DNA of 63,904 nt, filler included, from Collodictyon triciliatum (Eukaryota), in the NCBI GenBank assembly GCA_043381765.1. It is 3 parts of 3 records of this genome, joined end to end, with 100 filler letters (N's around TTAATTAATTAA, not from the genome) between each part and the next. Parts side by side here need not be neighbours in the genome. Positions count along the whole stretch, not along the records: positions 1 to 23,168 come from JBHJMP010001125.1; 2 more parts are not named here. One strand, written 5' to 3'. Every line of letters starts with the position of its first letter. The first letter of the stretch is position 1. This document shows, piece after piece, positions 1-63,904 of this stretch. Both the position numbers and the translations under genes were made by a program. The notes beneath the pieces are model-generated. The model had not been told where the DNA came from. It did no database searches and worked only from the letters and a program-made list of their open reading frames with translations.

Positions 1-180
1 ATCTTTGGTGTTTGCGACAACAAAAGCGGAGCGATAACCTTCTACGACTACAAAAGCGTAGTTCATCATCGTGCTGTCGTGCAGGGCTGCCTGGGGGCGT
101 GCTTTGGACATGATGGGACTTTCTACACGACGAGCCTTTCGCAAAAATCAGTGTCTGCCTTTTCCACAGGGCATGAATAA
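1..180 (+). CDS. 3' end of a beta-propeller (NHL-like repeat) protein, truncated by the window edge
   Basis: Frame 1 is open from base 1 to TAA at 178-180: IFGVCDNKSGAITFYDYKSVVHHRAVVQGCLGACFGHDGTFYTTSLSQKSVSAFSTGHE*. The G-x-x-F-x-x-DG-x-x-Y pattern resembles an NHL/propeller blade. Confidence 0.5.
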   Translation: MFGVCDNKSGAITFYDYKSVVHHRAVVQGCLGACFGHDGTFYTTSLSQKSVSAFSTGHE

Positions 181-539
181 CCTTTTGATTTCGCTTGTTT
201 CCTTTTGTTCCCAGTCCAGGATTTCCGACAAAATAAAGATAAAAAAGCACGCAATCACCCAACACACTCACACGGACAAAGACATAACACCGAGATTTGC
301 TGGAGTAAATACATAAATGAAATTTAGCTATGACTTATTTTTTTTTAACCCAGCTATTCCCGATGCCTGTTGGGCATGTTAAAAGTAAAAAAAATAAAAT
401 AAAATAATTATATCAGAAATCAAATAAAAGCAAAAAAAAAATAATAATCAACCATGGCATGTCGAACAGATAAGATTTGGTGTAATAGCTCCTAAGTTAT
501 TATCGTTCATTAGAAAAAAAATATAATTATATGTACTTC

Positions 540-1120
540 AGCGCATGGTCAGAGTCAGCGTCATTCGCTCAAGGCTCCTTGTAATCACATTACTCGTTGT
601 TATAATGCTAAAAAAAAAATTTCCCAACCGTCTCAGCGCGTCTGACATCCTGTTTGGCCCACAATACCAAATGACCCACGACTCTAGAATACTCTGGACA
701 GTCGCAAGGGGACATATGCTGTGGTCCTTATGGAGTGTGCGTGCATTCTCTCGCTCTAATGAGTCACCCGAACGAGAAATCAATGTAGCCAGGCTTGAGA
801 GCCTCGTGCAATACAGCTTCCTGAACAGTCTGCTGAAACACGCCTGTATTCTTCGCTACTCTGACCGCAAGCGAAGAGAGATGTATGGAATGTGTCGTAA
901 GATATCTCCCACAGCATATCCAACCACTGCTACCCACGCAACCAATCAACCAGTTGGGACGCCCACCTGACCAACTTGTTATCACTGATTTCTTTCCAGT
1001 GCTAGCCTCTCCACGGTAGTGTCTTCTCCTACTCGCATTTTCTCTCTCCCACGCGCTCCCATCCCGCCCCTTTGTATGGCATAACCTCGCTACACTTTGA
1101 ATCGAATAAAGGAAAAAAAA
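540..1120 (+). mobile_element. 5'-truncated non-LTR retrotransposon (LINE, L1/Tx1-like) 3' end, copy 1
   Basis: 765-1120 is a diverged copy of 35513-35864. The ORF tail contains LWSLWSVR, similar to the W-x-I-W-x-x-R motif after the RT zinc knuckle of L1/Tx1 ORF2. It is followed by a stop at 970, a 3' UTR, AATAAA and an A-rich tail. No target-site duplication found. Confidence 0.6.
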
Positions 1121-2656
1121 GTTGCCAAAGACTAATCAGCATAAGGAGAAAAGAGTATATAATCATAAATTCCATATATGTAAATATTAAGTTAAGCACA
1201 AAAAAGTGGCGTGCGCATACCGAGGTATATTTTGGTGGGATTGAATCTTTTCCGTGAAATATACATTTTAGGAAAACTTTCGATCCAAAACATAGTTTGT
1301 CATATCTGGATGAATTATCCCAAATTTAGAAAAGGAGTTCAAATCCAGAAACGTGCAAGTTCACTGAAACGTTGAGACGTAGAGGCAGGGCAAAAATCGC
1401 TCACCGACACAGCCTCTTCTTTCTCACAAACAGGTGGCTGATGCAAAGGAGGAGTGAGGCAGATCGGCAGCAAGCCTGTACGTCATGTATTGGAACAACC
1501 GAAACCATAAGCTCATACCACACTGCTTCGATACTCTGGTTCGGTAGTTGATATAGAATTCTACTGCTCGATACTTGAAGCGCAGTTGCTTGGGCAACAA
1601 AGTTGCGCCTGACCAAAGAACAAACCATCCGATTTAACCACTCTACTTGTTTACAGCAGTTACAAACTGCGCGTATTGAGGCTGGGTGTTGGAATGATAT
1701 CCAAATCGCATCAAATCTTCATTGACATGTTACTCCTTAGTCCTTAGCCTTCAGTAAGAAAGTGTAGGAAGAGAATATAGAAATGCTCTCAGCAAACGAT
1801 GGCGCCTCGTTTCTACTTCTAGTAGCCTCTCCAAGACACGGTTCGGTCAACACCAAAGGACAACCCGTGAATATTTTTTTATTCATTGAAACGCCTTATG
1901 ATATGTGCATTTTGATCAAACTGGAAATATATCCTGGTTTAATCAACCCATCAAAACCTTGACACAACCTTGTTTGGTGTCTGGCGATGTTAGTATTGAC
2001 ACAGGGCTGGTGTTGCACAATCAAATAATTCTGCTTCGATGTTTTCAGGGGGCGTGTGCGTATAAGAGGGCAGTTATGGCTTGGACTGGGAGCTTATGAC
2101 GCGGTTCGAGGCAAACGCAGGACAAACTCTGTGGACAACTGAACTTAAATTGAAGCTTCTCTNNNNNNNNNNNNNNNNNNNNNNNNNNNNNNNNNNNNNN
2201 NNNNNNNNNNNNNNNNNNNNNNNNNNNNNNNNNNNNNNNNNNNNNNNNNNNNNNNNNNNNNNNNNNNNNNNNNNNNNNNNNNNNNNNNNNNNNNNNNNNN
2301 NNNNNNNNNNNNNNNNNNNNNNNNNNNNNNNNNNNNNNNNNNNNNNNNNNNNNNNNNNNNNNNNNNNNNNNNNNNNNNNNNNNNNNNNNNNNNNNNNNNN
2401 NNNNNNNNNNNNNNNNNNNNNNNNNNNNNNNNNNNNNNNNNNNNNNNNNNNNNNNNNNNNNNNNNNNNNNNNNNNNNNNNNNNNNNNNNNNNNNNNNNNN
2501 NNNNNNNNNNNNNNNNNNNNNNNNNNNNNNNNNNNNNNNNNNNNNNNNNNNNNNNNNNNNNNNNNNNNNNNNNNNNNNNNNNNNNNNNNNNNNNNNNNNN
2601 NNNNNNNNNNNNNNNNNNNNNNNNNNNNNNNNNNNNNNNNNNNNNNNNNNNNNNNN

Positions 2657-4486
2657 AATCATTCTTACATTTCCACCCTCCACAGTTGCACCTTTGCTAT
2701 CGGTGATGCACCAAACCTGTTGGGCTTGGAACAGGAAAATCAAGGCAGGGTCTTCATTCTCAACCTGAGCGGCAAACAACTGCCGTATGGGATATTTGAA
2801 TTTCAGATTGCTTTTCGAAGGGTCCAATACAATTCCTTCTAATTTTCCGGATGTGAAGGTCCATTATTTTATTATATCTTATACTTTTTATGCAAGAGTT
2901 GAATTTAAAAACAAATGTAGAGCATTTATTTACGGAAGTATCTCGAATCTCCAAAATGGTAGAGTCCATGGTAAGTTTGTTTTCTTTCATAGCTTGATGG
3001 AAGTTTGTTACAAAAGTGCGGAACTGTTCAAAATAAAAAAAATGAGACAATACAGATTAAAAATAAAAAAAAAGAAAAAAGGAGACATAAAATGACCTAT
3101 ATCAAAACAGTGACTTGCATTTATGAATTCAACCTTCTCCGATGTATACGCAGATGAATCTACAGTATTTCCAGAAAGAAATCCTTGCAAAACCTTGGGT
3201 AAGATGGTGGTTTCCAATTCATCGACCAACTCAACGAGACTATGGAAAAAGAAGAAAAAAGGCCAAATTTAAATAATTGAATAAGCAAGTAAGAGATTTA
3301 TTTGCTTGCTAATTCAATCTTTTATGGAACCAAGGCAATAATATCAGTATGCTCGGAAAACAATTATACACATGAATATAATAAGAATAAAGAAGAGTAC
3401 AAAATCAACTAAAATAAAATTAAATTAAGTTAAATATTCAGTTACCTGAAATGGGGGATTCTGGTGCGGAGTTCATTCATGACCAAACCGTACTCATCAT
3501 CCTTTCCAAGGAGCTCTGATGTTACATCAGAAATGCGATTCCATGCCTCCTGTCCCACACCAACAATTGGATTGTTTGGGTCGTTGATGCGATCTTTCAG
3601 GTTTGCTATTTTCTATCATACACAACATTAAATTCCATACAGGAAAAATAAATCCACCGATACATTTCCCGGTTAAAACCCGTCATAATAATTATGGCAT
3701 CATATTATATCTTTTAATTTAAAGTGCTAAGTGTGCTTCATTAGTGAGAACCTCTGCGAAAACGGTATCCTCTGCACGACCTTTGATTCCATCCCAAGCC
3801 TGTTCCCATCCCGTTTTCTCACGAACAACAAGACTTGTTGTTTGCTCTTGGGCCTTTTCCTACCAATTCAATTCGCATTATATAAAATAAAAAGACATAT
3901 AAGAATTAATGTCTTGACTTTGTCCATATAAAATTTAATATATAACACACGACAAAATATACATTTTGAGTTGAGGAGTTAGATGTCTGCTGAAAGTAGC
4001 CTTTGTCTCTTGACTCTGCTCCGCCTTTAATAACGTCCTATTGTAACTTCTTTTTAAAGTATGAAAAGGTCGTTGGCTCCACAGTTAATAAATATTTTTT
4101 TTGGATTTACATTTCAACCATATTTTTTTTCTAAGGTATCCTTTCTGATCAAATAAAATATACGCCAAAGAACGACTTTGCTTTGCTCAAGAACCCGTCT
4201 GAGGCGTAAAGTCTAGGAAGCTAAATGGCCGCACACACGACCCGACAGAGGAACCAAAGCGACGAACAAAGACATGTATATATCATAAAAATGCTTAGAA
4301 AATTGGAGTCCTAAAGCGAAGTACAAACAAAAACTACTTGTTGTTACAGACAAGAGGAAAAGAAAAGAAGATGCCCACCACAGAAGGCATCAGAAACGAC
4401 GGGATGCCAGCGCTGCGTATTGTCGGGCGATTCAAGGCGTAAACAGCGAAAGGGGCGGTGCGTCTGATGAGGTGGGTGGCCAGCAT
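2657..4486 (-). CDS. TIM44: Mitochondrial inner-membrane translocase subunit TIM44 (multi-exon; 3' end lost in N gap 2163-2656)
   Basis: ATG at 4486 gives an Arg-rich, acid-free presequence MLATHLIRRTAPFAVYALNRPTIRS. Later exons read KDRINDPNNPIV...GLVMNELRTRIPHFSLVELVDELETTILPKVLQGFLSGN, LTMDSTILEIRD and PALIFLFQAQQVWCITDSKGATVEGG, matching the Tim44 C-terminal domain. Confidence 0.85.
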
Positions 4487-4790
4487 TCTGCAGTCAAAGT
4501 ATCACCCTGTAAGGCGTTCATGATATCAGAGTCTGGCTCATGGTTGCTGGTGTGGGCTTGTTGGTGGCGATCAAAGAAGCGCAAGTCCGACTATGGTCGA
4601 AGCTGATGGTCTCTGTTTGCTTCTGCCGATCAGCCACAAGCTAGATTCGCCTTCAAAAGGAGGTAGCTTTTATAGATAGATATGCAATTGATTTTGAGAA
4701 TTTTAATTTATATGTTGCTAAAATTACTACTTTATATTCGTAATATGAACAATATGAATAAATTCCATAGATATAAACTTAATGCGGATT

Positions 4791-6082
4791 TTATTCGAAT
4801 TTTATGATGTGTCTGTGTATGTGCAGAATTTGCGAACCATATAAATAGGTTAAGTACGAAAGTTTATTGCGTGACAACAAGCTGGAATGGTGGTCGGCGT
4901 AGACCGACAACAAGAAGTCTACCCTAGAACGGTTAGAATCGTTGGCTGGCAATAATCTTTTGCGGGTGGTAGGCATGGACATAGCCAAGCTCCAACACCA
5001 CGAAAAAGATATAGAAATACCAGAGTGGCTGCCTCCCTCTTGAGCGCCCTAAAAATCCTAAAATCCTAAGAATAATCCTAATACTAATGAATTCCAATAT
5101 CAAATCTTCTGGATGAGTCAATACATCCGCATGCCTGAAAGCCTCTTCTTAAACAACAATTCAACACGCTAGCAACGCTGAAGACTTTATAACGTTGCAG
5201 AAAGTACAATCGCTTATTTCTGAACATGACCGAAAAAAATCTTAAAGTTCACACCAATAATATCATCAAGATACCAGTTAACATACAAACGCATTTTTTT
5301 ATTGTATGGACGTCATGGTTTTTTTTTCCGGGTGAGCAAGGAGCTGAGGGAAAATAAAATCATTTAGCGTCTTGGTTCGCATTGGTGATATTAGAAGGTG
5401 CTGATTTTCAAATATCCTGCAGAGCAGGATGTTGGTCCCTATTGATATAGAAAAACTTCTTAAACGACGGACATTAGAAGAAAATGCTTATTAAGTGATG
5501 GATTTGCCACAACACTACATGGGTTTAGGACACAACTATGACGCCGTTAAATAGAATATGATTTTTTGTACATATTAGTTGTTGGTGCATCTTTTGGTGC
5601 TGCTGCTACTTGATCTAAAATAAGCGTGGTAAATAAAGAGATTAGATTTATCCGTTGGTTATTAAGTCGTTCAGACTTACTGGACCGTGCCGGAGGGGCC
5701 TTTGCCTTCTTCTTAAGCTCCTTCTTGCCGTACCGAACAACAATACCCCGCTTCAAATTCTACGCATTGTGAAAGGAATAATATGAGATAAAATGAATTC
5801 AAAGCCAAAATAGTGTGAATGTCGATACCATATGCATTAAATGCCTGTCTGTGTGATGATGCTAATGGTTACCTTCAGGAAAGTATCGATTGATATAGAG
5901 GAAGATGAAGACAGCTCGCCGATATCCTTAACGCCAAATCCTCTAGCGACATACTCAGAAACCTCGGGTTTCGGCTTTTTGGAGTCTGAAAGAGAAATTG
6001 CCTGTCGAGCCTCTTCTAGTTTCACATTCGGGGATGTATTGGAATCCCGTAGAAGCTCCTTTGGTGGACATTTTCCAACCAC
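4791..6082 (-). CDS. Several minus-strand exons: C-terminal part of the TSAUCER-like gene or a separate hypothetical gene
   Basis: Phase-compatible GT-AG exons (ELLRDSNTSPNVKLEEARQ..., NLKRGIVVRYGKKELKKKAKAPP, IFENQHLLISPMRTKTLNDFIFPQLL, KRLYFLQRYKVFSVASVLNCCL). The last exon and stop are unresolved. Separated from the upstream part by N gap 6121-6497. Confidence 0.4.
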
Positions 6083-6506
6083 ATGATATTTTTATTATTA
6101 TGGTAGATTTAGTACGCATTNNNNNNNNNNNNNNNNNNNNNNNNNNNNNNNNNNNNNNNNNNNNNNNNNNNNNNNNNNNNNNNNNNNNNNNNNNNNNNNN
6201 NNNNNNNNNNNNNNNNNNNNNNNNNNNNNNNNNNNNNNNNNNNNNNNNNNNNNNNNNNNNNNNNNNNNNNNNNNNNNNNNNNNNNNNNNNNNNNNNNNNN
6301 NNNNNNNNNNNNNNNNNNNNNNNNNNNNNNNNNNNNNNNNNNNNNNNNNNNNNNNNNNNNNNNNNNNNNNNNNNNNNNNNNNNNNNNNNNNNNNNNNNNN
6401 NNNNNNNNNNNNNNNNNNNNNNNNNNNNNNNNNNNNNNNNNNNNNNNNNNNNNNNNNNNNNNNNNNNNNNNNNNNNNNNNNNNNNNNNNNNNNNNNNAAA
6501 AAAAAA

Positions 6507-8491
6507 CCAGCTTAGTTACTGCCTCGATTGGATTCAAGAGATAAAAGTCACAATAATACATCACATCGTCAATGCTAACTAAATTGCTGTATCAAAAAAA
6601 TTCCGGAATAGAAACTGGGCGTCTGAAGTCAGGAAAGTTTTTGAATCAAGTCAACTAAATGACAGCTTCTTCATGGAAAATAAGAGCAGTGACAAATAAA
6701 CTATTAGTAAAAGCTTGCCTCATCTCCAAGAAGGCAGTACTCTTGAACCATTGCCATGGCATGTTTTGCTCCAATAGGATTTTCAGATGAAAAGCATCCA
6801 AATATTTGCTTTATGGGCAGTAATGGAATTAAAACATAAATATGTAACTATTTGAAATGAAGAAAAACATTCCCAATATATATATGAACCATCTCCAGAA
6901 GCCTTGGAAAAAGCTGTGAGAAGGTCTTACATCTTTCAATCGATTAAATTGCTGAGGAAGTCTTCGCCGACATATTCCCATTCCAGTTGCCTGCATAATT
7001 CCACGTTCTCCCCCCAAATCTTGTATTGTGACCCCAAATGACGAGCGTTCGGTTTTTTGCTCTCCTTTTGATTCCCGTTTGAAATAGTTCTTTTTTGACT
7101 GATTGAGGAAAAAGAAAGGTGTGATAGATTGAATAGCCAAAATATATGAACAAATTGTAGAAGCGCATACATACAAACTTTTGATTTGTAAAGGCGGCAT
7201 TTCCGTGTTAGTATACTCAGGGGATGACGATATTACCTTTCCAGATCCTTTATCCGTAGAAACAAGAGTCATGGATAGAGATGCTTCAACTGCAGCTATC
7301 AAGACACCTTCGGATATGGTTTACGAAAAAAATATCAGAAACAAAAAGATTAACAGGTGAGCCTGTTGCATCATAGAATATGATTTCTTTTCATCATGGA
7401 TGAATAATATGTCAAAAAAGTAGATGACTCTAAGAACCTTCATCTTGGCTGTCCACAGCGTAGTAGGAGAAAGACCGAAGTCCATGTACCCTCCGATACA
7501 GAAGCTGAGATTTCATGAATTTATCGAGATAGCCCCCAACCTATAAAATGACATGATTTAACATCCATCTTGGTTTTCAGACAGTAATTTATCTCTGCCA
7601 GAGTATTATCATTCTTTTCTTTAAGAGGATTAAATGATAAAAAAAATTTTTTTTTGTCGCAAGTGCTTCATTTTAGATTTAACCTGTATGGCAAAAGAGG
7701 ATCGTAGCTCGCTGCCATCATAGCGCAGCTTTAGGATAGCACTATCAAACAGCTGGAATGCGGCCTTTAAGACTTTTTTGTCCTCTATGAGGTTGACAAC
7801 TAAAGAAGACAAAACATGCTTATATATTGTCCTTTCATTGCGTTAAGAAGAATTGCAATCAACAGAACGGACAGAAGCGATATAAATCACAGGTCATGTG
7901 AAGATACCAAGACAAACCCATTAAGAGGCCTGAAAGCGCCGTTTGATCAATCGAGCCGAACATGAGCATGTCTTGCAATATCTCACTGATCTTTGAAAGC
8001 TTCTTCTCACCGCTCTGGCAGTTGTCGTTCAGCTAAAGAAAGAAATAGATATGTTCAACAGCAGCTTCGCATCTGATGATGGAAAAAGAGGCATCTTTCC
8101 AAAATATATAAACCTAAATGACTGCATTTGTGTGATTATATTGGATAAAGTCGTGAAATATTCCTGTTACGTGTTGGTATGCCACTACAACACACTCATA
8201 TAAAAAGATAAACAGCAAGAATATAGAGGTAGTTGAAGAGAGATAAACAAACGTAGCAAAAAGTGAAGTGAAGTGAAGTGAAGTGAAGTGAAGTGAAGCG
8301 AAGTGTAGTGAAGTGTAGCAAAATCCCACCTGTTGGACAAGAGCATCGTACAACAGCGATCTGTTTTTCTGAACGGAAGGAAGGATCATCCCTTTCAGAG
8401 AGAGCGGAGCGGACTGCGCATTCTTGGAGCCTGAGCCCTTCTTTCCCGACAAAAAGCTTGCAAAGCCACGCGGCTTCTTGGACAGTTCCAT
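6507..8491 (-). CDS. TSAUCER: TSET/TPLATE complex large subunit TSAUCER (plant TASH3)-like, N-terminal region
   Basis: Spliced translation MELSKK...MILPSVQKNRSLLYDALVQQ...MLMFGSIDQTALSGLLMVVNLIEDKKVLKAAFQLF...LYRRVHGLRSFSY...GIMQATGMGICRRRLP...IFGCFSSENPIGAKHAMAMV is colinear with my recollection of TASH3 (YNSVDPSLAPSLLMLNQQCEDRNVLRY, HARRLQALKALTY, LQYAAMSALRRLP, GVSFADPVAVRHSLEIL). Needs HMM confirmation. The exon 2-3 junction is uncertain. Confidence 0.65.
8261..8315. repeat. (AAGTG)n intronic microsatellite
   Basis: Directly visible in intron 1 of the TSAUCER-like gene. Confidence 0.9.
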
Positions 8492-9372
8492 CCTCTAGCA
8501 AAGCAGAGCCTTTTCGCTTCAAGCGCAGATCTGTCGACGAGTCTAGTGACGTTAACAAAGGTCGCAGAGGTGATTTACGGGTGGCAAGAGGAGGAGCAAA
8601 GAGAAAAAAAAATAGGGCTGGAACTGGAGACCGCATAAAATACTTCGATTCCTCTTTTCGTCTTCATTCCTTTGTTCATTATATGTTTCTTTTGACAATT
8701 TTATTATTATTATTATTATTGTTATTATTGTTATTATTGTTATTATTGTTATTATTGTTATTATTGTTATTATTGTTTGTTTCTTCGCAGTCTTTGAAAA
8801 TAAAGGAGGAGTTGAGCGGACGAGAAGCGAGCGGCAGCGCGGAAATGTCTGTGTGGGAAGGCGATCATCTCTATTTTTTCTTTCCGACAGACGAGCAGAT
8901 TCACGACCGCACCCGATATGTTATGTCTACGCTGCGATTGCGAGCTTCGGCTTTTGACTCGGTTATTGCGCGCCTTTGGGTTTGTTGTCATGCAAGATGC
9001 AGAGGACAATCTCGCCATGCACCAATGAGACAGCTGCTAAAGACGTGGGCGGGTAATCCCATTGATGCGTGTTGGCCGTTCTCTTCTTTCTTTTTCTTCC
9101 GCCATACCTCGCATATGCCAGACAGCCTTCTTCCAGACACAAACTCACAGTGGCTCTGAGCACCACCCCTTGATGGCTCGGGCCACATCACATCAAAAAA
9201 AAAATCCATTGGTCAAGTTCACATGGAAACCGATTCCAGAAGGTGGCCGTCACGCTACCCATCCTCTCATCCACCACGCTCCACCAAACAAAGAGGAGAG
9301 AAACATATCTGAAAACCTCCGGTGCAATATTTGACTATAATATATAATACTGAACCTAATCACAACAAGATG

Positions 9373-9445
9373 GGCTGCATGGTGTAGTGGTTATCACGTT
9401 TGCTTTACACGCAAAAGGTCGCCGGTTCGATCCCGGCTGCGGTCA
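9373..9445 (+). tRNA. tRNA-Val (anticodon TAC)
   Basis: Cloverleaf: acceptor GGCTGCA/TGCGGTC, D-arm GTGTAGTGGTTATCAC, anticodon arm TTTGC-TTTACAC-GCAAA, T-arm GCCGG-TTCGATC-CCGGC, discriminator A. A T-run Pol III terminator follows. Confidence 0.97.
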
Positions 9446-9801
9446 ATTTTTGGTATCGCCAATTCCTTCTGATTCTCGTCCCAATCGGGCATGAGTGCTG
9501 CGTTTCTGCCAAGTCTTTTTTTTTCTTTTGCCTCCGAACAAATCTGCATCGCATCCCCACGCACCAAACAAACCCGCAAAACCAAAACCAAAACCAAAAA
9601 GGGCGACTCACTTCTGCGACTGCGGACACGTCCGATTACTTCGCAAAGGGCTACGCCTTCCCACTTGCTTATTTTCCTAGTCTCTCCAACTTCATCACAA
9701 CACAAACCAAAAATAAAAAAAAAATATCAAAGCCAGAGAGAGAGGGAGAGAGAGAGAAGTTGCAATACTGCACAAAACCTCCTGCACCAAACAAGCAGGC
9801 C

Positions 9802-12800
9802 ATGTCCAAGCCGACCGATCGCCGGGACGGCTTCCCGATCGTCGGGCCAGACTCCACCACCGGCCCAGGCCACACAAGCAGCTCCAAGAAGGGCGTCCTC
9901 AACTTCTTTCGGTCCTCATCGTCCTCTTCAAACACGGTCGCAAAGGCCGCCCCACCAAACGTCACGTCGCCAATCATATCCCGGCAAGGCACGCAACCAA
10001 ACGCAACCACAAACGCAAACGCTTCTCGGCAGCAACCGCCCATAGCAACTGCAGCCAACCGCACCCGCACGAGCCCGCTAAGCAGCCGGCCGAAACCGCC
10101 CAACGCAGCCGAAACCGCCTCGGCCTCACTCTCGCAGATAACCCTCGTCGAGGCCGAAGCAACTACGCCACCTACGCCCACATCTGCAGCCGGAGTGGCA
10201 ATCTCATCGCCCCAGCCGGCTTCTCGGGCTTTGCAGCGGGAAGTCTCGGAGCTGCGCAGTCGGCTGCAGGAATCGGAGGTGGATTTGAACGGGCTCGTCT
10301 CTTTGCTTGCGGATTCGCAGCAGCTGCTCGCAAGGCTGCTGGCCGAGGCCGATGCATCTGCCCCGATTCCGTGCAGTGTCTCCCGCATCAAACTGCTCCG
10401 CTCCGATCTGCAGCCCGCCATCGACGATTATGTCGGGACTCTCGAGACTCTATGCGAGGCCTGGATTCGTCGCCCAAATACAAATGCAAACGCAAACGCA
10501 AACGCAAACGCAAACGCGAAAGCATCAAGCCCGGCTTCCTCTGTTCACTCGACACATTCTCAAGGAGGTGAACCCAATCACGTCTCTGGTGCTGCCGACT
10601 ACCGCTTCGTCTATGCCGAGTCGCATCCGCAGAGCCATGCTCACAGCCTTTTGAAGGACACAACCGCCTCGGCCCCGGATGTGGGCTCTGCTCAGGTCCA
10701 TCGTCCTTTTGTCTCACCCGCCAAGTCCGGTCATGTGCGTTGCTTTAAAGATTTATCACTCTATATAATGCTCCATTTTGTTGCATTACCACTTAAAGTT
10801 GCACATCAGTGTTTTTTCTTTAAAAAAAAAAAGAAATGATTTTTTCTATTTTCTATTTTGTTTGAAGTTTTGATGAAGTTATATTGATACTAAAGCCTGG
10901 ATTATTTAATTTGCTTAGTTGTGAATCTAACTTCTTTTTTTTTTTATTCATATTGACATGATTTCTTTGCTTCCTTCTTTCCGTATATCATCATTCGATA
11001 GTCTCGCCGCACAAGCGAATATATTCCTAGCTCCTCCAAATCCAATGAAGCCCCCACAACCAACCGAAGAGCAAGTGAATATGGATTCGGATATGCTCAA
11101 GCCCAAGAGCTATATCAAGAGACATCTCCTTCCACAACAAACCTACATCCCGTCACTTTTGATAATGCTGAGCCGGAAGAAAATATCGCAGAGAACTCTT
11201 TCAAGGAAAACTCAAAGCCTGCAAATCCAAAAGGAATGTCTGGGCCCCTGTCAAAGGGAAAGATAGTCAACGAAAAGGCTCCAGATAAATTTGCAAAGAA
11301 TTTTCTACGTTAGTTAATATATTGTACCCTTGAAATCCTTGTCAAAATCCGCCGACATAATTCTTGACTATTTATCTGAATATATAGACAGCCTCTTATC
11401 AGTTCTTAATTTCCCAATGTCGCATATCTTGAATTATACTAGACATCCTTAATCATCTGCATCTATTTGGTATCTCGAAAAGAATTAATCATACATCGAT
11501 AAACAATAGCACCAAACCTCCTGGATGATTCTAATAGGGCACCCTTACGGCTATCAACGCTGCACTCTGTAATCTCATACTTTTTTCTACTTACTCTAAC
11601 AAAAAAAAAAAACTTTCGTGGTGCAAGAATTAAATAAGACTGTCGATTCCATTTGTTTTCGCTACATGCCTTAAGTAATTGAACTGGTCAATTGTCACAC
11701 TTTCGTTAATATATACCCCCTTTTTTTTTTCTTTTCCTTACTGAGCTCAGCAATCAGTGATGAAAGGTATTCTCTTCAAGAAAAGCGAACTAAAAAAGAA
11801 AACTGGGAAACAGCTTATCGCCTTTATATTTAGATGGAGACTGTACTGCTTCGAATCCGAAAAGGTATAAAAAATGAATCCGTTCTTATAAGAGCAGCCC
11901 ACGTTATCCAAATTCACATGTAATAAGATCGTATAAATTAGAAGCATAATTATTCATTCACTTTAAATTATAGGATACTTCCCCCTCTGAAGAAATCGAC
12001 ATGTGTCAATCTGTAGTCTTTTTGCCAGTCTCGGATGATGATGGGCTTCATTTCTATATCATGTCATCAAAGCTATACATTTTCTGTTGTCCTGATGTGG
12101 CATCTCGTGAGCGCTGGTATAAAAAGCTTGTTGATGTTTCTGATGAAGGAAGGCTACTTGTCGAAACATGCCTGGTAGAAACCGATCTCATTGACCATTA
12201 TTATTTTTAATGCGATTTATTTTGCTTCACACAACGAATTATTGCAAACTAATGATACATTTCCGTCGATTTTATGCAACACCATTAGAAATTTAAATTA
12301 ATTTATCTTAATCTATAAAAACAAATAGGAATTGAAGAATAGCAAACAAATACGCCAAGGAAACCTCGTATTATTCAAAGATAACCTAGAGTCACCGGAA
12401 CTTAGGTGGTGTTTTGCCTCAGAGGCATACTTTGGTTACTTTAAGGTGGTTTTGATAAATTAATAATTTAAAAAAAAAGTAAATCTTCAGCAATATTTTC
12501 TTTGCTAATTGTCTATATGCATATTTGTTCAGACATTTCTTTGAATTGAATATATAAAATAATATTTGTTCAAACATTTATATCTATATTAGTCGTTCTG
12601 TGACTTAACCTTGTTGGAAAAAAAAATAGGATTCGAAACGTTGTCGCATCTTTGACCTTACTCGGGCGCAAATACTAGCTTCACCGAATAAAAGGATTTT
12701 TACCCTTAATTACGATGGCAAGGTGTATCATTGGATGGGCTCCAGTCTTTCTGACATGGAACATTGGCTTAACTGTGTGTCTCGTCTAATTGAGATTGCT

Positions 12801-15800
12801 CGGGTACACCTCCTTGTTTACGCTTGCTTTTTTTTAACGCAATTTTATTTCCTTCCCTCTAGCAGCATTAACATCATCAACTTATAGATTTTATCAATAT
12901 CTCAAAGCATTTCCCAACATCTAGTCATCCATACGCTCTGACGACTACTGGAGAGGATTCCTGGCCAAAAAGAGCAAAAGCGTTTTGGGTAGGACAAAAG
13001 AGCTTTGGTTTGTCATTAAAGAGGGGACTATGACATGCTATCCTGAAATCAAGGCAATTATTAATTTATTATTTTTTTACAAAATCAAAATGTTAATTTC
13101 TTTGTAGTATATATATGTTCTGATAAAGTCTTTATCAAAGACTATCACATTCGTTTGAAGAAATTGTTTCAAGATATCATGCTTGTAAATTTCTTTGTTG
13201 AAATAAAAATGAATTAGTCTGTCAATCCATTGTCGGTCTACGATTTAAGGGGGGCATTTCTGAGGGACTTGGACAAGCTATCCTTTGAACTAATTCTGGT
13301 AGATACGACCAGATTGCAATTGACCACAGGGACGTTTCTTGACTTTGATCTATGTCGCGCTGCATTAAAAAAGAATATATCAGGCAACATGGTGAGTACC
13401 CATAAACATGAGGAGATATAGATATATATAAGAATCGAAGAAAGATAAAATAAAGTATAAAACATATTCATTTGCTTAATATGTGAAAACCTTGAAGCGA
13501 ATTCAAATTTATGCCAATTTATCTAATGCTCACAAGCATTCAAAACTACACTCTAAATGCTTTAATAGGGCAACAAAGATGGAGTTATCAGGTCCGGAAA
13601 TCTTAACATTAGCAGAGCCACACCTGGAAAAACGGCAAAGAAAGAACCAAGGATGTATTGGGTCGTGTTAACCAAAGAAACTTTTTCTTACTTCAAAACT
13701 CAACAAGTACGTGTGTTAAGATAAATAGGCAGAAAAATATATGTCGATATGGTCTATCAAGCAAACAATTTATTTTGGTAAACTCAGGAAGATTCACCCA
13801 CTAAACTACTTTGCGATGCAGGACCCTGTTCCAAAAAAGTCCTTTAATCTTAGTACGGTGCGACTGTTGAAAACGATTTCAACTCCAAACGATTGTTCCT
13901 TCTACATTCAGTTTCCAAAGAAGGTTCACATCCGAAACTCAACATGCATTATGACATTCTGTTTTTATTGCAATTTGAAATTTTCTCGTCTGTCGTCAAT
14001 TGTCCATCGCCACTTTTCCTTTTATTCGATTAGATAATTTCGAATAAAATAAAAACTAGATTGTCAAAGTCGTCGCCTCAAATCACCAGATTGCTATGCA
14101 GTGGAAGGAAGACCTTAAAATCGCCATCAATAGCATCGAACTTGAAGCCAGAATGAAGAAGCGTAACCCTGCCCAGAAGCTTTCGTCTTCATGTAAGAGT
14201 CTTCTTGCAGAATGAAAATGATATGCTATACTTATGCATAGTTTATTTTGGATAATCTTCAAGCTATCAACACTTCTTTACAAAATAACTGTGCAGATTC
14301 TTCATTGAGAATTGGACCGAATTCAATAACAGAATCATACGCCCATGATGCCGATGGGTACCAATCTACAAGAAAAATTAATACTTTTGGGCAGAAGAAT
14401 GAGGACCACGTAAAATTATTATATTGAAAATGATAAGTCAAATATAGACCTGAAGAGATCTCTTGGTTGTGCCACTCTCAATACTTGCACTTTTTTTTTT
14501 AACTCCAGTATAAATATGCCTGACGCAAGCTCCATTATTTTCTGCAGACTTACAATTTCGTCTTTCTTTTTTTCTTATCCTTCTATTTACTCTTCAACCA
14601 GGTTGTTGTCGATTATTCTAAAGATGAATACAGTAAAGTGGACACTACTTCTTCAAGTTTGCGGAAAAAGAAATCCCAAACTAGAAGAAATAGTGTCCCT
14701 CCAAAACTCGTGCATAGCCGATTCAAGTAATTACGTTCTCATTTAAATTACTCCTGAACAAATACAAATATTTGCATTTTGTTTTGTCGATGGTGAGTGA
14801 TGGAGTAACTCAACAACTATTCCGTTATTCGCAGTGCCGCCATGGGTGACATTTTGCTATTTGATAATGGGACATCATTCATCCGTGCCGGGTCCAATAG
14901 AAAGCCATTCCCACAAACCATTCTTCCAACTATTGTCTGTTACCGAAATATTGGAAACCTAAACGAGTTTAGTGTTGGCTTCGATGTGTTCAAGCAGGTC
15001 AGTTTATCGGAATCGCCAATAAAAATAAATAAACTATTAATTGATATGCAACTTACTAAAAAAAAAAAAAAAAGAAAAGAAAAGGCAACGACCCAATGAT
15101 TAAAGAAATTTATTCACTATGAATATAGCAAGAGTCGATTTCATATGAAATAAGGAGACCCTTCCAGTTTGATACACCAATCAACTGGGATAGCACCGCT
15201 GACCTTTACTCGCATTTAATTGAGCATGAGTTTGATGTTGATGTCCCCAACCATCCCGTAATGAATATAGAAACACTCTCCTTTCTTCACATTCTTAATT
15301 CTAATTCATCAACTGGTCAATATATTTTCTTTGGTTTGTTCAGATCGCTTTGACGAAACCAACTGGTTTTCACGAGATGGATGAAGCCAACATGATTGAG
15401 CTTTTCATGGAGGGATTTCAGGCGCCCGCTATTTTTCTGTATGACTCCGGTCCGCTACCTGTTTATGCACTGAACAAGACCTGTGGATTAGTTGTAGATA
15501 TTGGAACACGAACACAGGTTGGGGTTCCTTTCCACAGCAACAAATAAATAATTTTTTTTTATCGTTGCTAACAACAAAGAATAAATTACCGTTTCAATCT
15601 TACAAAGCTGAGAACGATAAAATTTCATACAAAATATATTTTCCAATCATTTTAATTCGTTTGTAGAGTTTATTAAGCAAAAACAAAATGCACAAATGTG
15701 TGGCATGCAGGTCACGCCCGTTTACGAGAAGTTTTCAATCCCCGAGGGAAATCTTCGCTCAAATATAGGCGGTTGGTATGTGGATTCATCTCTCAGTAAG

Positions 15801-16635
15801 CTCATTTCACAAGACCTTGGGACTTACATCCCATCAAAGAAAACACACACTGCCGTATCTACCATGAAAGAAAAGTGAGTCGCGCTCGTCAAACGATGAA
15901 AATTGCCCTCCGATATGTCTCACCTGTTTTCGGTGTATACGCTGTATCTGGGGTCATAAGTGTAGTGCTTTTTTTTAAAAATAAAACAAATTACTTTATA
16001 GACTATGCTATGTCTCTGTCGACTATAAGGAGGAACTCCAGGAATGGAGTACTGGCAAGGCTAGCAAGCGACGTCCATTCACTCTGGACAAACAGTCCAT
16101 CATGATTGGAACACAACGCTTCCGTGCTCCGGAGCTTTTGTTTGACCCAAAACCAGCAGGCTATGATTTGGACGGAATTGCTGACATGATTCGGGCGTCA
16201 ATCAATAGCTGTGACATTCATCTGAGGAAGGATTTGTCCCAGAATATTATCTTATCAGGAGGCACAACCTTGATGCCGGGTGAGACTATGAATGCATTAC
16301 AAGGATTGGAATGGAATGAGACCTATATATACAACTGTCAACTTGCTTTTCTTTGTACGATATTGTACTTTACATTATTATTTATATTATATCGATCTGA
16401 CTTATGGAATGTTCCACCAGGATTTGTGGAGCGCCTTGAACTCGAGCTTGAAAAGGCCACTCCAAAACTACCCCCCGTAAATATAATTGCCAGCGCGCAC
16501 CGCAAGTACCTTCCCTGGTACGGACTTAAATCGATTGTCACCGACCCAGACTTTGCGAGGCATTGGACAACGGCAGAACAATATTGGGAGGAAGGGGCAC
16601 GCCCAATGGAAGAAGACAACGGTGTTTACGAATGA
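9802..16635 (+). CDS. ~1300-aa protein: low-complexity/coiled-coil N-terminus + four PH domains + C-terminal actin-related domain (20 exons)
   Basis: Phase-consistent exon chain: 9802-10695, 11002-11308, 11510-11568, 11751-11864, 11974-12174, 12329-12445, 12630-12803, 12925-13053, 13218-13391, 13569-13706, 13822-13923, 14060-14192, 14297-14409, 14602-14726, 14835-14997, 15129-15257, 15344-15517, 15711-15874, 16002-16279, 16421-16635. PH motifs: MKGILFKK...RERWYKKL; RQGNL...MEHWLNCV; WRGFLAKK...LWFVIK; RSGNL...YWVVLT...AMQWKEDL. Actin motifs: LLFDNGTSFIRAG, GLVVDIG, MKEKLCYVSVDY, IGTQRFRAPELLFDP, DIHLRKDLSQNIILSGGTTLMPGFVERLELEL. Confidence 0.85.
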
Positions 16636-17406
16636 TTTATGATTTAATATATTCCTTTTGATAAGGAACAGAGAGGGAACATATACGTCGAGAGTGGAGG
16701 AACTTCAGTCTGAATTAAATAAAACAACCAAGTACACGATTCTCGGTTAACATGGCACGACTCATTATGCTTCGTCCTTCCTTTTTCCTCCCTGCAATGT
16801 GTCTGGTCTATGCTGTGGCTGGGAAAAAGGAGAGAATCTGTGGCAAATGAAATAGACAAGATGTGACTCTTTCATCCCGCTGCTGTGATGGGTGTACTCA
16901 TGTTCAGGAACAACTCAACTGACGCATCAGTATTTCTTTGTTTGCTTATTCCGTACGCGTTGGGATGCCGGACAAGTATAAGTGGTGATTTAGGATTCGA
17001 TGTATCATTTCCACATTTAGTGAGTCTTATCAACTACATGAAGCAGAAAGTGACCTGTTAGATATGGCCGAGAGGTTGACTGAACACATCCCACCTTTTT
17101 TCACTTGGTATCCGCCATTAAGTCCGATGCGACACAAGTTGAAGCAGCATCCGAAGGTCATCCACATCGCGCAGATGTTTTGTGTGATGCACGATGCAGG
17201 CCTTTTCTTTGGCTGGGACACCTTCGGAGGGATTTATTTACGCGCGTGTGTCTGGTCTTGAGAAGCCAAAACGCAACTGTGCCCAAGACTTCTGCCCATC
17301 TACCCCGCCTACCACTCCGACAAATGATCTCAATTATCTGAAGAATCAACCCCTAATATAAAACCTACTAACGCAGTATATTTTGTTTGCTCAGGTGCTA
17401 GTCAAT

Positions 17407-20149
17407 ATGCAGCGGAATCGTGAGTGGCCAAGCGCTTTTATCTTCGCCTTTCTTGCGACTTTGATGCTCCACCGACTCCCCGCGCAAGGTCAATTTGTGA
17501 AGTACCACGGTTTGCTTGGGACACACGCCGACATGCAAACAGGCTCATACTTTGGAAGCTCCCTGGCCATCTCTCGAAACGGGGCGTTTCTTGTTGTTGG
17601 TTCGTTAAGAGACACTGCGGATGGCGCCTTCGGTGCTGGTTCTGCATCCATCTTTTCTCGCAATGGACCGGAATGGAGTCTTACAACAACTCTGGTATCT
17701 CCGCGCCATAATTACTGGGCTTCTTTCGGTGTTGCAGTGGCCATATCTGAAGACCGGCTGGCTGTTGGCGCACCTTTTGACGATTTATCAGGTGCGGTTT
17801 ATACATATGTGCAACAATCTGGGGGATGGATTTACCATTCCACGTTGTCTAAAAACGAAGGAAAAAACATGGGTGGGTCTTTGGCCATGGATGGAGATCT
17901 TCTGGTTGTTGGAACAGTATTTTCATCAGGTTCTTTGCTGGCATACACGTGGTCAGGAGGTGACTGGTCGTATTACTTGTCTCTCTCAGCAACATCAGTG
18001 GATAGCTGGGCTTGGAATGCTGTGGCCTTAAGTGCCGCTTGGGTTGTGGTTGGGTCGTCGACCGAAAACATGAGGCAGGGAGCTGCATATACATGGCCAA
18101 GGCTTGCGTCTGCCATCGATTCAGGTAGTATTCATAGGATTTCTGCTGATAATCCAGTGGATGACACATACCTCGGTCTCTCTGTGGTATTTATTTCTAG
18201 CAATGTTCTCGCACTTGGAAGCCAAGGAATCTCTTCGGTCTCCATTTTCTCCCATTTCTCCCACACTGGCTGGGTAAGGACAAATGACTTGGTCATCTCG
18301 TCACAAGGCTCCTCGCTAGCCTCAAGTATCTCATTTTCCGGGAGTTACCTGTTGGTGGGAGACCATCAGAATCAGAGAGCTACTGTCTTTTCATTTTCAG
18401 GAACGGAATGGTCGGCCCCGTATGAAATCCCTAAACCTGGATGTGAAAATCCAAGAGGTGATTTTGGAATCAGAGTTCTCATTCATGAGAATGAAATCTT
18501 TGTCAGTGACCCAAGAGAAACCAACAGCTCAGGAGCCATCCCCATGGTTCATATCTTTCACACGACCCAAAGTAATGAATTATTCATAAAAAAAACCATG
18601 TATACGCCCTCTGCAACATTCTTTTGTTCAATATTTTAAAAAAATCGAGGCAGTGTGCTCGACTGCACGGTCGGTATTCTCCATGGAATAAAAAAATAGC
18701 CTTTAGTATGATATCGGCTATTTTCTATAAATTAATTTATTTTACATCCAGACGCAGCCTCTCCCTATGTCACCATGAAGTCGGAGTCGCCCTACAGCAG
18801 GGTCATTCTTCATCACAACATCAATGGAAAATCTAACAATCTTGGATACTCTATATCTGCTCAAGGGAACCTTGTCTCCATATCCCAGCCTGCCTGTTCT
18901 GAGGACAGTAAAATTGACAGAGCATGTGGTAAGGTTTACTTGATGGAGACATCACAAAAAGGATGGCGCCTCGTTCAGTATTTCCAATATCTCGGGCGGA
19001 TTCCGTATTCTCGCTTCGGAAACAACATACTGCTTAAGAACGGATGGTTGCTCATAGCCTCAGAAGCATTGATGGACCCAATCACGGGCATTGAGCAGTC
19101 GGCTGTCTATGGATTTCAGTACTCGCCCAGCCAGGGAAGATTTGTTCGAAGATATTTGGTGTCATCTCCATGGAATGAGCCATACCAATACTTTGGAAAG
19201 AGTTTCGCGATTGACGGAAATATTACCATCGTCTCTGCTCCATATGCCAGCGTATACAATTATAACAGCAAAGGTCGTGTGTATATGTTCCACTATCCAA
19301 AATATATCAATAAAAGCGGCACGCCAAAAGCACTGCAAATTACATCTCCAAACATAGAAGAGGATTTTGGATTCGGACTAAGTGTAGCAGCAAGTAATGG
19401 CATTCTTGTCGTTTCTGCAGACACTTTGCACGGGAGATTATATGTATTTTCGTTCGAAAGCATCAATTCGCACGCGCTGGTGCAAACAATCGTAGCCGAA
19501 GGCATAGAACATCATATACTGGGATATCGCATGGTCTTTGAAGGAAACGATTTGTTTGCAACGAGCTACGGCACACGGAATATGCGCCATGCAGCTGGTG
19601 CAATCTACCACTTCCGATATGAGAAGGATAACGAATTCCATCAGATAAACCGAATGACCGCGATTGGTGAAGACAGCAATCAACACTTTGGAGTATCGCT
19701 AGCTTACAATCAAAAGAGGAATTACCTCGTTGTTGGGTCGTCGCCTGGTTGGACTTGCTCCGGCTGTGTGGATTCAGGTAAAAGGGGCTCAATGAAAAAT
19801 GAGACGATAAATGCATTGATTGTTTCATACTTTTGCCTTTGATGAATATAGATAAATAATCACGGGCAGTCTAAATACTTTAATTAAAATATGCTTTGTT
19901 GTCCCTCTCTTCTTATTTGTATTTACCATGGTGGATTAAGCGGATCATCACGCTCCCACGTCGGTTTACGTGCTTCAAAACACGGGAGGAGGCGTTTGGA
20001 AGCAAACAAAGCACAGTCTCGGAAAGCATGATGGCTCAGACTCGTTTGGATTTAGTGTCGGAAGTAACGATGCTGGAATCTTTGTGGGAGCCCCATTTGA
20101 TGGTTTGTACGCAGATAATAGAGGAGCAGTCTACTTCATTAGCCTCTGA
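17407..20149 (+). CDS. Secreted FG-GAP repeat protein, 14 repeats (two 7-bladed propellers), 799 aa, 3 exons
   Basis: Exons 17407-18571, 18752-19777 and 19941-20149 total 2400 nt in frame. Signal-peptide-like start (MQRNREWPSAFIFAFLATLMLHRLPAQG). Repeats such as SFGVAVAISEDRLAVGAPFDDLSGAVYTY and SFGFSVGSNDAGIFVGAPFDG..RGAVYF. No transmembrane helix. Confidence 0.85.
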
Positions 20150-20706
20150 AAGTGATGGTGCTTCCAAAGACTAAGAAAGAAAAATATATTAAAAATAAAA
20201 TAAAAAAAAAGAGAAAAAGCAAAGCTAGATTAAAACAAATTAACGCTTCCTTGAATTATTATTATTTTTTTTTTTTGCAATCTAACCTACTAAAAGCGCA
20301 TACTGCCCAATAACTACTCGCGATATTATAATAGAGGTGTGGAATAACACCCTGTTGCTGAAATGTTGTATAATGTAAGATACATTCATTTGTATGTTTT
20401 CTTTTTTAAAATATATGTATACAATTGCAAGAAAAGCGTAATAACGTCGTGAGTATTTCCGGCTTCGATGTCACTTAGGGTACGTTGAGCTTTTCATGTA
20501 TTGCACATTTGACAAGTGGTTATATGAAGAAAAAAGGCAGATGAAAATTCTTTTAAAGAACGAGGCATGCAGCAGAGTCACTCTTTCAGCTGGTTTTTTC
20601 TTTCTTGTTAAAACAAAGAAGGAAAAGTATCAAAAAATTGATTCAGTATTGAAGCGTGAATCTCAGGCACGTTGCCGCGCTCAGTGTTGTATTCAGTTCA
20701 TTCCAA

Positions 20707-22118
<1,412 letters not shown>

Positions 22119-22699
22119 CGCCCAGGCAGATCTTTCGTAGTCACTATCAATATCCCTTCTCTGGCCTTTGATAATCCCCTGCTTGCTCTTTGTGCGGCGC
22201 TCGAGTGATTATGCAAAGGAAAAAAGCAAAAAAATGTATTATATTTTCCACAATTAGACATATTCTATGAAAAGCACACCCATCAGGCAAATGTTTCCAG
22301 AATTGTTTTCTCTCCTCTCTTTTGCTTGTTTGAGCGGAATGATTCATTCATCCCAACCAATTTGAATCAAAATAAACAGGAAAAAAATAGAAGAAAAAAA
22401 GAGAAAAAAAAGGACAAAATAATAAAAATAATTAAGGAGGAGGCAAACGGAAAGGAAAGATAGGCAATACAAGTTATTATCATTGCGCACTCTCTCGCTT
22501 GATCGCTGCTTCCACAAAGCCGGAGCTTTTCCCAGTAATTCGGCACAAACCTCTCCGGCTCGACGCATCCAACCAAATAGCGATGTTTGGTGGATCGGGA
22601 GTCGGGAATGTTAGAAAAGGCTTTGTTTTTTTCGATCGTAAGGGATTCGGCTCCCGCGATTCAATCACCATGTGTCCCTTCCAAACATTTTCTATCCAA

Positions 22700-23100
22700 C
22701 TTTTTTCTTCTTTTCTTCTATTTCTTCTATTTCTTCTTTTCTTCTTTTCTTCTTTTCTTCTTTTCTTCTTTTCTTCTTTTCTTCTTTTCTTCTTTTTCTT
22801 TTTCTTTTTCTTTTTCTTCTTTTTCTTTTTCTTCTTTTTTCTTCTTTGTCTTTTTCTTCTTCTTCTTCTTCTTCTTTTCTTCTTCTTTTCTTCTTCTTTG
22901 TCTTCTTTTTCTTCTTCTTTTTCTTCTTCTTTTTCTTCTTTTTCTTCTTTTTCTTCTTTTTCTTCTTTTTCTTCTTTTTCTTCTTTTCTTTTCTTCTTTT
23001 CTTTTCTTCTTTTCTTTTCTTCTTTTCTTTTCTTCTTTTCTTTTCTTCTTTTCTTTTCTTCTTTTCTTCTTTTCTTTTCTTCTTTTCTTTTCTTTCCTTT
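22700..23100. repeat. ~400-nt pure pyrimidine (TTC/TTTTC) low-complexity tract
   Basis: Directly visible. It generates spurious poly-F/S and poly-K/E ORFs. Confidence 0.95.
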
Positions 23101-23168
23101 TTAGTAAAAAAAAAGGGGAAAACTTGGAGTAATCCGGGATGCTCCAAGCGTCCATTTCTATCTCTCCA

Positions 23169-23268
23169 NNNNNNNNNNNNNNNNNNNNNNNNNNNNNNNN
23201 NNNNNNNNNNNNTTAATTAATTAANNNNNNNNNNNNNNNNNNNNNNNNNNNNNNNNNNNNNNNNNNNN
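23169..23268. other. Artificial contig linker N44-TTAATTAATTAA-N44
   Basis: Exactly 100 nt with an all-frame stop cassette. An identical structure occurs at 40763-40862. Confidence 0.9.
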
Positions 23269-23342
23269 GGGAGGGGGGGGGGGGGGGGGGGGGGCCGGAA
23301 TGAAGGAAAAAACAAAAAAGGATCTCGTATGTGCCACAATAC

Positions 23343-25516
23343 CAGAACATCAGCGTCTGAACCCACAGAAATGACTCCTTTTCCAACAAGCTTCATAGCA
23401 GTAGCAGGATTCGATGTGGCCAGCCTCACTGCATCTTGCAAAGGCCAGCGGTGAGCCTGAACTAAGGTTTTTATGGTCTTCAATAGGGTGTCTGGCTTCC
23501 CAACTCCATACCCGATGGTGTTGCCGTTGGAATCAAACTTTGGAAATGATCCATATGCGTCTGAGGAAAGGGTGATTCGCTCGATTGGCAACCCTTCATT
23601 TCTGAATCGCACAAGCGCTTCGATTGTGTCAGCCTCACCCTCTCCGTCAGCCGTCATATCTATAAACCTGGTTTCATAGAATGGGTGGCGATAGTTAGGT
23701 AAAATGTAAGGTGCCATACAGCAATTGAGAAGACTGACAAGTCATATACGTGAAAGGCACTTTATGGATTCAAGTCTTCAAAAAAGAAGAAAAAAAAGGG
23801 GAGCGAATAGAGGCCTCAATATTTTTCTGATGTATACAATTATATGTATTTGCGTTGATTGCCAGACCCGCCACTAGTTAGCCATTCTTTCGATGCTTCA
23901 AGTAGAGCAGGACCGCGGCTGCTTATATGGGTGGGTATAATCTAAGAGTGATATTAAAATGCTTCCAGTGAGACTTTTTTTTTCAAAAGGAAAGTGAAAA
24001 CAGCCTTCGCGGCATTTATGAGTACCTGTGTTATCGGCATATCTCCCTCTCTAACAACCCCCCAAAGTGGGTCCAACATTTTACTGGAACTCCCAACATG
24101 GACATGGACGATGCCTTTCCATAGAGAAATAAAAATCACGATTTTTTTTTTTTGGAGAAACGTATTTACTATACAAACACACTCTTTTAAAACTGCTTCT
24201 TTTCGTCTTCAGGATATACCCAGTTTATATACACTTATTTTAAATTACTTATAGGATGTTTACAATAATGGCACCAATAAAGGCAAAATAGTAACAAGAA
24301 AATAGTGAAAAACCTGCTTTAGCAGAGATAAGGCCCGCAACTCGAGCATCGGAGACTAATTTGTTGAGTTGATCAAGAGTTGGAACACTAGAGCGGGCAT
24401 CTGAGATAGCAACTTTGCTTCCAATTATCTGCGAATTGAGCGGTCAACAAAAAAAAATAATAATAATAAAGAAATGAATTCGAACGAGTGATCAAAATAT
24501 TATGGGGTATGTCCATGAGTTATTTAGAATCTCACTAACCTCTGGAATCCATGTGATGTCATTCTGGACAGAGTCTGTCAGTGTTATTGTAGGAATGCGA
24601 TAGTTCCCTGTCAACATGAAGCCAGTCAGGCCATCTGCAGATAAAGCCCTAGTCTTTGCGAGCAGATTTGTCGGTGCTCGGGTGACACCATCTGTACCAG
24701 CAATAGATACAAATGTTGTAAGTCCACTCAAAATTAATTCTGATAGCAGGGCCTCTGGGGTTCTCGATGCCGGTCCCAATTCACCACCTACAAGATTAAC
24801 AAAATGACGATAAAATACATGTATGATACCCGTTTAAAATTCTTGAAGTATAAATAAAACAACATTATAATTATTGATGATAAATATGACTAAATCAGAT
24901 ATGACTATTGGTTTAATTGAATGACATTTTCGATGAGCATGTAATGATTCTCTTACCACCACCAGCGACGTGGCAGTGCCCATCAACAAAGCCAGGTATG
25001 ATGCTCATGCCACTAACATTAATAACTTGGACTTCTGTAAATCATATGTAAATTATAATTGTATACTTTTTAAAGCCATACTGTTCACTAAGCGAATATG
25101 GTATTGAATGCTGCTTAATATATATAAAGGCTTTCAAAATCAGTAGAGTGTTTATCGTTAATCTATTTGCGTTATTCATAATACCAGAAGCTGATAGCTA
25201 TAGCAAATGCAACAATAGTCAACATATTTGCAGATTTGAAAACTGTGTGCAACAAACCGGAGAGGTTATCATATGCTGTACTTCCTTGTGGAAGGATGGC
25301 AAGTATTTTTGTCCCTCCGATAAGTACGTTTGCAACACCGATTGGTTGCGGTGTGTATACAGATGCACCTTTCAGCAGGACCTGGCGAGTTTAAATCGTA
25401 TTACACAGTGTATTGAAGGAGGTGATGCATCAAAACAGATATGCAAAGAGAGATAAATGTACATATTTTCGAGCCAGACTTATTCTAAAATTATTATTTT
25501 TATGATGATGATGATG

Positions 25517-25605
<89 letters not shown>

Positions 25606-26046
25606 CAAAGTAGTGAAAAAGCACAATCTCTAAGGTCAAAGTGTGTTTAAAAATAACCATCGGCGATTTGATTGGATTGGAGAAAGGCGCTTCAGAAACA
25701 AGCAGAGTCGGTAACACTTCGAAGGACTCGACATTGTCAGAGATGCGAACCGGAGGGTGGGATTCTGTGGTTGTGAATACCACTCTTTTGAGGCTGTTTC
25801 CTTTGTCTTTTAAATAAAACCCCGACGAAGCGACACACATATTCATGGGTAGGCCGCACTTTTGAGCGCAAGCAGACTCACACTACCTTGGGAGTCCACA
25901 TGAAGGGGAACCCCGTCCACAACCCCAGATTGAATCACACAAGCCAGCGAGACAAAGGCGACGATGAAGCAGGACGAAACCACACGACCGATCGCGGGTC
26001 CAAACGCGTTCTCCTTAAGTGCAATCAAAGAAACTCTGCGCTGCAT
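23343..26046 (-). CDS. iadA: Isoaspartyl dipeptidase (beta-aspartyl peptidase, amidohydrolase family M38) with N-terminal extension; 3' end cut at the linker
   Basis: Spliced: VLLKGASVYTPQPIGVANVLIGGTKILAI / IPGFVDGHCHVAGGGGELGPASRTPE...GTDGVTR...LLAKTRAL...LTGNYRIP / IGSKVAISDARSS...DARVAGLISAKAGIVHVHVG / IPTHISSRG / FIDMTAD...ITLSSDAYGSFPKFD...ATSNPA...GKGVISVGSDADVLV. This is colinear with E. coli IadA motifs as recalled. Confidence 0.9.
25501..25603. repeat. (TAA)n intronic microsatellite
   Basis: Directly visible in an iadA intron. Confidence 0.9.
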
Positions 26047-26440
26047 CGAAGCCAAGAACCTTTTGGAGCATGTGTAAAAGAGTCTCGCTTTAGAGAAGTC
26101 TAGCGCGATGGCTGGCTCTGTTCACAAGCCCGCTCTTGTTGGCCGCTTTTTGGTGCGAGAAAAGGCAAAGGTTTCGGATGACACGGTACCTCTTCTATTT
26201 TACTTTATTTTATTTTATTTTATTTATTTTTTTAAAAGTATATTTTGGCGCGTGTCATTCGGGAACATGATATCTCCGGCTTCGTTGGCACGACTTCTTT
26301 CCCTCCAAAGCCAGCTTCCACGCAGATAGTGATTGTTCTTGTTTCTTTCCATAGTTGATATTCTTTTGTTTCTGGGAGATAAGGGAAAGAAAGTCATGCA
26401 AGAAGGCAACGAGCGAAAAATGGGCGGTGTTGCGAATGGG

Positions 26441-26837
26441 CTACTGAGACGCAGCAACAACACCGATGAGATACTGCGCAAGTAGTCCCCTGGCATCAGC
26501 AGAGTGGCCAACTCCATCAAACTCCTCCGTGGCGTCCTTGCCTAGGACAAGACAGAGCTGCTTAGCCGCGGAATAGACTGGGCATCAAAGACGAAAGGAC
26601 TCTCGCTTCATAAGCAAGACAAGGACTGTGGAAGTGCCTCGAATAGCAATCCTGTCCAACTCGGCAAAGGCAGACAGCCGAGAGGAACTTACCGGCAACG
26701 TCCATGATTGAATCTTCTCCTCCTGGGTGGTCGTCCAGAAAGTCAGTGACGTCGTAGACTTTGCCTTGGTAGACGATCCATGCACTCTGTCGTGTGTTGT
26801 GCGTCCTGATCTCTTCCCAAGTATATTCCTTGGACAT
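26441..26837 (-). CDS. CYB5: Cytochrome b5 (81 aa, 2 exons, no C-terminal membrane anchor)
   Basis: MSKEYTWEEIRTHNTRQSAWIVYQGKVYDVTDFLDDHPGGEDSIMDVAG / KDATEEFDGVGHSADARGLLAQYLIGVVAASQ*. Both heme-ligand motifs (HPGG, GHS) are present. Confidence 0.92.
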
Positions 26838-27062
26838 ATGTCGGGGCTGCGGTGCTGATGTGTGAGAAAGTGAGAAAGTGAGAAAGTGAGAAAGTGAGAA
26901 AGTGAGAGTGTTTGTAGTATGATCATCATTATCACATAGTGATCTGCTGCGCCAAACCATAACCATTTTTTCGCTCGCAACAATCACTACCCATATCCTT
27001 CTCCCAATCTCTTAAACAGCTTCTCGTCACTTTGTAAGAAAGGGGACTAAGAAATCACTATG

Positions 27063-27097
<35 letters not shown>

Positions 27098-27107
27098 NNN
27101 NNNNNNN

Positions 27108-27139
<32 letters not shown>

Positions 27140-27281
27140 CTTTATCTTTTCATTCGTGAGGAAAGTTCATACAGCGGGGAAGACCCAAGGAGTTTTACAT
27201 TATTTTCCAACGCTTATTTTTACCTTCGCCCTAGAAGATCCGCTTTTTATCGGGGCACAAAGAAAGCCGACATACAAGGAG

Positions 27282-30200
27282 ATGGACTGTATAGCTCAAA
27301 CTCAGGCCGATCTCACGGGATCGGACACAGGGAAACAGACGGCGGCCCTTCTTCGTCTGCAAAGTCTGTCGCTTCAAGGAGAGGACATCACCGTCCATTT
27401 CTCTTCGATCATTCAGGTTTTCCCCTGGTTTACCTTTTTCTCTGGTTGTGGGAGGTCACATATGAGAAATAGAGTAGGCTCTGCACTTAAGCGTGAGGCT
27501 GCCACATGCTTTTATTTCAATCCTATAACGCTATCTTTGACTCTTGTCTGAGAGCTATTTCTTTTCTAACTGCAAAACACAGGAACAAAAAAAAAGTGTC
27601 CTCTTATTTATCACTTTCTCTTCCTTCGTTTACTTTTTTTTTTCTTGCACATTTATTCATTTATTTTTGTTTTTTTTTTCCTTTATTCGATTCAAAGTGT
27701 AGCGAGATTCATTTATTTTTGTTAACAGGGCTGTCTGGAAACAAACGAAAACAAATCCATTCGCCGTTTGGCTTATCATGTTCTTCGACTCTGCCGCGTA
27801 CCCGATTCCCAATGGTTTTGCACGACCCTTTTCTCGATTTTATGAATTGAACTTTTCTTATATGCATTGGCCTTTTCTTTTATGTAGCCCCAAATGTCTG
27901 GTTTCGCTCCAATTTATTTTATTTTACAAACAATCCCACGTGGTTCACCACACCAACTGAATGCCTATTTGTTTAATAGGAAAGATATCACAGCCCACGT
28001 GACCCGTGACATTGGCGTTGATGACCCAGAATTAAAGTCGGCATCTATTCGCATGATATGCAGCTTGCCTATTCCCACGATTGTTGTAAGCAAATCCACT
28101 GTATTCATATGTCATTCCTACTAATTGTTGTGGCATATATATGCATATACAGAGAGCCGATGCTATATTTAAATCGACTATAAATTATCTTTTCTCTCTT
28201 TATTTCTATCGAATTTGCATGAATAAATCTGCCAGAAGGTATTTACTCCTTCTCGGAAAGAAGAAAAGTCTAAACTCGAAAAATTCAATAGGATTTTATA
28301 AGAGCGAATAAAAACGCAATACTGGGAACTTTGATACACGGTAATCCATCTCTCAGGAAATGTGCAGCAGAGTGCATCCCTTATGCCCTTGTGAGATGCA
28401 GAGCACAGGTTATTTTTCTCAATATTTTTCTTTCTTTTTCCCATCTAAAGTTCGGCCGGTAAACATGATACCCTAAAGAAAATATAATCTATGAAGTATA
28501 TGTCCAATCAAACCGTGTTTTCCTTCCTGATCATTTCAATTCGTAAAGTTGAGAACTGAGATAGCCGACATATGGAAGATTTTCATTGAGCTGCTGACAG
28601 ATAATGACACTAGAGTTTGCTCGGCCTCCTTCGGAGCAGTTGTTCTCACACCCATGACTTGAAAACTTTTACATTTTTGTTCGGCAAAGTTGGAGGCAAT
28701 TCGTAAAACATTTTTACATTATCTATTTTTTAGGTGCGCTCAATCATTCTAGAATACACTAGTGGCCCTTTGATTGACTCTGATAATGTGGGAAGGTTAT
28801 TTTAACTATTATTGATTGACATGCCACTTAATTTACCTTATTGTTACTAGTTGTCTTGTAAACAAGTCTTTATAACTATTACTTCTCCAGCGTTGACGAG
28901 TATCGTGCTTCAATAAAAAAGTTGGCGATGACTCTTTTCCCTCCTCTTCAGAGCAACGTTCGCGTTTTGGGTGCTCGAATGAAATGTTTGCCTCCAGAAG
29001 ACCGGTGGATATGCATTATCCCCCTAAAGGAGCTTATTACTCTGGTAATACACCTATCAGTTTTTTAATAAAATCTATTTAGACCAAATATAGTACTATT
29101 ATTCTTATTGTTATTTTATTTGCGTTATAATTATGGAAGCTCATGCTTTTATAAGATATCATAAACGTAAGGTGTGTGCTACGTTATCATGATACCATTT
29201 ATTTTATAATGTTTGATTATTATTTTTTTCAAACCAGGAAGCCACTTTGACGTCAAAGTCTCAGGAAAACATGTTTGAAGTGGACAACCTCGAATTGTTG
29301 CAAAGTACAATATCAAATCAAGCATTCTTCTCTCTTTCTCTTTCTCTTTCTCTTTCTCTTTCTCTTTCTCTTTCTCTTTCTCTTTCTCTTTCTCTTTCTC
29401 TTTCTCTTTCTCTTTCTCTTTCTCTTTCTCTTTCTCTTTCTCTCTTTTTTTTTAAAAAAAAAAATCTGCGAATATCTTGTAAACAAATATCCTGCAAATT
29501 ATAAATGCGTCATTCTCATTCAAATTAATTTTTTTCAGAGAGGTCGGATTTTATCGATGAATTTATCGAAGAATTGTTTTTACCACAACTATCCTGGTCT
29601 ATCCCCACCTTAACTATCGAAACTGGACAGGCTATCCTGATCTTGACAGGTTTTTTTTTAAAAGATTTTCGGTACTTCTCTATTTTTTTTTTCAATTATG
29701 TGTTAAATTTACCTCATTCTCGCTGTTCATTAACATAGGAAACAACACAAAAGGACAGAAACACAAAATAAGCGTGATTCAAGTATGATGATATCATCCT
29801 ATTGATTTATACAAATTAATTCAAGATGTAAAATCACATAATTATTCAGTCATGTGAGTTTTTTGTTTCAATAATTACACCCTTGCTGATGAAACCAACT
29901 TAGGCATATGTTGACATCTTTAAGAAACTAGAAACGGAAGGGGCTATTTTTGAAGAAATCATTAAGGTATGTAGTATCCTATTTCAGTATTATTCATAAA
30001 TCATGCTCATCATCGTATGGTTTGTAAGTTGACATACATTTTTAGTCATCTGCAGAAGTTATCCAAGACATCAACCCCTCGCTAATGCCGACTCTACTTG
30101 CGTTTAATCTCTTAACAAACTGTGATAAAGTCCGAGGTAAGCTGCATATTTGGATGTAATCTTTACATGTGACACTCATTTATTCAACAAAGATATTGAA

Positions 30201-31026
30201 TTTACTTATAAAATAATTAAACACAGTAATTGAGGATCGTTTCATGGTCGAAATAAGGATTATGAGAGCATTCCTGAATTCGATAATTCATCAAATGGTA
30301 TTCTACAGGATTAATTTAACATAATATTTCAAACTCCATCGATGTTTATGAAGCTAACCCCATGCTTACTGACACAGTCCAAAGTTCCTCCGGATCAACC
30401 GTTCCGGGTAATTAGATTTGTTTTCAAAACAATATTGTTTTTTAATAACAATAATAATAATGTCTTTTTATATATTCTGTAGCCATATTTTCATGCTATG
30501 ATTACATATTACAAATAGATTGGGGATGCCACATATTTTTCACCAACAGAGTTCCTTTATCAACAACCGTGGTTCGAGTTTGTATGGAAAAATACCACTC
30601 TGTAAGTTAAATTTTAAGATATTAAAAGTAGAGGGGGAAAAAGCATTCATTCATGAATTTTTTTTTTTTTTTTTTTTTTTACTTTTGCATTATATCTTAC
30701 CCTTGTGCAAATAAATGAATAAATTAGAACCCCGCCTATTCGAGAAGAAATATTGTTGGCATTTTCCACTGCAGCACTTGAAATCCTAATGGGATGTCCT
30801 GTATTTCAAAAGTTTATCAACCAAACAACATGGTCTGGTAATATAATTGCAAAAGCTGTATCCCCTCACACCGAAGAGGCTGCTCTTCGTCTCATCTGCG
30901 ACTTTCTTACATCATTTTCTTCGTGTTTATCATGGGACGTTGGTCTCCGTACGTGCTCGCTTGAGGTTATTAGTTTTTCGCTCATACATTAAAATATTAA
31001 CATATTTATTGGGTGAAAGAAGACCC

Positions 31027-31074
<48 letters not shown>

Positions 31075-31095
31075 TATTATTATTATTATTATTAC

Positions 31096-31155
<60 letters not shown>

Positions 31156-34100
31156 TTCATTCATTCATTCATTCTAATCTTCCTTTTTCTTCTTCAATAG
31201 TCATATCTCAACCTTCTCAACAACATCTACTGTCTTATGGAGTTTTCAAACTCTGCGAAAGACCTATCAGCATCAACGAAGGACCCAGATTCTGTTATGT
31301 TGGACCAATTCTATCTGATTCTTCAGAAGGTAAATATCAAGTACAAATGTTTTACAATTTATCAATAAATCCCTTGAATCAAAAAAAAAGGAATAATTTC
31401 TGAATAAAATTTTTTATAAAACAAAGTGTAATAATAATAATAAAAAAATAGCTACTTCATTTGCTCTTGGTAGAGTTGCCTGAAATCATATCGCCAGGTG
31501 TGGCTCTTCGTCTCATTCACATCGCCACCGACCACTTGGATGTCAGAAGATGGCCATCAGGTTGGAGAAACTGGAAGCATGTGACATATGCTACTTTTTT
31601 TTTTCCTCTTATCGACTTTTTTTCATGTTTCAATCGGAAATACATCCTTAAATTGCTGAATTTTCTATAGTATATGAATTCAAACTATTTATTTGCGCAG
31701 ATGAGAGTATTTCTGTCGCTGTATCTGGATTGGCACAAACTATGCGCTCTATTTTGTTGGGTTACATGAAATTGCGTCAAAACAAGAAATACGACGGAAA
31801 AATTTTCGTAAGGCATAACATGATAGTAAATGAAACAATGTGCCCCCAGCCCCACGAGTCCCTCACATATGATATGATATGATATGAAGGAAAAAATTGT
31901 GTCCAGAAATATCTTTAAAATTTCTACATTATGTTCCACGGAATAGGGTACCCAAGCCTCTGATTTGCAGACCAATACACAGATTTCAGAAGGATTCATC
32001 GTGATTCAGTTTTTGTTGAGATTCGGAATGCGAGATGCCAAGATTGGCGCAAAGGTTGATCAACTGTTCACTGAGCTTATCGCAAAATCAGAGTCTTCTT
32101 CATACCAGCACAAGTTGGATGAAGTTTTGATTTCAAAGTAATTTTTTGTCGCCATTCTACGTAATGTTGAAATGCACAGAAAACATATTGGCTAATTATA
32201 TATCTCTAAACACTATGTGATACATATTTTAGTTTGGAATCATCCCGGGCACGACTTCGACGAAAATATTCTTCCGAAACACAATTTAATCCCGATATTA
32301 TTCCGTATGTCTTCATGTATCCACTTATCGTATATGTGTCACCGAGCTTCCCGATAGCTAATAGAGAAACCTTTATTTGTGACGAAATTATAGAAACAAA
32401 CTCATGTTTGCTGATCGATTTGTTGTGCCCCGATACGAAGTGTTTGATAGACACTTGCTGGCGACATCTAGAGGTATGTTTAAACGGTCAGTCGTAGTCA
32501 TAGTTTGTTCCTGTTTCATGAATTCAAGAGTTTGTTATGTTTATAATATGTCATATTACCGCATATCATATAAGGTGACCAGCTGCGAGAGGCATTTTTG
32601 CTGACATACCGGAACTCCAGTAAATCAAGGTCTCCGTTATGTCATCTTACACGTCTAATGGAAACATTCCCCTTGAAATTTAAATTTTACTCCTTTATTT
32701 CATTCTAATTTTTTATCATTTTTTTTATCATTTTCATATAGAAACCAGATAGAACCTGCTCCTTCGCCTTGGAAGATTGTATCCGGGGCAAGTGAGCCGA
32801 TTGTTGTGGAAATATGTCACATCTCTCATGCTGACTATCAAAAAATTGTTTGTGGTTATTTTTATATTTGGTTGAAAAGCGTTTCATTTTAAACATATCC
32901 GCAAATAATGCATTTTAATTGAATGTGAAGCTGTGCTCAATATTTTTATGGACGTAAATCAGACTCTTCGCTTCAAATTATACAATATCACCGACGCAGA
33001 CATTCCAAACACGCGTATCATTTTAAGTGTGGGAAGCTCGCTGCATCTAGAGGGCCCCTCAGAGGTTTATTGCAAATGAATATAGACACGTTTGACCCAT
33101 TTAATCAATTTATTTTCGAAGAAAAAATAGACCCATCGAAATGCATTTTGTAACGCGAGACCATGGTACTCAGATAATAATTGAAACCCTGGAATCGAAA
33201 ATTGCTGCCTACAGAAATGTTACCTTGAAAGGTTTGTAAATTGTATAAATGTCCGAATGATGTAATAATTAGCTTTTTTTTTTTTCTTCTACCTCGCTCA
33301 TCTCTTCAACATATGGTCATCTGTATCATATATATCTAATCTGAATCACTTTTTAAGGAGAGAAAATGGAAAATAGAGATCAGTAATAGTAACAAACAAA
33401 TAGTTCGTGGTCTGAGTTCAGTCGATGTTGGTATACATATGGATATCCCTCGTGCTCTGTCTGCTGATAATGAAGCCGAAGCTGATGTAAATGGTGAAAT
33501 GGGTCAGGTGGCTATGTCGAAAATATGCAAAACAATGGGCTCTTTGCATAATTTTTTTTTTAAAAAAAAAAATGCAATAAGGACCGATATGAGTCATCGA
33601 GCCTTATTGTGGTGTAGTAAAAAATAATTGCACTCGAAATTAATCATAGCATTACAACAGCAGTATTTCCCACATCAATATCATACGCAAATTCAATATC
33701 TAGCTTGGAGACGACGACCCAACATCATCTTCAGCAACCGAAAGAGTATCTATTTCGTGTATCCCTTACGAGTTCGAATACAGTTCATTCTTGTTGGCCG
33801 CTTCGTGTTCATCTGATGAGTTTCAAGCATTATGGAACATGTGCATTTTTTCTCCTTGATTCCTTTGAAATAATAAATAAGTGTTTTTTCATGCATTATA
33901 TCTATCATGCTATATCAATTATAACTGTCATTAAAATAATTCCATCCTCTTACTTTTACTCGCACCCTCAAAGGTTTTCGTCGTCGTTCAAAACAAGTAA
34001 AAAGCTTTCAAGGTTTGTATCTCTAAATTGGTTGCAGGTTCATAGAAGCCGAAAAATAAAGATCTATTCCAATATTGCCAAACTTACATACTCTGCTGAA

Positions 34101-35082
34101 AGAAAAAATAAAAGAAGTTTTTACTTCATATAATTCATGCTGGTGATATTCATCTCGGAATAGTGAATTGCATGCGCAGACTGTTAGAAGAAACATAATG
34201 TCAGCCAACTTCGGTGAGATTTTCAATATCCGGTTTTCTACGTATGAATGCCATGCTGCATTCATGTCTCGAACATGGTTCGGAGACACCTTGCTCATGT
34301 CTTACAAGTAATTATTCGAAGACAAACCAGTTCTCTTCAATATTTGATATTATGTATGGAATATTTAAAAGCGCATATGCTTCATTTTTGAATATATTCA
34401 TAGTTCATTCAGAATTGTGAATTTGATTGTGTGCGCTGCACGATTAAATTTTTATTTTTTAATTTTATTTTTTAATTTTATTTTTATTGTTATTTTTATT
34501 GTTATTTTTATTGTTATTTTTATTGTTATTTTTATTGTTATTTTTATTGTTATTTTTATTGTTATTTTTATTGTTATTTTTATACACATTTTCAATTCTC
34601 CACTCAAGTATTTCACTAAATCTTCTCCATATCGAAAAAGTGGGACATGGGATACTTACTCGCAGCAAGCCAGGGCCGACTTCGAAGTTCGAGGCTCCGC
34701 TCTAGAAATCATACAAAGTATTCGCTTGAACGAAGAGGTACGTATGGGCCCAGATGAGCCTCGAAGGAAACAACAAAAAAGGATGAACGAAAATTCAATA
34801 ATAAATATCCATGAACATCATAATTTTCTCTAAAGCATTCATCACTTTTCCTGCATAGGCATGGTTTGCGCCAATAGTCCAAATAGAGGCCGAAGGTCTT
34901 TTGTCAATCAATCCACATATACCTTGTTAGCTGTTCCTCTAACCCCAGCATATCTTATATTCTCTGTAGAATCTGGCGGTAGTGTCTCCTTGGAATCTAC
35001 CCCCATGTCTCCTATGACAGATACCGACTTGTTATCGGTTGTGGAGGAATACCAGCGCATTAAGTCATTGCTGCAACCATAA
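27282..35082 (+). CDS. TPLATE: TSET/TPLATE complex beta-adaptin-like large subunit TPLATE (many exons)
   Basis: N-terminus MDCIAQTQADLTGSDTGKQTAALLRLQSLSLQGEDITV matches recalled plant TPLATE MDILFAQIQADLRSNDALRQSSALLQALQQSAAGRDISV. Further colinear segments: RDIGVDDPELKSASIRMICSLP; IWKIFIELLTDNDTRVCSASFGA; WKIVSGASEPIVVEICH / LRFKLYNIT; ISCIPYEFEYSSFLL..CSSDEFQALW; FEVRGS. Confidence 0.82.
29327..29444. repeat. (TTTCTC)n intronic microsatellite
   Basis: Directly visible in a TPLATE intron. Confidence 0.9.
31027..31151. repeat. (TAT)n intronic microsatellite
   Basis: Directly visible in a TPLATE intron. Confidence 0.9.
34479..34582. repeat. (TTTTTATTGTTA)n 12-mer minisatellite
   Basis: Directly visible in a TPLATE intron. 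Confidence 0.9.
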
Positions 35083-35475
35083 TACTTTTTTTCCTTAGTC
35101 GCCTCAAGAGCAACAGGTTGAGAAGAGAAAACAAGCAAATGGAAAAGGGGAAAAAGAAACACTTTTTTCGTCCTACATTCAACATCCTTTCAACGACACT
35201 AAAAAGAGGAATAAAGATATCAAAAANNNNNNNNNNNNNNNNNNNNNNNNNNNNNNNNNNNNNNNNNNNNNNNNNNNNNNNNNNNNNNNNNNNNNNNNNN
35301 NNNNNNNNNNNNNNNNNNNNNNNNNNNNNNNNNNNNNNNNNNNNNNNNNNNNNNNNNNNNNNNNNNNNNNNNNNNNNNNNNNNNNNNNNNNNNNNNNNNN
35401 NNNNNNNNNNNNNNNNNNNNNNNNNNNNNNNNNNNNNNNNNNNNNNNNNNNNNNNNNNNNNNNNNNNNNNNNNNN

Positions 35476-35512
<37 letters not shown>

Positions 35513-35513
<1 letters not shown>

Positions 35514-35864
35514 TCACCCGAACGAGAAATCAATGTAGCCAGGCTTGAAAGCCACGTACAATACAGCTTCGTAAACAGCCTGCTGAAACACGCTCGCATT
35601 CTTCGCTACTCTGACCGCAAGCGGAGAGATGTGGGAATGTGTCGTGCGATATCTCCCACAGCATATCCAATCCCTGCTACCCACGCCACAAATCAACCAG
35701 TTGGGACGCTTGCCTGACCAACTCGCTATCACTGATTTCTTTCCAGGGCTACCCTCTCCACGGTAGTGTCTTCTACTCGCGTTTGCTCCCTACCATCCAC
35801 ACCTATCTCGCCCCTTTGAATGGCATAACCTCGCTACACTTTGAATTGAATAAAGGGGAAAAAA
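35513..35864 (+). mobile_element. 5'-truncated LINE 3' end, copy 2
   Basis: Diverged copy of 765-1120 (SPEREINVARLES...NQPVGT*, then GGCATAACCTCGCTACACTTTGAAT..AATAAAGG plus an A-run). It sits next to a (TTA)n tract. Confidence 0.65.
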
Positions 35865-37241
35865 CTATTGTTATTGTTTTTGTTATTATTTGTTTCGAAT
35901 AGCTCGCTCCGTCTTTTTAGTAGGGTGTTGCACTCACGGGTCGGTGGTAGCTGGCGTCTTTACCGTCGGTGTGTCTCGGTGCATAATCTGTGCTGTAAGG
36001 GATTTGGTCAAGAGACCTTTTCGCTCTCTGGGTCGGCTGTGTCGGCCTTCCCGCTTTGCGTACGATCAGTAGGCATTCCATGGGGCAGGGCTGTGGCGCT
36101 GGTCTCCTGGTGGACGGGATCTCTCTTTCCGATCGCTTGCGTGTTTTGTTTTTTTTTTTTTTTTTTTATCCGGCTTCACAATGTGGTAGGTTGGGAGAAG
36201 AAGGAAAGAGCCCCAGTGTAATAATATTATTTTCTGAGAATGTGTCTTTTTCTGTCCCCGTGTGTTCATTGTTTCCCAGCCATAGAGACTTTTTCTTACT
36301 CATATTGTTTTTTTTTTTTTTTTTTTTGTTGTTGTTGTTGTTCTTGCTTCAACTTTGCCTCCCGGTATGATCTCCTCATCTTTTCACATCGTGAGGCATA
36401 TAACAGATCAAATCTTCTTGCCCGTAATCGAGTTTGTCTTATGGTCACAAAACAAACAAATTTACCAACATAAAGTTGATATGACTCATTAAATTGATAA
36501 ATGTTATAAATTAAATCATAATTTTACCATATAATTATATATTCCACATTGATAACAAATGAACAGTTGGGAATTCGAAAGGAACGTACTTCCCGGAACC
36601 ATCCAGCTCCCAATTTCCACAACAGGCCTCTCAATCACAGTTTTCGTCACAAACAGGATGTGTCCTGCCACACACCCGGCCACAATCCTTGTGTTTATAA
36701 AAAAAGCCAACAAGTAACATATTTCGATTGAAACAATCCTACATTACATACAAACTAAGTTAAATGCAAAACCACAGACAAAGTCTCGGGAACACGGCGG
36801 GTATCGAACCATTGTTAAGCTGTGCTTGTTGCAACCCAGTGCGTAGCGTGCGGTGTACGCTGAGAGAGGAGAGCGAGTGGAAGTGCCAGTGGTAGTGATC
36901 GAGGTGCCAAATGGGAATGCTGGGTAGCTGATATCCGAATCCTTTCGACCTGAGCTCGTAGTTGTAGAGATTTCCTTCTCACTGTTAGCTGAATCACTTT
37001 CTTGTACATTCTGCGCTCTTATCCCTTTTTGTTAAGCCAGCAATATGATCTTCATAAATCCCTGAATAACTGGCAAAGTGTTGCCTTTGGTGAATATACG
37101 TGGAAGCATAGCAAAGTCCTTCAATCTCTGTCTCGACGAAAGACTCACTATGGAGCTCTTTTGCTACACCTAGAGAAACGAATAAGTGATCATTTCTTGC
37201 TGAATCACGCAGAGACCTTTCTTCACGAGACCATAGCATCC

Positions 37242-39686
<2,445 letters not shown>

Positions 39687-40762
39687 GCGCACACCCACAC
39701 CAGCCCTTGGCTCTCCATTCCAGTCATCCTGTTCACATTAAAACACCCGGCGGATAAATACCAGACAAGCCCCATTATTATTGTTATTACCAGACACGCC
39801 ATATGCCCCGCGATCTAGCGCCATTCCGCCGTATCGGTTTGGTGGACGTCTTTCTCCTCTTCGATTAATCTTTTTATCCCAAACTGTTCTGCCGCCCGGT
39901 TCGATCCTTTCGCAAACCCCTGTTTGGGGCCGATGTCTCTCGATTGGGTGACCAGAGGTAAGTAAAGAAAGGGAAGGCCGAGCCGTGCGTTGGCAGGCGA
40001 CTTTGCGCACTCACGTCAGACGCACCTTGTTGCCGTCAATCAGATGCGGCAGCGGCCTCGGCGTTTGGTATTTGTTCCGTAGCAACACTGGGCGCTACTG
40101 CTGGTTGTGGTTGAAAAACCACATCAAACCGACATGCAACTGCACCTATCTCGCCTCCTTGAATGGCTGGCCTCATTTGCACCGAGATTCCTGTCGGTTC
40201 ATGCGTCCTTTTCCCGGGAGATTCGCAGCCTTGCCCCTCTTCGATTGGATGGCCGCACAGCAACCACACGCCCGAGCTTTCAGCTTCTTCGTGCGTAGCA
40301 GGGGTGGTTCTCGCCCAGCCCGCAGGATATGATAACAATTATAGCATATGCCTTTAACAAAGTAATATTATTATATATACCAGCAATTACAGCAGACAAG
40401 CATGCCCAGATGCCTCGATAGTAGAAATAAACTCCAAGAGCGCATATATTCCACGTATAGCCAATAAGTCCTCATATGGTTCTTCCGCAAAAGTAAATGT
40501 CCATTTATGCATATGTATGTGTCACGATGACGACCGTGTGACCGTAGCGAGCGTGGCATGACGGTTTCGCCCGATGAGGCAAGATTCACAAGAGCTCGTC
40601 GCCCCACACGCCAAGAACTGCCTTTTTTGTGCCAAAGACGCCGCGGCGGTGTTTAGAAAAGACAGCACAAAACGACAGAGCAAGCGTCACAACCGGGCTT
40701 ATAAAAGCGAGCCTAGGCAACTAAAAAAAAAAAAAAAAAAAAAAGCGCGGAAACTTTCACCC

Positions 40763-40862
40763 NNNNNNNNNNNNNNNNNNNNNNNNNNNNNNNNNNNNNN
40801 NNNNNNTTAATTAATTAANNNNNNNNNNNNNNNNNNNNNNNNNNNNNNNNNNNNNNNNNNNN
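40763..40862. other. Artificial contig linker N44-TTAATTAATTAA-N44
   Basis: Identical to 23169-23268. Confidence 0.9.
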
Positions 40863-40900
40863 CCACTAAAAAAAAAAAAAACAATTTGCTGGACTTATAG

Positions 40901-42194
40901 CGAGGTTGACCAAATTGACCACTGGGCTCCAAAATATGGCTCTCAAAACATACTTGTATGTGAGACCATCAAAACAAATTACAATTAGAAAACCAAAATT
41001 TACAGCAAACTTTACCTTTCTCACTCACTCACTCACTCACTCACTCACTCACTCACTCACTCACTCACTCACTCACTCACTCACTCACTCACTCACTCAC
41101 TCACTCACTCACTCACTCATTTTAATATTTAAGACAACAAAGATAATCGCACACTTGACACGGATGAGCAAAATTGTACACACAGACATCAATATCCCAT
41201 TTTTGATGAAGAACAAGGAATTTCTAGGCAAGTGCCTATCCAGATTAATATAATCAGCATTTTTTTTTTCGAATTAGATGGATATATCAGCATATCTAAC
41301 CACGGAAATAAATTTCTTGAGTCGATATAGCCAAAATGGGTACTTAAGACACATGACAATACTCGAATTAGTCCCCTAATACATGCTGGATAATAATATT
41401 TCTTAATTACAGGACTAGTAAGAGGAATGGACATACTGGACCGTGGATATATAATCCTTTTTATTCGTTCCATCGAAGAGTTTGAAGGGATTGAGCTACC
41501 CGAAAAACAACCATCCCGTGACCGAGTTCAATTAAATGCTGTGTAATTTTTCCATATTATTCTACATACTTTCGCAGGTTCAAATGCCAAGTCATTTTCG
41601 AGCTAGATAGATCGAATTCCATCCAATTTATTTCTTTCCTTTTTATATTTTTTAGGGTCATGATATCCCCGACATCAAAGTCGCACACACATATTACATT
41701 CTTTGCATCGGTCGATCTTGCCGACATATACCCATACATCAGTCCACTGCGAGTTTGGCTCATCCGCAAAATATGTGAGAGTATCTTTTCAGTAAGTCAT
41801 TTCATACTGCATAAAATTTTGCCCCTGCTCGACACCTTTTTCTTCATATATTATGAAGCATACCACAATCGTTTATTTTAGAATAAAAATAAAAAATGAA
41901 AATAAAATGAAAATAAAATGAAAATAAAATGAAAATAAAATGAAAATAAAATGAAAATAAAATGAAAATAAAATGAAAATAAAATGAAAATAAAATGAAA
42001 ATGAAAATAAAATAAATGAAGAAAAGATAAAAATAAATCAAAAAACCAGAAAAAACGACCTTTTTTTTTACATCGGAGAAGCTCACTCTGCTACATCATT
42101 TAGATGATTCGAGAGCAATGTGAGGATATCATTGGTTCAGACTTTGAAATGATTATGGCAAATAATCCCGATTTGTATAACTTCATACAAGCGA
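40901..42194 (+). CDS. START/SRPBCC-like lipid-binding domain protein (5' truncated at the linker; last exon unresolved)
   Basis: In-frame exons: EVDQIDHWAPKYGSQNIL / TTKIIAHLTRMSKIVHTDINIPFLMKNKEFL / GLVRGMDILDRGYIILFIRSIEEFEGIELPEKQPSRDRVQLNA / VMISPTSKSHTHITFFASVDLADIYPYISPLRVWLIRKICESIFS / MIREQCEDIIGSDFEMIMANNPDLYNFIQAR. Confidence 0.6.
41020..41119. repeat. (CTCA)n intronic microsatellite
   Basis: Directly visible. Confidence 0.9.
41890..42017. repeat. (AAAATAAAATG)n 11-mer minisatellite
   Basis: Directly visible. Confidence 0.9.
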
Positions 42195-42822
42195 GGTCAA
42201 CTTACTTTGTCGAACATACAGTGTCGATGAGCCCTGAAAACATGTTTGATGCTATCATTTTGCATACTCGGTAAAAGCCTCTCTGATGCCAACTTCAAAC
42301 TATTTGAACAATCAAGTTTGATAAACTGCACTTCTTCATTTCCCTTGATTAGATATACTCTTTTTTTATGGCAATATTAATGAATTATGGATACGACTTA
42401 TACGATTTTCCATAGTCTTATAATGCTCCAATTTACTCATAATACAATCGATATACGTTCTGTCGTCTCAAATCATGAAATTTCCTTATGAGTACTCTTG
42501 TTATGCCATTCCTAACCTCTCTTTTCTACAACTCAAACAAAACGTGATAAAATTTAATTCCCTTCATTTCCCCTTATGAATCCTTGAGATGAAATAAACC
42601 ATTTGAAAAAAATATACCCAACATTGCCTTGTCGCAACGAGAAAGAATCATTTATGGAACCCTGCTTGTCTTCAATGAACTTTGACGCTATACTATTTCT
42701 ACCAATCGCTCTGGACATCTTTCTGTCCGTCATTTTTATGTTTTGTTGCCGTGAAGCAGAGGGTGGATAAAGCAGTGTTGGTAGCAATCATTCTTGCACA
42801 GTTGAGTCGAACAAAAAGCGAA

Positions 42823-43833
42823 CTAAAACATAAGCATCGAGTAGGTTATGCAATGCGTCGGTTGTGCTGGAAAGAAGAAAAAAAGCGGAGAAAGAAGAAA
42901 GAATTGCGTGTGCCATGTTTATTTGCAAGTAGAGTAGTTACAATTGTCCATTTCCCAAGGTGGCTTACGCAGCCAAAACCGTGCAATCTGGTCATACTCA
43001 TAATCATTCAGGCCCCCAGTGAAGGCACGCATGCTCGAGCGAAGATACTGGTAGCTATATATATATACATGCAGGAATGAATTTTACTTGCTCCAACAGA
43101 GATGAAGAACAAAAGTGTGGCACTAGCAGACATAGATAGACACTGATTCACCCACTGGTTCGCTATTTCGAGGATGAAAAGCCTGTGTGTCGGGGTTGGA
43201 AAGACATCGGCTTTCTGACTTTGTTCAGAGTCATCTCCGTCCCAATCGGAAGCATTGGCAGTGGCGCCCGTCTCATCCCCAGCCTCAACCAAACATCTCT
43301 GCAGAAGAACACACTCGGTTTCCATCGTCCTTCTGATGAATATCAAGTTATAAAGAAAGTATTAACCATGGCATCCAAAGACATCTTTTGCTGCCGGCCT
43401 TGAGCCAGCTACCCAGCCATCTGATGAATCTTAAGAGACCCCGCAAAGTCCCACTTCCACAATCCACACACATCACATGAGTATCTTTCAGGGCATCACA
43501 CGAAAGCGACCAAAGCACGGGCAAAGTGACTCACAAACTGTTGAAGACTCGATCCATGATCCGATTCGTCTGGAGCCACCACTTGGCCTCTGCCGCCCTG
43601 GCTGACTCTTGCAGAATCTGCGTGTGCGAGTCGCCGATGCCGGGAATGAGAGACCTGCTCTTGTCTGGGGGTTTGTTGTTTTTGTTGCTGCTGCTGCTGC
43701 TGCTTGCGTTGCGCCTGCGAAACTCTGAGCCGACCTCCTGGTCGCTAAGGAGGCGCTCCACAGTTGCCAGCCCCGAGGCAAAAGCTGCACTGTACCTTTG
43801 CGCGTGTTGGTGGAAGCCGGCTTCGGAGGCCAT
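42823..43833 (-). CDS. Hypothetical protein (multi-exon, model uncertain)
   Basis: GC-rich first exon MASEAGFHQHAQRYSAAFASGLATVERLLSDQE...KWWLQTNRIMDRVFN. Candidate later exons: METECVLLQRCLVE...HRLFILEIANQWVN and YQYLRSSMRAFTGGLNDYEYDQIARFWL. No family recognised. Confidence 0.45.
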
Positions 43834-44091
43834 TGTCTCTGACTTTGGTTTTCTTTCTTGGTTGGTTCTCTTTCTCGTGGTTTCTATGCGCCTGGGCCCC
43901 GAGCGCAGAGGGTGGCTGGGAAAGTAGGGAGTCGCAAAAGGCAGCGTTAAAAGAGGCTGTCGATTTATTCGCTTTCTGGCTGCTGTGCGCCTGTTTCTCG
44001 GCCTCTTTGGACGATGTAGCTCGCGAGGCACTCGCTGATGCGGAGTGTTGTGATGGCAGGATTTTGGAGTGTTTGGCTGAGTGGATGGAGT

Positions 44092-57009
<12,918 letters not shown>

Positions 57010-57746
57010 GCGCTCTGCATGTGGTTGTGTGTGAGTGACGGCTTGCAAGAGGCTGCAAACCTTTCCATGACTCTTGTGTTTCCCTTTACCTTTATTATTC
57101 TTTCGCTTTTATTTTACTTTCTTTTCTTTTCTTTATGTTTTTCTTTCTCTTTTATGTCTTTTCTTTTCCTCCTAGACTTTTTTTTGTTTTTTGTTTGTTT
57201 GTTTTTTTTTGACTTTTTTTTGATTTTTTTTGACTTTTTTTGATTTTTTGTGTTGATTTAATCTTCTGTGTGGGCTGAATCTGGTCCACTTTTGGTTACA
57301 GATTGAATTTCCAGATGAAGGTTGAGTTATTCATACCATATTAGATAATAAGTCGACCTATATTTTCCATATTTAATTTAAAGACATACAAACCCACATT
57401 CGCATTAAAATTGCCTTCCATGTCGACACCAATTTTTGTGGTTACTCTTCATTTCTTTTCACAATCATTAATCATTCGATGAATCACAATCGCAAGAAAA
57501 GCCGCAAAGTCCTTCGGTTGTGGCCAAACCTCCAAGCAACAAAAGCTGCGTCCAGCGAAACACAGCAACGAACTGTCTGATTCATAGCACACAACATCTC
57601 GACAGACTTACAGTACTAGGAAGCAAAAAAATAACCAAAGTTTGCACTGTTGTTCAGAAGGGATTCGCTACTTAGTCTAAAAAAAAAAACTTTCAAAAAC
57701 CCGAGAAACCCACCCTGAAAAACTGTACTTTTGCGCAGATTCCACG
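57010..57746. promoter_or_regulatory. Putative bidirectional promoter region between divergent URB1 and NOP58
   Basis: 737 nt between the two ATGs (57009 minus strand, 57747 plus strand). Inferred from orientation only. Confidence 0.4.
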
Positions 57747-60607
57747 ATGCTCGTCCTGTTTGAAACACCCGCCGGATTTGCTCTCTTCAAACTCCTCGAC
57801 GAGGGGAAGATCGACTCTGAGAACCTATGGAAGGATTTCAGCACGCCCGAAGCCGCACAGAAAGTGTACGTCCGTCCTGCGAAATCACCCTTTGCCGCAG
57901 CCCTCACCTTCCTCCCTTCCTTCCTTCCTTCCTTCCTTCCTTCCTTCCTTCCTTCCTTCCTTCCTTCCTTCCTTCCTTCCTTCCTTCCTTCCTTCCTTCC
58001 TTCCTTCCTTCCTCAGTCCAAGCTGAAACCTCTTTCGCGAGCGTTCTTTGTCGCAGTCTGCAGCTACCCAGCCATTTATTTTTTTCTGCTCTCAATCACA
58101 CGTACTCAGCCCTAACTCAAAGATGTCTTGTTTAAAGGGTTCACTTTCGTGGTGTCACTAACTCTCAACCAAACACACTTAGGGTGAAGCTGAAAGCGTT
58201 CCATAAGTTCCAGGACACCCTGGAAGCCCTGGAGGCGGCAACGGCCTTGATTGATGGCAAGATGGACTCCAGTCTCAAGAAGTTCCTCAAGAAGCAAATC
58301 GCAGGCAAAGCCGGTTCAGCGGCTGCCGAGAAACTTGCGGTCTGCGACTCGAAACTTGCCACTGTCATCAAGGACAGCCTCAATATCCCCTGCATTTTCG
58401 ACGATCGCGTGTTCCAGTTGATGCGTGGTATTCGTGAGCAGATTGACAGTCTTGTTGGTGCGGACCAGGCTGACATGAAAGCCATGGTTCTCGGTCTCTC
58501 GCATTCACTCTCTCGCTATAAGCTCAAGTTCAGCCCTGACAAGGTCGACACAATGATCATCCAAGCCATCGGTAGGAACCATTTTATCATGAATAGCATC
58601 TGTCTTCCCTTCTTTATTTCTTTCCTTTTATTTGCTGCTGGTTGACATATATCACCTTGGTTATTTCTCTGTTCTCTTACCTTAGCCTTTTTCTTTCTTT
58701 AACTTTTGTAAACATACAGGCCTCTTGGATGACCTTGACAAGGAACTTAACACGTATGCTATGAGAGTGCGCGAATGGTACGGTTGGCATTTTCCTGAGA
58801 TGGGCAAAATCATCGTCGATAATGTGGCTTACGCTAAAGTTGTGAAGAAGATGGGTCAGTTTTACACAAATACGTCGTCATTCTATTCTGTTATTCAGTT
58901 ATCAAGCTTGTGAACCGTAATGACTACACGACTCTCAAGGTGATTGTTACCCGCAATAGGATTTCGCTCCAATGCCCTGAAGACTGAGTTTGGTGATATC
59001 CTCGCTGACGAAATCGAGCAAGAGTTGAAGGAAACTGCCCAGATCTCCATGGGAACTGAGGTTTTCTAGTCATCAAGCGACATAGATATTTTACAAATTA
59101 TCCTAGAGCACCATTGTCAGAGTCTCTCCCTTTCTTTTAACAATAAACTGATAATAGATCAGCGAGCAAGACATTGAAAACATCACCTATCTCTGCGACC
59201 AAGTCATCTCCCTTACTGAGTATCGCGTCCAGCTGTATGACTACCTGAAGAACCGTATGCAAGCAATCGCACCGAATCTTAGCTTCTTGCTCGGCGAAAT
59301 GGTTGGTGCCCGCCTCATTTCCCACGCTGGAAGCCTGTTGAATCTTGCCAAACACCCTGCCTCTACAGTCCAGATTCTGGGAGCCGAAAAAGTATGTCGG
59401 TTCCTCAATTTATCTATTCTTAAGAATATTAAGATTTATATTGTTCATGCAGTCTATCCCGGAATAATAATGTACTTACTTTATCCCCTTCATCTCAGGC
59501 TCTTTTCCGCGCTTTGAAGACTAAGCACGACACTCCTAAGTACGGTCTAATTTACCATGCCTCTCTGATAGGCCAAGCGCCCGCCAAACACAAAGGAAAG
59601 GTGTGTCTTGAGTCCTTTTCTTTTTCTTTAGATTTACTGCCATTTTGATGGAAAACGAATGTTATCATCAGTGACACCCCACACGATATTGACCCGTGCG
59701 ATTCCCTATCGCAGATTTCTCGCGTCCTTGCAGCAAAAGCAGCCCTCTCTATCCGCGTCGATGCTCTTGGCGAAAAGGATATTCCCAATATCGCAGTTCA
59801 GCAACGTGCTAAGGTGGAAGCCAGGTTTGCTGTTCTGCCAGTTATCTTACGAAAACTATTATGCATTCCCCAGGTCAAACAATCGTGAATTACCTGAATG
59901 CAAACTTGTCACCCACCATAACGCAATCAAACTCTTACAGAATCAAGCTCCTTGACCAGACTGGTATTCGCCCCGGCGGTGGCATGAAGTCCAAGAGCAA
60001 ACCGAGGTCCTTTGAAACCCAAGGGTAAGAGCCAATAACCGACAACTTGCATGAATCATGATTTTTCTATGTATAACATAAATCAGCATCGGTTTGGTCA
60101 CCTCCTGGAATTCCTCACCCACCCTCATAGTGGGTCGAGTGCAAAGCCATACTCCTCCAAGTCTGACTCGATGGTTACATTCAAAAAATCGTCCGAGACG
60201 TTGACAACTACACTAGGTATGCATATGTTAAGAAAGCTCACGCAGATAATAAACTTTTTCGCTCTCTTGTCTTCTCCATTTCGCGGAAGCAACCGATTTG
60301 AATCCTGACTCTGTCCACAGACGAGAAGCCGAAGGCCTCAGAGGAGAAAAAGCGCAAGATCGAAGAGACTGTCGAAGAGCCCGCCCCTGTGCCCCAGGAG
60401 AAAAAGAAGAAAGCCAAAAAGCAAGAGGCTGAGGCACCCGCGGCTCAGGAAGAAGCAGAGAAGCCAAAGAAGAAAAAGAAGGTCAAGGCAGAAGAAGCAG
60501 CACCCGAACCCGAACCTGAGCCCGTTGCAGTCGAGGAGCCCGCATCTGCGTCTGCTGGTGGAGAGGAAAAGAAAAAGAAGAAAAAGAAGAAGGCAGAGTC
60601 AGCATAA
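57747..60607 (+). CDS. NOP58: Box C/D snoRNP core protein NOP58
   Basis: [136 protein letters not shown]-rich tail ending KKKKAESA*. Confidence 0.96.
57914..58013. repeat. (TTCC)n microsatellite in NOP58 intron 1
   Basis: Directly visible. Confidence 0.9.
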
Positions 60608-61299
60608 GAATCAGAACACCACATCGAAACCGCTGCGACTTCCGCTCTCGCAGTCGGCAACAAACAACGAATCTATTTTTTCCTCTCCCGTTTTCCCCTT
60701 CTTTTCTCGCACCATTCTTTCATTCTTTTATTCTCTGCAGCCTTAACACTCCGATTCATTCAACACTTTTCACACCATCTCTTGTGCTCTCTTTGTCCGA
60801 AGAAGAAAAGAAAAAAAAACAAATACACCGACGTTACCCGAGTCCGCGACCCACTGTCCCCTTCTTCTACATACATTTTCTTCTCTTGATATCTCTTCGA
60901 CTCCATTTTCTGCAAGTATTCCATCTGCCTGTTCTTATTTCATCGACCAACTACCCACGCTCACACACAGACCGAACAGGGAGTTTTGTTTATAGTACGT
61001 TTCTAGACTGTGTCCAATCACCGCATGGACAGAGCGATACATTCCAACATGATGATAATATGGAAGCTGCTGGAAGAGAAATACAATTGTGCGCAAGCAA
61101 GCCAAAGTAATTTATGCATGGAAGGAAGAATGGATGAAAAGCACAATCCTTGGCAACACCCTTTGCCGCGGTTGCAGCACCGAGCGAGCATTGAGATGTT
61201 TAAGAGAGGACGTGGTATTGAAAGGAATCGATCTTGCCTGGGCACAGAAGAGAGCGGAAGGGGGTTTTTTTTTTTACCCCCTCGATGACTGGTCGATTC

Positions 61300-63139
61300 C
61301 TAGTTCATTTGCCTGGGGAATAGCGTATACTCAGCCCGTCCCGAGGATGCTGGAGAGGATTTCCCATAGATCGATGCATCCATTGGAATGGCTGATTTGC
61401 TCAAGGTGTCCACCAAGTGGGTGATGTTGCTCACAGAAAGTATGGTGGCCAGGCTGCTGGGTGTCTCCAGCGATTGTAAGTCCAGCTTCGCCCACATGAC
61501 AGGCCCGACTTTACCGGACGCAAGCACATCGCAAGCCCCGACGACAGCAGATGAGTGTTGCGTCTCTGAAAAGCGAATCAGCCCGATACGTTTGGGCTTG
61601 CCGTCCTTTGCCGCTTCGGATGCAGCTTGAGCCAGGGCAGCCTCTGCGACTGTGCGGCTAGTGAATCCAAAGACCAGGCCTTGGTTCCAGAATGGCAGTA
61701 GGATTTGTGTGATGAGTCTCGTAAATACATACACTCGGTCCCATACGTTAGCTTGGAACTGCTTCATATCGACGGCTCCTTTACAGTCTGCAAAAAACGG
61801 AGTCAACAGGTTAGCCAAGGGCTACATGAGAGTGTTTGTGTGCGATGATAAGAGGGTGTAAAATGAGTGTGTATGTGTTTGTATGTTACTAAACTATCTT
61901 AAAAAAAAAAGAAAAAAGAAAAAAGAAAAAGGAAAAAGGAAATAGGAAAAAGGAAAAAGAAAAGAAGAAACCAACTCGGAGAAAAGACTCACCATATCGA
62001 ATCGATTGAGTGATTCCATTCAAATCTTGGGACTGGATAGGTCTCGTCCCTAACCCAAGCATCATACGACATTGCTTCAGCAATTCCATTTCCAAGGAGC
62101 TCCATTGAACACGGGATGAAGTGACAAAAGACTAAAGGCAATACGTGACGGTTAATATCACAGGAGAGTGGGGAGAGAATCAGATATAAATAAAGTCATG
62201 CATTTCATGTCGATCAGCTACGCACGTTTCCTCCAGCATTCTTCCATATTTTCTTGCACAGCAGATTCTTGCGGGTGTTGACATCAGGGACCAAATGAAT
62301 TGGCGATGCTACAGAGACGCCCACGACTTTCTGCCCACTTGTTCCATACCCATCATAAACCAGGAATTGGACATGACTTGAGGCGTCCTCGGATGACTGA
62401 AGCTTAGGAATCTCATTAAACTGGGCCATCTTGGTTTCTTGGGATACGGAGGTAATTAGGCTCATGGTCTCAAAATTTGAGTTTGTCAAATTCATTTTGG
62501 CGACTAAGTTGCTGCTTTGCGCAACTGCGCTTCCGTGCACAAGAATCTGGAAGGGTGATTGCAACTTTTCATGGGGCGTTTGGATGCTCTCCAATGGACG
62601 ATTGACGATCACGACAGACTTTTGCAGAGGCTTCTGATCGACCGGGCTGAGGGCGAGGGTAGGCAGCTTTGTGGTGTTTCTGGTGGCTTGCATAGGTATC
62701 TGTCTACTGCAAGAAAAAATAGAATATCAAAGGGATTAGATTCATGACCAAAGCTTCCTTGAGAGAAAACAAAGTGGGGGAAAGAGAGAAGAGGGACTAA
62801 TGACTTTAGAGTAATTTTTCTAACTATCGATGATGCGCTATTCGCCTTAATTCTTGAACTAAAAATACGAGAGAGCAACGAAAGAGAATGTGTATTAAGC
62901 GCAGAGTGAAAAAGTTACCTGTTTGTTTTCATGCCGGCCTCGATCTCCGGCACACTCACGACAGCTTCGCGGGCTACGTCTTCCTCAAACATGGCCACGT
63001 CGCTCGCAGCGAAGCCGCCAGTAGCGCTCCACCCAAGTCCCGATCTCCCGCAGGAGGCGGCGTTTGCGATCGGGCCAGCTTGGGCGAAGCTGCTGAAGGC
63101 GGAGGGCAGGTTCAGTTGCAGTGGGGCTGTTTGGAGCAT
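61300..63139 (-). CDS. STAT-like protein (DNA-binding-like, linker and SH2 domains, C-terminal Tyr), ~442 aa, 4 exons
   Basis: Exons 63139-62919, 62706-62226, 62131-61993 and 61787-61300 are in phase. Linker KIWKNAGGNSFVTSSRVQWSSLEMELLKQC..TRPIQSQDL. SH2 region LLPFWNQGLVFGFTSRTVAEAAL...IGLIRFSET. Tail RAEYTLFPRQMN*. The start codon is inferred. Confidence 0.75.
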
Positions 63140-63807
63140 CTTGGCGTCTGGTTCTGTCAATTTCCTTGGGTCTTGGTGTTTGGTTTCTGGGAGCTGCTTT
63201 GCTCTCTCTCTCTCTCCTTCTGCTTTCCTTGGGTTTTGGCTTTTGCTTTGCTGTGATGAGTGTAGTTCCAACCGCACAGGCCGCTGATCGAAAATCCTGA
63301 AACCCTTTATATGCCGCCCGCTCCAAGGTGGTTCAGCCCGAGTCCGGCAAGAGATTCCTTGAAAATTCCGAATCACGAACAGGGTAATCATGCTATTTTG
63401 GATATTCCAATCTCGTTCTCAGGCTCCACACTTTTTCAAGATCAAAAAGTACTCAATTTGGCAAGGGCATTCCGAGACGGTATCTTTCTTTCATCATATA
63501 ATTTTGATAATTTTAGTATATTATTATATACATAAATTTAAAATTGGGGATATTGATAGTATAAAGGCATTATATATTAAATTCCATATATATTAATATA
63601 CAAATATGGAATATTAATTTTTTTATTAATCTAGATGGCTTTTAACATTCTTATACTATTTTAAGACTAATATTATTACATAATTTATAATGCATGATAT
63701 TTTGGCAAACAAATAACCAGAGCGGTCGCTTAGCACGAGGCAGGCTTTGTTGCAGATCACACCCGTGCTGTATTAATCTTTTTCTTTGAAAACAAACAAA
63801 CAAACAA

Positions 63808-63904
63808 ACGAAAAAACGAAAAAACGAAAAAACGAAAAAACGAAAAAACGAAAAAACGAAAAAACGAAAAAACGAAAAAACGAAAAAACGAAAAAACGAA
63901 AAAA
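63808..63904. repeat. (CGAAAAAA)n octamer tandem repeat running off the window end
   Basis: Directly visible. Confidence 0.9.

What the first reader, a model, noticed from the sequence alone, without database searches (positions are those of the whole stretch)
9802..16635. Single gene fusing four tandem PH domains to an actin-fold domain
Seen in sequence: all 19 introns join in phase, including the junctions linking PH4 to the actin domain (14192/14297 phase 1, 14409/14602 phase 0, 14726/14835 phase 2, giving ..HSRFNAAMGDILLFDNGT..). The result is a ~1300-aa protein: Ser/Pro-rich region, predicted coiled coil (LQREVSELRSRLQESEVDL), PH x4, actin-related domain. Established: canonical actins and ARP1-10 lack PH domains, and PH domains often bind phosphoinositides or GTPases. 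Inference: a membrane-recruited ARP that could act as a phosphoinositide-localised actin nucleator, cap or decoy, possibly dimerised via the coiled coil. I cannot say whether this architecture is already catalogued in other lineages.
Basis: partly seen in the sequence, partly recalled or inferred. Interest (0 to 1): 0.82.

Follow-up and report, generated by a model that had tools for sequence, protein, structure and literature searches.

The report
Four PH domains fused to actin
This is a real, expressed single gene that joins four PH domains to a divergent actin-like domain; it belongs to a small, undescribed family seen so far in two lineages of the protist supergroup CRuMs, and its function is untested.

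Summary
Spliced public contigs confirm 10 of 19 junctions, including 14192/14297 (PH4 to linker). The two linker junctions 14409/14602 and 14726/14835 have no own-species RNA. They are supported by a 1370-aa complete transcript ORF (P0001, EukProt record labelled Diphylleia rotans) that aligns end to end (48.6% identity). It has no Met at the start of its actin domain.

An exhaustive HMMER search gave 7 PH+Actin proteins among the 95 best hits I scanned. Six come from Diphylleia rotans and Rigifila ramosa transcriptomes. So this is a conserved, multi-paralog family, not a mis-joined pair of genes.

The actin domain is about 30% identical to actin. Its D-loop is shorter, Q137 and H161 are lost and G158 is Arg, while adenosine-pocket residues are kept. 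It is probably a non-polymerising module that binds nucleotide but hydrolyses poorly. No PH domain has the strict phosphoinositide motif.

Membrane targeting, capping or nucleation, and dimerisation remain inference. An ESM Atlas lead to PH+Actin clusters labelled arthropod or nematode is unresolved. No paper describing the architecture was found.

The parts
9802..10695 (+). Exon 1 (aa 1-298). Starts at ATG 9802. Holds a low-complexity Ser/Pro/Thr/Asn-rich region and a conserved helical segment (aa 141-235, 10222-10506) that contains LQREVSELRSRLQESEVDL. An (AAACGC)n repeat at about 10476-10517 encodes (NA)n.
   Evidence: The helical segment is 49% identical to P0001, against 31% for the flanking disordered parts. 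X1 and X2 contigs cover 10071-10753.
11002..11308 (+). Exon 2 (aa 299-400, ends in phase 1). Disordered, with two RR(T/A)SEY motifs (SRRTSEY, NRRASEY).
   Evidence: P0001 has three such motifs. Junction 11308/11510 is seen in an X2 metatranscriptome contig.
11510..11568 (+). Exon 3 (59 nt). A small exon that I missed in my first model and found through the gap in the P0001 alignment.
   Evidence: Junction 11308/11510 is confirmed.
11751..12174 (+). PH1: exons 4 (11751-11864) and 5 (11974-12174). The beta1-beta2 loop is strongly basic (KKSELKKKTGK).
   Evidence: Exon 5 matches PF00169 positions 69-103 at 15.3 bits. 53% identical to P0001. Corresponds to unit 2-107 of the AF2 model.
12329..12803 (+). 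PH2: exons 6 (12329-12445) and 7 (12630-12803).
   Evidence: 66% identical to P0001. AF2 unit 113-206. Junction 12803/12925 is in an X1 contig.
12925..13391 (+). PH3: exons 8 (12925-13053) and 9 (13218-13391), separated by the GC-AG intron 13054-13217.
   Evidence: Exon 8 matches PF00169 positions 4-35 at 15.3 bits. The GC-AG junction is in an X1 spliced contig. 64% identical to P0001.
13569..14192 (+). PH4: exons 10 (13569-13706), 11 (13822-13923) and 12 (14060-14192, ends in phase 1).
   Evidence: Junctions 13706/13822, 13923/14060 and 14192/14297 are in X1 contigs. 66% identical to P0001. Best PF00169 stretch in P0001 is 814-897.
14297..14409 (+). Linker exon 13 (YSSLRIGPNS..STRKINT..), predicted disordered.
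   Evidence: Its acceptor 14297 is confirmed by an X1 contig. The blocks SYSSLRI.P.S and S.RKINT are conserved in P0001. The matching model region has pLDDT below 50.
14602..14726 (+). Linker exon 14 (ends in phase 2). Holds the motif RRNSVPP (14683-14703) about 15 residues before the actin domain.
   Evidence: The motif's second Arg is invariant in 6 of 6 rows of A2. An RRxS-type motif is seen in the window and in 4 of 5 rows of A1. A relative's 887-nt contig (X3) matches 14683-14708 and 14963-14997 with 146 letters between them, equal to the spliced distance in this model. No own-species RNA crosses 14409/14602 or 14726/14835.
14835..16635 (+). Actin-fold domain (aa about 931-1300): exons 15 (14835-14997), 16 (15129-15257), 17 (15344-15517), 18 (15711-15874), 19 (16002-16279) and 20 (16421-16635, including stop TGA). 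The phosphate-1 loop FDNGTSF is at 14863-14880. The phosphate-2 loop DIGTRTQ is at 15497-15517, with Arg at 15509-15511 in place of actin G158.
   Evidence: Pfam by exon. Junctions 14997/15129, 15257/15344, 15517/15711 and 15874/16002 are in X1 contigs. 58% identical to P0001. Residue map against a 375-aa actin. VIA-align Z 22.4, rmsd 2.1 A over 172 residues to actin for the ortholog model.

Best explanation
Shown: 9802-16635 is one spliced, expressed gene of 20 exons encoding 1300 aa. In order, the protein has a disordered Ser/Pro-rich N-terminus, a conserved helical segment, a disordered stretch with RRxSEY motifs, four tandem PH domains, a roughly 85-residue disordered linker carrying an RRNSVPP motif, and a C-terminal actin-fold domain.

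It is the ortholog of a 1370-aa transcript ORF in the EukProt record labelled Diphylleia rotans. It belongs to a PH-actin fusion family with at least three paralogs each in Diphylleia and Rigifila, both members of CRuMs. The window therefore probably comes from a diphyllatean relative.

Inferred: the actin-fold domain is not a polymerising actin. Its core and adenosine-pocket residues are kept (N12, G13, G156, E214, G301-G302, K336). The hydrolysis and filament-contact elements are lost or changed (D-loop about 6 residues shorter, Q137->S, D157->T, G158->Arg, H161 deleted, plug F266/L267->P/A, C-terminal HRKCF absent). It most likely holds nucleotide statically and serves as a docking module for actin or an actin-binding partner.

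The PH array has very basic beta1-beta2 loops in PH1 and PH3. It would place this module at acidic membranes or the cell cortex. The N-terminal helical segment and the conserved basophilic-kinase-type RRxS motifs would provide oligomerisation and regulation.

In short, I read it as a cortex- or membrane-tethered, ATPase-poor actin-related scaffold or anchor, not a filament former.
For: - Gene model and frame.
- RNA: 10 of 19 junctions are in spliced public contigs, including 14192/14297. This rules out termination of a PH-only gene at the in-frame stop that follows exon 12 if the intron were retained.
- Ortholog: the spliced model aligns with P0001 over 1353 columns at 48.6% identity and 1230 bits, straight through the linker. 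P0001 is annotated as a complete ORF and has Thr, not Met, at the window's ATG 14842 position.
- X3 contig: its two anchors are 146 nt apart, equal to the spliced distance, not the 254-nt genomic distance.
- Even constraint: PH domains are 53-66% identical, the actin domain 58% and the linker 44%, against 31% in disordered parts.
- Family: 7 of the 95 Pfam-scanned proteins among the best 150 HMMER hits (10,421 hits at E<=0.001 in 1.84 billion representatives) carry PF00169+PF00022. Six of the seven trace to the Diphylleia rotans and Rigifila ramosa EukProt sets.
- Tree: window+P0001 at 100, with P0006/P0007 at 99.
- Actin fold: PF00022 E 5.5e-69 in P0001. The best 60 of 159 PDB matches are all actins, at 185-214 bits. 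VIA Z is 22.4.
- Residue changes. The G158->Arg column is invariant in 5 of 5 rows of A1 and is also Arg in the window.
- Four PH units and a disordered linker.
Against: - No own-species RNA contig crosses 14409/14602 or 14726/14835; X1 has a gap at about 14355-14892. A shorter actin-only isoform starting at ATG 14842 is therefore not excluded.
- The library type of X1 is only guessed to be RNA, although its contigs are spliced.
- Everything about function is inference from sequence. No lipid, actin or nucleotide binding was tested.
- None of the four PH domains shows the strict K-Xn-(K/R)-X-R motif (my reading of the sequences), and many PH domains bind proteins rather than lipids.
- The AF2 model is only moderate (mean pLDDT 66.5, pTM 0.36). 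Foldseek TM to actin is 0.41-0.44, so no residue-level geometry can be claimed.
- The restriction to CRuMs rests on the 150 best hits only. ESM Atlas lists Actin+PH clusters with arthropod or nematode labels, and I could not retrieve them.
Confidence: 0.6

Rival explanations
1. The protein is a membrane-recruited actin nucleator, seed or cap. The PH array binds phosphoinositides, and the actin-fold domain mimics an actin subunit at a filament end and templates or blocks growth there, possibly as a coiled-coil dimer.
For: - The domain is closer to conventional actin than to any ARP with a solved structure; the best 60 PDB hits are all actins.
- Y143, A144 and T148 of the barbed-end cleft and the ERFRAPE block are kept.
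- The sister clade of actin-like proteins sharing the G-N-R phosphate-2 loop includes a Mastigamoeba protein (P0014) with a proline-rich N-terminal region, a feature typical of actin-assembly factors.
- N-terminal coiled-coil-like regions recur in the family.
Against: - The D-loop is shortened by about 6 residues.
- Plug residues F266 and L267 are replaced.
- Cleft residues L349, T351 and M355 become D, D and H.
- The C-terminal HRKCF is lost.
- So both filament-contact faces have diverged. No binding data exist.
Confidence: 0.2
2. The PH array is a protein-binding scaffold, for example for small GTPases or phosphopeptides, and not a lipid anchor. The actin-fold domain is a nucleotide-dependent switch or heterodimer partner, as nuclear ARPs are in remodelling complexes. 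The protein then acts in signalling or in the nucleus, not at membranes.
For: - No strict phosphoinositide motif is present in any of the four PH domains (sequence reading).
- The phosphate-2 loop is degenerate (DIGTRTQ), like the non-canonical loops I recall for nuclear ARPs. That comparison is recalled, not tested here.
- Conserved RRxS-type motifs suggest kinase control.
Against: - I noticed no nuclear localisation signal, HSA-type partner or chromatin domain in the ortholog; Pfam finds only PH and Actin.
- The PH1 and PH3 loops are highly basic, which favours acidic-lipid contact.
Confidence: 0.15
3. These are two adjacent genes, a PH x4 protein and a stand-alone ARP starting at ATG 14842, joined only in silico.
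For: - MGDILLFDNGT looks like a natural ARP N-terminus.
- Two of the three linking junctions lack own-species RNA.
Against: - Junction 14192/14297 is spliced in RNA contigs.
- The linker exons are conserved in frame with P0001.
- Six transcript-derived ORFs in two species, plus P0063 of unknown source, carry PH and actin domains in one ORF.
- The ortholog has no Met at that site.
- The X3 contig spans the junction with the spliced spacing.
Confidence: 0.03

Closest known systems
Filactin (Ist1-like N-terminal region fused to an actin domain; Dictyostelium discoideum)
   Same: It is a natural single-gene fusion of a long N-terminal extension, with membrane-trafficking-type domains, to a C-terminal actin domain. 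[quoted passage not shown] A filactin-like Ist1+Actin protein from Stygamoeba (P0050) was among my hits.
   Different: Filactin's actin domain is highly similar to conventional actin, whereas this one is about 30% identical and has lost the D-loop length, Q137 and H161. The N-terminal domains here are four PH domains, not Ist1. The two fall in different parts of the tree.
Conventional actin (PF00022)
   Same: The fold and the order of all motifs are the same. PF00022 covers profile positions 5-403 of 410 in the ortholog. VIA Z is 22.4 to actin. DNG, G156, KEKLCYV, RFRAPE, SGGTT and RKY-W are kept.
   Different: Identity is 28-32% in the listed hits. The D-loop is shorter, Q137->S, D157->T, G158->R, H161 is deleted, the plug and C-terminus are changed, and about 930 residues precede the domain.
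Orphan actin-like proteins with a G-N-R phosphate-2 loop (Mastigamoeba balamuthi P0014, 882 aa; metagenome proteins P0046 and P0092)
   Same: Their actin domains are the nearest non-PH relatives. This clade has 99 support and attaches next to the PH-actin clades. hhalign gives probability 100, 32-33% identity and the same Arg in the phosphate-2 loop. They also carry long N-terminal extensions.
   Different: Their N-terminal regions do not align to the PH array and have no Pfam PH hit. The P0014 extension is proline-rich.
ARP1-ARP10 classes
   Same: All are divergent members of the actin family with altered nucleotide loops and lost polymerisation surfaces (general knowledge, recalled).
   Different: No ARP appears in the best 60 PDB sequence matches, which are all actins. 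Canonical ARPs have no PH domains (recalled). Class membership could not be tested, because no named ARP sequences were available to the tree.

Membership tests
Actin family (Pfam PF00022, actin/HSP70/sugar-kinase fold) | Profile match above the gathering score, covering all four subdomains in order | tested here: met
   Window exons: 67.8 and 31.5 bits against a cutoff of 27; five of six exons match in profile order. Ortholog P0001: 233 bits over profile positions 5-403 of 410.
Actin family (Pfam PF00022, actin/HSP70/sugar-kinase fold) | Actin-like three-dimensional fold | tested here: met
   The model of the ortholog, not of the window protein itself, gives VIA-align Z 22.4, rmsd 2.1 A and 172 aligned residues, spanning model 511-873 and actin 5-371. 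Foldseek E is 2.5e-20 but TM is only 0.41-0.44.
Conventional actin | High identity to actins, a full-length D-loop, catalytic Q137 and H161, phosphate-2 loop DSGDGVTH, and C-terminal HRKCF | tested here: not met
   28-32% identity. The D-loop is about 6 residues shorter, Q137->S, the phosphate-2 loop is DIGTRTQ with H161 deleted, and the C-terminus differs.
ARP1-ARP10 classes | Groups with a named ARP class in a phylogeny of the actin family | not tested
   No named ARP sequences were available to the tree. Actins outrank every ARP chain in the PDB sequence search, since the best 60 of 159 are all actins. This hints at an orphan lineage but is not a class test.
PH domain (Pfam PF00169) | Profile match above the gathering score | tested here: inconclusive
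   The window's split exons reach only 15.3 bits against a cutoff of 25.1, and the spliced protein could not be handed to the tool. The ortholog P0001 scores 71.8 bits with 3 stretches. The family member P0013 scores 131 bits with 4 stretches.
PH domain (Pfam PF00169) | Seven-stranded beta sandwich capped by a C-terminal helix, present four times | tested here: met
   The AF2 model of the ortholog shows four such units at 2-107, 113-206, 211-308 and 309-422, with pLDDT mostly 70-88. The window's PH regions are 53-66% identical to these.
Phosphoinositide-binding PH subclass | Basic K-Xn-(K/R)-X-R motif across the beta1-beta2 loop | tested here: not met
   By inspection of the sequences, PH1 and PH3 have very basic loops, but none of the four has the basic pair immediately before beta2. 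The motif definition is recalled from the literature.
Filactin | N-terminal Ist1-like domain(s) before the actin domain | tested here: not met
   Pfam finds only PH and Actin in P0001. The window's N-terminal exons have no Pfam hit.
PH-actin fusion family of CRuMs (defined here) | Alignment in the same order across the PH array, an RRxS-containing linker and an actin domain with Arg at actin position 158 | tested here: met
   The window model aligns with P0001 end to end. P0006 and P0007 align to the query over 3-872 and 19-869. Invariant columns are listed. The clade with P0001, P0006 and P0007 has 99 support.

The most novel reading that the evidence does not exclude
CRuMs protists carry a lineage-specific family, with at least 3 paralogs per species, of membrane-recruited actin-fold proteins. 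These proteins would seed, cap or anchor actin filaments directly at phosphoinositide-marked membranes such as the phagocytic groove. That would be a route to membrane-coupled actin assembly that works without a separate nucleation-promoting factor or Arp2/3 adaptor, under kinase control through the conserved RRxS motifs.
Probability: 0.15. Interest if true: 0.85.

Novelty: new variant of a known kind. Interest (0 to 1): 0.55.

Why it matters
Natural fusions of an actin-fold domain to targeting domains are rare, and very few have been studied; filactin is the main example. This one is a conserved family with several paralogs in a deep-branching eukaryotic supergroup that has almost no cell-biological data. 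The actin-fold module is wired in cis to four PH domains.

If the PH array does target membranes, the protein would be a simple, testable case of how an actin-like module is positioned without adaptor complexes. It would also add an orphan lineage, marked by an Arg in the phosphate-2 loop and shared with an Archamoeba protein, to the actin family tree.

It is also a useful annotation warning. Automated callers had only a 177-aa fragment that reads through an intron (P0002) for this locus type.

Tried and rejected
- My first model (19 exons, 1278 aa) missed exon 11510-11568 and used acceptor 11758. I corrected it after the alignment gap against P0001.
- The genome search 'own': no genome is held for this window.
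- The search for homologous proteins with P0001 region 995-1370 at near lengths returned only P0001 itself among 4551 candidates.
- The same tool with alignment A1 returned only P0001 and one PH-only Rhodotorula protein among 8000 candidates. This was uninformative, because the tool draws its words from the first 500, low-complexity residues.
- The search for related loci in metagenome contigs: alignment A2 was too divergent to search with. Exon 19 alone gave 514 pattern matches, none confirmed by tblastn.
- Complex prediction on two copies of the helical segment (window:10204-10521) scored 0.20 and 0.22, below the mark of 0.32. The verdict was 'no answer' (after two unanswered tries), so this says nothing for or against dimerisation.
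- Foldseek on the 879-residue model found actins at E about 1e-20 but with poor global TM. No PH match could surface because the actin domain fills the list.
- The search of earlier findings gave nothing by place, words or sequence.
- ESM Atlas lists clusters with Actin 100% and PH in 35-76% of members, with representatives of 900-1264 aa and arthropod or nematode labels on the minority of members that have a record. I could not retrieve their sequences. No such protein is among the 95 scanned best HMMER hits, so the lead stays open.
- X1 has no contig over about 14355-14892, and X2-X4 have almost no cover outside the (AAACGC)n repeat. That is no evidence of absence.
- Long proteins among the hits turned out to be other fusions or likely model artefacts, not PH-actin. 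They include tandem actins, RVT+actin, CRAL_TRIO+actin, NACHT+actin, kinase+actin, and actins with unannotated N-terminal extensions.
Full report
**1. The observation**

I translated 9700-16800 in three frames and rebuilt the exons by hand.

Aligned to the closest database protein, it showed a 23-residue gap between exons 2 and 3. That gap pointed to a missed 59-nt exon (11510-11568) and to acceptor 11751 instead of 11758.

The final model has 20 exons, 19 introns, a 3903-nt CDS and 1300 aa, with no internal stop. It has 18 GT-AG introns and one GC-AG intron (13054-13217). Exon GC is 47.6% and intron GC is 29.6%.

The three junctions 14192/14297 (phase 1), 14409/14602 (phase 0) and 14726/14835 (phase 2) are exact. 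So are both quoted peptides.

**2. Domains**

Five of the six actin exons match Pfam Actin in profile order, at positions 7-48, 99-152, 156-196, 241-339 and 341-404. Two of them pass the gathering score on their own.

PH domains are each split over two or three exons. Single exons reach only 15.3 bits. I could not hand the spliced protein to the outside tools, so I used its ortholog for whole-protein analyses.

**3. The ortholog and the single-gene question**

Exon 19 found P0001, a 1370-aa 'complete' Trinity ORF with PF00022 and PF00169 on record. Its source label is EukProt Diphylleia rotans.

- The window model aligns to it end to end: 48.6% identity over 1353 columns, 1230 bits.
- The alignment runs through both linker exons. 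Conserved blocks are SYSSLRI.P.S, S.RKINT and RRNSVPPKL.H.R.
- P0001 has Thr where the window has the ATG at 14842 (..ISADTGHVLVIDNG..). An independent start there is therefore not a conserved feature.
- Identity is even across the modules: PH1-4 at 53-66%, actin at 58%, linker at 44% and the helical segment at 49%. Disordered parts are at 31%.

**4. RNA evidence**

One search for runs found X1 (type guessed as RNA, 21% of the sampled words) and X2 (a freshwater metatranscriptome, 5%). I laid both on 9500-17000.

Spliced contigs confirm 10 of 19 junctions:
- X2: 11308/11510.
- X1: 12803/12925, 13053/13218 (the GC-AG intron), 13706/13822, 13923/14060, 14192/14297, 14997/15129, 15257/15344, 15517/15711 and 15874/16002.

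The 14192/14297 junction matters most. If the intron after exon 12 were retained, the frame would stop a few codons later and yield a PH-only protein.

X1 has no contig over about 14355-14892. So 14409/14602 and 14726/14835 are not seen in own-species RNA.

A relative's 887-nt contig (X3) matches 14683-14708 and 14963-14997 with 146 letters between them. That equals the spliced distance in my model (18 + 128) and not the genomic 254. Its loose ends read as P0001's peptides.

**5. Distribution of the architecture**

I sent P0001 residues 492-1370 (PH1 to the end) through the exhaustive HMMER search of 1.84 billion representatives. It gave 10,421 hits at E<=0.001, and the best 150 were listed.

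I scanned 95 of those 150 with Pfam, which covers every one of 450 aa or more. The 55 not scanned are all 442 aa or shorter.

Seven of the 95 carry PH plus Actin:
- P0001, P0006 (1390 aa, 36% identity, aligned 3-872) and P0007 (1141 aa, 28%). All three are labelled Diphylleia rotans.
- P0013 and P0020, with longer isoforms P0161 (1754 aa) and P0162 (1284 aa), and P0075 (790 aa). All are labelled Rigifila ramosa.
- P0063 (604 aa, N-terminally cut).

Both named organisms belong to CRuMs.

The other long hits are different things. They include tandem actins, Ist1+actin (filactin-like, Stygamoeba), CRAL_TRIO+actin (Branchiostoma), kinase+coiled coil+actin, NACHT+actin, RVT+actin, and actins with unannotated extensions.

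**6. Tree**

I built an IQ-TREE (quick) tree of 43 actin domains.
- The window groups with P0001 at 100.
- That pair groups with P0006 and P0007 at 99.
- P0161 and P0162 join them at 86.
- P0075 and P0063 pair at 95.
- A clade of P0014 (Mastigamoeba balamuthi), P0092, P0046 and P0165 has 99 support.
- These three groups sit apart from the remaining 31 actin-like rows (94).

One origin of the PH fusion is compatible with the tree but is not shown by it. No named ARPs were available to include, so ARP class membership is untested.

hhalign of the family against P0014 and P0046 aligns only the actin domain, at probability 100. It shows the same G-N-R phosphate-2 loop in both.

**7. What the actin domain looks like**

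In the PDB sequence search, the best 60 of 159 matches are all actins at 185-214 bits. No ARP is among them.

I mapped the domain on a 375-aa actin, P0004.

Kept:
- D11, N12 and G13.
- G156.
- K213/E214 (KEKLCYV).
- RFRAPE.
- G301-G302-T303.
- R335/K336/Y337 and W340.

Changed:
- G15->S.
- D-loop about 6 residues shorter.
- Q137->S (Pro in most relatives).
- D157->T.
- G158->Arg. This is Arg in the window and in 5 of 5 rows of A1. It is Lys in P0063 and Ser in P0075.
- H161 deleted.
- Plug F266/L267->P/A.
- Cleft L349/T351/M355->D/D/H.
- C-terminal HRKCF absent.

My reading, as inference: the nucleotide pocket is retained, the hydrolysis machinery and both filament faces are degraded, so this is a static ARP-like module.

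**8. Structure**

AlphaFold2 was run on P0001 492-1370 with five relatives. It gave mean pLDDT 66.5 and pTM 0.36.
- There are four units of seven strands plus a long helix (2-107, 113-206, 211-308, 309-422).
- The linker (419-510) is disordered, with pLDDT about 28.
- The actin domain spans 511-879.
- VIA-align gives Z 22.4, rmsd 2.1 A and 172 aligned residues to actin.
- Foldseek agrees at E about 1e-20 but with TM of 0.41-0.44.

The count of four PH domains is therefore supported. Fine geometry is not.

**9. PH domains and motifs**

By inspection, PH1 and PH3 have very basic beta1-beta2 loops. None of the four has the strict K-Xn-(K/R)-X-R phosphoinositide signature; that definition is recalled. 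Lipid binding is plausible but unproven.

The linker motif RRNSVPP lies about 15 residues before the actin domain. Its second Arg is invariant in 6 of 6 rows of A2, and an RRxS-type form is seen in 4 of 5 rows of A1.

RR(T/S/A)SE(Y/F) motifs recur before PH1, twice in the window and three times in P0001. They fit basophilic-kinase sites; this is inference.

**10. Literature**

Five full-text searches listed no paper describing a PH-actin fusion or ARPs of CRuMs. I saw only the listings and abstracts of those searches.

For PMC2441452 I read passages. [quoted passage not shown] Subscription journals and supplementary files were not searchable.

**11. Open lead against novelty**

ESM Atlas places P0001 and P0063 next to clusters with Actin in 100% and PH in 35-76% of members. 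Their representatives are 900-1264 aa. Labels are arthropod or nematode for the minority of members that have a record.

I could not fetch these clusters. They may be an independent or related fusion in animals, or mislabelled protist sequences.

**12. Verdict**

The single-gene fusion is supported at about 0.95. The family is real, conserved and undescribed in the literature I could search.

The functional reading is only partly supported. The sequence favours a tethered, non-polymerising actin-fold scaffold over a nucleator.

Novelty: a new variant of a known kind, namely an actin-family protein with a targeting extension. Interest: 0.55.

Noticed in passing
window 10476-10517: An (AAACGC)n hexanucleotide repeat inside exon 1 encodes (Asn-Ala)n. 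One X2 contig lacks 6 nt at 10486. Many unrelated contigs from all four runs pile up on this repeat only, with loose ends on both sides.
   Followed up: partly
window 13054-13217: A GC-AG intron (AAG|gcaatt...ag) lies between the two PH3 exons. A spliced X1 contig confirms it.
   Followed up: yes
window 17362-19839 (+): Two long open frames just downstream carry FG-GAP_2 repeats (PF14312, E 7e-20 and 5e-12). They may be one gene for a beta-propeller or integrin-alpha-like protein.
   Followed up: partly
window 57681-59514 (+); 26565-27011 (-); 23220-23741 (-): Ordinary eukaryotic neighbours are present: Nop5/Nop58-type snoRNP protein exons (NOP5NT, Nop), a cytochrome b5 domain exon and an amidohydrolase exon. 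Open frames at 37.2-39.4 kb look like a thiolase by eye, which I did not test.
   Followed up: partly
window about 2150-2660, 6120-6500, 23170-23216, 27100, 35230-35470: Runs of N (assembly gaps) and many long microsatellite or homopolymer tracts lie between genes.
   Followed up: no
proteins P0059, P0068, P0080, P0108; 3 of the 24 proteins in A3: A family of 1500-1800-aa proteins has an N-terminal CRAL/TRIO lipid-binding domain and a C-terminal near-conventional actin domain. P0059 is labelled Branchiostoma. This is another natural pairing of a lipid-binding domain with actin.
   Followed up: partly
proteins P0118, P0103, P0050: Further actin fusions appear among the hits. They are a protein kinase + coiled coil + actin (ENA metagenome, 814 aa), NACHT/NPHP3_N + actin (Moniliophthora roreri, 1038 aa, possibly a gene-model artefact) and Ist1 + actin (Stygamoeba regulata, filactin-like).
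   Followed up: partly
proteins P0014, P0046, P0092: These actin-like proteins share the unusual G-N-R phosphate-2 loop with the PH-actin family but have other N-terminal extensions. The Mastigamoeba one is rich in PPxxP-type proline repeats. Together they may define an orphan actin-related lineage spanning CRuMs and Archamoebae.
   Followed up: partly
protein P0002 (177 aa): This near-identical environmental ORF is named 'actin-related protein'. It reads straight through the in-frame intron 16280-16420 and differs from the window at 2 residues near the C-terminus, so it comes from a close strain or allele on a 919-nt contig.
   Followed up: partly
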